Shown here: piece after piece, positions 1 to 64,000 of the stretch | How positions within the stretch are numbered: the first letter of the stretch is position 1 | How the letters are laid out: each line of letters starts with the position of its first letter | Assembly (NCBI GenBank): GCA_034658935.1 | Contig: JAYEGE010000008.1 | Coordinates: forward strand, 3,400-67,399 | Reading direction: 5' to 3' | Source: Patescibacteria group bacterium | GTDB taxonomy: Bacteria > Patescibacteriota > Minisyncoccia > Phycocordibacterales > JACOZG01 | DNA length: 64,000 nt | Position numbers and translations under genes: made by a program | Notes under the pieces: generated by a model | What the model was told of the DNA's origin: nothing | Seen by the model: only the letters and a program-made list of their open reading frames with translations | Databases searched by the model: none

Positions 1-255
1 GATCTTATTCCCCGAATTCGGGCTGGCCTCGAGGTTAAGACCGAGGCAGGACCGCAAGCACTTCGGGAAGTTCACAAATCAGTAAGTATGCTCACGGGTG
101 GATCAAACGAGGGTGGTAGCGCCAAGGAGGGCCAATCGGCTCCAGTCATTGCGCCATCTGGCCCCCGCGTTGGCCGCAACGAGCCCTGCCCTTGTGGTAG
201 TGGTAAGAAATACAAGCATTGTGGCTTAGTTGAGGCCCCGGAGCACAAGGCCTAG
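1..255 (+). CDS. secA: SecA preprotein translocase ATPase, C-terminal fragment (gene start lies upstream of window)
   Basis: Frame 1 is open from base 1 to the TAG at 253-255 and ends ...[18 protein letters not shown]... This Cys-x-Cys-x8-Cys-His zinc-binding tail is characteristic of the SecA C-terminus. It is absent from the ORF track because there is no start codon inside the window. Confidence 0.6.
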
Positions 256-498
256 CCCCCGCTGTAGTAAAAGACATCTGTCCTATAAGGCAATGTCCCA
301 TAGAAAGACCGAGCCAGGGCTCCTTTTAGGAGCTTTTTGTGTGCGAGGCGTACAAAATAAGGGGTAGGGGGCTTGCGTTTTTGGCGCCTCTATGTTAGTT
401 ACTGAAGTAGGTGATTGTTCTTTGACTAGCTCTTTTTTGGTTCTCCGCAAGACGGGGACAGTTTCCTTTTTATTAACTGCACTAAACGCTTAACGTTT

Positions 499-1791
499 AT
501 GACCAAAAAGAGCAGTCTACTCTTTGGTTTTGTTCGCAATATCACTCAAACTATTTTAATACTGGCTTCGGTCGGGTTATTGGTCGTAGCGTTACCTGGG
601 CGTTTACATGCAGAGGATGGAGCAGTACTTATTGGGGACACCATTAGGCCGCTAGCTATTAGCGCTGAGTTCAGCGGTTCCCCGGTCGAAGAAAATCACA
701 ACACTGGCGAGAATGTTTTCACTACCACTGGTAGTTCTACAGATGATATTGGCGAAAATATCTTCACCACTGCTACCGCGGACGATGACAGGCCTTTGGC
801 CATTAGTGAAGAGTTTGGTGGTTCTACCACTGGTGACGACGGTGGCGAGAACACTTTCACCACTTTGGCTAATGGTGGTAGCGATGATGACCCTGAGGAC
901 TGTGTTAGTGGTTGTGGTGGAGGTAGTGGAGGCGGCCCTATCCATCGCCGCCCGGATCCCAAGCCAGTCGATCTTCCTGCCCCCTGTGTCCCATATTTAC
1001 TCGATTTCATAAAATTAGGCCGCGACAACGACAGGATCGAAGTACTGAAACTTCAATCTTTTCTGCGTACCTTTGAGGGTCTGGAGGTCCCACTCTCTGG
1101 AGTCTATGACCAGGTCACCTATGAGGCCGTTAAGGTTTTCCAATCCCGATATAGCAATGATGTTTTAGGGCCTTGGGGCATTGGCGAGTCTACCGGGTAC
1201 GTTTTTATAACCACTCGCTTGGCTATTAATAATATTTATTGTAGCCGTACCACTGCCAATAATCTTAATTTGCGTAATTTCTACCCAAGCTATGGCGAGT
1301 ACCAAGACTTGGACGAGGGGGTGATAAAAGAAACAGAAACCAATCTAGAAGACATTGACCTCCCCGTTGTTCCGATTGACCTGATGGGTCAAGCTGGTCC
1401 TGGAGAAGGGGTTCCTATACGTAATTTTTTCCAAGCGGCGGCGCTCGGCTTCCTCGATTGGTTAGATTTCAGTCATTTCCTTAATCTAGTCTTTCTACTC
1501 ATAGTTATTCTCGTGTTGTGGTGGGTCATTAAACTAAAACAAGAGATCAACGAAGTTGAACAAGATAAATTTAATACCGGCCGGCCGATTCCTCCAATAG
1601 AACTCCCCGCGGCTTCGACAGAAGACGAGCCTGACGAAATGGAAGAGGGGGTTCTCAAGGATCTAGATAACAGTGAGGGTGACGAATGGTTAGGCGATGA
1701 GATCGGAGACCAATTACCCCTTGGTGACCCCGATGATTCTGACTTACCTCTAGGCCCAGTTGAGGATTCTGAGCTTGACAATAAACAATAA
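499..1791 (+). CDS. secreted/membrane-anchored hypothetical protein with degenerate ENxFTT repeats, a putative peptidoglycan-binding-like domain, a C-terminal TM helix and an acidic tail
   Basis: N-terminal signal peptide. Three degenerate repeats (ENVFTTTGSSTDD / ENIFTTATADDD / ENTFTTLANGGSDDD). The segment LKLQSFLRTFEGLEVPLSGVYDQVTYEAVKVFQSRY resembles a PG_binding_1 motif. A hydrophobic helix FLNLVFLLIVILVLWWVI is followed by a D/E-rich tail. Confidence 0.5.
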   Translation: MTKKSSLLFGFVRNITQTILILASVGLLVVALPGRLHAEDGAVLIGDTIRPLAISAEFSGSPVEENHNTGENVFTTTGSSTDDIGENIFTTATADDDRPLAISEEFGGSTTGDDGGENTFTTLANGGSDDDPEDCVSGCGGGSGGGPIHRRPDPKPVDLPAPCVPYLLDFIKLGRDNDRIEVLKLQSFLRTFEGLEVPLSGVYDQVTYEAVKVFQSRYSNDVLGPWGIGESTGYVFITTRLAINNIYCSRTTANNLNLRNFYPSYGEYQDLDEGVIKETETNLEDIDLPVVPIDLMGQAGPGEGVPIRNFFQAAALGFLDWLDFSHFLNLVFLLIVILVLWWVIKLKQEINEVEQDKFNTGRPIPPIELPAASTEDEPDEMEEGVLKDLDNSEGDEWLGDEIGDQLPLGDPDDSDLPLGPVEDSELDNKQ

Positions 1792-1905
1792 ATACACTAG
1801 TTATTAAGAGGGAGTTCTTTTACAAAACAGGGAAGAACTGTTCTTAGGAAATGCCACGGATGTTCCGTGGCTAGTCAGGTGTTTCTCAGAGAAAGGAGGC
1901 CTGCG

Positions 1906-3777
1906 ATGGCCAGAAAGTTTACGTTGATCGCTGTGGTTTTGGGTACGGTTTTTGGTCTGGGGGCAGGATGTCCACCCCACCTCGATGTGACGCCTGTAGT
2001 GCCACTACATGTCGGCATTGAGGCGCTTGACTCCGATACTGGTGAGCCACTGGAGGTTGATGGGGCGCGACGACTTGAAGTGTCGGTTGGCACTTTGGTG
2101 CATTTTGTGCCGATAGAGGTGTCGCCTCCGGCCCAAGGCGGGGGCGTTGCCGACCAGGATGCTAGTCCGGCTGGACTAGCATCTAAGCCGAAGGGGGCTG
2201 CTTTGAACAAGCTGCCTTTTTCGGAAGCGACTTTCCATTGGCGAGTCTCGAGCGAGAGTGTTCCTCGGGAATCGACCTATGACTTCAATTACACGTTTGC
2301 AACCGCGGGCGTGTATGAAGTGGCCTTGCTCCGGGTTGACGTTCATTACGTTAACCCATTGGTGATTAGTCAGGATAAAGCCAGGTTACAAGTGGTGGTA
2401 TCAGAGGAGCCGATTGTGCTTCCTCCGATTCCTCCTCCACCGGTGCCTGACCCAGGGCCGCCATTTTTTACTGGCGGTGTTGAGATCAATGGCCTGATTT
2501 TCTTTGACGGCGAGTTCAGTCTCGGTGCCGGAGAGACTCTGCGCATTGATGGCACGGGCGTGGTTAGTGGGGGGCGTTTGCCCTACACGATCCAGGTGAT
2601 TGGTTCAGACGGAACCGTCTTGGCCGAGAGTTTGGGATTGAAGTTGGACTGGACGCCAACGGAGTCGGGTACTTACACCATCCGTGTCATCGATGCGGAT
2701 GGTCGGACGCTCGATTTGGTGATTGTGCTGATTCTGATCTGCCCACCAGATTCGCCCGTGCCACCCATTCCGCCTACCCCCACCGTTAACCTGAAAATCA
2801 ACGGTGGGGACGGGCCACTAGAGCTTGTTACTCTAGCGCCAGGAGGAGTCTCGGCCAACCTCAGGTTGTCCTGGGGTTCATCTGACGCTGAAACCTTAGT
2901 CGCCTCGAGCGCCTGGTCTGGTAGCAAGTCTCTCAGTGGAACAGAAACCGTCAACGGCTTGCCGGCAGGTGACTACCTTTTTACCTTAGCGGCGACCGGT
3001 GATGGCGGTACGGCGACGGATAGCGTGGGAGTCCACGTTGTTGATCCGGCGCCGAATCTCTATCGCCTGAGGGTGACCCATACTGGCGGTGGAGACGTTA
3101 GGATTTCTCCCGCAGGTGATGGTGGTTATGAAGAAGGAGTGGTTGTCACTCTGACGGCTGTTCCCGAAACAGGCTATCGCTTCGTTGATTGGGGGGGTGA
3201 TCTGTCGGGATCGACGAGTCCTACCTCTATCACTATGGATGGTAACAAGGCGGTTACAGCGAGCTTTGCTCGCCTGACCTACGCCATTACCGCCAGTGCT
3301 GAACTTGGAGGCAGCATCGATCCTGAGGGCATCGTAATGGTCGCCCATGGCGACGACCAGCGTTTCGATTTCGTGCCCGACCCGGGCTATGAGATATTCA
3401 TGCTCTGGGTTGACGGTTTGATGGCTGATGTGGCTCTGTCTTACACATTTACCGACATGGCGACGGGTCACAACATTAGCGTGACTTTCCGGGAAATCGT
3501 TCCCCGGCCTCTGATGGCAGAGATTGTCTCGCCGGAGAATGGCACACACCATGATGTCGGCGATGAGATAATTTTCAGGGCCGAGACAAGTGGTGGTACG
3601 CCGCCTTACACTTACCATTGGTTGTTTCCAGACGGCAGTAACGTCTGGACCGACCAGGCGGGCCTTGGACACGTGTTCGATTTCGAAATCCAGAACGGGT
3701 CTGTCTATATGCAGGCTCGAGACGGAGCCGGGCTCTTGAGTCCGGTAACCCAAACCATCATCTGGGTTTACCCGTAA
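1906..3777 (+). CDS. large secreted/lipoprotein-like protein with Pro-rich linkers, InlB-B-repeat (Listeria-Bacteroides repeat)-like beta domains and a C-terminal PKD-like domain
   Basis: ATG at 1906 (MARKFTLIAVVLGTVFGLGAGC...) gives a signal or lipoprotein-like N-terminus. PPIPPPPVPDP and PPIPPTPT act as linkers. Two repeat domains (YRLRVTHTGGGDVRISPAGDGGYEEGVVVTLTAVPETGYRFVDWGGD... and YAITASAELGGSIDPEG...) are followed by PPYTYHWLFPDGS, which resembles a PKD motif. Confidence 0.55.
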   Translation: MARKFTLIAVVLGTVFGLGAGCPPHLDVTPVVPLHVGIEALDSDTGEPLEVDGARRLEVSVGTLVHFVPIEVSPPAQGGGVADQDASPAGLASKPKGAALNKLPFSEATFHWRVSSESVPRESTYDFNYTFATAGVYEVALLRVDVHYVNPLVISQDKARLQVVVSEEPIVLPPIPPPPVPDPGPPFFTGGVEINGLIFFDGEFSLGAGETLRIDGTGVVSGGRLPYTIQVIGSDGTVLAESLGLKLDWTPTESGTYTIRVIDADGRTLDLVIVLILICPPDSPVPPIPPTPTVNLKINGGDGPLELVTLAPGGVSANLRLSWGSSDAETLVASSAWSGSKSLSGTETVNGLPAGDYLFTLAATGDGGTATDSVGVHVVDPAPNLYRLRVTHTGGGDVRISPAGDGGYEEGVVVTLTAVPETGYRFVDWGGDLSGSTSPTSITMDGNKAVTASFARLTYAITASAELGGSIDPEGIVMVAHGDDQRFDFVPDPGYEIFMLWVDGLMADVALSYTFTDMATGHNISVTFREIVPRPLMAEIVSPENGTHHDVGDEIIFRAETSGGTPPYTYHWLFPDGSNVWTDQAGLGHVFDFEIQNGSVYMQARDGAGLLSPVTQTIIWVYP

Positions 3778-3799
3778 TTCTTCCCTGTTTTCCCCTTCC

Positions 3800-3846
3800 A
3801 ACCCCTTCCTCAGCTTGCGAGCTGGGTGAAGGGGTTGCTTTTTTAT
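3800..3846 (+). terminator. rho-independent terminator (hairpin aaccccttc...gaaggggtt followed by a T-run)
   Basis: Inverted repeat followed by TTTTTTAT immediately after the stop of the 1906..3777 gene. Confidence 0.5.
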
Positions 3847-3900
3847 ATAGATGTGTTAGCTATGGAGCATTAGGGTATTAGTAATGTGTTTATAAATTAA

Positions 3901-5112
3901 ATGAATAATATGTTGAAAAATATAGGTTTAATGGCCTTGGTGGCGGTATTGACTGCTACTATGGTGCTACCTGCGAGTATTGCTGTGGCCAACGATGATT
4001 TGGCGACCAGTATTATTTCGCCAAACAATGCTGCTGTTTTTGAGGTGGGGGAAGACATCACTTTCTCTGGTCAGGCGACTGGCGGTGAGGCTCCTTACGC
4101 TTTTGTTTGGAATTTTGGTGACGGCACCGAGGGTGGCGGCCAGAATTTCACCAGGGCTTACTCTGAGGCAGGCGATATGGTAGTGACCCTTACTGTTACT
4201 GACTTCGCCGATAGTACTTCTGAAGTGAGTCATACGATTACCATCAATGAGGCGCCTGTCAATGCTCCTACCGTTGATTTGAAGGTTAATAATGAGGATG
4301 GTCCTGTAACTATCATCGAAGGCACGGTGGCCACTCTTAGTTGGTCTACCACTGACGCTACTGAGTGTGTTGCTTCTGGTGCCTGGTCTGGTGATAAGTC
4401 TATTGGTGATTCGGAGTCTTTCGATGATCTAGTTGCTGGTACTTATGCCTATATTTTGACCTGTACTGGCTTTGGCGGTTTGGCTAATGATTCGGTGACA
4501 GTAAACGTTGAGGAGATTGTTGATCCTACAGATACTACGCCTCCTACAGTGCCGACTATCACCTTCGCCTCTCATAACGAGGGTGAGACCTCAGCTGATA
4601 CTACTGCCAAGATTTCTTGGACCGAGTCTGCAGATGAGGGTTCTGGTTTAGCCGGCTACTCCTTCCTCTGGGATCATGGTTCTGACACTGCTCCTGATAG
4701 TACTATTGATTCTACTATTACCACTTATACTCAAGCTCTCGGTAATGGCACTTGGTACTTTCATATTGTCGCTCTCGACAATGCGGGCAATGTGTCTAGT
4801 CCGGTAACTCATTACGGTCCGATTACCATTGAGGTCGGGGATGTATTGCCGCCAGTGATCAGTAATATTCGAGTAACCGATATTACCCAGACTGGTGCCA
4901 CTATCCGCTGGGATACCGACAAGCCAGCTAATAGCCGGGTGATCTACGATACAGTTTCTCACTCAGACATCAGTGGCGAGTCCGAGCCTAATTTCGGTTA
5001 TGCTTTTTCGAGTGAGACCCTCAACGAGGACCCTCTTGTGACTGAGCATGCTGTAACTTTGACTGGCTTGACTGCTGATACCCAGTACTTCTTCCGCGTC
5101 TTATCTCGCTGA
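3901..5112 (+). CDS. secreted PKD-domain / fibronectin-III-like repeat protein
   Basis: Signal peptide. Canonical PKD motif APYAFVWNFGDGTEGGGQNFTRAYSEAGDMVVTLTVTD. The downstream segment VISNIRVTDITQTGATIRWDTDKPANSRVIYDT is FN3-like. Confidence 0.6.
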   Translation: MNNMLKNIGLMALVAVLTATMVLPASIAVANDDLATSIISPNNAAVFEVGEDITFSGQATGGEAPYAFVWNFGDGTEGGGQNFTRAYSEAGDMVVTLTVTDFADSTSEVSHTITINEAPVNAPTVDLKVNNEDGPVTIIEGTVATLSWSTTDATECVASGAWSGDKSIGDSESFDDLVAGTYAYILTCTGFGGLANDSVTVNVEEIVDPTDTTPPTVPTITFASHNEGETSADTTAKISWTESADEGSGLAGYSFLWDHGSDTAPDSTIDSTITTYTQALGNGTWYFHIVALDNAGNVSSPVTHYGPITIEVGDVLPPVISNIRVTDITQTGATIRWDTDKPANSRVIYDTVSHSDISGESEPNFGYAFSSETLNEDPLVTEHAVTLTGLTADTQYFFRVLSR

Positions 5113-5139
5113 CTTTCTTTTAGCGCACTGCGCACAAAC

Positions 5140-5186
5140 AAAATCACCCTGATCCGCTGTGGCGGATCAGGGTGATTTTGTTTTGT
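5140..5186 (+). terminator. rho-independent terminator (18-bp perfect hairpin aaaatcaccctgatccgc/gcggatcagggtgatttt followed by a T-run)
   Basis: Perfect inverted repeat followed by TTTTGTTTTG after the stop at 5112. Confidence 0.7.
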
Positions 5187-5214
5187 CGCTGGGTGCATGT
5201 TAGATTGAATCTAT

Positions 5215-6144
5215 ATGCCGGAATTAAAAATGCAAACAAATGTAGACCTTAGCCACTTCACTACTTTCGGAGTCGGTGGTACGGCAAGGTACTATGTACT
5301 CGCGGCGACACCGGGGGAGTTGATTCAGGCTCTTGAGTTGGCGTGCGAGAACGGCTGGCCCTATGTCGTCTTGGCGGGCGGTAGCAATATGTTGTTCCCT
5401 GATGCTGGTTACAAAGGGCTAGTAATACATTACTTGAACACTGGCGCCGAGCTAGCAATCGGCGGTACTAAAATCAAAGTGGGGGCCTCTCTCCCCCTTG
5501 CTTCGCTTGTTGATGGGGCGATAAAGGTGGGGTTGGCTGGCCTCGAGGCGCTCTCTGGTATTCCTGGTACGGTGGGGGGCGCTATTGTTGGCAATGCCGG
5601 TGCTTATGGACAGAGTATTTCCGACCACTTAACCCGAGTGGAAGTTTTCGACATGGTTTCTGGTGTGCGGCACTTAAGTAAAGGGGAGTGCGAGTTTGCT
5701 TATCGAAATAGTATTTTTAAAAAAGATCGAAACTTATTTGTGCTGCGGGCGGAATTTGGATTAGGGAGAGGGGATGGCGGGGCGCTTCACCAGAAGTCTG
5801 AAGAGATCATTGCGACCCGAGAGAAGAAATATCCACCTACTCTTAAGTGCCCAGGCAGTTTCTTCAAGAATGTGTTGGTGAAAGATGTTTCGTCGGAGTC
5901 GCTTAAGCTAATAGATCAATCAAAAATAATCGATGATAAGATCCCTACCGGCTATTTGTTAGAAGAAGTTGGCGCCAAGGATATGCGCCAAGGTGGCGCT
6001 TACGTTGCCGATTACCATAGTAATTTAATTATTAACGATGGCACAGCTAGTTATAAGGATGTGATGACCCTGTCTACCGAACTTAAAAAACTAGTCAAAG
6101 ACAAATTTAATATTACACTTGAGGAGGAGGTGCGGTTATGTTAG
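5215..6144 (+). CDS. murB: UDP-N-acetylenolpyruvoylglucosamine reductase
   Basis: FTTFGVGGTARYYVLAATPGELIQALE...VVLAGGSNMLFPDAGYKGLVI matches the MurB FAD-binding N-terminus. Length 309 aa. Confidence 0.85.
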   Translation: MPELKMQTNVDLSHFTTFGVGGTARYYVLAATPGELIQALELACENGWPYVVLAGGSNMLFPDAGYKGLVIHYLNTGAELAIGGTKIKVGASLPLASLVDGAIKVGLAGLEALSGIPGTVGGAIVGNAGAYGQSISDHLTRVEVFDMVSGVRHLSKGECEFAYRNSIFKKDRNLFVLRAEFGLGRGDGGALHQKSEEIIATREKKYPPTLKCPGSFFKNVLVKDVSSESLKLIDQSKIIDDKIPTGYLLEEVGAKDMRQGGAYVADYHSNLIINDGTASYKDVMTLSTELKKLVKDKFNITLEEEVRLC

Positions 6145-6189
6145 CTTCTTTTTTTGTACTCAAAATCGTGATAAAATGGCGCCACTAGT

Positions 6190-7605
6190 ATGGAATACAA
6201 GCCAACGATTGGGCTAGAAATCCACGCAGAGCTGAAGACCCGGACCAAGATGTTCTGTGGTTGTAAGAATGACCCAAACGAGGAGCGGCCCAATACGAAT
6301 ATCTGTCCGGTCTGTATGGCTCACCCCGGTACCCTGCCGGTGATTAATAAGGAGGCAGTGCGGCAAGTCTTGCGAGTTGGTGTAGCCCTTGGGGGCGAGT
6401 TGGCATTAAAATTTTCGGAGTTTGATCGTAAGAATTACTTCTACCCCGACATCTCTAAGGGTTATCAGATTTCTCAATACAAATACCCGTTAGTCGCTGG
6501 TGGCGAATTAGCCGGAGTGGCTATTACTCGAGTGCATCTTGAAGAAGATACTGCTACTTCTAAACACAGGGGCGATCATTCCTTGGTTGATTTCAATCGA
6601 GCCGGGGTGCCATTGATGGAGCTGGTTACCGAGCCGGTGATTAATTTGGCCAAGCAGGCGGGGGATTTTGCTCGTGAACTCCAGCTTCTCTTACGCTATC
6701 TCAACGCTTCCGACGCCAATATGGAGAAAGGGGAGATGCGGGTGGAAGCGAATATCTCGGTAAGTAAAGACGACAAATTCGGGACGAAAGTCGAAGTAAA
6801 AAATCTTAACTCCTTCAAGATCGCGGAGAAGGCGATTGAATATGAAATCAAGCGTCAGCAGGAAGTCTTAGAAGCTGGCGAGGAAGTAGTCCAGGAGACG
6901 CGTGGTTGGGATGAGACCAAGGGAGCAACTTTCTCACAAAGGAAGAAGGAATCTTCTCATGATTATCGCTATTTCCCTGAGCCAGACTTACCAAAATTAA
7001 AATTGGGTGAGGTAGAAGAGTTTAAACCGGAGAGTCTACTTAAAACTCTGCCCGAGCTACCTTGGCAGAAGCGAGAACGCTACCGAAAAGATTACGGGAT
7101 TAAAGAGAGTGATATTGAGATTTTGGTGGCCGATCCAGTACTTGATGAATTTTTCGAAGCTGTAGTAGCCGATTTAGGGAGAGACAAGCAGATGGTTCAA
7201 CTGGCGGCTAATTACCTAATCTCCGATGTCTTAGGGAAGATGAAGGTTAAGGCCGATCTTGGATTACCGCCACATGCTGATTTTACTTCGCTCATTAAGC
7301 TAGTGGCCGAGAATGAAGTCTCTTCGCGTGGCGCGAAAGATATTTTAGAAATCATGCTGGTGAGCGGGGAAGCGACTGGCCCCAAAAAAATTGCTGAAGA
7401 AAAAGGACTCTTTCAACAGAGCGACACTGATGCCTTAGGAAAAATTATTGATCGGGTTATTGATGAAAACCAAAAGGCGGCTGATGAATACAGGGCTGGC
7501 AAAGAAACTGCTTTGCAGTTCCTGGTTGGCCAGGGAATGAGACTCTCTAAAGGTTCGGCTAATCCTGGAGTGTTGAAGGAGTTGTTGGTCGAGAAGCTGA
7601 CATAG
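6190..7605 (+). CDS. gatB: Asp-tRNA(Asn)/Glu-tRNA(Gln) amidotransferase subunit B
   Basis: MEYKPTIGLEIHAELKTRTKMFCGCKNDP...NTNICPVCMAHPGTLPV is the diagnostic GatB N-terminus. Length 471 aa. Confidence 0.9.
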   Translation: MEYKPTIGLEIHAELKTRTKMFCGCKNDPNEERPNTNICPVCMAHPGTLPVINKEAVRQVLRVGVALGGELALKFSEFDRKNYFYPDISKGYQISQYKYPLVAGGELAGVAITRVHLEEDTATSKHRGDHSLVDFNRAGVPLMELVTEPVINLAKQAGDFARELQLLLRYLNASDANMEKGEMRVEANISVSKDDKFGTKVEVKNLNSFKIAEKAIEYEIKRQQEVLEAGEEVVQETRGWDETKGATFSQRKKESSHDYRYFPEPDLPKLKLGEVEEFKPESLLKTLPELPWQKRERYRKDYGIKESDIEILVADPVLDEFFEAVVADLGRDKQMVQLAANYLISDVLGKMKVKADLGLPPHADFTSLIKLVAENEVSSRGAKDILEIMLVSGEATGPKKIAEEKGLFQQSDTDALGKIIDRVIDENQKAADEYRAGKETALQFLVGQGMRLSKGSANPGVLKELLVEKLT

Positions 7606-8001
7606 AGCTAAAAATAGAGCTAAAACGGGACGATCCTAAAACCCGCAAACTAATCAAGACCTCCGCAACACTTCCTGTGGAGTCTGGTAATTAATCCCCA
7701 TGTGCGTTCTCTTGTTATTGTGGTAATTCAAGTAGGTTGGCAGGGCTTTCTTGTTCGCACACTCCAACCTCGTCTTACTAACTCTACTGCCTGCCCCCTT
7801 ACCTTGGGGATGTTGGGATTTTTAGTATATGCCATATTGTGGCTTATTTTAGCCCCTTAAGTGGTCCCAAGGCAGTGAACCATTGCGGGGAGTTGACATT
7901 TATACCAACATGATGTAGTCTTTATGTAGATACATTGTCAGGCCTGAAAAGACAACCGAGGTGTTCTCGATTGTTCTGGATGGGCCAAAAAGGAAAGGGA
8001 G

Positions 8002-8742
8002 ATGATGACGATGAGTACATCGATCACATCGACTGAAGGTTCGGGGATCACGCGGGGACAGAGGGAGTCTTGTACAGAGTTGATCACTCATGCCGCCCGT
8101 AAAGCGGCGACAGCAGCGATCAACGACCTTGAGGCCAACGGCGTACTCGACAAGGAGAACATCGAACGGGTCAGAGCCCGAGGAAACGAGGTGGTTGCCG
8201 CGATCACTGCGACAGTTAAGGCGAAATTCGCTGAGATCGCCGACAACGTCGCCGGTTACCTCCGCCTTATCTCCGGGGCTGAGACTATCACCCTCGACCC
8301 AACCGACGGGCAGGCAACCATCGCCAGGGCGGAGAATGTCTTCACTGACCGGATTGGCGGTGATTTCCGGGACTACTACGGCATTGACGTGCCTGGTCAG
8401 CCTACTATGGAGACCAAGGTCCAGGTCCACGAGATGGTCAAGGATGGCAACTTCAGGAGGATCTTTGGCGGCCTGTCAGAGAAGCTCGATGCCTTGAAGT
8501 TCGAGCAGAACCAGATCATCCAGTTCTGTCAGAAACACCGCCGGTGGCTCCGCACCGGCGGCTACGCCACCTTCTTCCTTTTCAAGGTGAAGGGTGAGTT
8601 CTTCGTGGCGCACGTCCGCTACTACGCCGGTGGCTACCTCGGGGTTGACGGGGGCCGCTTCTCGTACGACTATGTCTGGGGTGCTGACCACCGGCATCGG
8701 GTGGTCGTTCCGCAACTGCCCCTTGGCCCCTCTGACTCCTGA
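8002..8742 (+). CDS. GC-rich orphan hypothetical protein; candidate DGR target (its C-terminal 117 bp is duplicated downstream)
   Basis: Good RBS (aaaggaaagggag). No recognisable domain. Visibly higher GC than the flanks. The 3' segment 8596-8712 is identical to 9047-9163. Confidence 0.5.
   Translation: MMTMSTSITSTEGSGITRGQRESCTELITHAARKAATAAINDLEANGVLDKENIERVRARGNEVVAAITATVKAKFAEIADNVAGYLRLISGAETITLDPTDGQATIARAENVFTDRIGGDFRDYYGIDVPGQPTMETKVQVHEMVKDGNFRRIFGGLSEKLDALKFEQNQIIQFCQKHRRWLRTGGYATFFLFKVKGEFFVAHVRYYAGGYLGVDGGRFSYDYVWGADHRHRVVVPQLPLGPSDS
8596..8712 (+). repeat. 117-bp direct repeat copy A (VR-like, inside the 3' end of the 8002..8742 ORF)
   Basis: Identical base-for-base to 9047-9163 by manual alignment. 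The repeat ends 30 bp before the ORF stop. Confidence 0.85.
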
Positions 8743-9046
8743 TCCCTTGATCCTTTGTTCGCCTCTGGCGGACTCGGTCCCTCTGATTGGCCAAATTGGC
8801 TAGTCGGGGGGATTTTTGTATATTGATGGATGCATTTATTCAAATATCGCGGCTATGGCTCCGGTACAATGAATGTGTAAGGATAGGTTTGAGAGTTCTG
8901 TCGTCTAATTGATTGCAGAAGAGTAGGTCTATTTTTGCTAAACAAAAAATAATCAGTTGGTGCGATGAATTGGCGGACTTCTAGGTCCCAGATAAGATTC
9001 AATCTGTCATGATTTGGCAGATGGTATTAAAGGTGATTTATCGGCC

Positions 9047-9163
9047 GAGTTCTTCGTGGCGCACGTCCGCTACTACGCCGGTGGCTACCTCGGGGTTGAC
9101 GGGGGCCGCTTCTCGTACGACTATGTCTGGGGTGCTGACCACCGGCATCGGGTGGTCGTTCCG
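9047..9163 (+). repeat. 117-bp direct repeat copy B (TR-like position, immediately 3' of the Avd-like gene on the opposite strand)
   Basis: Identical to 8596-8712. The ORF-track ORF 9014..9319 that spans it is probably spurious. Confidence 0.85.
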
Positions 9164-9170
9164 AAACTTG

Positions 9171-9514
9171 TTATTTCTCTCGCTGCTTGTTGGCGAGAGT
9201 TTTCTTTTGCAGACCCTTTTCCCAGCCGCCGAGTTGTCTGCCCACCTCTTCTAATTTGGTTATTAAGTCAGAGTATTTGCTCGTTGCTATTATCTTGCTT
9301 TCCCAGGCTAATTGAGTGAAAAATTTTAACGAGTCTAGTTTGGCGATTGCTCTGCTTAGCACTATGATTTTGGATTCTGGTGACAGATAAATTGAAGTAA
9401 AGACAAGGTCTAGAACATCAAGAAACATTTGTTCTATCTTTTGTCTCAAACCACCCTTTCCACTCTAGGGAGGTTGCGGTGAATTGGCAGCCAGAACTGA
9501 TAAGCTTCCTTCAT
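9171..9514 (-). pseudogene. Avd-like (DGR accessory variability determinant / four-helix-bundle) gene, frameshifted near its 5' end
   Basis: The 92-aa ORF 9171..9449 (TTG start) ends ...LEEVGRQLGGWEKGLQKK and contains MFLDVLDLVFTSIYLS, resembling the C-terminal helices of Avd/bAvd-family proteins. The missing N-terminal helix (MKEAYQFWLPIHRNLPRVERVV) is encoded in another frame at 9446..9514. Confidence 0.5.
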
Positions 9515-9517
9515 TTT

Positions 9518-9540
9518 GAGAAGCACTGCCGGTGCTTCTC
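9518..9540. other. perfect 9-bp-stem hairpin (gagaagcac-tgccg-gtgcttctc) between the divergent Avd-like and RT genes
   Basis: Seen directly in the sequence. Followed by a G8 homopolymer at 9544-9551. Confidence 0.6.
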
Positions 9541-9570
9541 AAAGGGGGGGGTATTGGTAGAATTATTAGT

Positions 9571-10421
9571 ATGTTTCATAATTATCACCATATCATATCA
9601 GTCGGAAATCTTTTCCTAGCTTGGAGAGAATTTGTTCGCGGTAAAAAGAAAAGAGATAATGTGACCAAGAGGCATTGGTGGCTGATCGCTTATTACACCA
9701 TGTCATTTACCGATCTTTGTATATCTTCTTTGAACGCAGGTTTATCTATGATTCTTATTCTTGTCGCAACGGCAAGGGGACTCACAAGGCCCTCAATCGT
9801 TTTAGGACTTTTACTAGAAGAGTTTCACAAAACAACAGTCGCACTTGCTGGGTTTTAAAATGCGACATTCGTAAGTTCTTTGCCTCAATTGATCATTAAA
9901 TTCTGGTTGCTATTTTAAAGAGACATTTAGCCGACTCGGACAATATTTGGCTGCTAGACAACATTATTGGCAGTTTTTCCAGTACGGCTCCCGGCAAAGG
10001 TTTGCCTTTAGGCAATCTCACTTCCCAGCTTTTGGTGAATATTTATATGAACGAGTTTGACCAATTTATTAAACACCAACTTAAACAGAAGTATTATATC
10101 CGCTACGCTGACGATTTTGTGTTTATGCACCAGGACCGACTTGCACTCCTTGAAATATTTTCTATAATCCAAAGGTTTTTAACGCAAGAACTTAAACTAT
10201 TACTTCACTCTGATAAAATATTTTTGCAACCTGTTTCGTCCGGGGTCGATTTTCTAGGCTGGGTTCATTTCCTAGATCATCGAGTTTTGAGGACCAGCAC
10301 CAAGAGGCGAATGTTTAGGAATTTACAATTAGCTAGAGATAATGAGGAAGTTTTACAGTCATATCTTGGTTTAGTTCGCAACTTGACATCTGGGGGCGAT
10401 AGGTATATAATGACCAGGTAA
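9571..10421 (+). pseudogene. DGR-type reverse transcriptase, disrupted
   Basis: NLFLAWREFVRGKKKRDNV (RT N-terminus), DRLLHHVIYRSLYIFFERRFIYDSYSCRNGKGTHKAL, VLKCDIRKFFASIDH, PLGNLTSQLLVNIY (the LGxxxSQ motif typical of DGR RTs) and YIRYADDFVF (YADD). A frame change falls between 9660 and 9690 with about 45 aa missing relative to canonical RTs. An in-frame TAA sits at 9897-9899. Confidence 0.6.
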
Positions 10422-10522
10422 GTGTTTTTCTCACGATGTATTCTCGAGCACTCACAAGGTGTAAGGAAGGACTAGGAGAAAATGGTCGCCTTACATTTTA
10501 GTGTTAACGAAGTATAGTTCCA

Positions 10523-10810
10523 ATGGCTAAGAGATTGTATGTCGGTGGTTTGCCCTACACTACTACCGAGGAAAGTCTCCGCACTGCTTTTGCTCAAGCT
10601 GGGACCGTGGAATCCGCCAATATCATTATGGACAGGATGACCGGTCGCTCTAAGGGCTTTGGTTTCGTGGAGATGGCCACCGATGAGGAGGCCGCTAAAG
10701 CAATTGAAACGTGGAATGGTCAGGACTTCGAAGGACGTCGTCTCACCGTAAATGAGGCCCGCCCACTCGAAGAGCGACCCCCACGCCGCAATGGCGATTA
10801 CCAGGCCTAA
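10523..10810 (+). CDS. RRM-domain RNA-binding protein
   Basis: LYVGGLPYTTTEESLRTAF (RNP-2) and KGFGFVEM (RNP-1). Length 95 aa. Confidence 0.8.
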   Translation: MAKRLYVGGLPYTTTEESLRTAFAQAGTVESANIIMDRMTGRSKGFGFVEMATDEEAAKAIETWNGQDFEGRRLTVNEARPLEERPPRRNGDYQA

Positions 10811-10821
10811 GGCCTAGTAAC

Positions 10822-10856
10822 AAAACTCCCCCGCCAGTCGGGGGAGTTTTGTTTTG
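10822..10856 (+). terminator. rho-independent terminator (aaaactcccccg / cgggggagtttt followed by a T-run)
   Basis: Perfect 12-bp hairpin followed by TTTTGTTTTG. Confidence 0.7.
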
Positions 10857-10878
10857 CCTGAGAATAACCAGGCGAGGC

Positions 10879-10906
10879 TTGACAAAATGATTTTATAGTA
10901 TATAAT
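10879..10906 (+). promoter_or_regulatory. sigma70-like promoter TTGACA-N16-TATAAT
   Basis: Consensus -35 at 10879-10884 and consensus -10 at 10901-10906, upstream of the SPFH gene. Confidence 0.45.
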
Positions 10907-10980
10907 GGGGGGCAGTATAGAGTAATGAGAAGATGCGGCGTGTAGCTGTATCACTGAGGTCTTTGAAAGGGAGAAATCCA

Positions 10981-12363
10981 ATGGTAGCGAGAATTGTTGT
11001 GTTTTTGTTGTTGGCGGCCGTGTTTGTCGGCGGAGGGGAACTTTGGCAATCAGCCATCGCTCCGGAGATGTCCACGGATCTGGCATTGGCCCAGGTCAAC
11101 GGCGGCGACGCTGACGCAGTCGCCCTGCGTACTTATGAACAGGCGGCCCGCTCCATCACGGTGCTGCAGTGGGCGAGTATTGTTGTTCTCATACTCGCCT
11201 GTTTCGCTGGGCCGCTGTACCGCGAGCTCACCGGGACTCAGAAGAGCAAGGCGCTTTTCGGCGAAGGTTGCCGCGGTGGAGGCATGGGTGATGCGGCCAG
11301 ATCGTTCTTATTCGTATTGTTCGTTGGGGCCTTGTTGGCTTCCAGCGGATGTCGCCAGCCCTACGATGTGCCCGAGTACGTGGAGGTGGCCACCAACGAG
11401 ACCGCCTTTGTCGTACCCCTTGAAGGGGATACAGCGAAGCAGGTCGCTTTTGATTCAGCGGAGCAGTTGGATCAACACAAGGTGGCCGCCAAGCGAATCC
11501 GGATTACTCACCGCTTCAACCAGACGGGCCGTTATTTTTGGTCCGGCGAGTGGATTGACAATATCCGGGTGATCAAGGTCAGTCGAACACCGATCACCCG
11601 AGAGTGGGTGACTGGCGATGACAGAGGAACCGGCAACAAGGATGAAGCAATTTGGGCCGAGAGCTCAGATTCAGTCGGTTTCTCAACCGGCATCACTTGT
11701 ACCGGTATGGTGTCGGAAGCCGATACCGCGCTGTTTCTCTACAGCTACAACGGCCAATCACTGGCTCAGGTGATGGACACTGAAGTCCGGGCGCGAGTTC
11801 AGATGCTCTTGTCCGAGTTCTCCGCCAAGTACGTGATGGATGCCCTGCGGAATAAGAAGGGTGATATGATGACTGTCATCCGCGAAGGCGTTGTGCCCTT
11901 CTTCAAAGATAAGGGAATGGATATCACGACTATCGGCCAGTTCGGCGGCTTCGCTTATGAAAACCCGGCCATCCAAGAGGCGATCGATAAAGTCTTCATC
12001 GCCCAGCAAGAGAAGCAGGTTGCCAACGCACAGCTTGTTGCTCAAGAAGACAAGAACAAGCGATTGAAGATGGAGGGCGAGGGTGAAGCGGCCAAGCTAC
12101 GCGAGATGGCCAAGGGGCGCAAAGACGCGGCCATCACCGAGGCCGAAGGTCGAGCTTCAGCCATTGCCATGATCGCCGCCGCCACCAAGGAAGCCGGGCA
12201 AGACCCGCTCTTTTTGGAGATCCGTAGACTTGAGGTGGAACTCGAACGGATTAAGCGCTGGGATGGCAGGTATCCGTCCTACATGATGACAATGGGGGGC
12301 GACGGCGCCGGTCTGGGATTACTCCTGAATGTCCCGGGGCCAACGGTGGCCGCCGCCGATTAA
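10981..12363 (+). CDS. SPFH/band-7 (prohibitin/stomatin/HflK-like) membrane protein with an N-terminal two-TM extension
   Basis: The C-terminal region EAIDKVFIAQQEKQVANAQLVAQEDKNKRLKMEGEGEAAKLREMAKGRKDAAITEAEGRA is a typical SPFH coiled-coil region. Start chosen at the ATG at 10981 because of its RBS (aaagggag); the ORF track starts at 10933. Confidence 0.65.
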   Translation: MVARIVVFLLLAAVFVGGGELWQSAIAPEMSTDLALAQVNGGDADAVALRTYEQAARSITVLQWASIVVLILACFAGPLYRELTGTQKSKALFGEGCRGGGMGDAARSFLFVLFVGALLASSGCRQPYDVPEYVEVATNETAFVVPLEGDTAKQVAFDSAEQLDQHKVAAKRIRITHRFNQTGRYFWSGEWIDNIRVIKVSRTPITREWVTGDDRGTGNKDEAIWAESSDSVGFSTGITCTGMVSEADTALFLYSYNGQSLAQVMDTEVRARVQMLLSEFSAKYVMDALRNKKGDMMTVIREGVVPFFKDKGMDITTIGQFGGFAYENPAIQEAIDKVFIAQQEKQVANAQLVAQEDKNKRLKMEGEGEAAKLREMAKGRKDAAITEAEGRASAIAMIAAATKEAGQDPLFLEIRRLEVELERIKRWDGRYPSYMMTMGGDGAGLGLLLNVPGPTVAAAD

Positions 12364-12453
12364 TTTCTCCCTATTGCAGGAAGGAGGTGTCTTATGGCCC
12401 TTAAGCGTTGGATCATTCCGGAAGTGGCCCATTGCGTAAAAGGCTGCTGGCAC

Positions 12454-12491
12454 GGCCCCACGAGAACTTGTTCTCGTGGGGCCCTTTTTTT
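12454..12491 (+). terminator. rho-independent terminator (ggccccacgagaa / ttctcgtggggcc followed by T8)
   Basis: 13-bp hairpin followed by TTTTTTTG. Confidence 0.7.
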
Positions 12492-12505
12492 GTTATCCTT
12501 TGTGC

Positions 12506-13477
12506 ATGGAAGAAACGATTCTCAATTTCGCCGAACAATTCAAATGGGAGCCAGAAATAAATAATAGTGAATCACTTGGAGGAAGAACCTCCAAGTGGAT
12601 AGTTTGTGGGATGGGCGGTTCTCATCTGGCCGCAGGGCTGATGAGAGTCCATAATCCCCGGCTCGACTTATTGATTCATCGTGATTATGGTCTGCCCCGT
12701 GTACCCGATTATTTTCTCGAAGGCAGTTTAATTATTCTCAGCTCCTATTCTGGTAATACCGAAGAGATTTTAGATGCTGGTAAGGTGGCCCTAGAGCGGG
12801 GCTTGAATTTGGCGGTCATAAGTACTGATGGGGCATTACTTGAATTTGCTGAAGCTAATCAGTTGCCCTATGTTCAATCGCCAAGTTCTGACAAGCTCCA
12901 GCCGCGCATGGCCCTAGGCTATAGCTTAAAAGCGATGGCGAAATTAATTGGTAATGACGACATCTCGGTTCAGTTGAGTGCGTTGGCTGATACTCTTGAG
13001 CCGGCAGAATTACGACCGGCAGGGGAGAAGCTAGCCGAGCAGATTAAGGGTAAGATTCCCCTCTTTTATTCCTCTGTTGCCAACCTGCCCCTGGCTTATA
13101 ATTGGAAGATCAAATTCAATGAGACGGCTAAGGCGCCAGCTTTCTACAATGTTCTGCCAGAGGCGAACCATAATGAGATGGCTGGTTTCAATGGTGTTCT
13201 CGCCCAGCAGGATTTAAATCAGAAATTCTTTACTCTTTTTCTTACTGATCCCAATGACGAGCTACGCCTCGCTAAACGCTTTCAAGTCTTGGCTGAGATG
13301 TATCGAGATTGGGGGGTATCAACAGAAGAAGTGCCCCTATCGGGGGGCACTTCTTGGCAACGCATCTTTAACTCCTTAGTCTTAGCTGACTGGGCCGCCT
13401 ACCATCTGGCCACCTTGAATGGTGATGATCCAGAAGCGGTACCAATGATCGAAGAGTTCAAGAAATTAATTGGCTGA
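12506..13477 (+). CDS. bifunctional phosphoglucose/phosphomannose isomerase (SIS-domain, archaeal-type PGI/PMI)
   Basis: WIVCGMGGSHLAAGL (SIS motif) and SSYSGNTEEIL (the SxSGNTxE signature of the PGI/PMI family). Start placed at MEETILNF because the GTG at 12476 lies inside the terminator hairpin. Confidence 0.75.
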   Translation: MEETILNFAEQFKWEPEINNSESLGGRTSKWIVCGMGGSHLAAGLMRVHNPRLDLLIHRDYGLPRVPDYFLEGSLIILSSYSGNTEEILDAGKVALERGLNLAVISTDGALLEFAEANQLPYVQSPSSDKLQPRMALGYSLKAMAKLIGNDDISVQLSALADTLEPAELRPAGEKLAEQIKGKIPLFYSSVANLPLAYNWKIKFNETAKAPAFYNVLPEANHNEMAGFNGVLAQQDLNQKFFTLFLTDPNDELRLAKRFQVLAEMYRDWGVSTEEVPLSGGTSWQRIFNSLVLADWAAYHLATLNGDDPEAVPMIEEFKKLIG

Positions 13478-14629
13478 AGCTGGGGGAATAGGGAAAGGCA
13501 TCATCCCTTCAGGCATACCTGGAGGCATTTGAGGCATCGGCATATCGCTGAAGGCCTCGCTCATGGTACCGAAGGACTCACCAAACATTGCCCCAAGTAC
13601 TTCTTGGATGGTCTGGCCGTCACTGGGCGCTTCAATATTTACTGGTTCATTGTGGTTGTTGAAACTTGCCGAGAAATTGACTGTCCCGTTAATGATCGCG
13701 ACATCTTCAGGATCGCCAGCCCAGAGTTGGGTATTATCGAAGACCATCTCGAGATTCATCTTGTGAGGCAGGTAGTCACTTTTCGCTAGCCAAATATCTC
13801 CGACTAGATCGGGCAAGGTATCTATTACTCTGCCTATTATCGCTAAGACCTCAGCCTTATCTTGTTGGCTCTCGACGGTATACTCACTTGGGTATTCGGT
13901 AACCAATAGGTCGAAAGACCTGGCGATTAACCTCTTTAGACTATCCTTGTCGAGGTCAATGGCGTAATGCCAAGTTGCTTCGCCGTCAATGTTCCCACTG
14001 TCAATGAGTTCGCCGAGACTGATTACTTTCTCCTCCTTCCAGATTCCGATCAGTTTGAGAGCGATCTCCTTAGTCTTCTCGTCCATGTTCTCTATGCTGT
14101 GGTCCACTCCGAGTCGGTCTTCCAGATCTTGTCTGTCGATTTTTATCCAGCGATCAGAGAGGAAGCTGGCCCCAAAGGCAGCTAAGAGTGGAAATTGTCC
14201 TATCTTAACGTAGGTGATCCCGTCGATGGTGCGGCTCTCGCCGCCTACTTTAAAACTGGCCAGTTCGTTACTGCTAGTTAGCTCGGCGGTTACTTGGACG
14301 CTAGATTTTATATTGTCTAAATCTGACCAATCACTCTGGCCATTTGCATTTATCTTGACATCGCCGCTTAGTGGCTCGTCCTTCTCGTCCCCCTCTTGTC
14401 GGACTTCTCCTCGGAGGCCGATTTCCTGTTGGTAGGTTAAGGTTTTAAGCGACCAGATACCCTCCCACATTTTGGCTTCAGCCGCCGATGCCCCTGAGTT
14501 GGACCTGAAGACGCTAGTTACCTTATTGAATGATTCTGGCTGGGCAAAATAGGCATAGGCGCCTCCTCCGATCAGCAGAAGGATGATTGTGATGATGATC
14601 AGGGGTGCTCCTCCGCGTTGTTTGTTCAT
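13466..14629 (-). CDS. hypothetical secreted/membrane-anchored protein with a Pro/Met-rich C-terminus
   Basis: N-terminal TM/signal segment (LIIITIILLLIGGGAYAYF). No recognisable domain. Confidence 0.45.
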   Translation of the reverse strand: MNKQRGGAPLIIITIILLLIGGGAYAYFAQPESFNKVTSVFRSNSGASAAEAKMWEGIWSLKTLTYQQEIGLRGEVRQEGDEKDEPLSGDVKINANGQSDWSDLDNIKSSVQVTAELTSSNELASFKVGGESRTIDGITYVKIGQFPLLAAFGASFLSDRWIKIDRQDLEDRLGVDHSIENMDEKTKEIALKLIGIWKEEKVISLGELIDSGNIDGEATWHYAIDLDKDSLKRLIARSFDLLVTEYPSEYTVESQQDKAEVLAIIGRVIDTLPDLVGDIWLAKSDYLPHKMNLEMVFDNTQLWAGDPEDVAIINGTVNFSASFNNHNEPVNIEAPSDGQTIQEVLGAMFGESFGTMSEAFSDMPMPQMPPGMPEGMMPFPIPPASAN

Positions 14630-14704
14630 CTTAGTACTTGGTTATTTTTGTTGTATAATAATGCTTACAAGCGGTAGTCTACCAATAATCTATTAATTAG
14701 ACCA

Positions 14705-15499
14705 ATGAGCTATTTACTTTTTGATTTGGGGGCAACCAATCTGCGAATGGCCGCAGTCTCTGAAGCCGATTGGAGCAAGGGGGAGTTGGGGGAGAAGAAG
14801 ATGGTTGCCCATTCGGGTGGCACTGAGCCCACCCTGACCATAATGCAGCAATTGATGGAGGAGCTTAAACCAGCCGATGGCTATAGCCTAATGGCTGGGG
14901 GGATCACTCGTAAATTATCTGCCTTAGTGCCGGAACTAACTCAGGCTGCTGGTCGCCCTCTCTACTTGGAGAATGATGCTGCCTTGGTTGGTTTAGGGGA
15001 GGCTCTGACTGGTGCTGGGCGAGGACATGGCATTGTGGCTTATGTGACGGTTAGTTCTGGTGTCGGTGGAGTGAGGATAGTTGATGGAATGATCGATCGC
15101 AAGGCGGTTGGCTTTGAGCCTGGTTATCAAGTTATTAATTACGACGGCGAGCCCAAAGTTTTAGAGCAGATTGTGTCTGGTTTTGGTATTAAGGAACGAC
15201 TCGGTAAGGACCCCAGCACAATTGAGGATGATAAGTTTTGGTTGGAGATGTCCCAGGTCTTGGCTTATGGGCTCTACAACATGATTCTCCATTGGTCACC
15301 CGAGGTGGTGGTAGTGGGCGGAGCGATGATGGGTTCACCGGGGATAATTTTAGGTGAGGTGAAGAAGACCCTGGCCGATATTAACCGGCTGCCTTCCTTG
15401 CCAGAAATTGTCCCAGCCGAACTGGGGGAGTGGGGCGGGCTCCACGGGGCAGCTGCCTATTTGCGCCACGAACTTGAGGATCAAGTAGAAGAGGAGTAG
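14705..15499 (+). CDS. ROK-family sugar kinase/regulator-like protein
   Basis: LLFDLGATNLRMA (ATPase phosphate-1 motif), ENDAALVGLGEA and GVGGVRIVDG (ROK signature-like). Confidence 0.6.
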   Translation: MSYLLFDLGATNLRMAAVSEADWSKGELGEKKMVAHSGGTEPTLTIMQQLMEELKPADGYSLMAGGITRKLSALVPELTQAAGRPLYLENDAALVGLGEALTGAGRGHGIVAYVTVSSGVGGVRIVDGMIDRKAVGFEPGYQVINYDGEPKVLEQIVSGFGIKERLGKDPSTIEDDKFWLEMSQVLAYGLYNMILHWSPEVVVVGGAMMGSPGIILGEVKKTLADINRLPSLPEIVPAELGEWGGLHGAAAYLRHELEDQVEEE

Positions 15500-15543
15500 A
15501 TTTGGGTACTTGCTTTTTCATATATACCTGATATAATAACGAC

Positions 15544-16090
15544 GGCTTGGTGCCGGGCAATTAATCCAATGTTTGGCGTTGGGTAGGAAAGTCCGGACAC
15601 AGCGATTCCTTTATTTAATAAGGGATGGGAATGGTAGCGGCTCCGATGCTCCATAGGGAACTATAGAGTTCGGAGCTCCGACCCTCGATGTAATATCGGG
15701 GCGTCGGAGGTAACGCCCGTCCTCCGATGGACATCGGAGAGGGATGCGAGCAGAGACGTCGAGGGCGAGAGCCTAAGACCCCTTCAGGGTGATGCTCATG
15801 GAGACGTGAGCTTGAAACGGCAAAATTCCTACCTCTGTGCAAGGTCGTGCCCAGCACCACTTTCAGAAAAGTGGTGCTGGGAGTGCCGCTATAGGCGATT
15901 GGCGACAATCGTCACAGATAAATGATTGCCACCAATTTTGTTCACCACAAGTGAGTACAAAATTGAGTGCTCCGACTTTACGTCGGAGTTAAACCCCGAC
16001 GACCTGTCGGTATCGGGGTACTCGATTTTGCGTCCACCTGCGGTGGGCAAAATCGGCACAGAATCCGGCTTATGAGCACCAAGCCACCAA
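15544..16090 (+). ncRNA. rnpB: RNase P RNA (bacterial type), unusually long, about 545 nt
   Basis: Contains AGGAAAGTCCGG (P4 5' strand), ATAGGG and ACAGAATCCGGCTTAT (P4 3' strand). The P1 stem pairs ggcttggtgc (15544-15553) with gcaccaagcc (16076-16085). A terminator hairpin lies at about 16107-16135. Confidence 0.7.
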
Positions 16091-16155
16091 AAATCAAGAC
16101 TCCTCGCTCCAAGCGGGGAGTTTTGCTACCATGATAATTATAATCAACTAATACT

Positions 16156-17832
16156 GTGGAGAGATTATGGCGCTGGTTTAATAAGGGTTGGGGCGGCTTG
16201 CATGAGGCTGCCCTGGTTTTGGCGCTCTCGGCTCTCGCTTCGCAACTCCTCGCTCTGATCCGCGATCGCCTCTTGGCCGCTAGTTTTGGCGCCGGTCGAG
16301 AGCTCGATATTTATTACGCCGCTTTCCGCTTACCAGACTTAGTTTACGTCTCGATCGCTTCTTTCATCTCTGTCGCCGTTGTTATTCCCCTATTGGCCGA
16401 GAAGGAGAAGTCGGGGGATACTGCGGCAAGTAAGAAACTACTAAATAATATTTTTACCGCCTTCATCTTGGTGATGTTGGTAGTCAGCTTGATCCTATTT
16501 ATTGTGATGCCTTGGTTGGCGCCCTTAGTCGCCCCCGGCTTTGATGCTGGTTCCGCAGACCTATTAACCACCTTAAGTCGCATCCTCCTGCTCTCACCAT
16601 TTTTGCTGGGTCTATCTAATCTCTTTAGCGCAGTCACCCAATCACTTCGCCGCTTCTTTATCTACGCTCTCAGCCCAGTCCTCTACAACGTTGGCATTAT
16701 TATTGGCATTGTCTTTTTCGAGCCGCATCTGGGCTTGCCTGGCTTGGCTTGGGGTGTTGCCTTGGGGGCCCTTCTCCACCTGGCTATCCAATGGCCGACT
16801 GTTTGGCAACACGGCTTCTTCCCCCGCTTAATTCGCCACCTGGATTGGCGGGAATTACGCCGGGTGATTTGGCTCTCCCTGCCTCGGACTCTTGGCTTGG
16901 GGGCAGTGCAGTTAACCACTCTCGCCCTAGTGGCCATTGCCTCGCTCATCGGGACTGGGGCTATTGCCGTCTTCAATTTCGCTAATAATCTCCAGGCTGT
17001 CCCTCTAGCAATTATCGGTGTTAGCTATTCGGTGGCCGCCTTTCCCACGCTAGTAAATCTTTTTGCTAGTGGCGAGCGTGATAAGTTCAAACTACAGATC
17101 AGTACCGCCATCCGACATATTCTCTTTTGGGCTCTACCAGCAACGATACTCTTTATCGTCTTGCGGGCCCAAATTGTCCGGGTGATTTTAGGTAGTGGCC
17201 GCTTCTCTTGGGACGATACTCGCTTAACGGCCGCGGCCATGGCTTTATTCATTGTCTCCTTGGCTGCCCAAAGCCTGGTCCTGGTTCTAGTTCGGGCCTA
17301 TTATTCTGCTGGCCAGACTCGACGCCCCCTACTCGTTAACGTGCTCTCGGCCATCTTAACTATTCTATTAGCTTTCGTCTTTTGGCGGATCTTTATCTCC
17401 TCTGCTCAGCCGCTCTTTTTCCTAGAAGGCTTATTGCGGGTGAGAGATATATCTGGCACCGCCGTCTTGGCTTTGCCGCTAGCCTTTACCCTCGGCTCAC
17501 TACTTAATATTTGGTTCCTTTGGCAGTTGTTCCAACGAGACTTCGGTCGCTTCCCCAAGATGGTAGATAAGGCCCTGGGGCAATCGGTGGCGGCTTCTTT
17601 GGGCGGCGGCCTCACCGCCTATATTGCCCTTAATTTGCTCGACAATGTTCTAGATCTTAATACCTTTGTCGGTATCTTCACTCAAGGATTCGTGGCGGGT
17701 ATTTTAGGCCTGCTAGCCTTTACCTTAATCCTTTGGAAATTGAAAAATAAGGAGCTTAAAGAAATCACTAAATCCCTACACAATAAATTCTGGCAATCCC
17801 GCCCCATCGCCCCCGAACCAGAGGGGCTATAG
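16156..17832 (+). CDS. murJ: lipid II flippase MurJ (MviN family)
   Basis: N-terminal LIRDRLLAASFGAGRELDIYYAAFRLPDL matches the MurJ motif. About 14 predicted TM helices. Length 558 aa. Confidence 0.75.
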   Translation: MERLWRWFNKGWGGLHEAALVLALSALASQLLALIRDRLLAASFGAGRELDIYYAAFRLPDLVYVSIASFISVAVVIPLLAEKEKSGDTAASKKLLNNIFTAFILVMLVVSLILFIVMPWLAPLVAPGFDAGSADLLTTLSRILLLSPFLLGLSNLFSAVTQSLRRFFIYALSPVLYNVGIIIGIVFFEPHLGLPGLAWGVALGALLHLAIQWPTVWQHGFFPRLIRHLDWRELRRVIWLSLPRTLGLGAVQLTTLALVAIASLIGTGAIAVFNFANNLQAVPLAIIGVSYSVAAFPTLVNLFASGERDKFKLQISTAIRHILFWALPATILFIVLRAQIVRVILGSGRFSWDDTRLTAAAMALFIVSLAAQSLVLVLVRAYYSAGQTRRPLLVNVLSAILTILLAFVFWRIFISSAQPLFFLEGLLRVRDISGTAVLALPLAFTLGSLLNIWFLWQLFQRDFGRFPKMVDKALGQSVAASLGGGLTAYIALNLLDNVLDLNTFVGIFTQGFVAGILGLLAFTLILWKLKNKELKEITKSLHNKFWQSRPIAPEPEGL

Positions 17833-17876
17833 GAATCCTTTGATTTCTTGCTGTTTTCCAGTAGAGTCTATAGGCA

Positions 17877-19712
17877 ATGTCAACTGATAATATTAGGAAT
17901 TTTTCAATAATCGCTCATATCGATCACGGCAAGTCGACCTTGTCTGATCGGCTTTTAGAAGTGACAGAAACGGTGGAGAAACGGAAGATGAAAGATCAGG
18001 TGCTTGATCAAATGGATTTGGAGCGCGAGCGGGGGATTACCATTAAAATGCAGCCAGTGCGGATGGAGTACCATTCGCAGAATCAAGATTCAGGAATTAA
18101 GATTCAAGAATCGTACATCTTAAATCTCATCGACACTCCGGGGCATATCGATTTCTCTTACGAGGTTTCCCGGTCCTTGAGGGCGGTGGAGGGGGTGTTA
18201 CTTTTAGTTGATGCTACCCAGGGTGTCCAGGCTCAAACCTTCACTGTTCTTGAAATGGCCCGGGAGGCCGGCTTAGTTATCATCCCAGTGATTAATAAGA
18301 TTGACTTGCCGGTGGCTCAGGTGGAAGAGGTTAAGGAAGAAATTGTTGAATTGCTCGATTGCGATCCTGATTCAATTATCGCCGTATCTGGTAAGACGGG
18401 GGATGGTGCGCCCGAACTCCTAGAGGAGATTGTTAAGAAGATTCCCCCTCCCCAAAGCGAAGCGGTGTCAGGTAAGTCGGGCGTCAGGTCCCTTGTTTTT
18501 GACTCTGAGTTCTCGACTCACCAGGGGGTGATTGCTTATGTCCGAGTTATGGACGGCGAAATTAAGAAGGGCGACAAATTATCCTTTGTCGCTGGTGGAG
18601 AGAAATTCCCAGTGCTTGAGCTCGGCACCTTCCAGCCAGAGAAGCGTCCAGTTGATAAATTATCGGCCGGAGAAATTGGTTATCTAATGACCGGTATTCG
18701 CCAAGTTGGTCAGGCTAAAGTGGGGGACACTATCATTGATCCAACTCGCCCCCTGCCGGCCATTCCCGGCTATGTTGAACCCCGTCCAGTGGTCTGGGCC
18801 TCGGTTTACCCGGAGGGGCAAGACGATTTCAATAATCTCAAGCAGGCCCTAGAGCGTCTTCAGCTCTCTGACGCCTCACTGTCTTTTGCTGAGGAATCTT
18901 CTAACGCCTTGGGGCGCGGTTTCCGTTGTGGTTTCTTGGGTCTACTCCATCTAGAGATTATCACCGAGAGATTAAAAAGAGAATTTTCTTTGGAGCTAGT
19001 AATAGCTACGCCGACTATCGGCTACCGGATTAAAAATATGCGGACAGGTAAATCTGAATCTGTCTACTCGCCCCATCTTTTCCCCGATGCGTCATCTGCC
19101 GCGGAACAAGAGGTCCATGAGCCTTGGGTTTCGGCTAAAATTATTACTCCGCCGGAATATCTCAATGCCATCATCAAATTATTTAATGATCACGAGATCG
19201 CCCTGCTCTCGACTATCAACCTAAGTAGTAGTCGGGTGATGGTGGAGGTGGAAATGCCCTTGCGTGAATTGATGCGCAATTTCTTCGATAACCTAAAAAG
19301 CGTTTCCTCAGGCTTTGCCTCCTTCTCCTATCAATTGTCTGATGAACGTTTGGCCGATGTTACTCGTCTAGACATCTTGGTTAATAATCAGGTGGTGCCA
19401 GCTTTCTCGCGGGTGATCTCGCGGCGGCGGGCCCAGACTGAGGCCGAGGCGGCGGTAGAAAGATTGAGAAAGATTATGCCCAAACAACTCATCGTTGTTA
19501 AGCTCCAGGCTAAGGCCTTAGGTAGAATTTTGGCTGCTCGCTCTATTTCTGCTCTCCGCAAGGACGTTACTGGCTACCTATATGGTGGTGACGTTACTCG
19601 TAAGAAAAAGCTCCTGGAGAAGCAGAAGAAGGGTAAAAAGAAAATGCAGGCGCGAGGAAGCGTTAATATCCCGGCGTCTGTTTTCTTGAAGATGGTTTCT
19701 TCGGAGAAGTAG
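17877..19712 (+). CDS. lepA: elongation factor 4 (LepA)
   Basis: IRNFSIIAHIDHGKSTLSDRLLE G1 motif. Length 611 aa. Confidence 0.95.
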   Translation: MSTDNIRNFSIIAHIDHGKSTLSDRLLEVTETVEKRKMKDQVLDQMDLERERGITIKMQPVRMEYHSQNQDSGIKIQESYILNLIDTPGHIDFSYEVSRSLRAVEGVLLLVDATQGVQAQTFTVLEMAREAGLVIIPVINKIDLPVAQVEEVKEEIVELLDCDPDSIIAVSGKTGDGAPELLEEIVKKIPPPQSEAVSGKSGVRSLVFDSEFSTHQGVIAYVRVMDGEIKKGDKLSFVAGGEKFPVLELGTFQPEKRPVDKLSAGEIGYLMTGIRQVGQAKVGDTIIDPTRPLPAIPGYVEPRPVVWASVYPEGQDDFNNLKQALERLQLSDASLSFAEESSNALGRGFRCGFLGLLHLEIITERLKREFSLELVIATPTIGYRIKNMRTGKSESVYSPHLFPDASSAAEQEVHEPWVSAKIITPPEYLNAIIKLFNDHEIALLSTINLSSSRVMVEVEMPLRELMRNFFDNLKSVSSGFASFSYQLSDERLADVTRLDILVNNQVVPAFSRVISRRRAQTEAEAAVERLRKIMPKQLIVVKLQAKALGRILAARSISALRKDVTGYLYGGDVTRKKKLLEKQKKGKKKMQARGSVNIPASVFLKMVSSEK

Positions 19713-19715
19713 GGC

Positions 19716-19823
19716 CTAGAGAAGGGCTGGAATATAGAGCATAACCATGCCGATGATGGTCAGAGCGCCGATAATAATCCAGATTATTTGGAGGCCTTTC
19801 TTGTGTTTTTTATTCAGTAACAT
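19716..19823 (-). CDS. possible 35-aa single-TM small protein (MLLNKKHKKGLQIIWIIIGALTIIGMVMLYIPALL)
   Basis: Short ORF of my own translation from the reverse strand. No homology support. Confidence 0.25.
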   Translation of the reverse strand: MLLNKKHKKGLQIIWIIIGALTIIGMVMLYIPALL

Positions 19824-19844
19824 TAGGTTATAGTATAGCCGAGG

Positions 19845-20222
19845 ATGAGGAAATTTCAAACAAGGAATTGGGGCAGGCGGATAATCTACTCCAAGTGGGC
19901 AGTGGCCGTGTTAATCGTCCTCGTGCTTCTATTACTCCGCTCGGTTATCTTAACCTGGCAACGTGAGCGCTTGGCGGGAGATGGATTGACGGAGGTTAGG
20001 GAACAGGTGGCGGCTTTGGAGGTGCGTAAGGAGCAATTGGCTGCCGATTTGGCCTTGCTCGAAACTGAGCGCGGGGTAGAAGAACGCATCCGCCGTCAAT
20101 TTGCAGTTGCCAAGGAGGGGGAGAAGGTAATGACGGTGGTTTTGCCAGACCGCCCAGCAGATTCTGCTGCTCCCTCAGCCATTTTGCCCTGGTGGCAGCC
20201 GCTATTAGACTTGTTTGATTAA
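19845..20222 (+). CDS. FtsB/DivIC-like septum formation initiator (TM plus coiled coil)
   Basis: N-terminal TM helix followed by the coiled coil LEVRKEQLAADLALLETERGVEERIRRQFAVAKEGEKVMTV. Confidence 0.5.
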   Translation: MRKFQTRNWGRRIIYSKWAVAVLIVLVLLLLRSVILTWQRERLAGDGLTEVREQVAALEVRKEQLAADLALLETERGVEERIRRQFAVAKEGEKVMTVVLPDRPADSAAPSAILPWWQPLLDLFD

Positions 20223-20321
20223 GGTTAGAGTTTTTGTATGATTGCGGCGGGCCTTGCCTCGCCGTAGCCGCGAGGTAGATTTGGCGAAGCCCGACTTCGC
20301 TAGAGCTACGTCGTGGCGAAG

Positions 20322-20392
20322 GCGGGTATAGTTTAGTGGTAGAACACGACCTTCCCAAGGTTGAAACGGGGGTTCGATTCCCCCTACCCGCA
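20322..20392 (+). tRNA. tRNA-Gly (anticodon CCC)
   Basis: Manually folded cloverleaf: acceptor gcgggta/tacccgc, anticodon loop ttCCCaa, T-loop ggttcgattcc. No encoded CCA. Confidence 0.8.
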
Positions 20393-20477
20393 CTTTTGTT
20401 GAGAAAAGAAAAAGCCCCCCTGATCCGCTGTAGCGAATCGGGAGGGCGTCGAGGTTTAAGTGCCTCTGTGTCTGTGA

Positions 20478-20852
20478 AGGTTAGTCCCGCCTCTTCGGCG
20501 TACCCATACGTTTTCTACTGCTTCGATAGGGTGGCACTCAGTTACCTACGGCGATGGCCTCTTTGTAGCGGTGGCATATGATGGCACCAATAGCGCGATG
20601 ACTTCACCTGACGGCATTACTTGGACAGCTCGTGCGACCGCGGAAGTAAATTTTTGGTACAGTGTTACCTACGGCAATGGCACCTTCGTGGCAACGGCTG
20701 GTTCTGGCACCAACCGTGTCATGACCTCAGGAAAAGCCGATCTCTACGACAATCCACACGATAATATCTACCAAGGTGGTATGTCCATCATGGGCGGTAA
20801 CGTCGGCATGGGAACAACCACTGACATTCCACGAGGCTCAACCTCGTGGTAA
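20478..20852 (+). pseudogene. 5'-truncated fragment of a repeat protein (WxSVTYGNGxFVA tandem repeats)
   Basis: The open frame starts right after a stop, with no ATG or RBS. It contains GWHSVTYGDGLFVAVAYDG...ITWTARATAEVNFWYSVTYGNGTFVATAGSG. The ORF track gives it a GTG start at 20571. It sits between tRNA-Gly and the IS-like element. Confidence 0.4.
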
Positions 20853-21583
20853 GATAGGGTTATGTCTAGGCAGATTGAGTTCTCGGTTGACGAATTTTAT
20901 CATCTCTATAATCGCGGTAATGATAAACGCGATATTTTTTTAAGCTCGGCCGACAGGCGTCGCTTTACTGCTTTATTATATCTCTCCAACTCTTGCCACT
21001 CCTTCCACTTCGAGGAACTAAAAAATGCCCCATTTGATTTTGATCGTGGGGCGGCTCTGGTCGATATCGGGGCCTATTGTTTAATGACCAACCATTACCA
21101 CTTGTTAGTCCGAGAACGTCAAGAAAATGGTATCAGTCAATTTATGCATCGTCTGTCCACTGGCTACACCATGTATTTTAACAAGAGGTGGCAACGTCGC
21201 GGTTCGTTATTCGAAGGTCGTTTCCGCGCCAACCATGCCGGTGAGGACAGGTACCTTCATTATTTATTTGCCTATATTCATCTTAATCCGGTCAAAATGA
21301 TTCAAGCGGATTGGCGGGTGATTGGTTTGAAAGACAAAGCATCGGCCAAAGATTTTCTCGGCCAATATTTATACTCGAGTTATCAAGATTGTCTTGGTTT
21401 GAAGCGTGAGAGTGGCAAACTGCTTGCTCGAGAGGCTTTTCCTGACTATTTCTCCGAATCGAATGAGTTTGATAGTTTTTTATCTGATTGGTTGAATTAC
21501 CATGACCACGAGGTTGAGCCTCGTGGGGAGAGGGGGCTAAAGTGACTTGACCTTTTAAGATTCCACGAGGCTCAACCTCGTGG
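20829..21583 (+). mobile_element. IS200/IS605-like mini-element 1 (Y1/HUH transposase gene bounded by palindrome ccacgagg-ctcaa-cctcgtgg)
   Basis: Identical hairpins at 20829-20849 and 21563-21583, both within the direct repeat attccacgaggctcaacctcgtggt(a/t)aag. An inverted copy lies at 21506-21526. Total length 755 bp. Confidence 0.65.
20862..21545 (+). CDS. Y1 HUH transposase (IS200-like / RAYT-like)
   Basis: CLMTNHYHLLV (HUH motif) and YLFAYIHLNPVK (catalytic Tyr motif). Length 227 aa. Paralogous to 43120.. and 57321.. Confidence 0.7.
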   Translation: MSRQIEFSVDEFYHLYNRGNDKRDIFLSSADRRRFTALLYLSNSCHSFHFEELKNAPFDFDRGAALVDIGAYCLMTNHYHLLVRERQENGISQFMHRLSTGYTMYFNKRWQRRGSLFEGRFRANHAGEDRYLHYLFAYIHLNPVKMIQADWRVIGLKDKASAKDFLGQYLYSSYQDCLGLKRESGKLLAREAFPDYFSESNEFDSFLSDWLNYHDHEVEPRGERGLK

Positions 21584-21635
21584 TTAAGCTTGTCGGGCTT
21601 CCATTCCCGGCCAAAGATTAGTAGCATTTTAGTAA

Positions 21636-21923
21636 ATGGCTATTGATTTTATTAAAAAACAGGAGGATTTTACTTGTGAGCATTGTGGAGTGCTGGTGGA
21701 GGGAAGTGGTTATACTAATCATTGTCCTCATTGCCTATGGTCTAAGCATGTTGATATAAATCCCGGGGACAGGGCGGCTGATTGTGGTGGCTTGATGCCG
21801 CCTGTGGGCTATGAATCTGAAGATGGCACCTACACTCTGACTCATCGTTGCGAAACTTGTGGTCATGAGAAGCGTAATAAGGTGTCGTCGGGAGACGATC
21901 TCGCTCTGCTTGCCGGGCTATGA
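21636..21923 (+). CDS. small zinc-ribbon protein, RNHCP-domain-like
   Basis: CEHCGVLVEGSGYTNHCPHCLWSKHVD...CETCGH. The TNHCPHC motif and four Cys pairs support the call. Confidence 0.45.
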   Translation: MAIDFIKKQEDFTCEHCGVLVEGSGYTNHCPHCLWSKHVDINPGDRAADCGGLMPPVGYESEDGTYTLTHRCETCGHEKRNKVSSGDDLALLAGL

Positions 21924-21937
21924 TATGATTTTAGTCT

Positions 21938-22189
21938 ATGGCAAAACAAGTAACAATTTATAGTACTCCTGCCTGCGGCTATTGCCGCATGGCTAAGGAG
22001 TTTTTTAAAGAAGAAAATATCGAATATACCGAGTACGATGTTCAAGCCGACCCCAGTAAGGCTCAAGAGATGATTAAGAAATCGGGCCAGATGGGCGTGC
22101 CGGTAATCGTTGTTTCTGGGGAGGGGAGTGAGGAGCAGATGTTTGTTGGCTTCGATCGACAGGCTCTAAGCGAGGCGCTTGGTATATAG
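21938..22189 (+). CDS. glutaredoxin-like protein
   Basis: VTIYSTPACGYCRMAKEFF shows a CxxC thioredoxin fold. Length 83 aa. Confidence 0.75.
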   Translation: MAKQVTIYSTPACGYCRMAKEFFKEENIEYTEYDVQADPSKAQEMIKKSGQMGVPVIVVSGEGSEEQMFVGFDRQALSEALGI

Positions 22190-22224
22190 TTTATCCGCCC
22201 AAATGCGAAGCTTTTGGCAGGGCG

Positions 22225-22444
22225 GTTTGCTTGCCCTCGTAGCCCCGACGCCTTTGCATAGGGGTCGGGGTCCCGACTGAAGCAAGGCGAACGTCGGGAT
22301 TCAATGATAGACTTTGTGCGAAGTGGTTTGCTTGCCCTCGTAGCCCCGACGCCCTTGCATAGGGGTCGGGGTCCCGACTGAAGCAAGGCGAACGTCGGGA
22401 TTCAATGATAGACTTTGTGCGAAGTGGTTTGCTTGCCCTCGTAG
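22225..22444 (+). repeat. 101-bp tandem repeat (2.2 copies) whose 5' 18 bp equals the first 10 nt of tRNA-Arg plus its 8-nt leader
   Basis: Unit starts at 22225, 22326 and 22427, so the period is 101 bp. Each unit has two hairpins with cccgac/gtcggg stems. Confidence 0.8.
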
Positions 22445-22506
22445 TTCAATGGATAGAACGGCCCCCTCCTAAGGGGCAGATGCAGGTTCGACTCCTGCCG
22501 AGGGCA
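22435..22506 (+). tRNA. tRNA-Arg (anticodon CCT)
   Basis: Manual fold: acceptor gccctcg/cgagggc, anticodon loop ctCCTaa, T-loop ggttcgactcc. Confidence 0.8.
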
Positions 22507-22665
22507 AAAAATAAAAGAGACTTATGCGTATGTATGAGGCGACTGTTATTTTTTAGCCCTCGGCAGGAGTCGGGGTCGAGAGTACTTAGATTTTTGCGAA
22601 TGCCTGGAGTAAAAAGCTTAGTAACTCGTGACCGACTCCCCCTCCTCCACCCTATTTTATATACT

Positions 22666-22694
22666 TGACAAAAAGGCTAGTGTATGCTAGTATA
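22666..22694 (+). promoter_or_regulatory. possible promoter TTGACA-N17-TAGTAT
   Basis: Consensus -35. The -10 hexamer is weak. Confidence 0.3.
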
Positions 22695-22771
22695 CTAGCA
22701 GTTCTTCGAAATCGGCAATTGACTGCGGTTGATTGCCACTTTTACTCTTTTTTCCAGGGAGGAAAAATATC

Positions 22772-23458
22772 ATGTTGCCGAATCCTTTTCCGGTAGTGTT
22801 GGAGTTCGAGGTCGCAAGGAACGCGAACCACAGGGCAAGGGGGGCAAAGCAAATTGCCGCCTTTGGCCGCAATGGGGACAAATTTGTCTCTGATCGTGAC
22901 GGCAGACACCAGCCTCGTGCTGGTGAGACCTGGTTGTGTCGAGCGCACACCCAGATCGGGCGGATCAAGCGCCGGGGTCATCGAGACGGGCGTCTCATCC
23001 TCGTTGTCTTGGAGGCACGGTTGACGGCCAAGACCAAAACCCTCGTCTTCTCATACGATGAGGACGAGTGGGTGCGTCTCGGCGCGGTGAAGGATGATTG
23101 TTTTCATCGGATATCTGATGTCACGCCGCCTTTTTGGAGGCGCGCGGGCGAGTTTGTCTGCCGAGCGGTGCTTGACCTAGAAGGCTGTGGTGACGATGAA
23201 GAGCCCCAGCCTCGGCGTATTGGCTTCGACGAGGAGAATCGGCCGATCTTCCTCGTCGTCCCTGAACGCCCCTCAGAGGAGGAGGCCCGAATATTGTGGG
23301 CGGCTAGGGTGGCGAAGAGTAATGAGCCGCATCGGCAAGCTCGTCTGAGGGCAGTGAAGGATCGCATCCCCGTGGAGGACGCGGTAGCGAGGATTTGCCT
23401 CGGTGGCAGCCTCTTCAACGGAGTTATTACGGCAGGGCCCGAAACCAAATCAGCCTAA
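22772..23458 (+). CDS. GC-rich, Arg-rich orphan hypothetical protein
   Basis: ATG at 22772 has a GGGAGG RBS. No recognisable domain. GC content is clearly above the flanks. Confidence 0.4.
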   Translation: MLPNPFPVVLEFEVARNANHRARGAKQIAAFGRNGDKFVSDRDGRHQPRAGETWLCRAHTQIGRIKRRGHRDGRLILVVLEARLTAKTKTLVFSYDEDEWVRLGAVKDDCFHRISDVTPPFWRRAGEFVCRAVLDLEGCGDDEEPQPRRIGFDEENRPIFLVVPERPSEEEARILWAARVAKSNEPHRQARLRAVKDRIPVEDAVARICLGGSLFNGVITAGPETKSA

Positions 23459-23479
23459 AGGGGGTGATCGCATCTAGTG

Positions 23480-23535
23480 CCCCCGTGAGACCCCGTCTGT
23501 AAAAAGACGGATTATCTCACGGGGGTTTCTTTGCG
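23480..23535 (+). terminator. rho-independent terminator (nested hairpin cccccgtgaga...tctcacggggg followed by a T-run)
   Basis: Inverted repeat followed by TTTCTTTG. Confidence 0.55.
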
Positions 23536-23552
23536 TCTAATTTTGTTATAAG

Positions 23553-23849
23553 ATGAACCACATGAGTCCGGAGGAGAAGAAGTTGCTTGAAGAGGCAGTT
23601 GGTCTATCACGCGAAAATAATAAGATGCTCCATCGCTTGCAGAGTGCCATGCGTTGGGGTCGTTTCTATTCCATCCTTAAGTGGGTCATTATTGTCGGCT
23701 TCACTTTTGGAGTCTATTATTATCTCCAGCCGTATTTGATTGGCCTTATTGATGCCTACCAAGCCGTGTCAGAAGGATTAGATGAGGTTAGGGAGGCGGG
23801 GAGTAATCTACCCGACTTCTCTGGTTTGCTTGATAGATTCGGTCAATAA
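23553..23849 (+). CDS. small hypothetical membrane protein
   Basis: One TM helix (WVIIVGFTFGVYYYL). Confidence 0.4.
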   Translation: MNHMSPEEKKLLEEAVGLSRENNKMLHRLQSAMRWGRFYSILKWVIIVGFTFGVYYYLQPYLIGLIDAYQAVSEGLDEVREAGSNLPDFSGLLDRFGQ

Positions 23850-23862
23850 GTAACAAAGCCTC

Positions 23863-24126
23863 ATGGCCTATGTCTATATTCTTCGCTGCGATGGCAATCG
23901 TTATTATGTGGGCAGTGCAGTTGATTTACAAAAGAGGCTTAAACATCATGATAGAGGTCTAACTCCCTCGACAAAAAGATTAGGAAATTGCCACTTGGTT
24001 TTGTCTCAAGAGTACGAAACCTTGATTGATGCTAGATTAGTGGAGGGTAAAATTAAGAAGTTGAAAAGAAAAGATTACATCGCTAGAATGGTAAAAGATG
24101 GCGTAATCAAAGTAATGCCTCGGTAG
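23863..24126 (+). CDS. GIY-YIG nuclease family protein (small stand-alone)
   Basis: MAYVYILRCDGNRYYVGSAVDLQKRLKHHDRG shows the GIY-YIG motifs. Its 3' end overlaps tRNA-Phe by 10 nt. Confidence 0.75.
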   Translation: MAYVYILRCDGNRYYVGSAVDLQKRLKHHDRGLTPSTKRLGNCHLVLSQEYETLIDARLVEGKIKKLKRKDYIARMVKDGVIKVMPR

Positions 24127-24188
24127 CTCAGTGGTAGAGCGCCTGCCTGAAGAGCAGGGCGTCGGTGGTTCAATTCCGCCCCGAGGCA
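24117..24188 (+). tRNA. tRNA-Phe (anticodon GAA)
   Basis: Manual fold: acceptor gcctcgg/ccgaggc, anticodon loop ctGAAga (G37 is atypical for Phe), T-loop ggttcaattcc. Confidence 0.7.
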
Positions 24189-24189
24189 C

Positions 24190-24352
24190 ACTCGTACTTA
24201 CTTGGTAGCTTGTCCCGACCGGTTTGCGTGCGTCGGGAAGCGCCTGCCCCCGACGTTTCAGTCGGGGCGGAGCTGAAGAGCAGGGCGTCGGTGGTTCCCC
24301 GCCCGACACGCAAGACGAGCTTGCGAGTCGTTGCGGGCGGGAATTCCGCCCC
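24190..24352 (+). repeat. degenerate tRNA-Phe-like copy (anticodon arm through 3' end plus CCA) interrupted by three small GC-rich hairpins
   Basis: agcgcctgc[ccccgacgtttcagtcggggcggag]ctgaagagcagggcgtcggtggttc[44-nt hairpin]aattccgccccgaggcacca. The D-arm region is replaced by the hairpin tcccgac...gtcggga. Confidence 0.6.
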
Positions 24353-24466
24353 GAGGCACCACTTGTATCCCCGTCTTACTATTTACTTCTCAGCTATAGT
24401 TTGTTATAATCCTTTTAGTATTAGATGGTAGGTCTATGTCTCTTGGCAGGAATAGGGAGTTTAGTT

Positions 24467-24676
24467 ATGGCAGGAAATGAACAGCCAAAGAAAGACGGTG
24501 GAGTGCTTGGCAATGTTCAAGTGTTTAATCGGTTCACCCCCAGAGGTCCCGGTCCCGAAAGGCTTGAGTACGGCGTGCAACTTCTTCCTGATGGTGGGGT
24601 CGGCGTCTTTATCGGCGGAAATTTGGTCAGTAGAGATGATCTCCTAAAGATCGCCGGCGCGGTCGAAAGGTGCTGA
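24467..24676 (+). CDS. hypothetical small protein
   Basis: ORF only, with no support beyond its length. The ORF track starts it at 24425. Confidence 0.3.
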   Translation: MAGNEQPKKDGGVLGNVQVFNRFTPRGPGPERLEYGVQLLPDGGVGVFIGGNLVSRDDLLKIAGAVERC

Positions 24677-24700
24677 CTCACTATGTTTCCGGTGAGGCCA

Positions 24701-24731
24701 AAAAGGCGGCTATCGAAAGCCGCCTTTTTTG
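24701..24731. terminator. bidirectional rho-independent terminator (aaaaggcggct-atcgaa-agccgcctttttt)
   Basis: Hairpin flanked by an A-run and a T-run between convergent genes. Confidence 0.65.
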
Positions 24732-24744
24732 ATGTCCCAAGTTC

Positions 24745-25200
24745 TTAAAGTGACTTAACCTTCAAGCTCTGATTTTTCTGCTTATCTATTTTAGGCAAGC
24801 GGAGGGTTAAGAGGCCGTGTTTTTCGATGGCTTCGGCTTCCTCTACCTCGATTTCAGTTGGTAGGGAAATGGCGCGAGTGAAAGAGCCCCAATAGAGCTC
24901 TCGTTGAAAATAGTCTTCGGTATTTACCTCGCGAGTCACCTCTCGCCGCCCCCTGATAGTCACCATCTCACGAGTAATATTAACGTCAAGATCTTCTGGT
25001 TTTACTCCGGCCACCATTGCTCGAATGATGATCTCCGATGGCGTCTGGTAGACATCAACTGCCAGCTCTCCTTCTTCCTCGGCTTCATCCTTCCAGGTTG
25101 GTTGATCGGTGGTCTCCTCGCTCGAGATATCTAATTCCAGTTCATCTCCGTCTAGGGCGACACTGCCAGTTAGACGTTCAAAGAAAGATCTTTTTTTCAT
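24745..25200 (-). CDS. Hsp20/alpha-crystallin family small heat-shock protein
   Basis: The alpha-crystallin domain pattern (AVDVYQTPSEIIIRAMVAGVKPEDLDVNI...GLLTLRLPK) is present. Confidence 0.8.
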   Translation of the reverse strand: MKKRSFFERLTGSVALDGDELELDISSEETTDQPTWKDEAEEEGELAVDVYQTPSEIIIRAMVAGVKPEDLDVNITREMVTIRGRREVTREVNTEDYFQRELYWGSFTRAISLPTEIEVEEAEAIEKHGLLTLRLPKIDKQKNQSLKVKSL

Positions 25201-25202
25201 AA

Positions 25203-25910
25203 TTATTTTTTGTAAATGTGTTTAACTTTCTCAAAGAATAAGATAACCAAAACAGCGACTAGCCAAAGGATGAAAAAGATAGACAGGATCTGGCCTGTGT
25301 CACTAGAAATTATAAAGTAGTTGAAAATAGCGTGCAAGACGACGGCCGTTAATAAACCCCAAAAGAGATAGAGTCTTTTGCGTGCCGCTTGCCCGTAGAA
25401 GGCCAAGCCGATAAAGCCGCCGACCAGGGCCGAGGAGACAATGTGTACCAAGGTGGCGCCTAGGAAACGGAAATTACCAGTGAGAAGGAAGCTCATCCCG
25501 CCCATCGCTCCATCTTGCATAGCGCTCCAGATGAAGAGGCTATTTTCTAAAGCGGCGAAGCCGATTGCCCCAGTGATCATATAGACCATGGCGTCGACTG
25601 GCTCATCATAGGAGCGATTATGAAAGGCGACTAGATAGACAGCGCCAAATTTTAGTATTTCTTCGATGGCGGACCATATTAGGACCCCCCCGATTAACCA
25701 ACTTTGGTTGCCGAGATCAAAGGGGAAGTAGCCGTAGAGCCCCTTCTCTAGTAAGTAGGCCGGGATAACTGCTACTGCGCCGACGACAAAGACTAAAGCT
25801 AAAAGCCCGCGGGGCTCGGGGTGCCGCCTATCTTCTTTAAGCCAGAACCAAAGCCAAATCAAGGCTGGTAAGAGGCCGAGAATGGCGGCTGAGATTATTT
25901 GATTGGCCAT
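25203..25910 (-). CDS. PrsW-family intramembrane protease-like membrane protein
   Basis: Multi-TM protein with EEILKFGAVYL (the EExxK motif) and FAALENSLF (the FxxxE/N motif). Confidence 0.5.
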   Translation of the reverse strand: MANQIISAAILGLLPALIWLWFWLKEDRRHPEPRGLLALVFVVGAVAVIPAYLLEKGLYGYFPFDLGNQSWLIGGVLIWSAIEEILKFGAVYLVAFHNRSYDEPVDAMVYMITGAIGFAALENSLFIWSAMQDGAMGGMSFLLTGNFRFLGATLVHIVSSALVGGFIGLAFYGQAARKRLYLFWGLLTAVVLHAIFNYFIISSDTGQILSIFFILWLVAVLVILFFEKVKHIYKK

Positions 25911-28147
25911 GGCGCGATAATAAGTGGTCTATCTTCCCCCATTAGTCCCCAGATTTCCTCAGTGATAAAGGGCATGAAAGGGTGGAGGAGTTTTAATTGT
26001 TGTTTAAGTAAGTGGACTAACAAAGTTTTAGCCGTTGGTGCATCTCGGCCCTCTTTAATGCGTTGTTTGCAGTTCTCAATAATAATATCAGCAAAAGTGT
26101 GCCAAAAATAGTGATAGATTTTCTCACCAGCTAAATAGAAGCGGTGATTTTCCATGTCCACAGTAATTCCAGTGGCTAGTTCTTTGAAATCATCGATTGT
26201 TTTCCGGTCTTCTGTTGGTGCCGAGTCATACTCAAAATCGCCAAGTCGTTCGTCGTCGTCGTTTTCCATTACAAACCTAGAGGCATTCCAAATCTTATTG
26301 GCAAAATGTTTGTAAGCTTTGATTTTGTCGGGCCAGATTTTGGAGTCATTGCCAGGGGCAGTACCAATAATAAGTGACATCCGACTAGCGTCAGCTCCAT
26401 ATTGCTCTATCATCTCTAGGGGGTCGATAGCATTGCCGAGTGATTTGGATAATTTGCGGTTCTTTTGGTCTCGCACTAGGCCGTGGAGATAAACAGTGCG
26501 GAAGGGGACATCGCCGAGCAAGAAGCCCGACATGAGGATCATTCGAGCAACCCAAAAAAAGAGAATGTCGTAGCCAGTCTCAAGAATGGTGGTAGGGTGA
26601 AATAACTCCAAGTCTGTGGGCGTGCCCCGCGAAGCTTTAACGGAGTGGGGCCAACCTAAGGTCGAAAATGTCCACAGTCCAGAAGAAAACCAGGTGTCTA
26701 ATGTGTCAGGGTCTTGTTCTAGTTCTTGCTTGCAATCTGGGCAAGTACTCAACTTTTCAATGCTGACGATCGGCCCCGCGCATTTTTTGCAGTCTTGACC
26801 TTTGACATTTGAGCTTTGGATTTCCGATTTACGGTAGTAAACCGGTACCCCGTGCCCATACCAGATTTGACGAGAGATGCACCAATCGTGGAGATTGTCG
26901 ATCCAATGATGATAAGTTTTAGCAAAGTGGTCGGGGATAATATTGATTTGGCCACCATCCACTACCTTTTTCATCACCTCCTTAAGAGTAATCATTTGTC
27001 CTTTCCCAATCCCCTTAATTTTGTCAGTAGAGAAAGGGAAGGGCTTTTCAACGGCCACGAACCATTGTTGCATGATCTGGGGCTCTATTAAGCCATTGGT
27101 GCGCTCTGCCCGGGCGATATTGTGGGTGTAGGGCTCTTCTTTCCCTAATAGTCCCTTTTTTCTTAGCTTTTCGACTAATTTAGGTCTAGCCTCGGTGATT
27201 TTTAGGCCAGCAAACTCCCCGGCGATGGGCAGGAGTTTGCCGTATTTATCAATAATCTGCTCTTTGTCTAGGTTGTGGCGTTCAGCAATGGCAAAGTCGG
27301 CATTAGAGTGCCAAGGAGTAATTGTCATTACTCCGGTGCCGAATTCCATATCTATAGACTCGTCCTTAATGATGGTGGCGGTGATTGGCCCGTTGATCCA
27401 CTCTAAATCTATCTTCTGCCCATGCTTGTACTCGGCATAGCGCTTATCTCCGGGGTGCATAACCACATACTTGTCACCGAATTTAGTTTCTGGCCTTGCC
27501 GTACCGATGGTAAAGGGTCCGTATTTGAAATAATAGAAGTTCGCTTTCTCCTCTTCGTAGACTACTTCATCATCAGAGATCGTTGTTTGGCCCTTGGGGT
27601 CCCAATTAACGATTCGGTGTCCGCGGTAGATGAGCCCCGCGTCGTACATTTGCTTAAAGGCGGTCCTGACGGCCAAGGAGCGCTGCTCATCGAGGGTGAA
27701 GGCCTCTCTCGTCCAGTCTAGAGAGGAGCCCATCTTTTTAGTTTGATTGATGATGGTGTTGTGGCTCTCTTGAGCGAAAGCGTTGACTCTCTTTAGGAAT
27801 TCTTCTCGGCCTAAGTCATGGCGATTTAGCTTTTCTTTCTTTCGAATTTCCTTTTCTACCTTTGATTGGGTGGCGATGGCGGCGTGATCGGTGCCTGGCA
27901 GCCAAAGAGTATATTTGCCACGCATTCGGGCAAAGCGCGTCATGATGTCCTCGATGGTTAGCATGGCGGCGTGGCCCATATGGAGCTCGCCGGTGACGTT
28001 TGGCGGCGGCAAAGCCATGGAGAATTTCTCATCTGTCGGCGTGGCCCCGTTAGAACCGGGCGTAAAAAACCCGCCTTCTTCCCATTGGCGGTAAATTCGC
28101 CCTTCAGTTTCCCCTGGGTCGTAGGGTTTTAGCAGTTTTTCATCCAT
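25895..28147 (-). CDS. valS: valine--tRNA ligase
   Basis: PPPNVTGELHMGHA (HIGH region) and KLSKSLGN (KMSKS). The likely start is MDEKLLKPYDP at 28147; the ORF track extends to 28225. Confidence 0.85.
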   Translation of the reverse strand: MDEKLLKPYDPGETEGRIYRQWEEGGFFTPGSNGATPTDEKFSMALPPPNVTGELHMGHAAMLTIEDIMTRFARMRGKYTLWLPGTDHAAIATQSKVEKEIRKKEKLNRHDLGREEFLKRVNAFAQESHNTIINQTKKMGSSLDWTREAFTLDEQRSLAVRTAFKQMYDAGLIYRGHRIVNWDPKGQTTISDDEVVYEEEKANFYYFKYGPFTIGTARPETKFGDKYVVMHPGDKRYAEYKHGQKIDLEWINGPITATIIKDESIDMEFGTGVMTITPWHSNADFAIAERHNLDKEQIIDKYGKLLPIAGEFAGLKITEARPKLVEKLRKKGLLGKEEPYTHNIARAERTNGLIEPQIMQQWFVAVEKPFPFSTDKIKGIGKGQMITLKEVMKKVVDGGQINIIPDHFAKTYHHWIDNLHDWCISRQIWYGHGVPVYYRKSEIQSSNVKGQDCKKCAGPIVSIEKLSTCPDCKQELEQDPDTLDTWFSSGLWTFSTLGWPHSVKASRGTPTDLELFHPTTILETGYDILFFWVARMILMSGFLLGDVPFRTVYLHGLVRDQKNRKLSKSLGNAIDPLEMIEQYGADASRMSLIIGTAPGNDSKIWPDKIKAYKHFANKIWNASRFVMENDDDERLGDFEYDSAPTEDRKTIDDFKELATGITVDMENHRFYLAGEKIYHYFWHTFADIIIENCKQRIKEGRDAPTAKTLLVHLLKQQLKLLHPFMPFITEEIWGLMGEDRPLIIAPWPIK

Positions 28148-28381
28148 TGACTGTATTTTACCCCGAAAATGTCGGTTTGAGAAGTTAACTTCATTAAGGT
28201 GCACTCTATACTGGAGGGTAGCCAACGAATGGGCGAAGTTTTGGGTTGAGTACCTACTAAAATTCTGTCAGTACTTAGTGGTCGATGGTATTTAATTCCA
28301 GGCTTCGCCTTTGTTGTGTAAATAGATTAGACCTTTGGTGAGTTAATTGTTTATAAACATTAAATTAAGTAACAAATAGAT

Positions 28382-29197
28382 ATGAAGAAAATTTTACTAA
28401 GCTTGGGCGTAGTTGCTTTTGCCGCTGCCCTCGTCGCTGGTGGCACCGGAGCTTTCTTCTCTGATGAGGAAGTTTCGTCCGGCAACACCTTTACCGCTGG
28501 ATCAATTGATCTCGGTATCGACAATGAGAGTTATTATAATGGTGAGGCTAACCCAGGCACTTCATGGTTAGAGGTCGCCTTTGACCTCGATGATGGCGCA
28601 GGTCCTTCTACCGATGGTAAGTACCTCTTCTTCGAATTTGATGACCTTAAGCCGGGAGATTATGGTGAAGATACTATCTCTATCCACGTCAATAATAACG
28701 AATCTTGGCTCTGTGCTGACGTTACTTTGACCAGTGATGATGATAATGCTCTAACTGAGCCTGAAGAGGATGATGGAGATGATACTGACGGCGTAGGTGA
28801 GGGTGAATTGGCCAGTGCGGTTGAGTTCATCTGGTGGGCAGACGATGGCGACAATGTCCTTGAGGACAATGAGACCCTATTGCCAGCTGGTACCTTGGGC
28901 GAATTGGGTGTTGATGGAACTGCTTCCATCACTCTCGCTGACTCTCACGTGAATATCTGGGGCGATGATGGTCCTGTTGCGGGATCTTCTACCCGCTACG
29001 TTGGTAAGGCTTGGTGTTTCGGTGAATTTACCATTAATCCTGTAGCTGAGGGCGACAATGACCCATTGGTAGACCCAGGATTCACCTGTAATGGCGCTAA
29101 CGAGAACAATATCACTCAGACCGACAGTATGACCGCTGATATTGGTTTCCGGGCAGTCCAGGCTCGTCACAATGCAGACTTCTCCTGCCGGGACTAG
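28382..29197 (+). CDS. TasA/camelysin-like secreted protein with a SipW-cognate-class signal peptide
   Basis: N-terminus AALVAGGTGAFFSDEEVSSGNTFTAGSIDL matches the SipW-cognate signal/N-domain pattern (GGTxAxFxD...TFxAGxLDL). Confidence 0.6.
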   Translation: MKKILLSLGVVAFAAALVAGGTGAFFSDEEVSSGNTFTAGSIDLGIDNESYYNGEANPGTSWLEVAFDLDDGAGPSTDGKYLFFEFDDLKPGDYGEDTISIHVNNNESWLCADVTLTSDDDNALTEPEEDDGDDTDGVGEGELASAVEFIWWADDGDNVLEDNETLLPAGTLGELGVDGTASITLADSHVNIWGDDGPVAGSSTRYVGKAWCFGEFTINPVAEGDNDPLVDPGFTCNGANENNITQTDSMTADIGFRAVQARHNADFSCRD

Positions 29198-29266
29198 ATC
29201 GAGATACCTGACAATAACGTCTAGTCTTTGACTAAACGGTAACTATTACTGATTAACAAAAACCCC

Positions 29267-30667
29267 ATGAAGAAAAGAATCCTATTAAGTCTAGGGGTCG
29301 TGGCCGTAATGGCTGCAGCGGTGGCTGGTGGCACCGGTGCTTTCTACGCTGACCATGAGGTCTCCGCGGGGAACACCTTTACTGCCGGGGCCATTGACCT
29401 CAAGATAGACAACGAGAGCTACTACAACGGGGCTGTCTCTGAAGAAACGACCTGGTTAGAACCGGCCGATCTTGATGAGGGGAAATTATTTTTCAACTTC
29501 AACGATCTTAAGCCGGATGACGAGGGCGAGGATACGATCTCTATTCATGTCAACAATAACGATGCTTGGCTATGTCTAGATATGACCTCGACCTCTAATG
29601 ATGACATCTCATCCAATGAGCCGGAGCTGGATACTTCTGATCCAGAAGACGATCCTAATGATACTTGGGACGGCGAATTGGCGGGTCTTATCGAGATGGT
29701 CTGGTGGGTAGATGATGGTGATAATGTGCTAGAGACTGGGGAAGATCTATTGTCTGACGATGTGCAGACCATCACTGAGCTCTTTGGTGATGACAAGACT
29801 TTCTCAGTGGGTTTGGCTGATGCCTTCAATAATGTTTGGACTGGCGAGGCTGGTCCAGCAAATGGCGGCGAAACTTATTATCTTGGTAAGGCTTGGTGCT
29901 ATGGTGATATGACCTTGGCCCCTGTCTCCCAAGACGGTCTAGACAGTTCTGGTCCACTTGATGGGCGCGGTTCTGGCTTTAATTGTGACGGTAGTCTGCT
30001 AGGCAACGAGTCTCAGACTGACGGCACAACTTTGGATGTAGCCTTTAGGGCTACTCAGGCTAGACATAATCCCACCTTCACTTGTAACGGTAATCAGCCG
30101 CGTACGGCGACGGTTACTGTGATTAAGGAGATTGTCAACGATAACGGAGGCGATAACGTAATTGATGACTTCCAATTGTATGTTGATAACGGTACCGTCG
30201 CCACTCCTGTAACCTCAGGCGTTTCTACTCTAGTGGTGGATGGCGATTATATCGTGAGCGAAACTGGAGTTTCTGGCTACGTGGCTTCCTTCAGTGGTGA
30301 TTGTGATGCTAATGGCCGATTGATGTTAATGCCTGGTGACAATAAGACTTGTACCATCACCAACAACGATCTCCCGGCCAATATTACGTTGATTAAAGAA
30401 GTGATAAATGATGATGGGGGCCAAGATGACCCAACGCAATTTAGGCTTCTAGTTGACGGTAATTTGGTTCCAAACAACACCTCGGTTGCGGTCGACTCTA
30501 ATGTCGCTCATACAATCGACGAGGATAATCGTCCTGGTTATCACTTTGTCAGTATCACTGGTAGCCCTGAGTGCCCAGATGTTCTTGGTGGCACAGCTAC
30601 TCTTGATGAGGGCAAAGTGATTACTTGTACGATCACTAACGACGATGACTACCCTGGTACTAACTAG
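29267..30667 (+). CDS. TasA/camelysin-like secreted protein paralog with two C-terminal Ig-like repeats (...CTITNDD)
   Basis: N-terminus AAVAGGTGAFYADHEVSAGNTFTAGAIDL. The C-terminus carries two repeats of about 95 aa, TVIKEIVNDNGG...SGYVASFSGDCDANG...CTITNND and TLIKEVINDDGG...CTITNDD. Confidence 0.6.
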   Translation: MKKRILLSLGVVAVMAAAVAGGTGAFYADHEVSAGNTFTAGAIDLKIDNESYYNGAVSEETTWLEPADLDEGKLFFNFNDLKPDDEGEDTISIHVNNNDAWLCLDMTSTSNDDISSNEPELDTSDPEDDPNDTWDGELAGLIEMVWWVDDGDNVLETGEDLLSDDVQTITELFGDDKTFSVGLADAFNNVWTGEAGPANGGETYYLGKAWCYGDMTLAPVSQDGLDSSGPLDGRGSGFNCDGSLLGNESQTDGTTLDVAFRATQARHNPTFTCNGNQPRTATVTVIKEIVNDNGGDNVIDDFQLYVDNGTVATPVTSGVSTLVVDGDYIVSETGVSGYVASFSGDCDANGRLMLMPGDNKTCTITNNDLPANITLIKEVINDDGGQDDPTQFRLLVDGNLVPNNTSVAVDSNVAHTIDEDNRPGYHFVSITGSPECPDVLGGTATLDEGKVITCTITNDDDYPGTN

Positions 30668-30753
30668 TACCTAGGTTCTGTTGAAGTCTTACTCTCTTGC
30701 TCCAGCCTGGGAAACGGGTTGGGCCAGAGGGCTAAGGCCTGAACGCCTTAAGT

Positions 30754-31281
30754 ATGAAAACTTTATTAAACGTTGGTTATTACGTGTTTATCGCCTTGGT
30801 GGTTGTCATCGGCCTCCTGCTGGTGTCTTCCTATTTCCAGTTTACTGACTCTTACCAGCTTAAAGTGGTCAAGTCTGGCTCAATGGAGCCGGCCATTAAG
30901 ACGGGTAGTTTGGTTTTGATCAGCCCAGCCAGGACTTATGGTGAGGGTGACGTTATCACTTTTGGTCGCGATGTTGGGTCTGCGGTCCCGACAACCCATA
31001 GGATTATTGGGGTGCGGGCAGAGGGCGGGACGATGCTCTATAAGACTAAGGGTGATGCCAATGAGGAGGCCGATCTCAACGAAGTTGCTCGGCGCGAGAT
31101 AATTGGTCGAGTGAATTTGAGTATTCCCATATTAGGTTATTTGTTAGATTTTGCTCGTCAGCCGATAGGCTTTGTTTTACTCATTGTCTTGCCGGCGATC
31201 ATGGTTGCGGTGGATGAGGTTTACAAAATCGTGAAGGAGATTAAAAAGATGCGTCAAAAGCGTCAAGAACATGCTGTTTAA
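30754..31281 (+). CDS. signal peptidase I, SipW-like (archaeal/eukaryotic S26B type)
   Basis: N-terminal TM helix followed by VVKSGSMEPAIKTGSLVLI, which is the SGSMEP catalytic-Ser motif of SipW-type peptidases. Length 175 aa. Confidence 0.7.
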   Translation: MKTLLNVGYYVFIALVVVIGLLLVSSYFQFTDSYQLKVVKSGSMEPAIKTGSLVLISPARTYGEGDVITFGRDVGSAVPTTHRIIGVRAEGGTMLYKTKGDANEEADLNEVARREIIGRVNLSIPILGYLLDFARQPIGFVLLIVLPAIMVAVDEVYKIVKEIKKMRQKRQEHAV

Positions 31282-33736
31282 AACAAAATCAATCGCTAGT
31301 TGTTTGATCGGAGTTGCTGTTGTTGCAGTCCTAGTCCTTCTGTCGTCCGCAGCCCTGGCCTATTACCAGGACCCAGAGGTGGGGGGCTTGGTGGGGCAGG
31401 CCACGGACCTAGACTTCATTTTAGACGTGGGGGAGTGGGCGCCGGGGGCCGATGTTGATGATTTGGAGCCGGGTGAGTCTGTCGCTCGTCTGATTAGATT
31501 GGTCGATGACGCTCCTCGCCCCTCGACTCCCTTTTGGTACCAGGTAACTGCTCTCGAGACTGGGGGTAATCCTGATTTTTGTGCGGCACTCCAATTAGAC
31601 GCCCAGGTAGACGGTGTCCCGGTCTACGATGGCCCGTTACTTAGTTTGGCTGTGGGTTTTCCACTAGCTTTCGACCCCCTGGCCTCAATTTGGGATATGC
31701 GGGTGTATTTGCCACTCGGTTCACCATCGTTAGATGATCGGCAATGCGATTTCGATTTTGTCTTTCAGGGTTGGCAGGAGCGCTTCGATGTTTTTCCAGA
31801 GGGCTATCATGATGAAGAAGTGTCCTCCAATCAGCTCTCGACTCCAGAGACACGTCAGTGTTTGATGATCAATTTTGAAACGGATGCTAATGATGCTCCG
31901 ATTGAAACTGGGCAGAGAATTAACGATGAATATTCTCCATGGGGCGTACTGATAGATGCACATAATAATAACCATCGTCACCCGGATGAGGCCATTATAT
32001 TTGACTCCGATTTACCCACTGGTCGTGATATAGATTTAGGTACTCCTAATGAAGACTTTGGTGGACCTGGCATCGGTGCTGGTGGACGTCTTGGTACACT
32101 TGGGGCCAATTTCCTTGCTCAGCATAATTTCTTGATCATTGCCGAGAACGATGAAGACGCTAACGGCGATGGCTTAGTTGATGACCCCGACGATGAAAAT
32201 GATGGCGGTTATTTGGGCTTCACCTTCGATCAACCTTCTTGGGTCAAAGAGTTGCGCCTTTTCGATATTGAGGAGCAGGGGGCCGAGGTCCAACTTTACG
32301 ATGAGGCCGGGATCAATTTCTCCACCATCGCCGTACCTCCTCTTGGTGATAACTCGGCGCAATTGGTGTATATCGACCAGGAGAATGTTAAGGAATTGCG
32401 CGTGTCTCTACCGGGCTCGGGTGCGGTGGATGATATCTGTGTCGATGTGCCACCCCCTCCAATACTCGGCTGTAGTCCTGGTTTCTGGAAAAATCATACT
32501 GAGATCTGGTTTGACCTAAATGACCCTTATGATGTTAGCCTCTTAGCCTACTTGGAAGCACAGGGAGATGGGGCCGAAGATCGACGTTATGGAGCTACCG
32601 CCCACCTGAATGCTGAATTCCCAGAGGTTGCTGTTGGGTGTGCTGAGGAAATGCCTCCAGGTACGCCACCACCACCTCCACCATCTTTCCCCGTCGTGTT
32701 AAACGAATTTCTACCGCGGCCACGAGGCGAGGACTATGGTTTTGATTTCGGTAATGATTCCAGTGTCATGCCGCAGGGCGAATGGGTGGAGCTCTACAAT
32801 AATGGTGACCAGGTATATGACCTAAGCGGTTGGTATGTTTGGGATGCCAGCAGCGATGAAAACAATAAGATTATGATTACTGTCGCCAATACCGTACCAG
32901 CCGCTACTGAGATTGCCCCCCACGATTGGTTGGTTGTGTATCTCAATCAGGCGGTCATGAATAATAACGGCGATGAAATTCGACTATATGATGGTGCTGA
33001 TGAATTAGTCGATGCTCATAGTTATAGCGGCGGTAATTATTGTGAACAAGAGCCGACACCAGGAGAGGGTAATGATACTGGCCCGAGCGAGGAGGAGTGC
33101 AATGCCGTTCCGCCGAATAAATCTTACGCCCGCATTCCTGATGGCGTTGGGGCTTGGGTGGACCCCGTTCCAACTCCGGGCGCTCCCAATATTCCAGATG
33201 ACCCAGCACTTGGTATTACCATAGAAATTGCCTTGGATGCTGTTGTGGACTTGGCTGAGAACTTCATTGTTCCATTGCGTGATATTAAGATCGTCAAGAC
33301 TACTAGCAGTGGAGGAGGTGGGTCGTCTTCGGCAGTAGTGACAGCAGCTGAAGTCGCCGATGGCCCAGCGACAGGGGGGCCGGTGGCCGTTAGTGAAGAT
33401 GACACCATGTCGGTTAGTGATACCCCAAACGCCGCAGATATTATTGAGGCAATAGATGCGTTAGGAGGCACTCCGGCAGAAGCCGTTGAGGCCGCCGAAG
33501 GTCCAGTGACGGGGGAGGCAACCGCCGTCGACGAGGGCGATACTGTATCTGCTGGCGTCACCGAGTCGGCAATGCCGGCAACCCCGGCGGACAGTAGTGC
33601 GTCTGCTGAGCCAGCGGTCCCTAGCGCCCCTGAACCAGCTCCGACCCCGGCTTCAGCGCTACCACCACCAGCCCCTGTTCCAGCCGCCGGTGGTGGTGCG
33701 GGTGCGTCTGGCGATAATCAATCAAGTGATGAATAA
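31271..33736 (+). CDS. large secreted protein with a SipW-cognate-like N-terminus, a lamin-tail domain (LTD) and a Pro/Ala/Ser-rich tail
   Basis: SSAALAYYQDPEVGG...ATDLDF is SipW-cognate-like. NEFLPRPRGEDYGFDFGNDSSVMPQGEWVELYNNGDQVYDLSGWYVWD...GDEIRLYDGADELVDAHSY matches the LTD pattern. Length 821 aa. Confidence 0.55.
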   Translation: MLFKTKSIASCLIGVAVVAVLVLLSSAALAYYQDPEVGGLVGQATDLDFILDVGEWAPGADVDDLEPGESVARLIRLVDDAPRPSTPFWYQVTALETGGNPDFCAALQLDAQVDGVPVYDGPLLSLAVGFPLAFDPLASIWDMRVYLPLGSPSLDDRQCDFDFVFQGWQERFDVFPEGYHDEEVSSNQLSTPETRQCLMINFETDANDAPIETGQRINDEYSPWGVLIDAHNNNHRHPDEAIIFDSDLPTGRDIDLGTPNEDFGGPGIGAGGRLGTLGANFLAQHNFLIIAENDEDANGDGLVDDPDDENDGGYLGFTFDQPSWVKELRLFDIEEQGAEVQLYDEAGINFSTIAVPPLGDNSAQLVYIDQENVKELRVSLPGSGAVDDICVDVPPPPILGCSPGFWKNHTEIWFDLNDPYDVSLLAYLEAQGDGAEDRRYGATAHLNAEFPEVAVGCAEEMPPGTPPPPPPSFPVVLNEFLPRPRGEDYGFDFGNDSSVMPQGEWVELYNNGDQVYDLSGWYVWDASSDENNKIMITVANTVPAATEIAPHDWLVVYLNQAVMNNNGDEIRLYDGADELVDAHSYSGGNYCEQEPTPGEGNDTGPSEEECNAVPPNKSYARIPDGVGAWVDPVPTPGAPNIPDDPALGITIEIALDAVVDLAENFIVPLRDIKIVKTTSSGGGGSSSAVVTAAEVADGPATGGPVAVSEDDTMSVSDTPNAADIIEAIDALGGTPAEAVEAAEGPVTGEATAVDEGDTVSAGVTESAMPATPADSSASAEPAVPSAPEPAPTPASALPPPAPVPAAGGGAGASGDNQSSDE

Positions 33737-35135
33737 ATTAACCCACATCTTATCCTTAGCCTGGCTCCTTGTGGCCATGAGTTGCGCCGGTACAGCTTTG
33801 GCTGATACCCGGCTGGAAGTTACCTTTGATCCTAATCCGCTCTTTGACGTCGGCAATTTTATTCCTGGCGATGAGGAGGAGGGCATAGTTACGGTGGGTA
33901 ATTTAACTGAAGTAAATCAGCAGGTGATTGCAGAGGCTATTAACGTCGACGACCCAGACACCTTGGGTCAGATGATTTCTCTGGAGATTCGTGACGGTGC
34001 TGACAATCAAATTTTTAGCGACGAGTTGGCCGAGTTCTTAAGAATAGGTGAAGTGGACTTAGCCGAGCTCCTTGCTAGCGATAGCCAGACTTTTGTTTTC
34101 ACTGCGAGATTTGAAGATACCGAAGATAATACTTGGCAAGAATCGAGCCTAGCTTTTGATCTATGTATCGGGTTCCGTGGGGATGACCAATCTATGAATT
34201 GTGGAGGGACGGTGATCGGCGAGGAACAGGATCTTGATTCCGGCGACCTCGACGGTGATACTCCTGGCGGCGGCACTGTGAGCGGCGGCCGCCGACTCAC
34301 TATCCATGACGAGCGAGTGGAGAGCATTAACGCCCCAGCTGGCACCGCTGTAATCACTTGGCGAACTAATCTCCTGGCCACCAGTCAGGTCATCTATGGT
34401 CTGTCTGAAGTCGGCCCCTATACTCTTGATCTTGAAGCGATTAATTTTGGCTATTCATCGATGACACCCGAGGACCCTATTAAGGTCCTCGATCATACAA
34501 TGACTATTGGAGGTTTGGTGCCGGGAGCCGTCTATGATTACCGAGTGGTTTCGCGCGCCTCTCCGCCAACTATTAGCCCGGCGCACCAATTTACGGTGCC
34601 GGCCTCTGACGGCACGCCTCCTTCGGAATTATTGGCACTAGTCCCCGGAAATGTTTTGCCGGCTGGTGTTAACTCACCGACGGGCGTAGGGGATCAGGAC
34701 GAAGGCGGCTCATCGCCATCCTCCTCTGGGTTGGTAGACGATAGCGTTGGTGCGGCCGGTCTTGATGGCGGGGGAGATAAGACTGGAGTAGATGGTAATG
34801 CCACCGACACTGGCAATCTTGCTGCTGCCCTGTTTGCCTTCCCAGAGGACTTGGCGGCGTTTCTAGACTGTGCCTGGGCTTGGCTGATCGCTCTCTTAAT
34901 AATCTATATTGTTTGGCGCTTGTGGCGGGCCTATCACCCTCATTATCGCTCTAGCGCTGTTTCGAGCAAAGACTTAGCCATAGACAGGTCTCATTTCTTT
35001 ATGGTTGCCATCGTCGCGGCTGGTATAATCTTGGCCCTGATGGATAGGTATTGCGCTCTCTGGCCACTAATAATCGTCTTCATTATTTTCCTAATCATTC
35101 GTATTAAATTGGGCGGCAGGCAGGTGGCGGCTTAG
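33729..35135 (+). CDS. secreted protein with a C-terminal membrane anchor
   Basis: Start placed at MNKLTHILSLAWLLVAMSCAGTALA, which is a signal peptide. The ORF track begins upstream, overlapping the previous gene. C-terminal TM helices are present. Confidence 0.5.
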   Translation: MNKLTHILSLAWLLVAMSCAGTALADTRLEVTFDPNPLFDVGNFIPGDEEEGIVTVGNLTEVNQQVIAEAINVDDPDTLGQMISLEIRDGADNQIFSDELAEFLRIGEVDLAELLASDSQTFVFTARFEDTEDNTWQESSLAFDLCIGFRGDDQSMNCGGTVIGEEQDLDSGDLDGDTPGGGTVSGGRRLTIHDERVESINAPAGTAVITWRTNLLATSQVIYGLSEVGPYTLDLEAINFGYSSMTPEDPIKVLDHTMTIGGLVPGAVYDYRVVSRASPPTISPAHQFTVPASDGTPPSELLALVPGNVLPAGVNSPTGVGDQDEGGSSPSSSGLVDDSVGAAGLDGGGDKTGVDGNATDTGNLAAALFAFPEDLAAFLDCAWAWLIALLIIYIVWRLWRAYHPHYRSSAVSSKDLAIDRSHFFMVAIVAAGIILALMDRYCALWPLIIVFIIFLIIRIKLGGRQVAA

Positions 35136-36416
35136 CTATTGGCCCAGGCGGAGATTGCCCTTAGCGACAAGGGAAGCCCCGATGTTGCATCGGGGTTCTT
35201 CGCTGTTTAAGGCTCTAAAATAGCCTGCGGCGGCGATCATGGTGGCATTATCGGTTGCCAGGGTGACGTCGGGGAAGAGTACTTTAATTGAGCTATTTTG
35301 GCCCTCTAGGGCCTGTCCCAAAGCTTGCTTGAGGCTTTTGTTGGCCATGACTCCACCGGCGGCAATAAAGGTTTTTGGCCCGTGTTTCTCGGCCGCTTTA
35401 AGGGTTTTGTGGACCAAGACGTCAATTACTGCTTGCTGAAATTCAGCCGCGATGGCCGCCTTGGTGGTTTGATCCAGCTCTTCTGCTCCGCCGAGTTTTT
35501 TGACCAAATAAAGTACCGCCGTTTTGAGCCCTGAAAAGGAAAAATCAAAATCCTTAGAATTAATCATCGGCCTCGGCAGCCCCCACTTGCACTTGGACAT
35601 TGAATGTCCAAGTGGCCCATTCTGACCTGGACATTCAATGTCCAGGTGGTTCTTAGCTAGTTTAGAAATTTCTGGTCCGCCCGGGTAGGGCAGGTCGAGG
35701 ATGCGAGCTACCTTGTCGAAGGCTTCACCGGCGGCATCATCGCGGGTCTGGCCGATAATTTCGTAATCAAGCCAATCGCGCATCAGTACCAACTCCGTAT
35801 GCCCCCCACTTACTATCAACCCCAAAACAGGAAACTCTATTTTTTTGGACTTTGGACTTCGCAATTTGAATTTCCTGTCAGTTATCAGAACTGACAGCAA
35901 GTGTCCTTCTAAGTGATTGATGGGCACCAACGGTTTGCCCCAAGCGAGAGCAAGGGCTTTGGCCGCGTTGATTCCCACCCATAGGGCTGGTTCTAGTCCG
36001 GGGCCTTCAGTGACAGCGATGACGTCAATATCTGACACCTCATTGGCGTCGAGAAAAGCCAGCAGTTTTTCAGCCAACTCTGGCTCACGTTCTAAAATCT
36101 CTTTAATTTCTTCCCGTATTTCTTTCTCAAGTTTGTTGGCCCCGTTTTCTTTTTTTGAACCCCGTCTCGCCGTCGGGCAGGTTTGAACTTTGAACTTTGA
36201 CATTTCTAGTGCCCTCTTCAGTAGGGGCACTAGGCGTTTAGCGTGTTCGCGTTTGGCCAGCATGGGCACCACACCACCGTAGAGGGTGTGTAAGTCTACT
36301 TGCGAATGGACGGCTTCGGCTAGAACTTCAAAAACAGGCCGCTCGAAGCCGCCTTTAGCTGACACTATACTAACCGCTGTCTCGTCGCAGCTTGTTTCAA
36401 TCGCGAGTATTTTCAT
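35136..36416 (-). CDS. tsaD: tRNA N6-adenosine threonylcarbamoyltransferase TsaD, carrying three insertions
   Basis: MKILAIETSCDETAVSIV, HLEGHLLS, VSGGHTELV and DFSFSGLKT are all present. At 426 aa it is longer than the roughly 340 aa typical. Confidence 0.85.
   Translation of the reverse strand: MKILAIETSCDETAVSIVSAKGGFERPVFEVLAEAVHSQVDLHTLYGGVVPMLAKREHAKRLVPLLKRALEMSKFKVQTCPTARRGSKKENGANKLEKEIREEIKEILEREPELAEKLLAFLDANEVSDIDVIAVTEGPGLEPALWVGINAAKALALAWGKPLVPINHLEGHLLSVLITDRKFKLRSPKSKKIEFPVLGLIVSGGHTELVLMRDWLDYEIIGQTRDDAAGEAFDKVARILDLPYPGGPEISKLAKNHLDIECPGQNGPLGHSMSKCKWGLPRPMINSKDFDFSFSGLKTAVLYLVKKLGGAEELDQTTKAAIAAEFQQAVIDVLVHKTLKAAEKHGPKTFIAAGGVMANKSLKQALGQALEGQNSSIKVLFPDVTLATDNATMIAAAGYFRALNSEEPRCNIGASLVAKGNLRLGQ
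35585..35646. repeat. pair of perfect palindromes (25 nt cacttggacattgaatgtccaagtg and 21 nt cctggacattcaatgtccagg) inserted in-frame within tsaD
   Basis: Seen directly in the sequence. Together they encode the extra peptide HLDIECPGQNGPLGHSMSKCK, which is absent from canonical TsaD. Confidence 0.75.
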
Positions 36417-36667
36417 ATGGTCGGCGAATCGAGTGGACTATAATTGAAAATGTGCGAACCTTTTTTAAGCGAAACGCCTGCGGCGTTTCGCAAAATCCCA
36501 AACTGCTCAGGCGGGGCGGGAAGGAAAGGGGTTGAAGGGGAAAGGAATTCCCGCCCTCCGAAAAAATTTCGCAGCGTTCTTTGAAAATTCCAAATCCCTT
36601 AATGAGTTAATCATAACTCATTTCAGAAAATTTTTCAACAAAAAATATTCTGATTCGGTGGTAAGCT

Positions 36668-36707
36668 TAGAATAGAAAAAGGGCTACTCACATTTGTGAA
36701 TAGCCCT
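36668..36707 (-). terminator. rho-independent terminator for the 36727..38139 gene (hairpin gggctactcaca/tgtgaatagccc, with a T-run on the minus strand)
   Basis: Imperfect 12-bp hairpin. On the minus strand it is followed by TTTTTCTATTC. Confidence 0.5.
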
Positions 36708-36726
36708 TGCCAGATCAGAAAACTGG

Positions 36727-38139
36727 TTAGCGTTCTGCCCTGGTATAGAAAGTGAAATCGAGAGCCGACTTCTGTTTCAAGTGTCGCGCTTTCTGGTGGA
36801 GCTTATCTGCTTGCTCGTTCTCTCCGAGGTATTCGGCGAGCGCGGATGCTACTCCGAAGCTTCTGTTGTCGACGGCACATTCGATGGCACCCCGCATTAA
36901 ACGATGCAAGGATTCTTCGAACTTTGCCCGTTCGCACAGCGTGACTTCAAAACTGCAGAGACGAAAGTATCGGCCGAAGCGTGCCAGGATGATCGATGCT
37001 TTGGCGGCTTGTCCGCGCGCCAAACAATTCACCAACATGTCCTCAAAGCACTCCTGGCCTTCTTCCGACCTACACCAATCCCAGCGGCTTGAAGCCAAGG
37101 ACTCCAGCATCTCGAGATATCCCTCGTCGGTAATCTTAAGATGGTGTCCGAGCCAGGTGTAGCGAAGGGTGTCGCCGTCTTCAGACAACAGGTTTTTGAG
37201 GTCGCGCACCAAACACTGCCGGCTTGTTTCTTCAACAACCTTTCGGTTGCTGAGATACTTGCCGTCGATTTTGAGATTCTTCCACCATTCAACGATGCAA
37301 ACAGTGACAAAGTTCTCACGCATGCGCATCTGAAGCATCTGACGCCACAAGTCCTCAAGTTCTTCGATTGTAAAGTACTTAAGCGCATGGTCGATGACCA
37401 GCTGAAGCGACTTGTCCGGCATAAGCCCGGACAGACGGTTCTTATCCTCATCGGTTTGCTCGACTTTGGCAATTTCCTCTTGGGGAATTACTGCCGTAAG
37501 AAGACCGACGGGATCCTTACTACAACCGCCGTGATACACAATGGTCGCAGCGAGTACCTTTTTGTAATACTCGTTGTCAGCGAGATGCGTCCGAACAGCA
37601 AGCATGGCTGAAGCCCAGATGCCGCCGTAGGAAAATTGCTTAACCTTCGGCGTTGACCACTGAGCAAGCATGGCATCAATGATGCGACGCACCAAAGTTT
37701 GCGTTTGCTTGGAATCGAGTTTGAGTCGATTCACTTCCTCTTGAAAGTTGACCCCTTTCGTAACTTGCCCGTCGTTGGCAACGAGCCAAACAGCAAGTCG
37801 ATCGGGAGTATGCGCGTGTGGAGCGAAAACCACATTGCGAACACCATCAGGATACAGAGAATCTAGCGTAACCATAACACCATCTCCTTGAGCGTGCTCC
37901 ATGCCATTAGGCTGAGCGTGCTCCGTTTGAGTTATGAGGGCTTCAAAAGCCCTCTGACCATGATCCCTGCGCAACATTGCCAGGAATCTTGCTGCTTTCG
38001 CCTGCCTACGAGGCCAGCGAGTTGAAGCCAATTCATATGCCTTGTTTGGAGTTTCTGTCCGTGCAAGGTGTATGAGCTCCGCATGTCGCAGAGCAGGCTT
38101 CGCGAGCTTCTGAAGCTCTTCTGAAGTATACTCCGGCAT
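36727..38139 (-). CDS. GC-rich orphan hypothetical protein (470 aa, cytoplasmic, no recognisable domain)
   Basis: Long clean ORF with no signal peptide and no motif I can recognise. GC is clearly above the genome background. It is flanked by a terminator and tRNA-Val. Confidence 0.5.
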   Translation of the reverse strand: MPEYTSEELQKLAKPALRHAELIHLARTETPNKAYELASTRWPRRQAKAARFLAMLRRDHGQRAFEALITQTEHAQPNGMEHAQGDGVMVTLDSLYPDGVRNVVFAPHAHTPDRLAVWLVANDGQVTKGVNFQEEVNRLKLDSKQTQTLVRRIIDAMLAQWSTPKVKQFSYGGIWASAMLAVRTHLADNEYYKKVLAATIVYHGGCSKDPVGLLTAVIPQEEIAKVEQTDEDKNRLSGLMPDKSLQLVIDHALKYFTIEELEDLWRQMLQMRMRENFVTVCIVEWWKNLKIDGKYLSNRKVVEETSRQCLVRDLKNLLSEDGDTLRYTWLGHHLKITDEGYLEMLESLASSRWDWCRSEEGQECFEDMLVNCLARGQAAKASIILARFGRYFRLCSFEVTLCERAKFEESLHRLMRGAIECAVDNRSFGVASALAEYLGENEQADKLHQKARHLKQKSALDFTFYTRAER

Positions 38140-38341
38140 GCGATTTCTCCTTTCTTTGTCAAAGATCTAATTCTCATCTTATCGTTAGTTTTGAACTCCG
38201 AAATATGGAAAATGAGAATAATATATCTTAGCATAATTCATATTGTGTGTCAAGCCCCAAACAAAAACAGAAATTCGTTAGAATTTCTGTAATAAATCAA
38301 AATGATTTTTTTCCTTTTCCGAAAATTTGCAAAATCCTGTT

Positions 38342-38418
38342 TGGTGGGCGATACAGGGCTCGAACCTGTGACCTTCTCAACGTCAATGAGACGCTCTAGC
38401 CAACTGAGCTAATCGCCC
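38342..38418 (-). tRNA. tRNA-Val (anticodon GAC), CCA encoded
   Basis: Reverse complement folds as gggcgat...ttGACgt...ggttcgagcc...atcgccc-a-cca. Confidence 0.8.
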
Positions 38419-38501
38419 CTCACCCAGAAAGCTTTTGCTCTTATTTTGCCTCCGCTTTCTGCTATTTGCCTAACTACATTTGGCGTCTCTATCTTACCTT
38501 A

Positions 38502-39059
38502 TTATGGCCCATCTCGCAAAATAATCTCGCTATTTCTAGCCCCCGTCTCGGCCTCTACCCGATTCATTATTCTCTCTTGGATGAATATGTTGGTTGGCGA
38601 AATGGCATTTAGAATGAGCCATAGGGCCGCTGGTATGGTGGCGATCTTCCAGGTCCAAGAATATTTTCTGCCCAAGAGGCCTCCCAGGACGACCATTAAG
38701 AGGTCGCCGATCAATCTATTGCCCCAATGTTCGTGATTGTCTTTCCAATGAGAAACTATTTGTCCGACTACCCCTTTCTCCATGGCTAGCTCCATGGCCT
38801 CCCAACTCATGGCGATGATTAAGATAACTAAGATATATTCTCCGATGGCTAAGGATTTGCTCTTTACAAAAAACTTAGCCAGCAGGGCGGCGATGATGAT
38901 GCCAGATAGAAAATGCTGAATGGACCACAGATCAAAGATGGCAACGTTGCGGTTACCGAGTAGGCAAGGCAAATCGGGTTGGTCAGTAATGAAGAGGTGG
39001 AGGGCGGCGAGAGCTAAAAATAAAACCACCGTTATTGTGGTTGTCCGATGTCTAGTCAT
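38502..39059 (-). CDS. hypothetical integral membrane protein
   Basis: Four to five TM helices. No recognised domain. Confidence 0.45.
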   Translation of the reverse strand: MTRHRTTTITVVLFLALAALHLFITDQPDLPCLLGNRNVAIFDLWSIQHFLSGIIIAALLAKFFVKSKSLAIGEYILVILIIAMSWEAMELAMEKGVVGQIVSHWKDNHEHWGNRLIGDLLMVVLGGLLGRKYSWTWKIATIPAALWLILNAISPTNIFIQERIMNRVEAETGARNSEIILRDGP

Positions 39060-39106
39060 ATCTATTTTATTATACAGTTTTTATATGGAAGTTTCTCTAT
39101 TGGTTA

Positions 39107-39361
39107 GTGGTCGCAACAACAGGCGAAGATGCTGGGATCTTAGTAAAACAGCTTAAAGAAATGGGATTTGAGGGCTTGATAATCGGCAACCCAGCCCTCG
39201 GCCTCGAGGAGTTCTTGGAGATAGCAAGGGATTATCTATACGGAGTCGAAAATTACCCGGGCGTTGGAGGCCTAACAACCTTCGATGAAAATGGAGATGT
39301 TGTTAAACCAATCATGCTGAAAACGATAAAGGACGGGGAAATAATGCCGTACGAGGAATAG
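39107..39361 (+). pseudogene. C-terminal fragment of a periplasmic substrate-binding protein (LivK-like)
   Basis: Only 84 aa, with GLTTFDENGDVVKPIMLKTIKDG typical of branched-chain amino-acid SBP C-termini. No N-terminal domain is present. Confidence 0.35.
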
Positions 39362-39388
39362 AAAAGCCAGGCAAAACCTGGCTTTTTT
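39362..39388 (+). terminator. rho-independent terminator (agccagg-caaaa-cctggct followed by T6)
   Basis: Hairpin followed by TTTTTT. Confidence 0.65.
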
Positions 39389-39413
39389 ACGATTTGCCGC
39401 TTGCAGCAATTTT

Positions 39414-39486
39414 TGACCCCACCGGGAATCGAACCCGGATTACCGGCTTGAAAAGCCGATGTCCTAACCGTTAGACGATGGGGCCC
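39414..39486 (-). tRNA. tRNA-Glu (anticodon TTC)
   Basis: Reverse complement ggccccatcgtctaacggttaggacatcggctTTTCaagccgg...ggttcgattcccggtggggtca. The D-arm matches bacterial tRNA-Glu. Confidence 0.8.
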
Positions 39487-39591
39487 CACTACGCTGAAAC
39501 TACGCGGGGCAAGCCCTAAGTAGACAACATGTAGACGCAAATAATAACATTTTTTGTCAAAAAAGTAAAAAGATGGTAGATTGATCGCACT

Positions 39592-39676
39592 GGAGGCGTG
39601 GCAGAGTGGTCTATCGCGCCGCACTCGAAATGCGGTTGGGAGCAATCCCTCGGGGGTTCGAATCCTCCCGCCTCCG
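39592..39676 (+). tRNA. tRNA-Ser (anticodon CGA), long variable arm
   Basis: ggaggcg...ccgcaCTCGAAAtgcgg...long variable arm...gggggttcgaatcctcc-cgcctcc-g. Confidence 0.75.
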
Positions 39677-39720
39677 TCCTCGCCACGACGTGGTTTTAAC
39701 GAAGTCGAGACGAGTCATTG

Positions 39721-39745
39721 TCAAGGTCGGACCTTGCCACGGGCG
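39721..39745. repeat. solitary degenerate copy of the element-3 terminal palindrome (tgtcaaggtcggaccttgccacg)
   Basis: Matches cactgtcaaggtc(c/g)gaccttgacagtg of 57229-57255 and 57996-58022, with a mutated 3' arm. Confidence 0.55.
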
Positions 39746-39998
39746 GCCTAGGGGGTTGTCTGTGTACTTAACATTTTGCTATTTTTGATAAAATCAATTT
39801 GATAAAATCAATATTGGCATGAGTATTTAATCTACTGGATATAAAAGAAATCTAGGGCAGCGGCAGCAAGTTGAAGCATCGTGTCGAGTTGGAGAAAGAT
39901 AGATCAAAATAGAAGTAGCCCTCCGCGAGGAGGGCTGCTCTTGTATCAAAGTTGATCAGATAGGTAATGAGGGCGCCTATCTGGCGGCAATTACCAGT

Positions 39999-40313
39999 AT
40001 GACTGAGGGGCAGGTATATGTGATCGGCACTGACACTTCTGGCTGTGATGATCAGAATGCTTATTGTGATACTAACGTGACTGCCGACGATACCTGTGTT
40101 AACCTGGCGGGGTTGGTCACGGAGGGGTATATCGGGTCAGTGCCTATTGGTCCTGATGGCGATGACACTTGGGTGGCGGGGCAGACTGGCTATACACTCT
40201 CAAAGGCCTCAACTGGCATTCTCATTATAGAGGACTGTGAATCTGAAAACGCCACCGAGATTTCCATCTTACGACAAAAAAAAAGTCAGAAAAAGGGCGG
40301 GGATACGTCTTAG
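39999..40313 (+). CDS. hypothetical protein
   Basis: ORF only. Confidence 0.3.
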   Translation: MTEGQVYVIGTDTSGCDDQNAYCDTNVTADDTCVNLAGLVTEGYIGSVPIGPDGDDTWVAGQTGYTLSKASTGILIIEDCESENATEISILRQKKSQKKGGDTS

Positions 40314-40336
40314 TATTGGTATGAGTATTTCACAAC

Positions 40337-40657
40337 ATGAATTATTCCGCGCCAATATTAATCGCTGGCTTTGTCGGTGGTGCTTTGCGGGGAATTGTTG
40401 GGTATATTAAGTACCAGACAAAATATAAGAACGTTGATTTTAAGCCCTGGCATTTTGCTGGAATGACCGCTACGGCTGGAGTCGTGGGCCTATTGGCCGC
40501 TTGGGCCACTAAAGATTTAGGGGTGTCGTTCGCGGGGGTTGAAGAACTTCCAAGTTCCGTTGCTTTTATTATTGGTTATGCCGGGGGAGATTTCATTGAG
40601 AACCTCTTCAAAATTATCTCCGGTAAATCCGTCCTATATTCGATTGGTAACTCCTAA
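40337..40657 (+). CDS. hypothetical small membrane protein
   Basis: Three predicted TM helices. Confidence 0.35.
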   Translation: MNYSAPILIAGFVGGALRGIVGYIKYQTKYKNVDFKPWHFAGMTATAGVVGLLAAWATKDLGVSFAGVEELPSSVAFIIGYAGGDFIENLFKIISGKSVLYSIGNS

Positions 40658-40670
40658 TCTCTGCGGTGGC

Positions 40671-41735
40671 CTAGTTGCTAGGTTTGTTTTCGGTCAGCCA
40701 GTTCTTAAACCATTCGAGGCATTTTTCTGGGTCGCGAGGTTTGTCATCTCCTAACTCAAATGTGCCGCCAGCAGCTCTATCGTGACCACCTCCTAAGTCG
40801 GTTTTTTCCATTAGTTCGCGGGAGTTGGCTGAGCCGGGCTGGGAGCGAGCGGAAATACTGCACTCGCTATTTTCGTCGGGAGTGATAACAATGCCCCAGG
40901 GGTATCCCTCGATTACCCTGAGGTAATGACTCATATAGATGTGACTAGCACTACTGATCTCGTTGTCACTGTAGCCTTGTTTAGTGATGACTGAGCGAGG
41001 CAAGAAACTAGACTGCCAATTACCCCAGCCCGCCGTTTGATTGTGTGCCGTGTTGGCAATCAGCATCTGGATTAATTTAAAGACACGATCGGGGATCAGA
41101 CGGTAGCGAGATTGGAACTCGCCAATACTATTGATCCCAGCTATCTTTAGTAGATTTCGAACTATATCAAAAATATATCCATCTTTCAGTTTTAAGAAGG
41201 AGAAATTTCCTGTGTCACCTAATATACCCAGGAGTAGGGTTTCGGCTAAGGGTTTATTGATCTCGATTTCTGCCTGGAAGAGTTGGTAGATAATAGAGGT
41301 GGTGGCTGGCGCATCTGGTACCACGGTGGCTAAAGTAAACTCATCTACTGATGAGGAATGGTGATCAATACATATTGTCTGAGCCGGTAGCTTTGCTTTT
41401 AGTTTCTCGACTTGGCCGGTGAAGCGATAATGCTGGCTACCGTCGAGTGTGATTAGAAGGTCGGTGTCTTCTAGGTTATTTGCTAAGTCGTCAACAAATT
41501 TGATTTGATCAAAATATTGAAAACTGGCGAACCGCTCCACTACTCGACCGGTAATGATTATTTCCACCGTCTTATCTGGTTGTTTCTGTAGAATGATTTG
41601 ATAAAGCGCTAAGACGGAGGCGATAGCGTCATCGTCGGGGGAGATATGGGCAGTTATGGCAATACGTTTGGCATTTCCCACCAATTGCCAAAAATGTTTA
41701 TTGAAAGTGGGATGCACCTCCCGGTATAATTCCAT
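40671..41735 (-). CDS. DHH-family phosphoesterase (NrnA-like nanoRNase/pAp phosphatase)
   Basis: HISPDDDAIASVLAL, DHHSSS and the DHHA1 motif GGGHDRAAGG. Confidence 0.75.
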   Translation of the reverse strand: MELYREVHPTFNKHFWQLVGNAKRIAITAHISPDDDAIASVLALYQIILQKQPDKTVEIIITGRVVERFASFQYFDQIKFVDDLANNLEDTDLLITLDGSQHYRFTGQVEKLKAKLPAQTICIDHHSSSVDEFTLATVVPDAPATTSIIYQLFQAEIEINKPLAETLLLGILGDTGNFSFLKLKDGYIFDIVRNLLKIAGINSIGEFQSRYRLIPDRVFKLIQMLIANTAHNQTAGWGNWQSSFLPRSVITKQGYSDNEISSASHIYMSHYLRVIEGYPWGIVITPDENSECSISARSQPGSANSRELMEKTDLGGGHDRAAGGTFELGDDKPRDPEKCLEWFKNWLTENKPSN

Positions 41736-41739
41736 TTTT

Positions 41740-43044
41740 CTATTTTATTAGTTTAATCTTTGCTCCCAATTTCTTGAGTCGATTGGCGAGATCCTCATAG
41801 CCCCGATTGATTGAGTAGATATTGCGGAGGATGGATGTGCCCTTGGCGGCCAACATCCCAATAAGTATCAAGGCGGCTGGTCTTAGGGCTGGCGGGCAGA
41901 TGATTTCAGCGGGACGGAGAGCCGTTGGCCCTTTGATATAGACGCGGTAGGGGTCAGCCAAGATAATATCTGCTCCGAGTTTGGTCAATTCCATGTAGTA
42001 AATGGCGCGGTTCTCGTAGACCCAATCATGAATTAAAGTGGCGCCATTAGCTTGGGTGGCGATGGGGACAAAGAAGGGGAGATTATCGATATTGATTCCT
42101 GGGAAAGGTAAAGGGTGGATCTTCTCCTCTAAGGCCTTGAGTTTGGAAACTTTGGTGCTGATATCAACTAATTTGGCGAAGCCGTTGTCGCTGAGATAGG
42201 GCTTAGACAGGCTGTAGAGGAAACCCATTTTCTTCAGTTTCAGCAGTTCTAGTTCTAAGAAATTTATTGGACAACGCTTGATATTGATCTCTGAATTAGT
42301 GGTAGCGGCAATGGCCAAGAAGAGCATTGATTCAATCGGGTCTTCACTAAGGGTAAATTCGATGTTGCGGTTTATCTCTTTTTGCCCCGACACACTGATG
42401 GTGCTAGTGCCCAGGCCTCCCACTTTACAACCAAGAGCCAAGAGGAAGTGGCCCAAGTCCTGGACCATGTAATTAGCGGTGGCAAATTTAATGAAGGTGG
42501 TGCCTGGCAAACCGGCAGCAGCCATCATGGCGTTTTCAGTAACAGTATCGCCGGCCTCGTAAAGAACTATTTCTGACGCTTTTAATTTTTTGGCACTAAC
42601 TTCGTGGCGGTCGTCTTTGGAGATTATTTTTACTCCCAGGTTTTCTAGGGCGTAGAGATGTGGTCGGACACTGCGTGCGCCAAGCTTGCAGCCGCCAGGG
42701 TGGGGAAGAGTGAAAGATTGTTCCCAATGGATGAGGGGGCCGAGGAACATGAGGATACTTCGTGTTTTGGTGGCGGCCTCTTGGTCAAGCCTACTGAGTT
42801 TTAATTTCTTGGGAGGATTAATAATCAGATTGTCTCCTTTCCAATTGATTCTAACTCCGATACTTTTCAAGACTTCAATTAGCCTATTGACCTCCTCGAT
42901 ATGAGGGACCCGCTTGAGGGTGGTGGTGCCGTGGTTTAAGAGTGAGGCGCAGAGTAAAGCCACGGCCGAGTTTTTTGCCGTTTTAGTTACCACGGTTCCT
43001 GAGAGTTTTTGCCCCCCTTCAATTTGTAGATTTAAAGTATCCAT
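41740..43044 (-). CDS. murA: UDP-N-acetylglucosamine 1-carboxyvinyltransferase
   Basis: MDTLNLQIEGGQKLSGTVVTKTAKNSAVALLCASLL shows the MurA N-terminus and EPSP-synthase fold. Length 434 aa. Confidence 0.85.
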   Translation of the reverse strand: MDTLNLQIEGGQKLSGTVVTKTAKNSAVALLCASLLNHGTTTLKRVPHIEEVNRLIEVLKSIGVRINWKGDNLIINPPKKLKLSRLDQEAATKTRSILMFLGPLIHWEQSFTLPHPGGCKLGARSVRPHLYALENLGVKIISKDDRHEVSAKKLKASEIVLYEAGDTVTENAMMAAAGLPGTTFIKFATANYMVQDLGHFLLALGCKVGGLGTSTISVSGQKEINRNIEFTLSEDPIESMLFLAIAATTNSEINIKRCPINFLELELLKLKKMGFLYSLSKPYLSDNGFAKLVDISTKVSKLKALEEKIHPLPFPGINIDNLPFFVPIATQANGATLIHDWVYENRAIYYMELTKLGADIILADPYRVYIKGPTALRPAEIICPPALRPAALILIGMLAAKGTSILRNIYSINRGYEDLANRLKKLGAKIKLIK

Positions 43045-43071
43045 TGCGCTATTCTAACATGCATTCCAACC

Positions 43072-43825
43072 TGTGCAACACTTAGTGTTGCACAAATGAG
43101 CTGAGCTTACTAAACTGTAGTGGATATGCGTCGGATCAAAATCAGTCCAGGAGAATGTTACCATCTTTATAATAGAGGCAATAATAAGCAGAACATATTC
43201 CGTGATAATCGTGATCGAGCCCGCCTCCTCTTCCTTTTGATAGGTTTGCAATCCGAACTATCTTTCAAAAATATCAGTCGATTAGTTTCAGCTTTAACTA
43301 AAAGACCAAAACTTATCTTGAATGCTCGAGTTGTCTCTGAGGTTAGTGCAGCTCGTTACGTTGATCTAATTAGTTTTGTCTTAATGCCCAACCATTTTCA
43401 TTTAATTGTTTTTGAACGCAAAGAAGGTGGTATTGCTAAATACATGCAACGAGCGCTCAACGCCTATACAAAATATTTTAATACTCGGTATAAAAAAATG
43501 GGCATGTATTTGGGGGGACATACCAAGCCGTTCATATCGAAGACAATGATCAGCTTCTTTATGCTTCTGCCTATCTCCACAGAAATGCTCACCAATTACC
43601 AGTTTGGACTGGTCGCTCGGCGGAGTATCCTTGGTCAAGTTATAGTGATTACGTCGGAAATAATCGGTGGGGGGAGCTTTTAAACCGGCGAATGATTATG
43701 GAACAATTTGTCGACGGTAACGAATACCGACAGTGGGTTGAGACCAGTAGTGCCAAGGACCAAGATTGGGAATTTCAAGAGGGGAACTAAATTGTGCAAC
43801 ACTGTGCAACACTTAGTGTTGCACA
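43072..43825 (+). mobile_element. IS200/IS605-like mini-element 2 (palindrome tgtgcaacac-tta-gtgttgcaca at both ends)
   Basis: Hairpins at 43072-43094 and 43803-43825, plus an extra half-copy at 43793-43802. Total length 754 bp. Confidence 0.65.
43120..43790 (+). pseudogene. Y1 HUH transposase paralog, frameshifted
   Basis: The N-terminal part (CYHLYNRGNNKQNIF...LMPNHFHLIV) is in one frame. The C-terminal part (...LLYASAYLHRNAHQLPVWTGRSAEYPWSSY...) is in another. The switch falls at the A7/G6 homopolymers around 43500-43520. Confidence 0.6.
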
Positions 43826-43829
43826 GAAA

Positions 43830-44762
43830 CTATTTTGTTAGGTGTAAAAAGCTGTAGAGGTCCTCGAGGGCCTTAACGGCATCGCCGGCGGCAATATTGT
43901 TTTGGTGATAACGTCCGTCCGTGCAGTCGCCGGCCGCCCAGATGCCAGTGATCGAAGTTCGCTGAGTGCGTGGGTCGACGATGATTTGATCATTTTGGTT
44001 CAATTCAAGCAAATCTTTAGCGAAATAGGTAGCCGGCACCAGGCCGATTTCGACGAAGACACCTCCAGTCTTTAATTCGTGAGCTTTTCCCGTTATCGTG
44101 TCTTTATAAGTCAATGATTCGATGAATTGGCCACCCTTAAATTCAGTGACCTCAGCATTGGTAATGATTTTAAATTTTGGATCCTTTTTGACTTTCTCAA
44201 TTGTGATCTTGTCTGCTCTGAATTTTTCACTGCGGTTCAATAAGGTTACGCTCTTGCAATAAGCTAGGAGCTGGGCCGCTGATTCAAAGGCAGCATTGCC
44301 GCCACCAATTACCACCACATCCTTGCCAGCAAAAAGGGGGCCGTCGCACGAAGCGCAATAGGTAATACCTTTTTGATCAAATTCTTTTGCTCCGGGGGCG
44401 GTCAGGCGGCGTCTATCGGCGCCGGTCGCGATTAAGACGGTTTTGGTGTTGAATTGTTCGCCGCTGTCAATCTCCACCGTGAATTGGTTGTTGCTTTGAG
44501 CGATCTTTTGCACCTTGTGTCCGAACATCACTTTCAAATCTGGCCCCTCGTAAGATGTTAAGTGTTCTTTAAGGCTAATGGCCAATTCTGTTCCAGAGAT
44601 TTTTTTAGTCCCTACCCAGTTTTGGATATCGGTTGAGACTGCAGATTGCCCACCCCATTTAAAAGCAATAGAGAGTGTTTTTAGTTTTTTTCGTGCGGCG
44701 TAGATGCCGGCAGCAGCCCCACCTGGGCCGCCGCCAATGACGATTAAATCATAAGTATCCAT
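43830..44762 (-). CDS. trxB: thioredoxin-disulfide reductase
   Basis: DLIVIGGGPGGAAAGIYAAR (FAD binding), CASCDG redox motif and VVVIGGGNAAFE (NADPH binding). Confidence 0.85.
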   Translation of the reverse strand: MDTYDLIVIGGGPGGAAAGIYAARKKLKTLSIAFKWGGQSAVSTDIQNWVGTKKISGTELAISLKEHLTSYEGPDLKVMFGHKVQKIAQSNNQFTVEIDSGEQFNTKTVLIATGADRRRLTAPGAKEFDQKGITYCASCDGPLFAGKDVVVIGGGNAAFESAAQLLAYCKSVTLLNRSEKFRADKITIEKVKKDPKFKIITNAEVTEFKGGQFIESLTYKDTITGKAHELKTGGVFVEIGLVPATYFAKDLLELNQNDQIIVDPRTQRTSITGIWAAGDCTDGRYHQNNIAAGDAVKALEDLYSFLHLTK

Positions 44763-44785
44763 ATTTACTTATTTAAAAGAAACTG

Positions 44786-45925
44786 TTATTTCTTGTTGCG
44801 ACGTAAGAAAGCGGGGATAGAAGACCAATCATCCTCCTCTTCCTCGATATCTGACTGTTTTGGTATTTTTTCTGGTTCTGGGTTGGCGGCCACCTTTTCT
44901 TTAATTTTTCCGTTTTTGTTGTCATCGATTATTTTGTTATCGAGGTCGATCGCTGGTTTGCGTTTGGCATTCTCGGGGAAGCCAGAGGCAATGACTGTTA
45001 CCTTAATTTCATTTTTGCCTAATTTATTATCACGGATCGCTCCGAAAATAACTTTGGCGTTGGGATCAATCGAGGCGATGATCAACTTAGCAGCCTCCTG
45101 GATCTCGAACATGGTCATATTGTCGTCGCCGGCGATAGCGAAGAGGACGCCCTTGGCTCCATCAATGGAGATGTCTAGTAGGGGAGAATTGACTGCTGCC
45201 CGGGCCGCCTCGATGGCACGATTTTCGCCACTTGAGCGGCCGATGCCCATAAGGGCGGAGCCGGCATTCTGCATGATGGAACGAATGTCGGCGAAGTCGA
45301 CGTTAATAATGCCGGGCATTGTGATTAGGTCTGAGATACCCTCGACTGCTTGACGAAGGACCTCGTCACACATTCCAAAGGCTGAAGCGCAAGAGGTGTT
45401 CTTGTCGATCAAAGAAAGCAACCGATCGTTGGGAATAGCGATAATCGCGTCTACCTCTTTGCGCAGGGTCTCGATTCCTCCTTCAGCAATCTGCATTCGT
45501 TGTTGGCCCTCAAAGAAGAATGGTTTAGTAACTACTGCCACTGTTAAGATGCCCTGATCCTTGGCCGCTTTGGCCACTATAGGGAGGGCGCCGGTGGCTG
45601 TGCCGCCACCTTCACCGCCAGCCAAGAAGATCATGTCGGCCCCTTTAATGACATCCTGGACGTCCTCCAGGCTCTCCTCAGCTGCTTTGTGTCCAACCTC
45701 GGGGTCCATCCCCGCCCCTAGGCCACGAGTTAGGTCCTTACCGATATGGAGCTTCTTTTTAGCTAGCGAATGATGGAGTCTCTGGGCGTCGGTGTCGATG
45801 GCGGTGAAATCTAGCCCCTTAACGTTAGAGCGGGCCATATGACTTATGGCATTAATACCGGAATTACCAACACCAATTACCTTGATTCTAGCGAAAGCCT
45901 CGATATCTGGTTCAATTTTGGCCAT
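44786..45925 (-). CDS. ftsZ: cell division protein FtsZ
   Basis: IKVIGVGNSGINAI and the tubulin signature GGGTATG. Confidence 0.9.
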   Translation of the reverse strand: MAKIEPDIEAFARIKVIGVGNSGINAISHMARSNVKGLDFTAIDTDAQRLHHSLAKKKLHIGKDLTRGLGAGMDPEVGHKAAEESLEDVQDVIKGADMIFLAGGEGGGTATGALPIVAKAAKDQGILTVAVVTKPFFFEGQQRMQIAEGGIETLRKEVDAIIAIPNDRLLSLIDKNTSCASAFGMCDEVLRQAVEGISDLITMPGIINVDFADIRSIMQNAGSALMGIGRSSGENRAIEAARAAVNSPLLDISIDGAKGVLFAIAGDDNMTMFEIQEAAKLIIASIDPNAKVIFGAIRDNKLGKNEIKVTVIASGFPENAKRKPAIDLDNKIIDDNKNGKIKEKVAANPEPEKIPKQSDIEEEEDDWSSIPAFLRRNKK

Positions 45926-45984
45926 ATATAGACTCTAGGTTAACAGAAGAAGCGGAAAAAGCAAAGGCTCTTCTCTGGCTATAT

Positions 45985-47151
45985 TTAGGGCCACAATTCC
46001 TTTAGCCAATGGAGGAAATTTTTTCCTGCTGCGCCGATCGCTTTGACGCTTTCTATGTTCCCAGCTGGATCATTACTAAGTCCCCAGAGACAGAGTCCGT
46101 AAGCCACTACCCAGGTGGAGTCTCGGATTTGGTTTTTTAGAGGACCGACCTCGCTTGGGTCGAATATTTTGGCTGGCAACTTTAGTTGGTTTTTGGCCAA
46201 TTTTTCTAGGTCATTAGCGCTGGCGCCTCCACCAACAATAATGATTCCTGCTGGCAATAACCCATTACGGCCGATTTTTTTAAGATGGGCTTCAATCAAT
46301 TCCATCATGTCCGATAACCTAGCTTCAATGATCTCGTCTAGTTTGCGCTTAGCATTTGTGGTGGTGGTGTTGCCGACTTTCATTCTCTCGGCTTCATCAA
46401 GGGGGACTCGCAATCCGAGAGCAATGTCGTTAGTGACGTCGTTGGACCCTATGGGGAAAACTTGGAGTGAGACTAAATGATCGTCTTCAAAGGTGACCAG
46501 GGATGTAGTTTGGGAGCCGATATTAACTAAAACACAGCCGGCTGCTTTCTGTGTTCCCATTAGGGTAGGGGTGCTGGCCGCTAGAGGTGAGGCCACCACG
46601 TCTTCAACTACTAAGCCAGCTGCGGTAGCAACTCTGATCAGGTCGTTCAGGTGTTGGGTTAGGCAATGAATGAAGAGAGTTCTGACTTCTAATTTCTGTC
46701 CTTTCCAACCCAGGGGGCGACCGGGCACCTTCTTGCCATCTATTTTGAAGGCGATTGGGAGAGCGTAGATTACTTTACGATTAGTAAAATCACCAAGATT
46801 GGATTCGCTGACCTCCATTGCTCGCTCGACCTCGTTTTCAGTGACTTCTAAGTCGGCCTTAGTAACAGCGACTTGTCCCTCAACGATTTTAGATTCCAAG
46901 GTGATGCCTCCTATTCCTAAGATGACTTTTTTAATCTTAGTTTTGGTCTGGCGCTCGGCTTCGCGGACCGCCGCCCGGACACTCTCAGTTGCTTCTTCAA
47001 AATTAACAACGTAACCCCGCTTTAAGCCTCGGGATTCACGTTTAACTTGAGTTAGAACTCGTGGCGCTCTATGTCCGCCGCCCCACTCGCAAACCACCAA
47101 CCTTATAGTTGCTGTCCCGATGTCTAATCCGGCGATGATGTTTTTGGACAT
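45985..47151 (-). CDS. ftsA: cell division protein FtsA
   Basis: MSKNIIAGLDIGTATIRLVV matches the actin-like N-terminus. Start moved to 47151; the ORF track extends to 47187. Confidence 0.8.
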   Translation of the reverse strand: MSKNIIAGLDIGTATIRLVVCEWGGGHRAPRVLTQVKRESRGLKRGYVVNFEEATESVRAAVREAERQTKTKIKKVILGIGGITLESKIVEGQVAVTKADLEVTENEVERAMEVSESNLGDFTNRKVIYALPIAFKIDGKKVPGRPLGWKGQKLEVRTLFIHCLTQHLNDLIRVATAAGLVVEDVVASPLAASTPTLMGTQKAAGCVLVNIGSQTTSLVTFEDDHLVSLQVFPIGSNDVTNDIALGLRVPLDEAERMKVGNTTTTNAKRKLDEIIEARLSDMMELIEAHLKKIGRNGLLPAGIIIVGGGASANDLEKLAKNQLKLPAKIFDPSEVGPLKNQIRDSTWVVAYGLCLWGLSNDPAGNIESVKAIGAAGKNFLHWLKELWP

Positions 47152-47494
47152 GTTGAGTAAAAAATTTGGCGAGCACCTGCTCTTCATGTTCCATCTTACT
47201 ACCGTGAGCGTATCCTTTCAAATGTAAAAGGCCGTGGATAAATAAAAAGATGGTGTAATCAGTTGGTTTCCACCCAAGCTTCTCTGCTTCTTGGGTTATT
47301 AATGCTTCAACCATCAAGATTTCCCCGTCTGTGTCTGTCAGTGGAAAACTTAAAATATTTGCTGGTTTGTCTTTGTGGCGATAAAGACGATTAAGCTCCC
47401 GAGAAACCCGGGAGCTAACAAAGGCGAGGCTTAACTCGTAACGTGGTCCGAGGACGTGGTCCTTAAGAGCTTTAACGTCGGCGGAATCTATCAT
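47069..47494 (-). CDS. ybeY: rRNA maturation endoribonuclease YbeY
   Basis: HGLLHLKGYAH matches the HGxLHLxGYDH zinc motif. The ORF 3' end overlaps the ftsA 5' end by about 83 nt. Confidence 0.7.
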   Translation of the reverse strand: MIDSADVKALKDHVLGPRYELSLAFVSSRVSRELNRLYRHKDKPANILSFPLTDTDGEILMVEALITQEAEKLGWKPTDYTIFLFIHGLLHLKGYAHGSKMEHEEQVLAKFFTQHVQKHHRRIRHRDSNYKVGGLRVGRRT

Positions 47495-47714
47495 TCTTAA
47501 TCTTCCCCAGCTTCTTTAGACGTTCGTAGGTGGCGGTACGCTCTAGGCGTTTGAGGGCGGCTTGTTTTTTCTTCTGAGCAGAGAGAGGGCGCTTCTGGGA
47601 TTTGAGGGATTTAACCTGTCTGACTATGCCGGAGGCGTTCATCCGTCGACTAAAGCGCCGCATAGCGCTACTGGTAGACTCGCTTCCCTCTCGTTTAACT
47701 TCCACGTTTATCAT
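47472..47714 (-). CDS. rpsU: 30S ribosomal protein S21-like
   Basis: 80-aa basic protein (MINVEVKREGSESTSSAMRRFSRRMNASGIVRQVK...) with a bS21-like pattern. Confidence 0.55.
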   Translation of the reverse strand: MINVEVKREGSESTSSAMRRFSRRMNASGIVRQVKSLKSQKRPLSAQKKKQAALKRLERTATYERLKKLGKIKNDRFRRR

Positions 47715-47749
47715 GAGGCCAGATTAACACATTAAGGGTAAATGGGCAA

Positions 47750-49081
47750 TTATTTAAGTTTCTTCAAATATTCAGCCAACTTCTCTATTTTGACTACGTC
47801 CTGAGAGCGGCTCTGGAGATTACGGACGATTACCGTCCCGTCTACGGCCTCTTTTTGCCCCAAGATCATTACGTTGGGCACTCCCATCTTCTCGGCGATG
47901 GCCAATTGAGCGCCAAGGGAATCTTTAGAGATCGATTGGGCTAGAGGAACCCTGGCTTTGCGTAGAACCTCAATGATTGCCAGGCATTTTAACTTAGCCT
48001 CGAAGCTCAATTGGATGAAGAAGACTTTTGGTTTTTTTAGAATACGCGGGTCAAGTTTTTTGTTCTGTGCGGACATTAGTACTCGGTCTACGCCAATAGC
48101 TACTCCAACACCCGGCACATCCTTCTTGTGTCCTAGGGCGCGAGCTAGGTAATCGTAGCGCCCGCCACCAGCTACCGACAAAGGCGATGCTTGTTTTTTA
48201 TCAACTTCACCGTCTTGGTCTTTCTCGGCGTCGCCCGCCTCCTCCGCCTCACTGATTTCAAAAACAGTTCGAGAGTAATAATCTAAACCGCGTACCAGGT
48301 TATTATTGATCTCATAGACGATGTCCATCATCTCTAGATATTCCAATACTTCGCGGAAATGGCTTTTGCAAGCATTGCAGAGGAAGCTCACGGTAGACGG
48401 TGCCCCCCCCTTGGTCTCTTGACAACCCGGGCGCTTGCAGTCGAGTAGGCGTAGGGGATTAGTTTTTAGTCGCTCACGACAGTCGGCGCAAATTTTCTTA
48501 ACGTTCTTGCGGTAATAAGCAACTAGTTCGCGGCGGTAATTCTGTCGACATTCTTTGTCCCCGATGCTATTGATCTCTAGTTTTAGATTTTTTAGGCCCG
48601 CTTCCTCCAGTATTAACATTGTTACTCGGATAATTGTGGCGTCATTAATACTCTTGGGACTGCCAATAGTTTCTAGGCCGAATTGGTAGAATTGACGGTA
48701 ACGTCCTCGCTGTGGCCTATCGTGACGGAAATAAGGGCCGTAATAATAAAGATTTACTGGTTGAGGTTGCGATTGGAGGCCGTTCTCAAAATAAGCTCGC
48801 ATTATCCCGGCGGTTCCCTCGGGCCTCATGGCCAGTTGATCTCCGCCTTTTGTTTTTAATTTATAGATTTCTTTTTGAACAATATCGGTGTCGGTGCCAA
48901 CGCTAGAGCTGTAGATCAATTCTTTTTCCAGCATCGGTGTCTCGATCGGAGAGAAGCCGTAATACATTGCGATCTCAGCGGCTCGCTCAAAAAAACCTTG
49001 GTAGGAATAGTATTTTTCCCCCAAGAGATCGCGCATTCCTTTGGGCGCCTGAAGATTATCCGCAACTTCTTTTTTACTCAT
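47750..49081 (-). CDS. hisS: histidine--tRNA ligase
   Basis: GMRDLLGEKYYSYQGFFERAAEIAMYYGFSPIETPMLE and motif 3 AGGGRYDYLARALG. Confidence 0.8.
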   Translation of the reverse strand: MSKKEVADNLQAPKGMRDLLGEKYYSYQGFFERAAEIAMYYGFSPIETPMLEKELIYSSSVGTDTDIVQKEIYKLKTKGGDQLAMRPEGTAGIMRAYFENGLQSQPQPVNLYYYGPYFRHDRPQRGRYRQFYQFGLETIGSPKSINDATIIRVTMLILEEAGLKNLKLEINSIGDKECRQNYRRELVAYYRKNVKKICADCRERLKTNPLRLLDCKRPGCQETKGGAPSTVSFLCNACKSHFREVLEYLEMMDIVYEINNNLVRGLDYYSRTVFEISEAEEAGDAEKDQDGEVDKKQASPLSVAGGGRYDYLARALGHKKDVPGVGVAIGVDRVLMSAQNKKLDPRILKKPKVFFIQLSFEAKLKCLAIIEVLRKARVPLAQSISKDSLGAQLAIAEKMGVPNVMILGQKEAVDGTVIVRNLQSRSQDVVKIEKLAEYLKKLK

Positions 49082-49103
49082 AGATATAAACTTAGGGGTT
49101 TTA

Positions 49104-49691
49104 TTAATAATTACCCGGGGCCCCGGGTAAGATTGCCAAACGGGCTGGTGGGAAGAGGCGGACTAGGGCCCGGCCAGTGATCATCTCTCCAGGCAGGGCC
49201 CCCCAATTGCGGGAGTCAAAACTAACATCACGATTATCTCCCATGACAAAATACTCGTTGTCCTTGAGGGAGAGCTCGGTGTCGATCAAGGGGTTCTCTG
49301 GGCTCTGAAGGTATGGTTCATCCACATTAATTATTTGTCCGTCGCGCAGAATGTTGATCTTATTATTAGTGATTACTATCTGTTCGCCAGGCAAACCGAT
49401 GATTCGTTTGATGAAGAACTTCTTTGGGTTTTTGGGGTAGCGGAAAATAATAACTTCTCCTCGTGTTGGTTTGCGAAAGAGGTAAGAGGCCTCATCAACG
49501 ATCAAATACTCCTTGTCCTCAAAAGTTGGGTACATTGAGGCCCCGCTGACGATGAAGGGTTGAGCAATATAAGTTCGGATGGGGATGACAATAATCAGAG
49601 TGAGGATGACCATCTTGATTACTTCCCAGGCGGTAGACTTAAAATTGCTAGACATGAGACCCAGTTTATTACAAATAAATGGCTGAGGCAA
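49104..49691 (-). CDS. lepB: signal peptidase I (bacterial type)
   Basis: SGASMYPTF (Ser box) and GDNRDVSFDSRNWG (box E). Confidence 0.85.
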   Translation of the reverse strand: MPQPFICNKLGLMSSNFKSTAWEVIKMVILTLIIVIPIRTYIAQPFIVSGASMYPTFEDKEYLIVDEASYLFRKPTRGEVIIFRYPKNPKKFFIKRIIGLPGEQIVITNNKINILRDGQIINVDEPYLQSPENPLIDTELSLKDNEYFVMGDNRDVSFDSRNWGALPGEMITGRALVRLFPPARLAILPGAPGNY

Positions 49692-49692
49692 A

Positions 49693-50532
49693 TTACAAAT
49701 TATTGTAAGTTTTCACTAAATTAGTAAAAAGTGAAGCGACAGTAAGTGGCCCGACTCCACCGGGGACAGGGGAGATCGCTCCAACGATGTCTTTGATGTT
49801 TTCGAAATCAGTATCGCCGATTAGCCCATCTTTTGTCCTGGTAATTCCAACATCGATGACCGTAGACTTTTTTTCAGTATTGAGATGTCCAGCTTTCAAC
49901 AATTTTGCCTGGCCGGTTGCTACAACGATCAAGTCGGCCGTCTTGGTGTGAGCAGATAAATCGGTGGTGCCTCGGTGGCAAACGGTGACGGTGGCGCCGA
50001 GATTGCCTAAAGCTAAGGCGGTGGGTCGGCCGACTAGGGCCGAGCGCCCAATGACTACCACGTCTTTGCCGTCGATCGGGATCTGATAATAATCAAGCAG
50101 GGTTAGGATGGCCTTAGTGGTGGCTGGCAGGAAACCACTTTGATCTCCGGCCTTAACCTTTTCGGTGTTCGTGGTGGTTAGGCCATCGACATCTTTCTGG
50201 GGCGAGATTTTCTCAATCAATTCATTGGCCTCTAGATTTTCGGGGATAGGTAATTGGAGGATAATGCCGTGAGTTTTTTGATCGGCATTCAGCTTTGTTA
50301 TTGTCTCGGTGATTTCATTTTGCCGCACGTCCTCGGGAAATTTGTAGAGATTAACTTCTGCTCCGATCTTTTCACCAAAAAGCTGCTTCTGCTTAATATA
50401 GACTCCTGAGGCCGGATTATCGCCGATCTGGAGGATGGCTAGCCCAGGCACGCTTTCAAACCCAGCTATTCGCTTAGCTAGCTCGCCGGCGATCTCGTCT
50501 CGGGCCTTATTTCCGTCCAATATTAGGGCCAT
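49693..50532 (-). CDS. folD: bifunctional methylenetetrahydrofolate dehydrogenase/cyclohydrolase
   Basis: MALILDGNKARDEIAGELAKRI...PGLAILQIGDNPASGVYIKQK. Start placed at the Met at 50532, because the ORF-track N-terminal extension overlaps pth. Confidence 0.85.
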   Translation of the reverse strand: MALILDGNKARDEIAGELAKRIAGFESVPGLAILQIGDNPASGVYIKQKQLFGEKIGAEVNLYKFPEDVRQNEITETITKLNADQKTHGIILQLPIPENLEANELIEKISPQKDVDGLTTTNTEKVKAGDQSGFLPATTKAILTLLDYYQIPIDGKDVVVIGRSALVGRPTALALGNLGATVTVCHRGTTDLSAHTKTADLIVVATGQAKLLKAGHLNTEKKSTVIDVGITRTKDGLIGDTDFENIKDIVGAISPVPGGVGPLTVASLFTNLVKTYNNL

Positions 50533-50617
50533 ATAACCGCACTTTACCATTTTTTGAATCTTCTGTCTAATAATCTGTGGCGTCCGATCCAACCTTGTTA
50601 TATTATATACTGAAGGC

Positions 50618-51223
50618 ATGTCATATATCATAGTTGGTTTGGGGAACCCGGGGGAGGGGTATGAAGGGACTCGGCATAATGTCGGGCGGATGGTTTTGGA
50701 GAAGCTGAGGAAGGGGCAAGATTGGCCTGAGTGGAAACTCGATAAGAAGATAAGGTCATTGGTGAGCAAGGGGAAAATGGGAGTAGGGGAGAAGGCTCAG
50801 GCCGTAACTTTGGCGATGCCCGAGACGATGATGAATAATTCTGGCAAGGCGCTGGTGTCCTTAGTGGAGTCTAAGAAGCAAGCTGAGAAGCTGGTGGTAG
50901 TTTACGACGATCTCGATTTAGCTCTGGGTGCGATGAAGGTGAGTTGGAATAGGGGAGACGGCGGTCATCGTGGGTTGGCTAGTATCATTAGGTTGCTCAA
51001 GACGCGCGAGTTTGTGCGAGTGAGGATTGGCGTTTCGCCAACAACGCCGGGGGGCAAATTAAAGAAACCGCCTACTGAGACAAAAGTCTTGGATTTTATC
51101 CTTGGCGATTTCCGAGATAAGGAGAAAATAGTATTCAAAAAAGTCGCCAAATGTGCCGTTGAGGCTCTTACCACTATCGTCGCTGATGGCCGAGAGCGAG
51201 CGATGAATCAATTTAATAAATAA
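50618..51223 (+). CDS. pth: peptidyl-tRNA hydrolase
   Basis: IIVGLGNPGEGYEGTRHNVG. Confidence 0.85.
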   Translation: MSYIIVGLGNPGEGYEGTRHNVGRMVLEKLRKGQDWPEWKLDKKIRSLVSKGKMGVGEKAQAVTLAMPETMMNNSGKALVSLVESKKQAEKLVVVYDDLDLALGAMKVSWNRGDGGHRGLASIIRLLKTREFVRVRIGVSPTTPGGKLKKPPTETKVLDFILGDFRDKEKIVFKKVAKCAVEALTTIVADGRERAMNQFNK

Positions 51224-51329
51224 AGACTTCAAATAAATAATCCCCGGTATGAGCTCAGCTCGTACCGGGGACGGTCTCAAAGAGACCAACTATTGACAGG
51301 ATCTCGCAAGTAATTTTTCCACAAATAAA

Positions 51330-51610
51330 AAGGGTCCGGGGCAAGCTGATGCTCGTCCCGGACCACACACAGTGTACCCGATGTCGGTTTTGTTGACGGA
51401 GAAAGTCGGGTTGTTTCTCCATCTCACCGCTGTTACTTGCCGACGCCATGACCACGGACCGTCCTCGTGGCGTCGACACCTAGCCTGCGTTACTACGCGC
51501 CCGCTCGGCGGGGGGAGCCAAGCGCGTTGTTCGGAGCTCCGTCCACATTCCTCGCAGATCGCTGGTGGCTTTCCTTCCTGGTGCATGATGGCGCCGTTCA
51601 ACCTATATTA
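51330..51610. other. GC-rich non-coding island (about 280 bp) between pth and rpsA; possible structured RNA, identity unresolved
   Basis: GC is far above the flanks. The hairpin ggtccggg-N16-cccggacc sits at about 51337-51370. Only short overlapping ORFs with no support are present. Confidence 0.3.
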
Positions 51611-51709
51611 TTTGTCAAGCCTTTCTGTTGGTCGGCACTTGTTTTGAGGCCCAAAACAGCAAAATACGGCTCAATTGAGCCGTATTTCGGAGAATTTCTC
51701 GTGGTTTAT

Positions 51710-52969
51710 TTACTTGGTTTTAGGTTGCTCCATTTCCGTGGCAGCTCCTGGCGCGGAAATCTTCTTCTCGCCAAAAAGCATGGTCATTTTTTGGTTCTTG
51801 GGATCAAAAATGTTGATGGTCAGAGCATAGGTCTTGCCCAACTCCAATTTTTGACGCAATTCATCCTCACTAATGAATTCTGAGATATGAACTAAGCCAG
51901 CGACGCCCTCTTCAATACTCACTAAGGCGCCGTGCTTATTGTGTCGTATAACTACCCCCTTAACTGTATCGCCCTTTTTATACTTACCTTCGGCGTCTAA
52001 CCAAGGGTTACGTTTCAGAGCCTTAACCGAGAGAGAGACCTTGTCGTCTTTGACCTCAATGATCTTGGCCTTGATTTTGTCTCCAGGGTGGAACATCTCA
52101 CGGAGATTCTCAACCAGGGACCAATCGACTTCCGAGATATGAACTAGGCCTTCGAATCCTTCTTCGATCTTCACGAAGACGCCGAAGTCTACTACGCCAG
52201 TTACCTCACCCTCTACTACGTCACCGAGAGTATATTTGGAAACAATTTCCTTGCGACTCTTGGACCCGAGCTCCTTTTCAGAGAAAATCAGCTTGCCCTC
52301 CTTGGGGTCAGCACTGATCAAGTAGACGGTCAAACTCTGAGTGATCAATTTCCTGAGTTCTTCGGCGATCTTATCTTTATCGCCGTCTGCTACTTTGGGG
52401 TAATGTTCTGGCTTTAATTGTGAAGCGGGAATGAAGCCATCTAGTCCTTGCCACTCAACCATCAATCCGCCCCGATTGGCGTTCTTGATGGCCAAGTTAA
52501 AGGTGGCGTTGGTGTCTATCGCCTGCTTGGCCTCAGCCCAGACGATTGCCTGCTTGGCCTCCTGGAGTGAGAGCTCAATATAGCCTCCTTCGCCCTCGGG
52601 AGTGACCACTTTGGCGCTGATGGCGTCGCCGGTATTTATTTCTTTGATGATATTGCGGGCGTTCAAGTACTCACGGCCGAAAATAATGCCGGTGCCGAAT
52701 GGGGGGATATCTACATAAACCGCCATTTTCGACTTGCCGATAACTGTGCCCTCGACGAGTGTTTTCTCGAGGGGTTTATCTGGCGCACCTTTAAGCATCT
52801 CAGCCATTGCGCCCGTTGGCCCGTCCGAATGGACGGAAAGTTCCGTCCGGGCGGGCGCCGCAATTGCCACAGCCTCATCGGTTATAGCACTGTCTTTCTC
52901 TAATGTCTCATCTGTACTAGACATGGCCGTATAGTATAAGGGTTTTTGGGGGATTAGCAAGTTGTCCAC
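51710..52969 (-). CDS. rpsA: 30S ribosomal protein S1 (short, four S1 domains)
   Basis: Repeated S1 domains (GDVVEGEVTGVVDFGVFVKIEEGFEGLVHISEV..., GTVIGKSKMAVYVDI...). Confidence 0.85.
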   Translation of the reverse strand: MDNLLIPQKPLYYTAMSSTDETLEKDSAITDEAVAIAAPARTELSVHSDGPTGAMAEMLKGAPDKPLEKTLVEGTVIGKSKMAVYVDIPPFGTGIIFGREYLNARNIIKEINTGDAISAKVVTPEGEGGYIELSLQEAKQAIVWAEAKQAIDTNATFNLAIKNANRGGLMVEWQGLDGFIPASQLKPEHYPKVADGDKDKIAEELRKLITQSLTVYLISADPKEGKLIFSEKELGSKSRKEIVSKYTLGDVVEGEVTGVVDFGVFVKIEEGFEGLVHISEVDWSLVENLREMFHPGDKIKAKIIEVKDDKVSLSVKALKRNPWLDAEGKYKKGDTVKGVVIRHNKHGALVSIEEGVAGLVHISEFISEDELRQKLELGKTYALTINIFDPKNQKMTMLFGEKKISAPGAATEMEQPKTK

Positions 52970-53062
52970 TCCACTCCCACCGCTTCTTGGGGTTCTGTTG
53001 TATACTAAATTTATTATATATGTGAAAATTAATAATGTATATTAACAATTCGATGTTTAAAT

Positions 53063-53674
53063 ATGTCTAAAGTCCATAAAGTTATAGGTATAATCGCTCT
53101 GATAGTGTTGGCGATTTGGGTCTGGAATGTTTATCGCGCGCCTGCGCCAGAGGGAGACAGCCAAGCTGCCCAGATTTCACTCATTGATGTTATTAGGAAG
53201 CAATTCACCGGCGCTAAGGAGGCGCCGGCCGAACCAATTGGCAGAGACATGATTGGTAGCTGTACTAAGGAGCAGGAGGCCGGTTTTAGAGAGTGGTGTC
53301 GAAATGTGCACGATACTTGGTATACAGACGTTTATTTACCTTGGTTCAATAATGTCCATCAGCCTTGGCTAGAGGCCAGGGAGACGGCCATTGCAGCCTA
53401 CCAAGCGGCTTATCAGGAATATCTTGATGCTTGGAACGCTTGGTATGCACGTAAACTTGCTTGTAATATTGCGACTGGGGTTGTTTCCACGGTGTCTCTT
53501 GGCGGCGGCGCAGTTATTGAGGTGGTGCGTTGCGCGACTGATCATGAGCCTCAACCACCGGGACCACCGGTTATTCCTCCTCAGCCAACTCCTCCACAAC
53601 GACCGATTGCCCCTCCGGATCTTCAGGGTTGCGCAGGAATAAATCCAGGCAGTGGCGGTCTGTGCGGATTTTAG
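53063..53674 (+). CDS. hypothetical Trp-rich protein with an N-terminal TM anchor and a Pro-rich C-terminus
   Basis: ORF and TM helix only. Confidence 0.4.
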   Translation: MSKVHKVIGIIALIVLAIWVWNVYRAPAPEGDSQAAQISLIDVIRKQFTGAKEAPAEPIGRDMIGSCTKEQEAGFREWCRNVHDTWYTDVYLPWFNNVHQPWLEARETAIAAYQAAYQEYLDAWNAWYARKLACNIATGVVSTVSLGGGAVIEVVRCATDHEPQPPGPPVIPPQPTPPQRPIAPPDLQGCAGINPGSGGLCGF

Positions 53675-53700
53675 ATTTGTGCTGATGTAGGGTATTTCGG

Positions 53701-54399
53701 ATGTTTGACAAAACGCTCCGATGGCCATTGGGGGGTTTTGTTTTGGCTTCAGATTTGCTAAAATATAGGCATATGGTGATTAATCACTATGGCTTAGGGA
53801 TGATTAAAATCCAGCAAGGGGAGCTGGCAGTTGCTTTTAATCCGATTGATGAAGTGCCCAAGGGGCGCAACGATATCAAGGTGGTAAATTTTGGCGCTGA
53901 CATTGCCCTAGTGAGTCTCAACCAGCCTGGCTATAACGGAGCCGCTCGAGTGGCTCGTGGAGACCGCGCCCTTTTCTTAGTTAACAGTCCAGGCGAGTAT
54001 GAAGTTGGCGGCACTTTCATCCGGGGTTTGCCAACGGCCGGCCCAGAGGGTCAGAACAATACCATTTACCTATTAACGATTGACCAGATCCGCCTTGTTC
54101 ATTTGGGGGCCCTGGTTGACCCTAAATTACCAGATGACGTCACTGAGAAATTAGGCAGTGTAGATGTTCTCTTTGTGCCGGTCGGCAATGGTTCTCTTTT
54201 GAATCCCAAGCAGGCGGCTCAAGTTGTTGCCACCCTAGCTCCTGAGTTGGTGGTCCCGGTAGATTACGACGCCAAAACTCTTCCTATTTTCTTGAAAGAG
54301 ATGGGGGCCGAGAAAGAACAGCCAAATGAGAGTTTAACTCTCAAGCGTAAAGACTTGATCGGTGGATCTACCCGAGTAAATATAATTAAATCTTTTTAA
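53701..54399 (+). CDS. MBL-fold metal-dependent hydrolase-like protein
   Basis: VHLGALVDP...VDVLFVPVGNGSLLNPKQAAQVVATLAPELVVPVDYD resembles the UPF0173 / beta-lactamase-fold family. Confidence 0.5.
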   Translation: MFDKTLRWPLGGFVLASDLLKYRHMVINHYGLGMIKIQQGELAVAFNPIDEVPKGRNDIKVVNFGADIALVSLNQPGYNGAARVARGDRALFLVNSPGEYEVGGTFIRGLPTAGPEGQNNTIYLLTIDQIRLVHLGALVDPKLPDDVTEKLGSVDVLFVPVGNGSLLNPKQAAQVVATLAPELVVPVDYDAKTLPIFLKEMGAEKEQPNESLTLKRKDLIGGSTRVNIIKSF

Positions 54400-54408
54400 T
54401 TTAATAAG

Positions 54409-54693
54409 ATGTCCGCCTTAAATTATCTTGATAATCTTCGAGCTCGACCAGAACGTGAACGGCGACATCTTGCCTGGCTCTTCGCCTCATTAATTACGGC
54501 GTTGATCGTGGGAGTTTGGTTGCTCAATCTTTATCTTACCGGGGCTTGGGGGCTCTCGGCCGGGCAATCTGGAAAAGCAGTAAACGGTACTTCTTGGCGG
54601 CAGACCCAGAGTGTTAGATGGCATAATATCCAGGCCGGCATTGTTGAGGGTTGGCGGGTGATTATTAAACGGGAAGCACCGCCAGCTGAATAA
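54409..54693 (+). CDS. hypothetical small membrane protein
   Basis: One TM helix. Confidence 0.35.
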
Positions 54694-54697
54694 AAAT

Positions 54698-57178
54698 ATG
54701 GCTGAAGAAGAAAAAAAAGGAAAAATCGTTCCGGTGGACATCTCTCAGGAGATGCAAGAGTCCTATATCGATTACGCCATGAGCGTGATTGTTGATCGAG
54801 CCTTGCCCGACGCTCGTGATGGCTTGAAGCCGGTTTTAAGGAGGATCCTCTTCTCGATGCATGAACTCGGTCTGACTTCTAGTGCTAAGTTTCGTAAATC
54901 AGCCTTGGTAGTTGGTGATGTGCTAGGTAAATACCATCCTCACGGTGACCCGGCCTGTTATGGCGCCCTGGTTCGTATGGCCCAGGACTTTAGCATGCTC
55001 CACCCACTCGTCACGGGTCAGGGTAATTTTGGTTCCATCGACGGGGATCCACCGGCGGCTATGCGTTATACCGAGGTTAAGATGGCGCCATTGGCCACTC
55101 AATTATTGCGCGACATTGAGAAGGACACGGTAGATTTTGTCCCCAATTATGATAATACTCGCAAGGAGCCATCTGTTCTGCCTTCAGCCGTCCCCAATCT
55201 TCTTCTAAATGGAACTCTCGGTATTGCCGTGGGTATGGCCACTAAAATCCCGCCACATAATTTGCGGGAGATGATGTCGGCCTTGATTCACCTGATCGAG
55301 CATCAAGATGCCACTACTGAGGACCTAATGAAGTTTGTTAAAGGGCCCGATTTCCCTACTGGCGGTCTAATTTTCGATGAACAAAGCATTGAGCAAGCTT
55401 CTGCTACTGGCCGCGGTGGGGTACTTACTCGAGGTGAGATGGAGATCATTGAGCCGAAGAGCGGCTTCTTCCAGATCGTAATTTCATCGATGCCCTACCA
55501 GGTCAATAAGGCCGCCTTGATTGTTAAGTTGGCCGACTTGGTGCGAGAGAAGAAGATAGAAGGGGTCAAAGATATCCGCGATGAATCTACTACTCTAGAC
55601 GATATTAGGATTGTTATTGAGTTAAAGAGCGGCGCTTTTCCACAAAAGATCGTTAACGCTATTTATAAGGCGACAGAGATGGAGTCGATGTTTCATTACA
55701 ATATGTTGGCTTTGGTGGACGGAGTCCCCAAATTGCTCTCACTCCATACCCTATTAGAGGAATTTCTAGGCCATCGGCGAGAGATTATTACTCGTCGGTC
55801 TAAGTTTGATCTCAGCAAAGCAGAGGAACGTGAGCATATTCTGCTCGGTCTCAAGAAGGCGATCGATATTATAGATAAGGTTATCGCAACAATCAAAAAA
55901 TCAGTTGATGCGCCAGAGGCTCATCGTAATTTGGTTAAGAAATTTAGTTTTTCTGAGAAGCAGGCCACCGCTATTCTTGAGATGCGACTGCAGAAATTAG
56001 CTGGTCTAGAAATCAAGAAGATTTTGGAAGAGCTGAAGGAAAAGCAGGCTCTGATCAAGTATTTGAAAGAGCTCTTGGCTAGCCCCAAGAAGCTGGATGA
56101 AGTAATCAAGACTGAATTTGAAGAGATCCGCGACAAGTATGGCATTGACCGCAAGACTAAAGTTATTAGCCAAGGAGTTAAAGAAATCAAAACCGAAGAC
56201 TTAGTGCCTGAGAAAGAGAATGTATTAGTGGTCACTGCTGGGGGCTATATTAAGCGGACTGACCCAAGTGAGTATCGAGCCCAGCGGCGCGGTGGTAAGG
56301 GGGTAATCGATTTAGACACCAAAGAAGAAGATTTTGTCTCCATTTTCCTGTCTGCCAATACCCATAGCGATCTGCTTTTCTTTACTGATCTGGGCAAGGC
56401 TTACCAAATCAAGATGTACAATATCCCAGAAGGTAAGCGAGCGACGCGCGGTAAGTCAATCATGAACTTCTTGCCGCTGTCAGATACTGAGAAGGTTACT
56501 TCAGTTCTGCCGGTGCCTAAAGGCACCGAACCTGCCCGCCATGCTTCGCTCGGCGATTCGGGCGGGGGCAAGCCAGCCGCACTAATGATGGTGACGACCA
56601 AGGGCCTGGCCAAGAAGGTGGCCATTAGGAGCTTCGCTGATGTCAGGCGGACGGGGATTATTGCCATCAGATTAGGTAGGGGCGATTCCTTATTATCTGC
56701 TCTCCTCATAGAGAAGGGCGATGAGGTGATTGTCGCTTCTCGTGAGGGCCAGGCGATCCGCTTTAAGGCTGGTGATGTTAGGGAGATGGGGCGGACAGCG
56801 GCTGGTGTACGGGCGGTCAAGCTTAAGGGCAATGATGTTATGGTTGGCGCCAGTGTTATTAAAATGGCCGACAAGGGGGGTTCTTTCTTGGTCCTCACTT
56901 CTACTGGTTATGGGAAGAAGTCTAAATTATCTGAATATAAGGTACAGAAGCGCGGTGGCTCGGGTATTAAAACAGCTAAGCTTACTACTAAGACAGGACA
57001 CTTAATAGACGGTAAGGTTATTTACGAGAATGAGGAAGAGTTGATTGCAATCACTAAGCAGGGGCAGATCATCCGGATTAAACTCGATGAGATCCCAATA
57101 CTCGGACGTCAAACTCAGGGCGTCCGCATCATGCGCCCCAAGAGTGGGGATAGTTTAGCTTCCCTCACCTTCCTCTAA
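54698..57178 (+). CDS. gyrA: DNA gyrase subunit A
   Basis: [26 protein letters not shown] and [11 protein letters not shown]. The C-terminal beta-pinwheel repeats are present. Length 826 aa. Confidence 0.9.
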
Positions 57179-57228
57179 ATAAGGGGAGATGGGCATGCGC
57201 TCTCATACCTGGCGTTATTTCGCACACC

Positions 57229-58022
57229 CACTGTCAAGGTCCGACCTTGACAGTGAAGTTATCCCCCTAAAACAGGGGGTATATCTTTGGCAAGGTCCGA
57301 CCTTGGGGTAGAATTGACCAATGACTAGGAGGTTTAAGTTTGCTCCTGGAGAGTATTACCATATTTATAATCGAGGCAATGATCGCCGCAGTATTTTCCT
57401 ATCTGGCAAAGACCGTGATCGCTTTCTCGCTCTGCTTTACGTTTGCAATAGTGGCGAGGTTCTCCATCTGAGTGATTACCCCCAAACCTCCCTGCTGAAA
57501 TTGCTGAGTCTGCCTAGGTCTTCAGTATTGGCAGATATCGGTGCCTATTGTTTGATGCCAAACCATTTCCACTTATTGGTACGGGAGAACGAGGAGGGTG
57601 GCATTAGCCGCTTGATGCAGAAATTACTGACTGCTTACACCATGTATTTTAATCGTAAGCATCAACACACCGGCTCTTTGTTTGAGGGTCGCTTTCGAGC
57701 CAGACACGTTAGCGACGATCGACATTTGCAGTATCTCTTCGCCTATATTCATCTCAATCCTGTTAAGGTTAGAGACCCTGACAATTGGGAGAAAAAAACT
57801 ATTCTCGATACGGATGAAGCGGTACGTTTTTTGAATACCTACCCGTACTCTAGTTTTCTCGATTATCTCGGTCGGAATAGGGGAGAGGGGGCAATCATAA
57901 ACCCGTCGGCTTTCCCAGAGTATTTTTCGGTGCCGTCTGATTTCTCCGATTTTGTACAGGATTGGATGAGTTTTGACGAAGAGGAGGATCTCACCACTGT
58001 CAAGGTCGGACCTTGACAGTGA
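57229..58022 (+). mobile_element. IS200/IS605-like mini-element 3 (palindrome cactgtcaaggtc-c/g-gaccttgacagtg at both ends)
   Basis: Hairpins at 57229-57255 and 57996-58022 lie within 40-bp direct repeats. An extra partial hairpin is at 57291-57305. Total length 794 bp. Confidence 0.65.
57321..58016 (+). CDS. Y1 HUH transposase (IS200-like / RAYT-like)
   Basis: CLMPNHFHLLV (HUH motif) and YLFAYIHLNPVK (Tyr motif). Length 231 aa. About 60% similar to the 20862 copy. Confidence 0.7.
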   Translation: MTRRFKFAPGEYYHIYNRGNDRRSIFLSGKDRDRFLALLYVCNSGEVLHLSDYPQTSLLKLLSLPRSSVLADIGAYCLMPNHFHLLVRENEEGGISRLMQKLLTAYTMYFNRKHQHTGSLFEGRFRARHVSDDRHLQYLFAYIHLNPVKVRDPDNWEKKTILDTDEAVRFLNTYPYSSFLDYLGRNRGEGAIINPSAFPEYFSVPSDFSDFVQDWMSFDEEEDLTTVKVGP

Positions 58023-58074
58023 ATAATCCCCAGAGGGCGGCTTTGTTTTAAGATAAAAGAGGTATAATTGAATT

Positions 58075-58605
58075 ATGTTTTCCGATCCTGCCCAGAATGT
58101 GGCGGCTTTTGGTTTGACCGAAGGAATGCGTGTAGTCGAGTTCGGTGCTGGTTCTGGTGCCTATACGTTAGCTATGGCCGAGCGAGTTGGTAGTACTGGC
58201 AAGGTCTACGCTATTGATGTGCAAAGCGAGTTGCTCTCCCGTCTCGATAATTTAGTCAAGGAAAAGAGGAGGAGTAATATCGAAATTGTTCGGGCTAATA
58301 TTGAGCGCCAGGGAGGTTCGGGCTTAGCAGATAATCTTGCTGACGTTGTTTTGTTGACCAATGTCCTCTTCCAATCTGATGCCAAATACAGCATGGTCTT
58401 GGAGGCCAAGCGAGTACTTAGGCCAGGTGGTCAGGCAATTATTATTGACTGGCAAGGCTCTTTCTCTCAGCTCGGGCCAACGCCAGAGCAGGTTATTAAA
58501 CCGGAAGAGGCCAAGCAGATTTTTGACCAGGCTGGCCTAAAGTTTGATCGCGATTTTTCTGCCGGCGATCATCATTATGGCATGATCTTCAATAAACAAT
58601 CATGA
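58075..58605 (+). CDS. class I SAM-dependent methyltransferase
   Basis: VVEFGAGSGAYTLAMAE (motif I) and VLLTNVLFQ. Confidence 0.7.
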   Translation: MFSDPAQNVAAFGLTEGMRVVEFGAGSGAYTLAMAERVGSTGKVYAIDVQSELLSRLDNLVKEKRRSNIEIVRANIERQGGSGLADNLADVVLLTNVLFQSDAKYSMVLEAKRVLRPGGQAIIIDWQGSFSQLGPTPEQVIKPEEAKQIFDQAGLKFDRDFSAGDHHYGMIFNKQS

Positions 58606-59918
58606 ATACCTTCCAATTAGTCATTCTCGGCATCTTCATTTTTCTGGCCATCTTTGCGGTCCTCGTTTTCTCGGGCATTATTCCTTTGGGGGTTGGTTTT
58701 GGTGGCTCGGATCCAGTGGAACTGGTTTGGTGGGGGACGGTACCGTCTCGGGCCCAAGGCCTCGATCTCTCGATCAGAACTTTCAATGCGGAGCACAAGG
58801 ATCAAATTTCGGTTAGATATGTCCAGAAGGATAGTCGGACCTTAGAACAGGAGTTAATTGGGGCCTTGGCGTCTGGTCGGGGGCCCGATCTTATCCTGGC
58901 GCCCCATGAATTAATCATTAGACATGCTGACAAGTTACGTCTCTTCTCCTATGAGTCTATCAGCCAGCGGAAATTTATAGATACTTTTGCTCAAGAGGCT
59001 AGGTTGTGGCTCTACCCAGAGGGGATTCTGGCCCTACCGATGTATATAGATCCATTGGTGCTCTATTATAATCGAGACCTATTTACCACAGCGCGTTTGC
59101 CGTCTCCTCCGCGCACTTGGGAAGAGCTCAGGGATCAGGCCCAGGCTCTGACCCAGACTGACGAGCGTGACAATATATCTCAAAGCGCCATTGCTTTGGG
59201 TGGCTTTAATAATATTGCCTTGGCTAAAGATATTTTGGTCGCTTTGATTATGCAGGCAGGTAACCCCTTGGTCATGCAAGGGGATTCGGAATTCGAGGTG
59301 ACCCTGCGTAATACTCTGGGCTATGCAGAGGCGCCGGCCGGAGGGGCGCTCGCCTTCTTCAATAAGTTTAGCGACTCAGCCAACTCTCTGTATTCTTGGA
59401 ACAGTGCCTTGCCTGAGGCGCGGTCGATGTTTACTCGGAGTGGTCTGGCGATGTATTTGGGTTATGCCAGTGAGCTCAATCTTATTCGCCGGCAGAATCC
59501 CCAACTTAATTTTGATGTCACCACGGTGCCTCAGTCGGCGAGGGCCAATACTGCAGATATTACCTTGGGGCGGCTTTACGGCTTGGCGGCACTGAAATCC
59601 TCCCCGCATGCCACCCACGCCGCCCAGGCCATCTTGTTCTTAGAAGCTCCGGACTTTCTCCAATCATGGTCGGAGGTTGTGGAATTGCCGCCAGCGCGGC
59701 TGGATCTCTTGCGTAATAAACCACAAGACCCGGCCCAAAGTGTGTTCTACGACTCAGCCATTATCGCCCGTGGCTGGTATGATTTTGATCCCCAGGCCAG
59801 TGGCGAAATCATACGAGAGCTGGCTGAGAGCGTTAGGCAGGGGAGGGCTCAGACGGGCGAGGCGCTAAGTCTGGCCCACCAACAATTAACCAATTTGATC
59901 CCAAATTTTGGCCAATAA
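58602..59918 (+). CDS. extracellular solute-binding protein (ABC transporter, family 1-like) with an N-terminal TM anchor
   Basis: N-terminal TM helix, then the VELVWWGTV...WEEL pattern typical of sugar SBPs. Confidence 0.55.
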   Translation: MNTFQLVILGIFIFLAIFAVLVFSGIIPLGVGFGGSDPVELVWWGTVPSRAQGLDLSIRTFNAEHKDQISVRYVQKDSRTLEQELIGALASGRGPDLILAPHELIIRHADKLRLFSYESISQRKFIDTFAQEARLWLYPEGILALPMYIDPLVLYYNRDLFTTARLPSPPRTWEELRDQAQALTQTDERDNISQSAIALGGFNNIALAKDILVALIMQAGNPLVMQGDSEFEVTLRNTLGYAEAPAGGALAFFNKFSDSANSLYSWNSALPEARSMFTRSGLAMYLGYASELNLIRRQNPQLNFDVTTVPQSARANTADITLGRLYGLAALKSSPHATHAAQAILFLEAPDFLQSWSEVVELPPARLDLLRNKPQDPAQSVFYDSAIIARGWYDFDPQASGEIIRELAESVRQGRAQTGEALSLAHQQLTNLIPNFGQ

Positions 59919-59920
59919 AT

Positions 59921-60355
59921 ATGTTATTTTTTTCTCGACTCAGTAATAAGTCCTGGCTTGCGATATCCTGCTTCCTGCTTGTCCTCGTGGTTTTATTATT
60001 GACCCCGGCTCTGACCTTTGCTCAGGATGGGATTGTTCCCTGTAAGGACGGGTGCGGCTTCGCAGATCTCATACAGCTTATAAAAAATCTCTTAGGTTGG
60101 TTTGTGATGATTGCTGTGCCGGTGGCTACCATGATGATTGTCTATGCTGGCGCCCTGCTTGTCACTGCCCCGACAGATACCGGTAAGCGCGTTAAGGCTA
60201 AAAGTGTTTTCAAGGTGGCAGTCATCGGCTTGGTTGCTGTCTTGGCCGCCTGGCTGATCGTTGATACAATATTAAATGAGTTAACTGGCACGGGGATTGA
60301 TCAGAGAACAGAAAATATATCATCCTCTGCGCCACCACTCCTTAGACAGTCATGA
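59921..60355 (+). CDS. VirB2/TrbC-like small pilin-family membrane protein (paralog 1)
   Basis: Signal peptide ending ALTFA, followed by two hydrophobic helices (LGWFVMIAVPVATMMIVYAGALLV and FKVAVIGLVAVLAAWLIV). Confidence 0.55.
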   Translation: MLFFSRLSNKSWLAISCFLLVLVVLLLTPALTFAQDGIVPCKDGCGFADLIQLIKNLLGWFVMIAVPVATMMIVYAGALLVTAPTDTGKRVKAKSVFKVAVIGLVAVLAAWLIVDTILNELTGTGIDQRTENISSSAPPLLRQS

Positions 60356-60798
60356 TCAAAAGAAAAGCATTTTTACACCACCTAAGTGTGTTACTGGCCA
60401 CGTTTATGGTGTTTGGCCTGTTTTCTACTGCTGGCGTTGCCTTAGCGGGTCCCCTTGGGGGCGGCGAGACGAGTGAGTCATCCGGTGGTTTAACCAATCC
60501 ACTTGAGCCTGCCGGCATAGATAGTATTCCCCTTCTTATAGATAAAATCTTAGAGATAGTTGTTAAGGTGGGATTACCGATTGTGGCGATAGCGATAATC
60601 TACACTGGTTTCCTTTTTGTCTCGGCCCGAGGCGATCCCAGCAAATTAACTACAGCCAAGGACGCCTTTAAATACACCATCATCGGCGCTGCTATTGTCT
60701 TGGGGGCCGCCGTCATTTCTGCGGCTATCAATGCGACAGTGGACGAGATAAGGTCTGATGCTACCGTGCTTATTAATATTTTCTCAAATATTGTATGA
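60352..60798 (+). CDS. VirB2/TrbC-like small pilin-family membrane protein (paralog 2)
   Basis: Signal peptide ending GVALAG and two TM helices (FKYTIIGAAIVLGAAVISAAI). Its start overlaps the stop of the previous gene. Confidence 0.55.
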   Translation: MIKRKAFLHHLSVLLATFMVFGLFSTAGVALAGPLGGGETSESSGGLTNPLEPAGIDSIPLLIDKILEIVVKVGLPIVAIAIIYTGFLFVSARGDPSKLTTAKDAFKYTIIGAAIVLGAAVISAAINATVDEIRSDATVLINIFSNIV

Positions 60799-61145
60799 AG
60801 AGATTATATCCCAGCCTATTGATTGCTCTTATCGCTTTGCCTGCGGTGGCCTTGGCGACTGATCGCACTATTGCCCAAATAATCAAAGAGACCCTCATCC
60901 GTGATTTGGCTCCCCCCGTTGTTGTCCTTATTCTTACATTGGCGCTAGTTTATTTCTTCGCTGGAGTTGCTAAGTATATTGGCAAGGCTGGCGAGAGCAA
61001 AGATCGGGAAGAGGGTAAGAAGATGATGGTCTACGGCATTATTGGTCTGGCGGTAATGATCGCAGTCTGGGGACTTGTTGCTCTGCTGGTGAATACCTTT
61101 TTCCCTGGGGGGCCTCCTGACGCTATCCCCACCCTTACGTTGTAA
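60795..61145 (+). CDS. VirB2/TrbC-like small pilin-family membrane protein (paralog 3)
   Basis: Signal peptide ending VALA and two TM helices (MMVYGIIGLAVMIAVWGLVALLV). Confidence 0.55.
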   Translation: MKRLYPSLLIALIALPAVALATDRTIAQIIKETLIRDLAPPVVVLILTLALVYFFAGVAKYIGKAGESKDREEGKKMMVYGIIGLAVMIAVWGLVALLVNTFFPGGPPDAIPTLTL

Positions 61146-61239
61146 TTCATAGCCCAGATTAGAGGGTGTGGTACAATTTGAATAGTTAGTATAATTATAA
61201 AAGGTCGTTTTTAGGTATTATTATTGTTATTAAAAAAAT

Positions 61240-61587
61240 ATGAGTAAAGTTGGAAAATGGTTCATGGGGATAGGAGTTTTCGCCCTTCCTATGTTGGCAG
61301 CTGCCGAAAATTTGGAAGATACCGTGGGCACTGTTGATTCATTGCTGCGATCTGTCATCCCTATAATTATGGTTTTGGCCATCCTCTACTTCTTCTGGGG
61401 ATTGGTCAAGTACATCCAGGCCGCCGGGGATGCTGGTAAGGCCTCAGAAGGGAAGAGCATCATGATCTATGGTATTATTGCCCTTTTCGTGATGTCAGCC
61501 ATTTGGGGTTTGGTAGGATTACTGTCTGAGACTTTTGTCTCTGATGGTGGCGATGCTCCTGATTCGGCAGATCTACTTCCCACATAA
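61240..61587 (+). CDS. VirB2/TrbC-like small pilin-family membrane protein (paralog 4)
   Basis: Signal peptide ending LAAA and two TM helices (IMIYGIIALFVMSAIWGLVGLL). Confidence 0.55.
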   Translation: MSKVGKWFMGIGVFALPMLAAAENLEDTVGTVDSLLRSVIPIIMVLAILYFFWGLVKYIQAAGDAGKASEGKSIMIYGIIALFVMSAIWGLVGLLSETFVSDGGDAPDSADLLPT

Positions 61588-61624
61588 TCTTTCTAATGAT
61601 TAGTGGCGACAGCTAAAACTTATC

Positions 61625-61864
61625 TTGGACTCACTCTTAACCAAAATAAATACCGAACTTCTGAACCCGTTTATTGCCCTGCTTTTTGCTCTTGCTTTAG
61701 TCTTTTTCCTCTATGGTGTGTATGAGTATGTCAAAGGGGCTGATAGTGGAACAATTAGGGAAACGGGGAAGATGCATATGATTTGGGGGGTTGTTGGTAT
61801 GGCCATCATGGTTTCAGCTTTTGGGATCATGGGAGTGATCTGCAAGACGATTGGTAGTTGTTGA
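61625..61864 (+). CDS. VirB2/TrbC-like small pilin-family membrane protein (paralog 5, short)
   Basis: Two TM helices (MIWGVVGMAIMVSAFGIMGVI). Confidence 0.5.
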   Translation: MDSLLTKINTELLNPFIALLFALALVFFLYGVYEYVKGADSGTIRETGKMHMIWGVVGMAIMVSAFGIMGVICKTIGSC

Positions 61865-61875
61865 TCGACAATAAC

Positions 61876-61971
61876 ATGACTGTGAGTAAAATCGGAAAAT
61901 GGTTTCTGGGTATGGGGCTTCTCGCTCCGCCTATGTTGGCGCTCGCCGCTGACGATGATTTATATGGATAA
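61876..61971 (+). pseudogene. 5' fragment (31 codons, signal peptide only) of a pilin paralog
   Basis: MTVSKIGKWFLGMGLLAPPMLALAADDDLYG* closely parallels the N-terminus of the 61240 gene (MSKVGKWFMGIGVFALPMLAAAEN). Confidence 0.4.
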
Positions 61972-61973
61972 AA

Positions 61974-62009
61974 CGTCCCGGTCCGCCATGGCGGACCGGG
62001 GCGTTTTTG
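61974..62009 (+). terminator. rho-independent terminator (cccggtccgcc-at-ggcggaccggg followed by a T-run)
   Basis: 11-bp perfect hairpin followed by GCGTTTTTG. Confidence 0.7.
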
Positions 62010-62082
62010 TTTGAGAACAAAAAAAGCGAGGGCGGCATTTCCTTTCGGAAACGTAGCTCTCGCTTGTGTACAGGGGAGTGGC

Positions 62083-63048
62083 CTATTGGCGCAATATCTG
62101 TATCGCCCCATTCGATACTTGATTACCTGCTACTGACTCGTCGGTTCTCCAATGCCCGACGTAGTCCTGCCCCCCGGCCCTCCTTTCGAGGACCATGTTA
62201 CCCCAGCCGCCTGGTTCTCTCCAGTCACCAGACATACTGGAGGCTGGGCCGGATATCTCGACGTAGCCTCTGCCCTTGGGGGTTAGATATTGGAAGGACA
62301 GATTTCTTCGGCCCCCCTCCATATGCTCGATCTTGTGCCGAGTCATCATCTCTCCGTCTTCGTCGTAGACAACCATGACCCACTTTGGCTCGGCCAGCCG
62401 AGCCCTCTCGATCGCTTCGACTCTGGCGTCTGCTACTTTCGCCGCCTCCCATCGTGTTTGTACTGGTTGGGAGGAGAGGAGTAGGGCCAAGAGGATAGTT
62501 ATGCTATTGAGCCATATGCCCGCACGACGAAAGTGGAGGGAAAAGGCTGCCCAGCCCACCAATAAGACGAAGAAGGAAAACCAACCTTCGTCCCACCAAG
62601 TCTGCCACGTCTCCCACCTAACTTTGCGTTCTGGGTGGAAGTAGATGGTGCCCAGGGCTACTGCCCAGAAGACAGCGGCGAGCCAATAAGTCCTGACGAT
62701 GCCCTGTCGGGTTTCAGCCGCTTCCGCCGCATCTTCTGCAGCTGCTGGGGTCCCCGCGGTCCTTGCTTCGCGGGCTCTTTTTCTGGTGCCTCCGATCGAA
62801 ACTACGACGCTGATGATAAGAGCAAGGGCCAGCACGGGGCCTACAAAACTCATGATGATTCCCCACGAGATCTCTGTGCCCGTGCTTGCTACACCCACAG
62901 TCGTTGCCGCGCTCGCACTTGTTCCTGTTGTGCCGCCTGTGTTTACCTCCTCGCTACCTCCTTGCGCGGCGTTCAAGATCAAGAGAATGCCGATGACGAT
63001 TGCCACAACAATGATGGCAATCACTTTGATCCACTTATTTCTCGTCAT
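62083..63048 (-). CDS. GC-rich hypothetical membrane protein
   Basis: N-terminal TM helix, a Thr/Gly/Ser/Ala-rich linker and further TM helices. No recognised domain. Confidence 0.45.
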   Translation of the reverse strand: MTRNKWIKVIAIIVVAIVIGILLILNAAQGGSEEVNTGGTTGTSASAATTVGVASTGTEISWGIIMSFVGPVLALALIISVVVSIGGTRKRAREARTAGTPAAAEDAAEAAETRQGIVRTYWLAAVFWAVALGTIYFHPERKVRWETWQTWWDEGWFSFFVLLVGWAAFSLHFRRAGIWLNSITILLALLLSSQPVQTRWEAAKVADARVEAIERARLAEPKWVMVVYDEDGEMMTRHKIEHMEGGRRNLSFQYLTPKGRGYVEISGPASSMSGDWREPGGWGNMVLERRAGGQDYVGHWRTDESVAGNQVSNGAIQILRQ

Positions 63049-63301
63049 TTCTCAGTCTCCCTTTCAGTTTTTTGTTTTCCTTGATCTTTGCCAAGAGAAG
63101 CCCGGGAAGTTCTGTAAAAGCAACTGGTATAATCACTAGCCCTTGAGCCAGCAACACCATGCTCTGTAGGAGTCTCCATAGGCCCCGTTTTTTCTGTAGT
63201 CGACCGTTAGCTGCACGACAGAGACTGTCGATCAGAGGATAGCTGAGGTCAAGCCCCAGCGATACCATCAACACGATGAGAAACCGTATCCAGAATTCCA
63301 T
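63035..63301 (-). CDS. small hypothetical membrane protein
   Basis: Two TM helices. Overlaps the upstream gene by 14 nt. Confidence 0.35.
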   Translation of the reverse strand: MEFWIRFLIVLMVSLGLDLSYPLIDSLCRAANGRLQKKRGLWRLLQSMVLLAQGLVIIPVAFTELPGLLLAKIKENKKLKGRLRNDEK

Positions 63302-63539
63302 GAGAGTACCTCCCGTATCTTCTACTCAGTAGAGCCCTAGGGCTCGAAATTCAGGTCTTTTGTCAAGGAACCACTCCTCGATGCTACCCCCAGTGTAGCA
63401 TATATATGTCGTATTTGTCAAGTATAGGGTTGACAAGATCATCTAATTATGATAGACTAGGGGCAGTTACCAATCCAGTATCTTATGCCTATGTTGGTGT
63501 AGATATGGGGTGATCGGACCTTAACATAAGGGGTTATGC

Positions 63540-64000
63540 CATGTTTCTGAATATCCTGTTGGGTGTGTTGTTGTTCTCGGCAAGTGTAATCGTACTCATC
63601 GGGGTGCTCTGGGTTTCTGCCCTGCACAAGATCCATGCTTCATTCGTGGCGCACGGGACGATTGAATTGGTGATGGCCGGCGAGACCCTCTTCAAGGTTC
63701 TCGCCAACGTGCCGGGTTATTACTATGACCCGATTACAAAGAGAATGAGAAAACTAGCGGTAGGCGAAGAAGACCCAAATGAGGGCAAGATTGCTAGTTA
63801 CTTGCGTAGAAGGTGGGGTTTTTTCTGGGTAAGTATCCTGTATCCAATGCGCCAAGTCCATCGTTTTGTCCTGGCATCCCCAGACAAACTGGAAAGTCAG
63901 GGGCGTCAGGTGGAGACTGGAGTTGCGGCCCCCGGTGAAGTGCGGAAGCGGCTGTTGGCTCAACCCAATAGGCTTACAGAGTTCTTGCTCTGGCAGATCC
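63540..64000 (+). CDS. hypothetical membrane protein, 3' end outside window
   Basis: ATG at 63540 opens a frame (MFLNILLGVLLFSASVIVLIGVLWV...) that runs to the window end without a stop. It is absent from the ORF track for that reason. Confidence 0.35.

Follow-up and report, generated by a model that had tools for sequence, protein, structure and literature searches.

A decayed diversity-generating retroelement in Patescibacteria whose template repeat carries variable-region sequence

Within a 64-kb stretch of a Patescibacteria genome (the window, part of a 132.8-kb contig) lies a diversity-generating retroelement (DGR) cassette in which the template repeat (TR) slot carries variable-region (VR)-type sequence, and in which the reverse transcriptase (RT) and Avd genes both carry disabling lesions. 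Sequence comparison supports the identification of this cassette as a DGR orthologous to dozens of intact Patescibacteria DGRs. Our preferred reading, to which we assign a probability of roughly 0.6, is that it is a recently broken DGR whose VR sequence overwrote its TR, most likely by RT-independent gene conversion from VR to TR. The element is of a common kind, but we have not found its decay state described for natural genomes. An earlier note, made from the letters of the window, had proposed a decayed DGR because three hallmarks lie together; that proposal is supported here, as all three belong to one orthologous cassette. Its features are the following.

8002-8742, forward strand: DGR target gene, intact, 246 aa, with an N-terminal helical hairpin and, after it, an alpha/beta domain at the C terminus in which the VR lies.
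8596-8717, forward strand: VR, a direct repeat with 9047-9168, ending 25 nt 5′ of the target stop codon.
8776-8814, forward strand: 18-bp GC-rich stem-loop with a T-run, 34 nt past the target stop (-28.5 kcal/mol).
8796-8824, forward strand: promoter-like site (TTGGCT-17-TATATT; a consensus match only), which shortly precedes the TR-RNA leader.
8831-9046, forward strand: conserved, structured TR-RNA leader (RNAalifold, 34 loci).
9047-9168, forward strand: TR slot, now holding VR-type, adenine-depleted sequence; it lies between flanks homologous to those of the TR in intact relatives, and A9164 is its sole difference from the VR.
9171-9514, reverse strand: avd pseudogene, split into two frames by a 1-nt deletion at 9452/9453.
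9177-9199, forward strand: hairpin with a T-run, resembling a TR-RNA terminator, immediately 3′ of the TR; on the reverse strand it falls within the 3′ end of avd.
9571-10421, forward strand: DGR-type RT pseudogene (LGNLTSQ, YADD and orthology), with a deletion, a frameshift and a TAA.

The RT has the [LIV]GxxxSQ form of motif 4 (LGNLTSQ, 10008-10028) and the YxDD box (YADD, 10104-10115) of DGR-type RTs, which lack maturase and endonuclease domains; the earlier note had recognized both motifs. With the intact RTs of loci L001 and L002 it shares 60-62% identity; these two represent cassettes with bona fide A-mutated TR/VR pairs. NCBIfam holds no DGR-RT model, and the DGR-type call is based on motifs, orthology and a structure match: the solved structure that the intact orthologous RT matches best is 8ub7, a stand-alone RT of 328 aa (137 bits, with group II at 70 bits), probably the bRT of Bordetella phage BPP-1. 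Grouping with group II intron or retron RTs, named in the earlier note as a result that would speak against a DGR, is not what the profiles indicate. The NCBIfam group II intron model TIGR04416 scores 114.7 bits with the window RT and 153 bits with the intact L002 RT, far under its cut-off of 300, and retron_St85_RT reaches 62.8 bits against a cut-off of 235. An Rfam scan of 7600-10900 returned no match to group II intron or retron RNA families, leaving the cassette with neither the RT scores nor the RNA domains of either class.

The RT gene is nonetheless broken. Its N terminus, MFHNYHHIISVGNLFLAWREFVRGKKKRDNV, reads from the ATG at 9571 in a frame other than that of the remainder, and the frame change, previously noticed near 9660-9690, can be placed at about 9666-9669. 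Residues 38-76 of the intact orthologue are gone, and with them the PKPRSI finger motif; the loss of finger-domain sequence that had been put at about 45 aa is therefore real, but its size is about 39-41 aa (~117 nt). The in-frame TAA reported at 9897-9899 is present and occupies a codon that in relatives specifies Ser (TCA) or Ala (GCA).

The earlier note had also described a frameshifted Avd-like gene, and both parts of that description agree with our results. The N terminus of Avd, MKEAYQFWLPIHRNLPRVERV, reads from the ATG at 9514 in the other frame. DNA alignment to L001 and L002 makes the gap visible and tblastn finds two frames; together they identify a 1-nt deletion and rule out an in-frame TAG as the lesion. 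Homology to Avd appears clear from profile comparison, although the scores fall below curated cut-offs: the gene matches Pfam bAvd with E = 4e-9 (37.3 bits; cut-off 40), and the frameshift-repaired protein matches NCBIfam DivGenRetAVD with E = 1.8e-16 (60.4 bits; cut-off 80), a cut-off that the intact L002 Avd, at 65.4 bits, does not reach either. The suspicion that both accessory genes are damaged is thus confirmed: instead of the intact, expressible RT and accessory genes of a DGR, the window has an RT with a deletion, a frameshift and a TAA, and an avd with a deletion. The decay is recent, because the RT and Avd have accumulated few extra substitutions (near-invariant positions are altered at 5/99 and 4/30, respectively) and the target looks constrained (1/30).

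The 246-aa target ORF had been called a GC-rich orphan. It belongs instead to a family of at least 180 homologues (E ≤ 1e-3), the nearest of them 62% identical; all those with a source name come from Patescibacteria lineages, and GC-richness is a trait of the whole family. The family alignment reveals a typical DGR VR pattern at the C terminus, in which an invariant scaffold (FFVA.V...G.L.V...RFS..VW.A..R.RVVVPQL) is interspersed with hypervariable positions over the last ~45 aa. As in other DGRs, the coding target thus has its VR at the 3′ end, with variable codons set on a conserved scaffold. The AF2 model of the target has a pLDDT of 89.3; the target matches no solved fold, and no C-type lectin match was found. 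The gene is intact and appears constrained, and so is fixed as a single variant.

The arrangement of the cassette is that of its family. The divergent orientation of avd and RT had been thought unusual, but the order target(+)-TR(+)-avd(-)-RT(+) is the family norm, is found intact in about 25 loci besides L001 and L002, and is known from the literature as architecture B3. The window and intact relatives have conserved TR flanks, leader and hairpin in common, and the window repeats are 451 bp apart, the VR-to-TR spacing in relatives being 436-455 bp. The leader comprises the helices H1 (8831-8854/8857-8876), H2 (8884-8904/8912-8931) and H3 (8960-8971/9035-9046), the last of which encloses two hairpins. 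In the alignment, 93.9% of cells are paired, compared with 42-46% with slid partners; double changes are found in 45 of 56 pairs, and none of 500 shuffles attains the observed values. The window leader forms 88% of the consensus pairs, two broken H3 pairs lying directly 5′ of the repeat. The leader had no match in Rfam. The sole match of the 7600-10900 scan was a sub-threshold rimP-leader at 10793-10897.

Several shorter elements are conserved as well. The stem-loop at 8776-8814 probably serves both as target terminator and as the DGR hairpin downstream of the VR, judging from its position and from the motif GTCCCTYTGAC...GTCAGGGGGA, which is conserved there in the family alignment. This stem-loop and the fixed TR-A/VR-C difference that marks the 3′ boundary of the repeat are the candidate hairpin and IMH-type boundary of the cassette. 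The -10 region of the promoter-like site, TTTTTGTATAAT, is conserved in the family alignment, and so is the hairpin at 9177-9199, with compensatory changes in 4/5 pairs.

The VR and the TR slot are identical over 117 nt (8596-8712 and 9047-9163). This exact repeat, already reported in the earlier note, extends to a direct repeat of 122 nt with a single mismatch, C8713 versus A9164 (121/122, or 99.2% identity), and occurs in two copies only in the 64-kb window; shuffled sequence gave none. We obtained the same counts as before for its A-poor 117-nt core, which has 12 A and no AAC. The remark that the copies differ by no adenine-specific mismatch holds inside the core, but A9164/C8713 lies just beyond it; this is a boundary difference fixed throughout the family (34/34 informative pairs), not diversification. 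The identity tract starts at its 5′ end where VR/TR homology begins in relatives, and stops at its 3′ end at exactly the family-wide TR-A/VR-C boundary position. The two copies sit in different, family-conserved contexts and are therefore not an assembly duplication, a prospect that the earlier note had raised against its own proposal.

Comparison with relatives shows what the TR slot has lost. The TRs of about 45 related cassettes are AAC-rich, and each of them keeps 22-29 of ~30 consensus adenines, as against 12/30 in the window TR slot. The window VR keeps 11/30 of the family-consensus TR adenines, and the VRs of relatives 4-20/30. Relative to the family TR consensus, the window TR is changed at 15/27 conserved-A columns versus 5/62 non-A columns (Fisher p = 3e-6), and the TRs of relatives at 0-4/27 conserved-A columns. 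Ordinary mutation is ruled out as the source, because the loss is adenine-specific. In the VR/TR pairs of about 45 orthologous cassettes (77-92% identity), 9-26 mismatches fall at TR adenines and 0-3 elsewhere. This near confinement of TR/VR differences to TR adenines, expected of a DGR, is present in the orthologues and absent from the window pair, and the window cassette is therefore a DGR remnant, not a functional DGR. Within the window there is no second A-rich TR, RT or avd. The one hit obtained, at 55919-55952, is a 34-nt, 76%-identical chance match. Of the earlier suggestion that a VR copy had been duplicated, the VR-type character of the second copy stands; that copy replaced the TR in situ, within conserved flanks, and is not an extra insertion.

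How might this state have arisen? By analogy with studied DGRs such as that of the Bordetella phage, intact relatives would transcribe a structured RNA with an AAC-rich TR from its own promoter, RT-Avd would copy this RNA to cDNA with errors at adenines, and the 3′-terminal VR of the target gene would be replaced by this cDNA. In the window, the entire VR-homologous part of the TR (9047-9163) would have been replaced by diversified VR sequence, most likely through RT-independent gene conversion or homologous recombination from VR to TR between the direct repeats 451 bp apart. The overwriting, which may have taken place before or after RT and Avd were lost, would have cost the template about 15 of the adenines on which diversification depends. 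A precedent comes from the DGRec system in E. coli, in which RT-independent TR-VR recombination was observed (bioRxiv 10.1101/2025.03.24.644984). Gene conversion has its own difficulties: the VR and an ancestral A-rich TR would share perfect stretches of only ~12-18 nt at each end, which would hardly favour RecA-type conversion of the entire tract, and a weak excess of conserved-adenine changes, as expected from cDNA landing on the TR, is seen in the TR-only leader over the 85 nt that adjoin the repeat on its 5′ side.

Such landing of mutagenised cDNA is the main rival to gene conversion. Adenine-mutagenised cDNA would have integrated at the TR, either in place of the VR or in addition to it, and the VR would later have received the same sequence by another round of homing that by chance altered no adenine, or by recombination, a course that we consider unlikely but give real weight. 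In an engineered non-IMH DGR, self-overwriting of the dgrRNA locus is about as frequent as overwriting of the target (bioRxiv 10.1101/2025.03.24.644984). In the window, both broken H3 pairs lie directly 5′ of the repeat, and the adjoining 85-nt leader has changes at 3/10 conserved adenines versus 1/26 other positions (one-sided p = 0.057 with leave-one-out; 4/11 versus 1/26, p = 0.02, without it). A-to-N changes in the leader lie at 8991, 9033 and 9045. This bias is not distinctive, however, since under leave-one-out the window ranks 2/34 behind the intact L046 in a region chosen post hoc, and the far leader has no A-bias (1/17 versus 8/34). Two events would also be needed to make VR and TR equal, and a mutagenic second event would have had to spare all 10-12 tolerant adenines, for which we estimate a probability of ~8e-4 to 0.03. 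The lower figure comes from 10 of the adenines remaining in the window TR: at these sites the VRs of relatives depart from their TRs in 37-60%, yet the window VR matches all 10, with a chance of ~8e-4 given family per-site frequencies. At a rate of 30% per adenine per event, the chance that the tolerant adenines stay unchanged is 0.014-0.028.

The other explanations fare worse. The source is a metagenome-assembled genome and a 117-nt exact repeat is hard for assemblers, so assembly or polishing might have misplaced the VR in the slot of a truly A-rich TR, some RT and avd lesions perhaps being errors too. We hold this to be improbable: a typical A-rich TR departs from its VR every few bases and would share with it no k-mers of the usual lengths, which makes a chimeric assembly path implausible; moreover, the TR-slot copy retains TR-specific flanks and the TR-type A9164, the neighbouring genes are intact long ORFs, and the lesions include a deletion of ~117 nt and a substitution, not just a homopolymer indel. 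More improbable still is a VR segment copied next to avd, with the real TR lost or lying elsewhere. The copies are identical and the one in the TR slot reads in frame as a VR-like peptide, but identity is limited to the exact span that is homologous between VR and TR in relatives, the sequence to either side has its orthologues in the TR leader and the TR hairpin that intact cassettes carry, the spacing of 436-455 bp being the same, and no other TR occurs in the 64-kb window. Least likely of all is an element that is still active, either through recoding or frameshifting of RT and Avd or with another DGR in the genome acting in trans on its VR. Both the TR leader and the hairpin that follows the VR are largely intact, some relatives (L009, L029 and L058) have two VRs per TR, and the part of the contig outside the window, about half of it, could hold such a DGR. 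Against continued activity, the RT is without ~39 aa including PKPRSI, TAG, TGA and TAA all end neighbouring genes normally, and the equality of the VR with the local TR slot gives no sign of recent mutagenic homing.

With the CPR/Patescibacteria architecture B3, TR-(avd)-RT (Wu et al. 2018, PMC5758913), the cassette shares gene order and orientation, Avd, an LGxxxSQ RT, a target of unknown function whose 3′ end holds the VR, and host phylum; it differs in that its RT and avd are pseudogenes and its TR is stripped of adenines. From host range only, we infer that it belongs to DGR clade 2 (Roux et al. 2021, PMC8144416). The DGR of Bordetella phage BPP-1 (avd-TR-brt, target mtd) has the same component set of RT, Avd and, in intact relatives of the window, an A-specific TR/VR pair, and also a hairpin downstream of the VR. 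In the window, however, avd lies between TR and RT and runs the other way, and structured RNA lies 5′ of the TR with only a short hairpin 3′, whereas in BPP-1 the structured spacer is 3′ of the TR (PMC12875486). In further contrast to BPP-1, the window target has no C-type lectin match, and the element is chromosomal in a CPR genome instead of residing in a phage. Inactivated DGRs are known from surveys, Wu et al. having dropped more than half of their candidates for premature stops, truncations or poor TR-VR matches (PMC5758913), and the window cassette has the same kinds of lesion. The usual remnant retains an A-rich TR, as do L005, L059, L068 and L078 in this family, whereas the window TR itself carries VR sequence. 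In DGRec, mutagenised cDNA made from the TR can overwrite that same TR (bioRxiv 10.1101/2025.03.24.644984), but that system uses plasmids in E. coli and a recombineering protein and does not depend on an IMH; in the window, the outcome would have arisen naturally in a genome. We searched the literature for natural cases of VR-to-TR conversion or of TR self-mutagenesis and found the engineered DGRec case only.

DGRs are usually described as strictly one-way systems in which the TR stays unchanged. That the TR of a natural cassette holds a diversified product of its own indicates that this directionality can fail in genomes, and suggests one route by which DGRs die and their targets persist as ordinary genes. 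Because the VR equals the TR and the TR is A-poor, DGR-finding pipelines that require A-to-N mismatches would miss such remnants, and former DGR targets would be undercounted. Taken together, the intact relatives make up a well-populated CPR DGR family in which the TR is preceded by a strongly covarying RNA leader; this leader, together with a target without a solved-fold match, may interest specialists more than one dead copy. Whether the back-transfer of diversified sequence into the TR is a natural process in DGR evolution, with the window as its first genomic example, is a matter on which we are tentative, and we think it somewhat doubtful. If true, back-transfer could be a built-in failure mode, in which mutable adenines are erased, one variant is locked and RT and Avd become dispensable; this would account for the many eroded cassettes and orphan targets that the family also includes. 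More speculatively, it could update the template, so that later diversification would start out from a variant that had proved successful.

The cassette in the window is dead. It belongs to a known and well-populated family of diversity-generating retroelements (DGRs) in the CPR and has a single unusual feature: its template repeat (TR) now holds its own diversified product. Its parts are as follows.

8002-8742 (+), target gene
8596-8717, variable region (VR) in the 3′ end of the target gene
8831-9046, structured non-coding RNA leader of about 220 nt, 5′ of the TR, from covariation in family loci
9047-9168, TR slot
9171-9514 (−), avd (accessory variability determinant)
9177-9199, short hairpin and T-run after the TR
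9571-10421 (+), reverse transcriptase (RT) gene

For comparison we gathered 80 related loci: 2 from contigs encoding two homologues, 23 from species-representative genomes and 55 from JGI metagenomes. Family cassettes are as a rule arranged target (+), TR (+), avd (−), RT (+), matching what Wu et al. 2018 (PMC5758913) call architecture B3, ‘TR-(avd)-RT’, so the divergent avd that an earlier note had called unusual is not. Nor is the target the orphan ORF that the note took it for: a search with the 246-aa protein gave 180 homologues at E ≤ 1e-3, those with a named source all coming from Patescibacteria (CPR) lineages, and after an identical protein in an NCBI MAG (132,795-nt contig) the next best is only 62% identical. 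In alignments of 27 and 113 members, the last ~45 residues form an invariant scaffold (FFVA.V...G.L.V...RFS..VW.A..R.RVVVPQL) broken up by positions without a majority residue, the pattern by which a DGR variable region is recognised. GC content is 53–59% in the target versus 33–51% in its own RT and avd, and is also lower in the surrounding locus (window, L001-L004, L023 and L026); this contrast recurs in 6/6 relatives checked and is a family trait, no sign of foreign origin.

Where a pair could be detected (21 genome loci), VR and TR are 77–92% identical, with 9–26 mismatches at TR adenines and 0–3 elsewhere, and the TRs contain 27–37 A and 3–10 AAC. Across loci with at least two segments, TR-slot segments keep 22–29 of about 30 consensus adenines and VRs 4–20. 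In three relatives one TR is accompanied by two VR-type segments, suggesting that these cassettes have two targets:

L009, 4359-4487 and 7077-7202
L029, 2936-3063 and 3871-3996
L058, 3344-3459 and 4209-4321

The cassette in the window differs from its orthologues in that its repeat pair has no A-specific differences. Sequence identity confirmed the exact repeat described previously (8596-8712 and 9047-9163), which extends to 122 nt (8596-8717 and 9047-9168) with C8713 versus A9164 as the sole mismatch; no third copy was found within the 64-kb window, and shuffled sequence yields none. This position, column 114 of the TR consensus, is A in the TR (Lys AAA) and C in the VR (Gln CAA), and the VR is unlike its own TR at this 3′ boundary in 34/34 informative family pairs. 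The difference is not diversification; it is fixed and probably marks the start of information transfer, an IMH/IMH*-type boundary.

The second copy occupies the orthologous TR slot: the ~300 nt from the target stop to the repeat, and the hairpin past it, can be aligned to intact relatives, and the TR-type A is retained at the 3′ boundary. The slot keeps 12 of 30 consensus adenines, however, and its changes against the family TR consensus affect 15 of 27 columns with a conserved A but only 5 of 62 with another conserved base (Fisher p = 3e-6); in relatives’ TRs 0–4 of the 27 are changed. CAC, CGC, TAC, GAC and GGC stand where AAC codons once stood, which fits adenine mutagenesis. An orthologous slot and flanks with adenine-depleted, VR-type content indicate that the TR was overwritten in situ by diversified sequence. 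The earlier suggestion of a duplicated VR was thus close, but an inserted duplicate fits poorly with the alignable flanks; ordinary point mutation fits poorly with the skew towards adenines. No other case of VR-type sequence in the TR slot occurs among ~47 loci with such a slot, and TRs are still A-rich in four other eroded cassettes (L005, L059, L068 and L078).

Ten of the remaining TR adenines lie at sites where relatives’ VRs are unlike their own TR in 37–60% of cases, and the window VR equals the TR at all of them. Had mutagenic homing started from a TR that was already overwritten, the chance of such a match would be ~8e-4 under family per-site frequencies, and 0.014–0.028 at the 30% per adenine that a single event showed in E. 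coli (bioRxiv 10.1101/2025.03.24.644984). Given these low chances, the simplest explanation for the identity of VR and TR is non-mutagenic copying at the DNA level, in which VR-to-TR gene conversion would act on direct repeats 451 bp apart; RT-independent TR–VR recombination has been seen experimentally (bioRxiv 10.1101/2025.03.24.644984). The main rival is integration of mutagenised cDNA at the TR locus itself, which occurs in an engineered system whose integration needs no IMH (bioRxiv 10.1101/2025.03.24.644984) and predicts A-specific loss reaching into the TR-only leader. In the 85 nt of leader adjoining the repeat, 3 of 10 conserved A are changed versus 1 of 26 non-A (p = 0.057), the window ranking second of 34 (leave-one-out) behind an intact cassette; A-bias is absent from the far leader. 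That assembly put VR sequence in the TR slot is unlikely, because the copy retains TR-specific flanks and an A-rich TR of the usual kind, differing from its VR every few bases, should have no assembly-length k-mers in common with it.

Profile searches bore out the proposed identities of avd and RT. The 92-aa minus-strand ORF matches Pfam bAvd (profile positions 30-106, E = 4e-9), and the frame-repaired Avd matches NCBIfam DivGenRetAVD (E = 1.8e-16), although its score, like that of the intact Avd of cassette L002, is under the curated cut-off. ORF fragments 9675-9899 and 9900-10421 match RVT_1, and the translation has both LGNLTSQ and YADD. The RT is neither of the group II intron type nor of the retron type: NCBIfam scores are 114.7 (cut-off 300) and 62.8 (cut-off 235), respectively, no intron or retron RNA was found in 7600-10900, and among solved structures an intact orthologous RT is best matched by a 328-aa stand-alone RT, which scores twice as high as group II.

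The damage reported for both genes was also confirmed. The RT N terminus (MFHNYHHIISVGNLFLAWREFVRGKKKRDNV, from ATG 9571) does not share its frame with the remainder, and tblastn places residues 9-37 of an intact orthologue at 9583-9669 and residues 77-312 at 9666-10376, so ~39 codons are missing, with a frame change at the junction; the PKPRSI motif falls within the lost stretch. TAA at 9897-9899 stands where relatives have Ser (TCA) or Ala (GCA). DNA alignment with relatives locates a 1-nt deletion in avd at 9452/9453, and the Avd N terminus (MKEAYQFWLPIHRNLPRVERV, from ATG 9514), in the other frame, agrees with relatives. With RT and avd broken and A-specific TR/VR differences absent, the element is a DGR remnant and not a working DGR, and the note’s main reading, a decayed DGR, holds. 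A perfect sigma-70 consensus (TTGACA-17-TATAAT) lies at 10383-10411, within the 3′-terminal part of the RT pseudogene and ~110 nt upstream of a gene for an RRM-domain RNA-binding protein (10523-10810).

At positions ≥90% conserved among relatives, the window has changed 5/99 in RT (rank 7 of 26), 4/30 in Avd (rank 4 of 39) and 1/30 in the target (rank 34 of 55). Judged by this conservation, breakage of the cassette is recent and its target appears to be maintained. Taken as a whole, the family forms a decay series from intact through partly eroded cassettes to orphan targets, in agreement with Wu et al., who set aside more than half of their DGR candidates as inactivated (PMC5758913). At least 14 targets have ≥2 kb of downstream sequence yet no TR, avd or RT, although some orphans may instead be serviced in trans.

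Partly eroded cassettes: L005, L007, L055, L059, L068, L077, L078
Orphan targets: L006, L017, L021, L024, L033, L039, L040, L044, L052, L054, L057, L060, L065, L073

L068 has an extra avd-like copy (1421-1723, −) ~2.2 kb upstream of its cassette’s own avd; no RT was found within 2.4 kb downstream.

The leader comprises three main helices, the third of them enclosing two hairpins, and is conserved and strongly covarying (93.9% of cells paired versus 42–46% with partners slid; double changes in 45/56 pairs), and has no Rfam match. The window leader can still form 88% of the conserved base pairs. Whereas the Bordetella phage DGR has a structured priming element 3′ of the TR (PMC12875486), the structured RNA here lies 5′, so the layout of the DGR RNA may be different in this CPR family. 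Our literature search found no description in natural genomes of a TR carrying its own diversified product; the overwritten TR in the window is consistent with recent results from engineered systems.

Follow-up and report, generated by a model that had tools for sequence, protein, structure and literature searches.

What process has left a family of short, GC-rich hairpins around the tRNA genes of a small block of a Patescibacteria genome? The block lies within a 64,000-nt stretch of DNA (hereafter, the window; its features described below are on the forward strand) and carries, within 4.2 kb, three tRNA genes recovered by both ARAGORN and Rfam: tRNA-Gly(CCC) at 20322-20393, tRNA-Arg(CCT) at 22435-22507 (70.9 bits) and tRNA-Phe(GAA) at 24117-24189. 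A preliminary description had noticed these tRNAs together with an IS-like element, a truncated gene and genes for RNHCP, glutaredoxin and a GIY-YIG nuclease, all of which are present, and had read the block as a tRNA-targeted integration hotspot that was repeatedly remodelled. The comparison set comprised 95 other Patescibacteria loci, with conservation of the gene backbone judged on 80 Paceibacteria loci. The preliminary description had named synteny among relatives as the finding that speaks against a hotspot, and the order LepA-DivIC-tRNAGly-Grx-tRNAArg-TM98-tRNAPhe-Hsp20-TM235-ValRS is indeed kept in most of the 80 loci, with the glutaredoxin gene (21938-22189) seen in 63 of them. Judged by gene order, the LepA-to-ValRS backbone is old and conserved and not a scrambled island. 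The truncated ORF, a RAYT-like gene, the RNHCP gene (21636-21923; the same spot is occupied in L003, L027 and L030), an ORFan, the GIY-YIG gene and orf83 each adjoin a tRNA and are absent or variable in relatives, and in compact relatives tRNA-Gly directly follows DivIC; on this comparison, lineage-specific genes have been inserted next to backbone tRNAs.

We searched the window for the stem on which the preliminary description had based a count of at least eight hairpins. That count was too high: CCCGAC-N(3-30)-GTCGGG has six matches in the 64 kb, all on the forward strand, four of them in the tRNA-Arg relics (22244-22399), as described, and two in a partial tRNA-Phe copy (24214-24266). The claimed excess over random held, with 0.10 matches expected. 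The 5-bp core CCGAC…GTCGG has nine matches (1.1 expected), the three additional ones lying outside the block described, in the RNase P RNA gene (15678-16010); all nine are confined to tRNA gene relics or the RNase P RNA gene and are not dispersed. The hairpins form a double-hairpin module, CCCCGAC-loop-GTCGGGG followed by TCCCGAC-loop-GTCGGGA, in which the CCGAC/GTCGG stem core is invariant and two outer base pairs covary. The 7-nt arms are perfectly complementary in 31 of 34 hairpins even with outer dinucleotide pairs of seven different kinds, indicating that the hairpin itself is conserved. By these sequence criteria the CCGAC hairpins are a real family present in many genomes.

A hairpin upstream of tRNA-Gly had been assigned to the same family. 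The two adjacent strong hairpins immediately 5′ of this tRNA (20243-20317; MFE -50.5 kcal/mol, z = -5.5) carry cccga as the loop of a GCGAAG/CTTCGC stem, and they belong to a distinct sequence family. Downstream lies a window-specific insert (20571-21584) containing a truncated ORF (20571-20852) that terminates within a palindrome and has no tblastn match in the 80 loci, and a Y1_Tnp/RAYT-like transposase ORF (20862-21545), identified by family match, with tblastn matches in only 5 of the 80, counted irrespective of position within the locus. The palindrome CCACGAGG-N5-CCTCGTGG occurs three times around the RAYT-like ORF (20829, 21506 and 21563; 0.02 expected).

The module is seen most plainly at tRNA-Arg, where a 101-nt tandem repeat precedes the intact gene. 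Relic unit 1 (22233-22312) starts with tRNA-Arg nt 1-10 (22233-22242), continues with HP1 (22243-22270, CCCCGAC..GTCGGGG) and HP2 (22271-22299, TCCCGAC..GTCGGGA), both of which form in the MFE fold, and ends with tRNA-Arg nt 11-23 (22300-22312). Tandem repeat and motif matches delimit the remainder (22313-22434): a 21-nt copy of the tRNA-Arg leader (22313-22333), relic unit 2 (fragment 22334-22343, double hairpin 22344-22400, fragment 22401-22413) and the leader again (22414-22434). The two double hairpins differ by one SNP, and the units contain no ORF and no 3′ half of the tRNA. The module sits at the identical position in L083, L091, L093, L094 and L096, and an ORF-less equivalent lies 5′ of tRNA-Arg(GCG) in L094 (3647-3760). 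On the other side of the intact gene is a trailer (22550-22639; inverted repeat I3, 23 nt, 96%) that begins with copies of the acceptor and T-stem 5′ strands, complementary to the tRNA 3′ end, followed by a conserved core, GGGGTCGAGAG…CTCGTGACC, and the T-loop remnant GACTCC. It lacks the final 3′ copy, and it aligns with trailers of tRNA-Phe, tRNA-Ser, tRNA-Arg and tRNA-Gly in seven other loci, in which GGGTCG.GA and T.GTGACC are invariant.

The trailer ends just before a cassette (22665-23533) that consists of a promoter-like site, TTGACA-17-TAGTAT (22665-22693), the best-scoring of the region, a 228-aa ORF (22772-23458) and the terminator that had been described, an 11-bp GC-rich hairpin (23480-23525) with a T-run. 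The ORF had been called an orphan without a recognisable domain, and the searches agree: Pfam, NCBIfam, PHROGs and PADLOC gave no family match, and it retrieved only itself both in a word-index search of 5.8 billion indexed proteins and in an exhaustive HMMER scan of 1.84 billion representatives. Its single-sequence AlphaFold model (pLDDT 33) is unusable. On these database searches it is a true ORFan.

At tRNA-Phe, hairpins and nuclease gene occur together. The gene (23863-24126) encodes an 87-aa GIY-YIG protein of the UPF0213 type (Pfam PF01541, E = 1e-11), and its last three sense codons and stop are tRNA-Phe nt 1-10, with T8A9G10 as the stop. Its best matches among solved structures, PDB 1ywl (EF2693; E = 6e-5) and 1zg2 (BH0048; 8e-5), are stand-alone UPF0213/COG2827 proteins of the same size and motif, a family for which we know of no established function or genomic role. 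Y5, Y15, G17, R25, H29 and E61, which we take to be the catalytic positions by comparison with I-TevI, are invariant across five aligned GIY-YIG ORFs, and the enzyme is likely active, as judged from its sequence. Direct repeats (D5, D9) and folding place a hairpin-riddled partial copy of the tRNA, approximately nt 16-73 and thus without the first ~15 nt, at 24202-24359. It opens with the D-loop sequence TTGGTAG, CTTG, HPa (24213-24238), AGCGCCTGC, HPb (24248-24267), whose loop orientation is inverted, and CGGAG. The stretch from anticodon loop to T stem (24273-24297) is 100% identical to the tRNA, as are the T-loop remainder and the 3′ strands of T stem and acceptor (24342-24359), 18 nt that repeat the 3′ end of tRNA-Phe in direct orientation 170 nt downstream of it. 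HPc (24298-24341), between them, had been counted as a third family member but pairs as CCCGCCCG/CGGGCGGG. The copy aligns with a homologous one 3′ of GIY-YIG and tRNA-Phe genes in L087. In the window, as in L016 and L044, a GIY-YIG gene occupies the site between TM98 and tRNA-Phe, which ~40 other loci leave empty.

This arrangement recurs across Patescibacteria. The GIY-YIG homologues, 15 independent ones at 32-66% identity, are all found immediately 5′ of a tRNA on the same strand, and the partners include at least ten kinds (Phe, Val twice, Lys, Met, Thr, Asp, Gly, Trp and Arg). The ORFs encode 85-90 aa, the downstream tRNA is complete, and in 10 of the 15 loci the two overlap by exactly 10 nt, the stop being the TAG at tRNA positions 8-10. 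Hairpins occur no more than ~30 nt 5′ of the ATG in 13 of 13 assessable loci (the window not counted), although most hairpin loci were retrieved via GIY-YIG homology and this association is therefore subject to ascertainment bias. A 5′ tRNA piece could be read in 12 of the 13 (L085 is cut by a contig end); these pieces run from nt 1 to ~17-25 of the same tRNA and are split by the double hairpin, usually after nt 10. The insertion point is exactly nt 10/11 in 7 of the 15 loci, as in the ORF-less units of the window. At tRNA-Met in L083, for example, the order is GCCGGTGTAG, CCCCGACGCATAGGTCGGGG, TCCCGACTGAAACGTCGGGA and TTCAAT, the same two hairpins in the same order and at the same point as at tRNA-Arg in the window. 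Downstream, some loci also retain a 3′ piece or an almost complete copy riddled with hairpins, and three loci (L011, L082, L035) have 5′ tRNA fragments without a hairpin. Stem type follows the nuclease: homologues at 48-66% identity accompany CCGAC stems, those at 45-46% CCGAT, and those at 32-36% CCCGCCC or CCCCGTCAC, with the exception of L084 (40%), which also has CCGAC stems. The bases that follow the hairpins agree with the local tRNA and thus place them inside the leftover piece, an arrangement that a simple one-step insertion does not explain.

We propose, with roughly even odds (about 0.5), that the hairpins mark tRNA gene relics left behind by a selfish cassette composed of a minimal GIY-YIG gene and an intact tRNA. 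The architecture is observed; the mechanism we envisage is of the homing-nuclease type, acting through a free-standing cassette of ORF plus tRNA. The nuclease would cut a tRNA gene within its D-arm-coding part, and repair would copy in the donor ORF and a replacement tRNA, so that the host keeps a working tRNA while pieces of the resident gene stay on both sides. With a double hairpin where the D arm lies in what is left of that gene, both the target and the repeat homology would be lost, which would stabilise the insertion. The tRNA-Phe locus would be a live cassette (the ORF plus its tRNA), with the copy at 24202-24359 as what was displaced from the 3′ side of the resident gene, and the tRNA-Arg locus would hold ORF-less relics, namely two hairpin-split 5′ pieces, duplicated as 2 x 101 nt by unequal crossing-over, and a decayed 3′ trailer. 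In L087 and L096 the hairpin-bearing copy and the intact tRNA next to the ORF are of different tRNA sequence lineages, as a cassette that brings its own tRNA along would predict. Several observations weigh against the proposal: the window's GIY-YIG gene has no hairpin piece 5′ of it, the intact tRNA beside the ORF retains the presumed target, and the 87-aa protein is a catalytic domain only, whereas I-TevI and Seg proteins carry a DNA-binding domain and SegB, which is much larger, has DNA-binding modules. The lack of an ORF in the window's tRNA-Arg units, the hairpin-free 5′ fragments of L011, L082 and L035, the position of the hairpins inside the leftover piece and the double hairpins at sites that involve no tRNA also count against it.

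Known mobile nucleases offer partial parallels. The free-standing GIY-YIG homing endonucleases of T-even phages include SegB, whose gene, like the one in the window, has tRNA genes around it. SegB cleaves tRNA genes internally and drives the tandem multiplication of a tRNA-plus-segB unit by way of microhomology that the 5′ end of the tRNA shares with the 3′ end of segB (PMC13096335). SegB, however, is a phage protein for which no hairpin module has been described; the window has a UPF0213-type catalytic domain in cellular Patescibacteria, an ORF fused in frame to the tRNA and a leftover tRNA piece with a conserved double hairpin. A search of 50,697 phage records gave no match, and neither did one of IMG/VR for the hairpin pair. 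Mobile endonuclease ORFs of fungal mitochondrial DNA (Allomyces atp6; Glomus atp6, atp9, cox2 and nad3) likewise arrive together with a new end for the host gene, whose native end persists as a displaced duplicate; such an ORF can read in phase with its host gene, and GIY-YIG is among their nuclease families (PMC3630166). They affect the 3′ ends of protein-coding genes, in contrast to the window, where a tRNA gene is affected and the displaced piece is mainly a 5′ end, marked by hairpins.

A serious rival, if on balance an unlikely one, sees the double hairpin as a palindromic insertion element in its own right, mechanistically uncoupled from the nuclease, that favours loops of structured RNAs and other tolerant spots; hairpins would then be seen in tRNA copies only because such copies, made by GIY-YIG cassettes or by other duplications, are dispensable and insertions survive in them. 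Rickettsia palindromic elements and mitochondrial double-hairpin elements are short hairpin repeats that can occur in frame in protein genes and in RNA genes. The likeness considered is one of form: the two-hairpin unit is basic there, as here, but those elements are dispersed in high copy, and copies in the window are few and lie in RNA genes near a GIY-YIG gene. The rival draws support from several further sites. In the complete genome CP066687 (L096), the module contributes 45 in-frame nt to the L12 hinge and 39 to another ORF, and also occurs in intergenic DNA, 23S rRNA and a full-length tRNA-Val copy; in L035 a double hairpin follows LepA; and the window's class A RNase P RNA gene (15545-16088; Rfam RF00010, 57.5 bits, E = 7e-17) has hairpins of the family at 15676-15709 and 15970-16012, its score falling below the gathering score of 100 because of ~180 nt of insertions. 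Such copies suggest that the double hairpins may move on their own, and with the presence of the family in many genomes they lend some substance to the earlier suggestion of a miniature non-autonomous repeat class, although the family is not dispersed in the window. The perfect arms with varied outer pairs also suit a palindromic element, as does the RAYT-type gene 1 kb away. REP/BIME sequences are, like the hairpins, GC-rich imperfect palindromes, and the first hairpin in tRNA pieces follows (G/A)TAG, resembling GTAG-tagged REPs (PMC3733652). Here, however, the TAG is a part of the tRNA and non-tRNA sites lack it, the two hairpins are in tandem rather than inverted, and the RAYT-like gene is bordered by a different palindrome. 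The non-tRNA sites share no target motif; in the window and L096, hairpins cluster no more than a few kb from the GIY-YIG gene, and the rest of the sequence has none; hairpin type covaries with nuclease clade; and the occupancy 5′ of GIY-YIG ORFs and the recurrent nt 10/11 junction are hard to obtain by independent random insertion.

We consider it improbable that the hairpin-bearing copies and trailers are functional RNA elements, whether regulating or stabilising, through its 5′ UTR, a nuclease mRNA made from the tRNA promoter, serving as processing signals, or acting as tRNA-like RNAs with an acceptor/T-stem minihelix that tRNA-binding enzymes might take as a substrate or decoy. Each of the 19 double hairpins is sense to local transcription, their stems are conserved with compensatory outer pairs, type-1 trailers show compensatory changes at 11 of 18 predicted pairs, the last 13 nt of the tRNA recur unaltered in the downstream trailers of 26 of 172 tRNA genes, and the terminator usually follows the trailer rather than the tRNA. 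Yet the lack of Rfam matches and the inverted HPb loop speak against such a role, and neither the tRNA-Arg units, without a 3′ half, nor the tRNA-Phe copy, without its beginning, could form a tRNA-like acceptor helix.

The view of the preliminary description, that integrases repeatedly inserted elements at tRNA genes and excised them again, scarring the block, with the hairpins unrelated, is very improbable: variable genes do adjoin each tRNA, the tRNA-Phe 3′ end is repeated and the tRNA-Arg trailer stops at the ORFan cassette, but in Pfam the 10 ORFs at 19845-25200 gave no match to integrase or recombinase families, no element at the locus is bounded by att-type duplications of a tRNA 3′ end, the would-be elements between repeats measure merely 57-170 nt, the architecture recurs with the GIY-YIG gene in at least 13 unrelated loci, and the duplications at tRNA-Arg are 5′ pieces split at the D arm, which together with the GIY-YIG link argues for a homing-nuclease process. 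Its observations were largely real and its interpretation partly supported. The arrangement of hairpin-split tRNA copies beside a small nuclease gene is found in many Patescibacteria and would appear to be a selfish cassette, as yet undescribed, that inserts at tRNA genes.

The GIY-YIG ORF of the window (23863–24126) encodes an 87-aa UPF0213-type protein whose residues 1–70 match the GIY-YIG domain (PF01541, E = 1e-11), with Y5, Y15, G17, R25, H29 and E61 invariant in five diverse GIY-YIG homologues. A separate DNA-binding domain is absent, the 87 aa holding no domain besides GIY-YIG. We retrieved 80 loci from Paceibacteria/Parcubacteria MAGs with LepA (best identity 64%), and a profile search of all their ORFs found five GIY-YIG ORFs, each directly upstream of a tRNA. 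Ten more homologues were added from a metagenome scan and a protein database; the scan, which used a low-complexity pattern built on two GIY-YIG sequences, returned 5 loci only. In all 15 independent loci the ORF is followed by a tRNA gene on the same strand, and at least ten tRNA species are represented. The two genes overlap by exactly 10 nt in 10 of the 15, so that T8-A9-G10 of the tRNA is the stop codon of the ORF. In the window, a promoter-like site (TTGAAA-17-TAGAAT, 24061–24089) lies within the 3' end of the ORF, 28 nt 5' of tRNA-Phe, and RNase P cleavage at the tRNA-Phe 5' end would be predicted to strip the GIY-YIG stop codon from a read-through mRNA.

Hairpins accompany the pair. They lie no more than ~30 nt 5' of the ATG in all 13 assessable loci besides the window, and in 12 of these 13 they visibly split a 5' tRNA piece, the remaining locus (L085) being cut by a contig end. 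In 12 loci the target end is duplicated, the ORF lying between a 5' tRNA piece on its upstream side and the full tRNA on its downstream side; in the window, the duplicated target-gene end is instead a downstream partial tRNA-Phe copy (24202–24359). The tRNA-Met locus L083 is laid out as GCCGGTGTAG, CCCCGACGCATAGGTCGGGG, TCCCGACTGAAACGTCGGGA and TTCAAT…ATG. Nuclease homologues of 48–66% identity carry the window's two hairpins in unchanged order, splitting the tRNA mostly after nt 10, whereas those of 45–46% identity have CCGAT stems and those of 32–36% have CCCGCCC or CCCCGTCAC stems; the exception is the intermediate L084 (40% identity), with CCGAC stems. Overall, hairpin type follows the nuclease clade.

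The TM98-[ORF]-tRNA-Phe site is occupied in the window and in two relatives (L016 and L044), most of the 46 tRNA-Phe loci having an empty site: a presence/absence polymorphism at a syntenic position. A further related locus, L087, combines the GIY-YIG ORF and tRNA-Phe with a downstream, hairpin-riddled tRNA-Phe copy, which aligns with that of the window around GTAGCTTG-hairpin-AGCG. In L087 and in the closed Ca. Giovannonibacteria genome CP066687 (L096), intact and hairpin-bearing tRNA copies are of different sequence lineage. An ORF-less unit in L094, upstream of tRNA-Arg(GCG), has a plan identical to that of the window's tRNA-Arg units. The same locus holds a faint LAGLIDADG-like ORF (2920–3537), between a GIY-YIG/tRNA-Met cassette and tRNA-Asp with a hairpin-split tRNA-Arg relic, a candidate for a second type of nuclease within a tRNA cluster. 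The phage collection contained no GIY-YIG homologue, and the viral collection (IMG/VR) no hairpin pair. We reject an assembly artefact because the architecture recurs across independent assemblies, the closed genome included.

The preliminary description of 20229–24400 had counted at least eight cccgac/gtcggg hairpins. The family is real: CCCGAC-N(3-30)-GTCGGG matches the 64-kb window six times (0.10 expected), always on the + strand, but the seventh and eighth members do not belong to it: at tRNA-Gly the cccga is a loop within another two-hairpin structure (z = -5.5), and in the tRNA-Phe copy the stem of the third hairpin is CCCGCCCG/CGGGCGGG. Four of the six lie in two tandem 101-nt units immediately 5' of tRNA-Arg and two in the partial copy immediately 3' of tRNA-Phe. 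Relaxing the core to CCGAC…GTCGG gives nine matches (1.1 expected), the three additional ones all in the RNase P RNA gene, and so all nine lie inside RNA genes or relics of RNA genes. None is followed by a T-run or was flagged by a terminator scan, which excludes terminators.

The hairpins form a conserved double-hairpin module. Seventeen instances supplied 34 hairpins, of which 31 show full complementarity across their 7-nt arms. The five inner pairs never vary, while seven complementary combinations (CC/GG, TC/GA, CT/AG, AG/CT, GG/CC, GC/GC and TT/AA) were seen at the outer two. Loop lengths vary, hairpin 2 preferring YRAARC. The first hairpin is preceded by (G/A)TAG only where these are the tRNA's own nt 7–10, and elsewhere by GCGG, AAA or TAA. 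The module is not confined to tRNA genes: in L096 a 45-nt copy (8968–9012) sits in frame in the hinge of ribosomal protein L7/L12, where it is translated as APTLAVGAPTPEDVG, a 39-nt copy (9446–9484) lies in frame inside a 222-aa ORF (hyp222), and others occur in intergenic DNA and near the 23S rRNA 5' end. At 10733–10866 of L096, a full-length tRNA-Val(CAC)-like copy, otherwise cloverleaf-compatible with anticodon and T arms intact, carries a 61-nt double hairpin after nt 10, 470 nt downstream of the GIY-YIG ORF and its intact, sequence-divergent tRNA-Val(CAC). No L096 module is more than ~2.3 kb from the nuclease gene, and most are less than 1.1 kb away; a few single hairpins occur deeper in the 23S gene, and the remaining ~13 kb contains none. 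Rfam searches of the window and five related loci, at gathering and permissive thresholds, returned just tRNAs and chance matches.

In the window, each tRNA-Arg unit opens with nt 1–10 of tRNA-Arg (GCCCTCGTAG), continues with hairpin 1 (CCCCGAC-loop-GTCGGGG) and hairpin 2 (TCCCGAC-loop-GTCGGGA), and closes with tRNA-Arg nt 11–23 and a 21-nt leader copy; the intact tRNA-Arg(CCT) (22435–22507) directly follows both units. Its trailer first repeats the 5' strands of the acceptor and T stem, a stretch complementary to the 3' end of the tRNA (23 nt, 96%), then has the core GGGGTCGAGAG…CTCGTGACC and ends in a T-loop remnant right before the promoter of the neighbouring orphan ORF. The tRNA-Phe copy corresponds approximately to nt 16–73 of tRNA-Phe, matches the real gene exactly over stretches of 25 and 18 nt, and carries hairpins where the D loop meets the D stem and within the anticodon stem and T loop. 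A reading of the hairpins as tRNA introns, whether group I or archaeal bulge-helix-bulge, is rejected because removing them yields no complete tRNA: the tRNA-Arg units stop at nt 23, and the tRNA-Phe copy lacks ~nt 1–15 and carries extra filler (CTTG and CGGAG). Rfam gave no group I intron match, and the group I tRNA introns described for Patescibacteria in a preprint occupy anticodon-loop position 35/36 and are unrelated to CCGAC hairpins.

The class A RNase P RNA gene (15545–16088) scores 57.5 bits against an Rfam gathering score of 100, and was thus unseen at default thresholds, because ~180 nt of insertions extend it to 544 nt from a 367-nt consensus. Among the added sequence are CTCCGAC/CCCCGAC hairpins belonging to the CCGAC family (15676–15709 and 15970–16012) and a UGUAA-loop hairpin.

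Partial self-copies flank tRNA genes more widely, in 26 of 172 tRNA genes of the Paceibacteria loci. Most are 100–190-nt trailers whose end exactly repeats the last ~13–19 nt of the tRNA, and a few are 5' pieces upstream of the tRNA; examples lie at L009 12408–12560, L012 12423–12548 and 390–545 (minus strand), and L040 12498–12675, and in L061, L067 (two tandem copies), L073, L077, L026, L050 and other loci. One trailer type runs from an acceptor 5'-strand copy through a 9-bp hairpin with a AACUGCUU tip, the T-stem 5' strand and a variable hairpin to a UGUAA-loop hairpin; 11 of its 18 predicted pairs show compensatory changes, and it has no Rfam match. A second type has invariant GGGTCG(A/C)GA … T(N)GTGACC around a variable hairpin and follows tRNA-Arg, Phe, Ser, Gly and Leu in different genomes (window 22574–22633; L044 6798–6856; L051 789–832; L038 3559–3596; L016 20942–20978; L061 8620–8651; L078 12798–12859; L009 13203–13239), with UUGCGAAUNCYUGGAG in at least three cases (window, L051 and L045). 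In two other loci (L007 6457–6650 and L008 6805–6990), a second, nearly complete copy, its D arm rewritten (GCGCAATTTGAATACAGCGGTAGACGC), lies 3' of tRNA-Leu(CAA), and ARAGORN makes no call on it.

The preliminary description had interpreted this region as a repeatedly remodelled, tRNA-targeted integration hotspot. The backbone LepA-DivIC-tRNAGly-Grx-tRNAArg-TM98-tRNAPhe-Hsp20(-)-TM235(-)-ValRS(-) is syntenic in most of the 80 loci and fits within ~3.4 kb in compact genomes, which counts against wholesale remodelling, but the window's additional genes are insertions into it that each adjoin a tRNA: a truncated ORF with a RAYT-like ORF and RNHCP, the orphan ORF, the GIY-YIG ORF, and orf83. Among the 80 loci, RNHCP occurs at the matching spot in three, GIY-YIG in two and the orphan in none. 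Within the otherwise conserved backbone, short segments holding one tRNA or the TM98-tRNA-Phe pair are repeatedly inverted (tRNA-Arg on the minus strand in L006, L010, L011, L025, L033, L047, L062 and L076; TM98-tRNA-Phe inverted in L057, L075, L077, L080 and L081), as expected if inverted tRNA-derived repeats recombine. Duplication of att sites by a tyrosine integrase is very unlikely: ten ORFs across 19845–25200 were scanned against Pfam with no integrase or recombinase match, the repeats at tRNA-Arg derive from the 5' part of the tRNA, and the 18-nt tRNA-Phe 3' repeat encloses only 152 nt of tRNA-derived sequence rather than a gene-carrying element.

The gene calls were borne out for the three tRNAs, including tRNA-Gly(CCC) (20322–20393) and tRNA-Phe(GAA) (24117–24189), on which ARAGORN and Rfam agree, and, by Pfam and NCBIfam, for the Y1_Tnp/REP-associated-transposase-like ORF (20862–21545), RNHCP (21636–21923), glutaredoxin (21938–22189) and the GIY-YIG ORF. 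The 228-aa ORF at 22772–23458 is an orphan, as described: it has no family match in Pfam, NCBIfam, PHROGs or PADLOC, and matches only itself, both among 5.8 billion indexed proteins and when HMMER was run exhaustively against 1.84 billion representatives. Its single-sequence AlphaFold model is unusable (pLDDT 33). With the region's best promoter-like site and the strong terminator hairpin already described, it is plausibly an expressed ORFan. The hairpins at 20243–20317 are two very stable neighbours (-50.5 kcal/mol, z = -5.5) of a different sequence family from the CCGAC hairpins; they occupy the 99-nt DivIC/tRNA-Gly gap, where compact relatives have almost no spacer. The transposase-like ORF is bordered by three identical 21-nt palindromes, CCACGAGG-N5-CCTCGTGG, two direct and one inverted (20571–21584; 3 observed in the window, 0.02 expected), and a 93-aa ORF 5' of it terminates within the first. 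These palindromes are unrelated to the CCGAC hairpins, unlike the pairing expected of REP/BIME sequences with a RAYT; REP/BIME are moreover high-copy and mostly extragenic, whereas here nine hairpins in 64 kb occupy RNA-gene contexts.

The best-supported reading, to which we assign a probability of about one half, is a selfish cassette in which a minimal ORF for a GIY-YIG nuclease is fused to an intact tRNA gene. Settling in tRNA loci, the cassette would leave remnants of the resident gene at one or both flanks, with the double hairpin marking the 5' remnant at its D-arm position. The nuclease would cut tRNA-gene DNA, the cassette would spread through break repair, and the hairpins would block re-cutting or recombinational loss; the window's 2 × 101-nt array may reflect unequal crossing-over following ORF loss. 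Precedents are phage SegB, which cleaves inside tRNA genes and amplifies a unit of tRNA plus segB (PMC13096335), and mobile ORFs of fungal mitochondria, which bring a replacement gene end while the native end stays duplicated (PMC3630166). Such homing cassettes share with our loci the GIY-YIG catalytic residues, site presence/absence polymorphism and the duplicated target-gene end, but differ in having the separate sequence-specific DNA-binding domain that is missing here.

Against a selfish cassette, the protein is a catalytic domain only, the presumed target is still present in the intact tRNA, the hairpins lie within the leftover piece and not at its end, and they are also found without any tRNA. 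These weak points make the main rival, which we consider unlikely, an independent palindromic insertion element that persists at any site tolerating it. In-frame protein-gene and RNA-gene hairpins (L096; the window's RNase P RNA) are placements shared with RPE and mitochondrial double-hairpin elements, and the L12-hinge and 222-aa-ORF insertions recall Rickettsia palindromic elements. A structure-guided mobile system, with the double hairpin serving the domain-only nuclease as its cis-acting recognition element, is improbable in our estimate: extruded hairpins, instead of a DNA-binding domain, would target the nuclease to tRNA genes, RNase P RNA, rRNA and tolerant protein linkers, and by carrying its own tRNA the system would make the host dependent on it once the resident copy is wrecked. 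A functional-RNA role for hairpin-bearing tRNA copies seems distinctly improbable.

Free-standing GIY-YIG nucleases, target-gene duplication and palindromic insertion repeats were already known as components. What is new is their combination in cellular Patescibacteria, a tRNA-fused UPF0213 nuclease with a clade-specific double hairpin splitting the displaced tRNA piece, and full-text literature searches returned no description of such cassettes in this group. In practice, the putative hairpin insertions drop RNase P RNA under the Rfam threshold, create tRNA pseudo-copies that can confuse annotation, and break short-read assemblies; two Logan contigs of the window locus (L001 and L002) terminate near the hairpin repeats. 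To our knowledge, stand-alone UPF0213/COG2827 GIY-YIG proteins are widespread with no assigned role, and we know of homing-nuclease cassettes with target-gene duplication so far from phage tRNA clusters and fungal mitochondria. The strict linkage of an ORF fused to the tRNA 5' end, an upstream hairpin-split tRNA piece and a hairpin type per nuclease clade provides a concrete, testable hypothesis for one UPF0213/COG2827 clade. If the nuclease and its tRNA do form a selfish cassette, target-duplicating homing cassettes would extend to the tRNA genes of cellular, ultra-small bacteria, and if the hairpins guide the nuclease, the large UPF0213/COG2827 family would gain a role.

Follow-up and report, generated by a model that had tools for sequence, protein, structure and literature searches.

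A hairpin-bracketed class-2 Y1 HUH endonuclease gene, probably a REPtron/TIRtron-type cassette, in a Patescibacteria genome

Unit 1 of the 64-kb window (the whole stretch of DNA analyzed here) is probably a cassette of the REPtron/TIRtron type, in which a gene for a class-2 Y1 HUH endonuclease is bracketed by its own cognate palindrome. The underlying layout, with one hairpin shortly before the start codon and another overlapping the stop codon or closely following it, is conserved throughout a large family found mainly in Patescibacteria; it is known from other bacteria and apparently undescribed in Patescibacteria. RAYT/REP pairs are the textbook case of a transposase that became a gene maintained by the host and accompanied by a population of hairpin repeats of its own, and to our knowledge the step that leads from an autonomous IS200-like element to this state is poorly documented. 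The tiny, gene-dense genomes of Patescibacteria keep several diverged Y1 enzymes, each tied to a private hairpin, with dispersed repeats nearly absent. The features discussed below are collected in Table 1.

Table 1. Coordinates of unit 1, its neighbors, the paralogous units and the solo hairpin within the window.
Feature	Position	Strand	Remarks
tRNA-Gly(CCC)	20322..20393	+	436 nt upstream of left hairpin
Repeat-protein fragment	20478..20852	+	open frame without start codon at 5' end; ends inside left hairpin
Left repeat of unit 1	20826..20850	+	ATT + hairpin (20829-20849) + T; 12 nt before ATG
Predicted class-2 TnpA_Y1 (RAYT-like) gene	20862..21545	+	227 aa; H78/H80 in NHYH, predicted catalytic Tyr Y138 in YIHLNP, tail S172-S173
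Right hairpin of conserved cassette	21506..21526	-	inside ORF 3' end; encodes HEVEPRG
Extra outer copy of 25-nt left repeat	21560..21584	+	absent from relatives
Solo unit-3 hairpin core	39722..39739	-	exact 18-nt inverted match to 57288-57305
Paralogous unit 2	43071..43826	+	palindrome TGTGCAACAC-TTA-GTGTTGCACA at 43072-43094 and 43803-43825
Paralogous unit 3	57228..58023	+	13-bp-stem palindrome CACTGTCAAGGTC-C/G-GACCTTGACAGTG at 57229-57255 and 57995-58021

The unit 1 hairpin, CCACGAGG-CTCAA-CCTCGTGG, consists of an 8-bp stem and a 5-nt loop, and no match to it is expected by chance (dinucleotide shuffles). Its copies at 20829-20849 and 21563-21583 share the loop and are therefore in direct orientation; the copy within the 3' end of the gene is inverted and reads TTGAG in the loop on the + strand. 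Identical 21-nt palindromes around the gene and a third, inverted copy in its 3' end had been predicted, and all three lie where they were expected. The true repeated unit is a 25-nt sequence, ATT followed by the hairpin and a T, which occurs as the left repeat and as the outer copy; the flanks found beside the hairpin are ATT/T and TCC/T. Folding as single-stranded DNA is predicted at -9.7 kcal/mol (z = -4.2). The inverted arms 20829-20850 and 21505-21526 are 22 nt long and 100% complementary. Together with 21505-21526, the outer copy makes an inverted pair resembling a REPIN, with arms of 22 nt and a spacer of 36 nt (-28 kcal/mol as ssDNA).

Unit 1 and its relatives are homologous from 2 nt ahead of the left hairpin as far as the hairpin at the 3' end of the ORF, and the position homologous to 21506-21526 is occupied by a hairpin in the relatives L081 and L082. 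As judged by these comparisons, the conserved cassette extends between the left hairpin and the one overlapping the ORF 3' end, and the outer hairpin is an additional copy specific to this window. The proposal that hairpins of the same orientation form the subterminal ends of the element was not supported, since the conserved right end is the inverted inner copy and the outer direct copy is the window-specific one. A hairpin at 12454-12483 was considered as a solo copy; it shares CCACGAG/CTCGTGG with the stem of unit 1 but has another apex and a T-run, and was treated as an ordinary terminator.

The 227-aa product of unit 1 carries the motifs NHYH (within NHYHLL), LFEG, YIHLNP (within YIHLNPV) and YSS, and matches Pfam Y1_Tnp (PF01797) with E = 7.6e-9 and 36.2 bits against a cutoff of 23. 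Residues N77, H78, H80, F117, Y138, H140, L141, N142, P143, S172 and S173 are invariant in a 25-sequence alignment. An AF2 model (pLDDT 85.7) has the b-a-b-b-a-b-a HUH topology with a helical tail, and Foldseek matched it to the PDB entries 4er8, 2vjv, 2xm3 and 2f4f. The top fold match was 4er8_A (E = 1.4e-5), the structure of E. coli TnpA_REP with a bound REP hairpin; IS608 and ISDra2 TnpA came next. PDB sequence searches with the protein and with the family profile returned nothing significant, and only the fold comparison linked the protein to 4ER8. Against L081 and L082, pN was 0.18-0.21 and pS 0.68-0.77, the latter being saturated. The protein has an HUH fold with intact HuH and Tyr motifs and is under purifying selection; the original prediction of an HUH/Y1 enzyme is upheld. 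The profile search proposed with that prediction gave, besides the Y1_Tnp match, 37.5 bits for NCBIfam REP_Tyr_transpos (NF047646), far under its cutoff of 80. Neither Pfam nor NCBIfam revealed a second domain, the tail showing no DnaA-like or HTH match (Bac_DnaA_C, HTH_23, HTH_28), and no PADLOC defense-system model matched.

The hairpins belong to the gene throughout the family, which comprises about 1,000 clusters at 50% identity, mainly from Patescibacteria, with proteins typically of 215-240 aa. A gene passed our strict test if exact copies of its own hairpin, with 7 bp or more of stem, occurred on both sides, no more than 200 nt upstream of the start codon and no more than 100 nt from the stop codon. 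Across 80 related loci, 39 of 78 family genes were positive, compared with none of 192 control ORFs taken from those loci; relaxed matching raised the figure to about 65-70 of the 80 loci. The median distance from the upstream hairpin to the ATG is 32 nt, and the partner hairpin overlaps the stop codon or follows it closely. Stem sequences are particular to each lineage, and their similarity follows protein relatedness, the Spearman coefficient of 0.25 between protein and stem identity being reached by 0 of 2000 Mantel permutations. The 8-bp stem is identical in unit 1, L081 and L082 except for one changed base in the left copy of L081, and the loops differ (CTCAA, CTTCG and CTGAG). That the hairpins go with the gene, as had been proposed, is borne out family-wide: they are lineage-specific and absent around control genes. 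The TnpA cleavage-site tetranucleotides expected beside them were searched for in the 39 loci, and neither a GT[AG]G foot, nor any conserved flank, nor a conserved cleavage or target motif was found.

Relative to the gene, the hairpins of the family occur in either orientation (about 22 direct, 15 inverted), and the conserved right copy itself, inverted in unit 1, is direct in L082. Such a mixture needs explaining under a strictly strand-specific single-strand mechanism. Near-perfect palindromes form nearly the same hairpin on either strand.

The window contains three hairpin-gene cassettes with three different palindromes, units 2 and 3 being further paralogues beyond unit 1. The ORF of unit 2 runs from an ATG at 43126 to a stop codon at 43788-43790 but is interrupted at the A7 run 43492-43498, where the frame changes by -1, and a half-stem duplicate lies at 43793-43802; its protein is 39% identical to that of unit 1 over the N-terminal part. 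Unit 3 encodes 231 aa (57321-58016) with 50% identity to unit 1. Its right palindrome copy overlaps the stop codon, a shorter copy of the palindrome core is found at 57288-57305, and its flanking inverted arms measure 40 nt with 88% complementarity. This core recurs 43 nt downstream of a tRNA-Ser, and no other dispersed copy of any of the three hairpins occurs in the 64 kb; solo copies of the unit 1 and unit 2 hairpins number zero within the window. Extra hairpin copies accumulate beside the gene and solo copies elsewhere are rare, and with one solo hairpin in 64 kb, REP-like proliferation is feeble at best. A scan of JGI metagenomes for CCACGAGG-N5-CCTCGTGG yielded 80 loci, two of them next to a homologue. 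The remaining matches look like chance or unrelated hairpins, so that the scan is uninformative on hairpin dispersal in this genome. Among 2.9 million viral contigs there was one distant relative, indicating that the family is not phage-borne.

We consider it unlikely that unit 1 is instead an active, autonomous IS200-like insertion sequence, a 755-bp unit that would move whole by peel-and-paste through same-strand subterminal hairpins and would have destroyed a gene on insertion. Unit 1 resembles IS200 in its size of about 700 bp, its one gene of the Y1 HUH fold, its hairpins near both ends and the lack of classical long terminal inverted repeats, and the outer copy does repeat the left end directly over 25 nt. 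Among the RAYT groups, moreover, group 1 comes closest to insertion sequences (Bertels et al. 2017, PMC5581495). However, IS200/IS605 TnpA (subclass 1.1) consists of the core alone, about 150 aa, and has DH[VI]H and Y---Q (PMC6006769 Table 1), whereas the unit 1 protein has NHYH, the class-2 signature Y---NP and an extra C-terminal tail of ~85 aa. It had correctly been remarked that a size of ~230 aa is closer to RAYTs than to IS200 TnpA; with these motifs and this tail it is not an IS200/IS605-type TnpA. The hairpins of IS200 are imperfect, subterminal and confined to one strand, apparently unlike those of unit 1, with its inverted inner right end, its outer direct copy lacking from relatives and the mixed orientation of its family.

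Context and copy number bear on the same alternative. Homology is limited to the cassette, as an insertion sequence would have it: the closest relatives have the same stem in unrelated gene contexts, and in all-versus-all blastn of the loci homology crosses a hairpin in one pair only (L043/L046). Syntenic relatives devoid of hairpins, named beforehand as the sign of a domesticated gene, did not appear; relatives carry hairpins and their contexts are non-syntenic. Yet the prediction of an IS-type mobile unit lacks an IS-like copy-number signature. IS200 copies are numerous and about 99% identical, whereas the three paralogues in these 64 kb are low in copy number and diverged (39-50% identity), each with a different hairpin of its own. 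Identical proteins, followed for two relatives through 10-12 contigs, always occupied a single context each. Searches for near-identical copies, empty sites and a circle junction, as direct signs of recent movement, and for abundant solo hairpins found none of these, and an empty-site search by exact look-up of the cassette protein and both neighbor proteins returned only short Logan contigs of the same sample (SRR26901924) in the same arrangement. The absence of a conserved target or cleavage motif also speaks against an active insertion sequence. We would argue against annotating such genes simply as 'transposase' or as IS200 copies.

The neighboring gene, invoked as the victim of the insertion, also speaks against an insertion sequence. 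As predicted, a 5'-truncated repeat-protein fragment directly precedes the left end. It comprises two blades of a W.SVTYGNG.FVAV..GTNRVMTS.DG.TW repeat protein, whose full-length relatives have 180-215 aa with an N-terminal leader. The left hairpin supplies the last seven codons and the stop codon of this frame, and whatever original 3' end the gene had was replaced by the hairpin. The truncation, however, is at the distal 5' end, away from the cassette, and no remainder of the gene follows beyond the cassette; the claim that the insertion destroyed a gene is not supported, and the cassette does not explain the 5' truncation. The predicted distance of 436 nt between tRNA-Gly and the left end was confirmed, and this adjacency is incidental. 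Targeting of tRNAs was considered and rejected as a family trait, a tRNA lying within 600 nt in 4 of 80 loci compared with ~3 expected by chance.

A second alternative holds that the hairpins are regulatory or structural parts of a domesticated nuclease gene, acting either as mRNA stem-loops, in the 5' UTR and at the 3' end, for stability or translation or as dsDNA operators through which a dimeric protein would regulate its own gene. REPs are known to stabilize mRNA. The stereotyped positions of the hairpins relative to start and stop codons, their indifference to orientation, the low copy number and stable context of the gene, and the third in-frame copy inside the ORF of some members are all compatible with such a role. 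We nevertheless regard it as improbable. It is the stem sequence and not just the pairing that is kept where synonymous sites are saturated, and the stem co-varies with the protein lineage, which points to recognition by the encoded protein. Extra or solo copies lie away from such genes (39722-39739 in the window and position 785 in L081), the gene contexts of the cassettes are unrelated and homology stops at the hairpins, and the closest protein by structure binds a hairpin of single-stranded DNA. A terminator scan found none of the hairpins terminator-like, with no terminator T-run, and a search of the whole window against Rfam returned only six tRNAs and no RNA family at the hairpins.

Under the preferred reading of unit 1 as a REPtron/TIRtron-type cassette, analogy with E. 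coli TnpA_REP (4ER8) and with IS608 and ISDra2 TnpA suggests how it may work. The enzyme would bind the hairpin once this has extruded in single-stranded DNA, as might happen on the lagging-strand template, cut beside it through a 5'-phosphotyrosine link and rejoin the ends. Occasionally single hairpins or inverted pairs might be copied or moved, as could have happened with the outer copy at 21563-21583 and the solo copy at 39722-39739. More rarely the whole hairpin-gene-hairpin segment might move, from which the occurrence of relatives in unrelated contexts would follow. The cassette would then be a slow, low-copy and largely vertically maintained element between an insertion sequence and a domesticated RAYT.

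More tentatively, the Patescibacteria-centered clade might represent a still-mobile, self-contained hairpin-gene-hairpin element with a co-evolving hairpin, intermediate between IS200-type insertion sequences and the domesticated RAYT/REP state; this is a possibility that we rate below even odds. If true, it would mean that subclass 2.1-type enzymes, reported without REP-like partners, do use hairpin substrates, and that in some lineages the gene of the enzyme itself received an in-frame hairpin copy, always in the same loop. The natural enzyme-hairpin pairs, exact in about half of 78 loci, are usable for studying how class-2 Y1 enzymes read their substrates.

Compared by motifs and length, the closest known systems appear to be the TIRtrons with their TIRYT genes (Di Nocera et al. 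2013, PMC3733652), which correspond to TnpA_Y1 subclass 2.1 and RAYT group 1. The subclass 2.1 signature is NH[YF]H / F[QE] / Y[IV]HLNP / SS with a median length of 238 aa (PMC6006769 Table 1), and the proteins described here share the length of ~230 aa, NH[YF]H, the replacement of the class-2 W by F, Y[IV]HLNP and the SS tail. TIRYT genes are likewise flanked by their own repeats, which may overlap the 5' or 3' end and may be self-complementary. They too occur at low copy number as several diverged paralogues with different repeats per genome (intragenomic identity about 49%), those of Koribacter providing an example that resembles this window (PMC3733652). The flanks differ, being short near-perfect palindromic hairpins here, often with an AGG(T)-NNN-(A)CCT apex, and long TIRs in TIRYT. 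GGGGWSAS, the majority type in TIRs, is not enriched here (3 of 76 loci against about 3.3 expected), and L081 and L082 do not conserve its only occurrence in unit 1 (21525-21532). The C-terminal HTH/DnaA-like Pfam domain of TIRYT is undetected in the tail here. Subclass 2.1 was reported without REP-like structures (Quentin et al. 2018, PMC6006769), in contrast to the hairpin flanks found here. The Patescibacteria host range is mentioned in neither study, and the complete-genome sample of Quentin et al. probably contained no Patescibacteria.

The REPtron of E. coli (TnpA_REP, RAYT subclass 2.2, with REP/BIME; PDB 4ER8) offers the best structural match and shares the class-2 Y---NP (as an invariant YIHLNP), the flanking cognate hairpins, the co-evolution of protein and hairpin and, at 21505-21584, a REPIN-like inverted pair. 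It differs in its GT[AG]G hairpin foot, absent here, and in dispersing hundreds of copies per genome as opposed to at most one per 64 kb. The unit 1 protein is also about 60 aa longer, stays below the cutoff of the RAYT model and has no sequence-level match to 4ER8. Subclass 2.4 tnpA_REP genes contain REP insertions inside the gene (PMC6006769). Comparably, the ORFs of at least 7 of 80 relatives contain their own hairpin a third time, in frame; none of the units of the window does. The placement of this copy distinguishes these relatives from subclass 2.4: it falls at codons ~52-62, before the HuH motif and between helix A and strand 2.

Unit 1 is best described as a REPtron/TIRtron-type cassette, in which the gene for a putative class-2 Y1 HUH enzyme is bracketed by its cognate palindrome. 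The original prediction described a 21-nt hairpin present twice in direct orientation and once inverted around a 227-aa ORF, and both these coordinates and the spacing from tRNA-Gly were borne out. The hairpin has an expectation of 0 chance matches in dinucleotide-preserving shuffles, and the full repeated segment identified by the repeat finder is 25 nt long (ATT, the hairpin and T). Folded as single-stranded DNA the hairpin reaches -9.7 kcal/mol (z = -4.2), and the inner and outer copies, which form a REPIN-like inverted pair, can pair into a 22-bp stem (-28 kcal/mol, z = -7.6). No solo copies of the unit 1 or unit 2 hairpin were found across the 64 kb window.

Coordinates of the three cassettes and associated features in the window
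Feature	Position	Strand	Description
tRNA-Gly(CCC)	end 20393	+	436 nt ahead of unit 1 left hairpin
Unit 1 left hairpin	20829-20849	+	CCACGAGG-CTCAA-CCTCGTGG (21 nt); sequence match
Unit 1 ORF	20862-21545	+	227 aa, with NHYHLL and YIHLNPV; between repeats
Unit 1 inner hairpin	21506-21526	-	Reverse complement, loop TTGAG; sequence match
Unit 1 outer hairpin	21563-21583	+	Loop CTCAA as in left copy; sequence match
Solo unit 3 hairpin core	39722-39739	-	Exact 18-nt inverted match to 57288-57305
Unit 2	43071-43826	+	Palindrome TGTGCAACAC-TTA-GTGTTGCACA flanks ORF on each side
Unit 3	57228-58023	+	Palindrome CACTGTCAAGGTC-C/G-GACCTTGACAGTG, 13-bp stem, upstream of ORF and across its stop codon

As had been anticipated, the unit 1 protein matches the Pfam Y1_Tnp profile (residues 67-140, E = 7.6e-9); against the NCBIfam model for REP-associated tyrosine transposases it scores 37.5 bits, under the cutoff of 80. 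Homology searching brought up more than 3,800 relatives; the best 120 are 190-260 aa long, and the named ones among these 120 are annotated 'transposase' of Patescibacteria, Parcubacteria, Yonathbacteria, Nomurabacteria or Paceibacterota. When 1.84 billion cluster representatives were searched with the family profile, 1,050 clusters matched at E <= 1e-30 and 14,143 at E <= 1e-10. The residues invariant in a 25-sequence alignment (N77, H78, H80, F117, Y138, H140, L141, N142, P143, S172 and S173) correspond, at the level of sequence, to the signature of TnpA_Y1 subclass 2.1, namely NH[YF]H, F replacing the class-2 W, Y[IV]HLNP and an SS tail motif in proteins of median length 238 aa (PMC6006769). 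Quentin et al. 2018 identify this subclass with the RAYT group 1 that Bertels et al. defined, and regard the TIRYTs of Di Nocera et al. as its probable equivalent (PMC6006769); among RAYT groups, group 1 most resembles insertion sequences (PMC5581495). IS200 identity was rejected, as IS200 TnpA has DH[VI]H, Y---Q and about 150 aa, whereas the unit 1 protein has NHYH, YIHLNP and 227 aa. The original interpretation was thus close, with the right family and the wrong branch in IS200/IS605.

In the AlphaFold model (pLDDT 85.7) the protein adopts the HUH topology: strand 78-85 bears the HuH motif and helix 129-146 bears Y138. Of the solved structures, the model most resembles 4er8_A (E = 1.4e-5), a complex of E. 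coli TnpA_REP with a REP hairpin, and next the IS608, ISDra2 and IS200 transposases; sequence-only PDB searches gave no match. Comparison with the two closest relatives (pN 0.18-0.21, pS 0.68-0.77) indicates that the gene is under strong purifying selection.

These two relatives, P0002 (70% identity, locus L081) and P0003 (66%, locus L082), lie in neighbourhoods unrelated to the window and to each other, one with PemK and type II secretion genes and the other with AbiEii and a tRNA synthetase. The 8-bp stem CCACGAGG/CCTCGTGG recurs in both loci around other loops (CTTCG and CTGAG). In each, one copy lies about 35 nt ahead of the likely start codon; a second falls inside the ORF at its 3' end and is translated as HEASPRG or HEAEPRG. 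In a three-way alignment DNA homology is confined to the span from 2 nt before the left hairpin to the hairpin overlapping the ORF 3' end, and on this basis the conserved cassette of unit 1 spans roughly 20827-21528, leaving the outer hairpin as an additional copy peculiar to the window. Except for one changed base in the left copy of L081, the stem is identical in all hairpin copies. Such identity despite saturated synonymous sites argues for sequence-specific recognition beyond base pairing alone. Two further CCACGAGG hairpin copies lie upstream of the L081 cassette (785-803 and ~1260), one inverted and one degenerate.

Judging from sequence comparisons, the hairpin bracket is a trait of the family. 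We fetched 80 related loci from species-representative genomes and asked whether a hairpin was common to the upstream and stop-codon regions; with relaxed matching, about 65-70 of the 80 share one. Under a strict test, requiring an exact copy including the loop, a stem of at least 7 bp, and positions at most 200 nt before the start and 100 nt from the stop, 39 of 78 family genes passed versus none of the 192 control ORFs (150 aa or longer) from the same loci. The median gap between the left hairpin and the ATG is 32 nt, and the right hairpin mostly overlaps the stop codon or directly follows it. Stem sequence differs lineage by lineage, with an AGG(T)-NNN-(A)CCT apex common to many, and stems tend to be more alike the closer the proteins are in identity (Spearman 0.25, a value reached in none of 2000 label permutations). 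The right copy is direct relative to the left in ~22 cases and inverted in ~15. The proposed search for TnpA cleavage-site tetranucleotides turned up neither a GT[AG]G foot nor any other conserved flank beside the family hairpins; the GGGGWSAS motif of many TIRYT repeats was not enriched in these loci, and tRNA adjacency was not borne out as a family property.

At least 7 of the 80 relatives have a third copy of their own hairpin in frame within the ORF, at codons ~52-62, in the loop between helix A and strand 2 (loci listed are L006, L009, L020, L030, L047, L051, L055 and L072; ORF nt 153-176). Its sequence varies by lineage, always matching the flanking hairpins, and translation of CAAGGnnnnnCCTTG gives the peptide (L/Y)QG.(T/S)L. 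These ORFs are intact, except that the extended frame of L009 contains one in-frame stop, and units 1-3 lack the internal copy. The 6.6-kb locus L052 includes a second family paralogue, about 2.8-3.3 kb ahead of the matched gene.

Two paralogues of unit 1, each with its own palindrome, were found in the window by tblastn and the repeat finder, and these paralogues are old. The frame of the unit 2 ORF (39% identity to unit 1) changes by -1 precisely at the A7 run 43492-43498 (TATAAAAAAATGGG). The gene may be a pseudogene, the homopolymer may have been misassembled, or -1 slippage may occur on A AAA AAA. Past the run, the -1 frame keeps the conserved NGHVFGG...YLHRNA...YPWSSY. Unit 3 encodes 231 aa with 50% identity to unit 1, and its hairpin core recurs 17.5 kb away, 43 nt downstream of tRNA-Ser (39591-39679), with 0 chance matches expected. 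Hairpin copies that stand apart from the gene, solo or extra, weigh against the idea that the hairpins are only regulatory (stem-loops in the mRNA or operators in double-stranded DNA), as do the confinement of homology to the cassette in unrelated contexts and the binding of a single-stranded hairpin by the nearest structural relative; we regard this idea as very improbable.

All-against-all blastn of the loci showed homology extending past a hairpin in one pair only (L043/L046). Identical proteins of relatives on 10-12 contigs from different samples always have the same neighbours, and viral contigs are all but devoid of the family; together with the age of the paralogues, this argues against recent activity. 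An active IS200-like insertion sequence is unlikely, given the class-2 signature, the mixed hairpin orientation across the family, the outer copy confined to the window and the lack of near-identical copies. For the unit 1 locus there is no empty-site comparator. Many metagenome contigs carrying P0061 or P0045 (L086-L097) break 150-460 nt from the gene, which may reflect assembly trouble at palindromes or repeats.

For the REPtron/TIRtron-type cassette, analogy with TnpA_REP and IS608 TnpA suggests that the enzyme would bind the hairpin in single-stranded DNA and cut and rejoin DNA beside it. This reaction might occasionally duplicate hairpins or hairpin pairs, and whole-cassette movement would be rarer. 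RAYT-like genes bordered by repeats of their own have been described, some of these repeats being self-complementary and some running into the gene ends; Koribacter has three TIRYT genes with differing repeats (PMC3733652), and unit 1 shares this general layout of own repeats at the gene ends. Subclass 2.1 was reported without REP-like partners by Quentin et al., who sampled complete genomes only (PMC6006769), yet unit 1 combines its signature with hairpin flanks, a combination that appears new. None of the papers searched connects Patescibacteria or the Candidate Phyla Radiation with RAYT/TIRYT analysis, and the host group also appears new; the cassette thus places a known layout in a little-studied phylum.

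The original prediction held that insertion had destroyed a neighbouring gene. The frame at 20478-20852, where NCBI annotates an 84-aa ORF (P0123), is open without a start codon at its 5' end and encodes two blades of a W.SVTYGNG.FVAV..GTNRVMTS.DG.TW repeat; its relatives have 180-215 aa, an N-terminal leader and more blades. Since it is the 5' part, facing the tRNA, that is missing, the cassette cannot be the cause of this truncation, as read from the sequence. The last seven codons and stop codon do come from the left hairpin, and nothing similar to the rest of the gene was found beyond the cassette, so the 3' end may have been replaced; the hairpin's contribution stands and destruction is unproven.

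Several other repeats occur in the window. A 101-nt unit repeated in tandem about three times (22202-22444, 76-89% identity) reaches into the 5' end of tRNA-Arg(CCT) (22434-22507), and a 23-nt inverted repeat lies just past this tRNA (22489-22511 and 22550-22572). An exact 25-nt direct repeat (24147-24171 and 24273-24297) has its first copy within tRNA-Phe (24117-24189) and its second 126 nt downstream, and may be an integration-site remnant or a partial tRNA duplication. A 122-nt direct repeat (8596-8717 and 9047-9168, 99% identity) has 451 nt spacing, and a 34-nt inverted repeat (82%) joins 20292-20325, just upstream of tRNA-Gly, with 39674-39707, at the tRNA-Ser 3' end and beyond. Finally, adjacent palindromes at 35590-35648 (stems of 12 and 11 bp, 11-nt spacer, mutually inverted over 24 nt at 92%) lie within the minus-strand ORF 35136-36416 and look REPIN-like, with a sequence unrelated to units 1-3.
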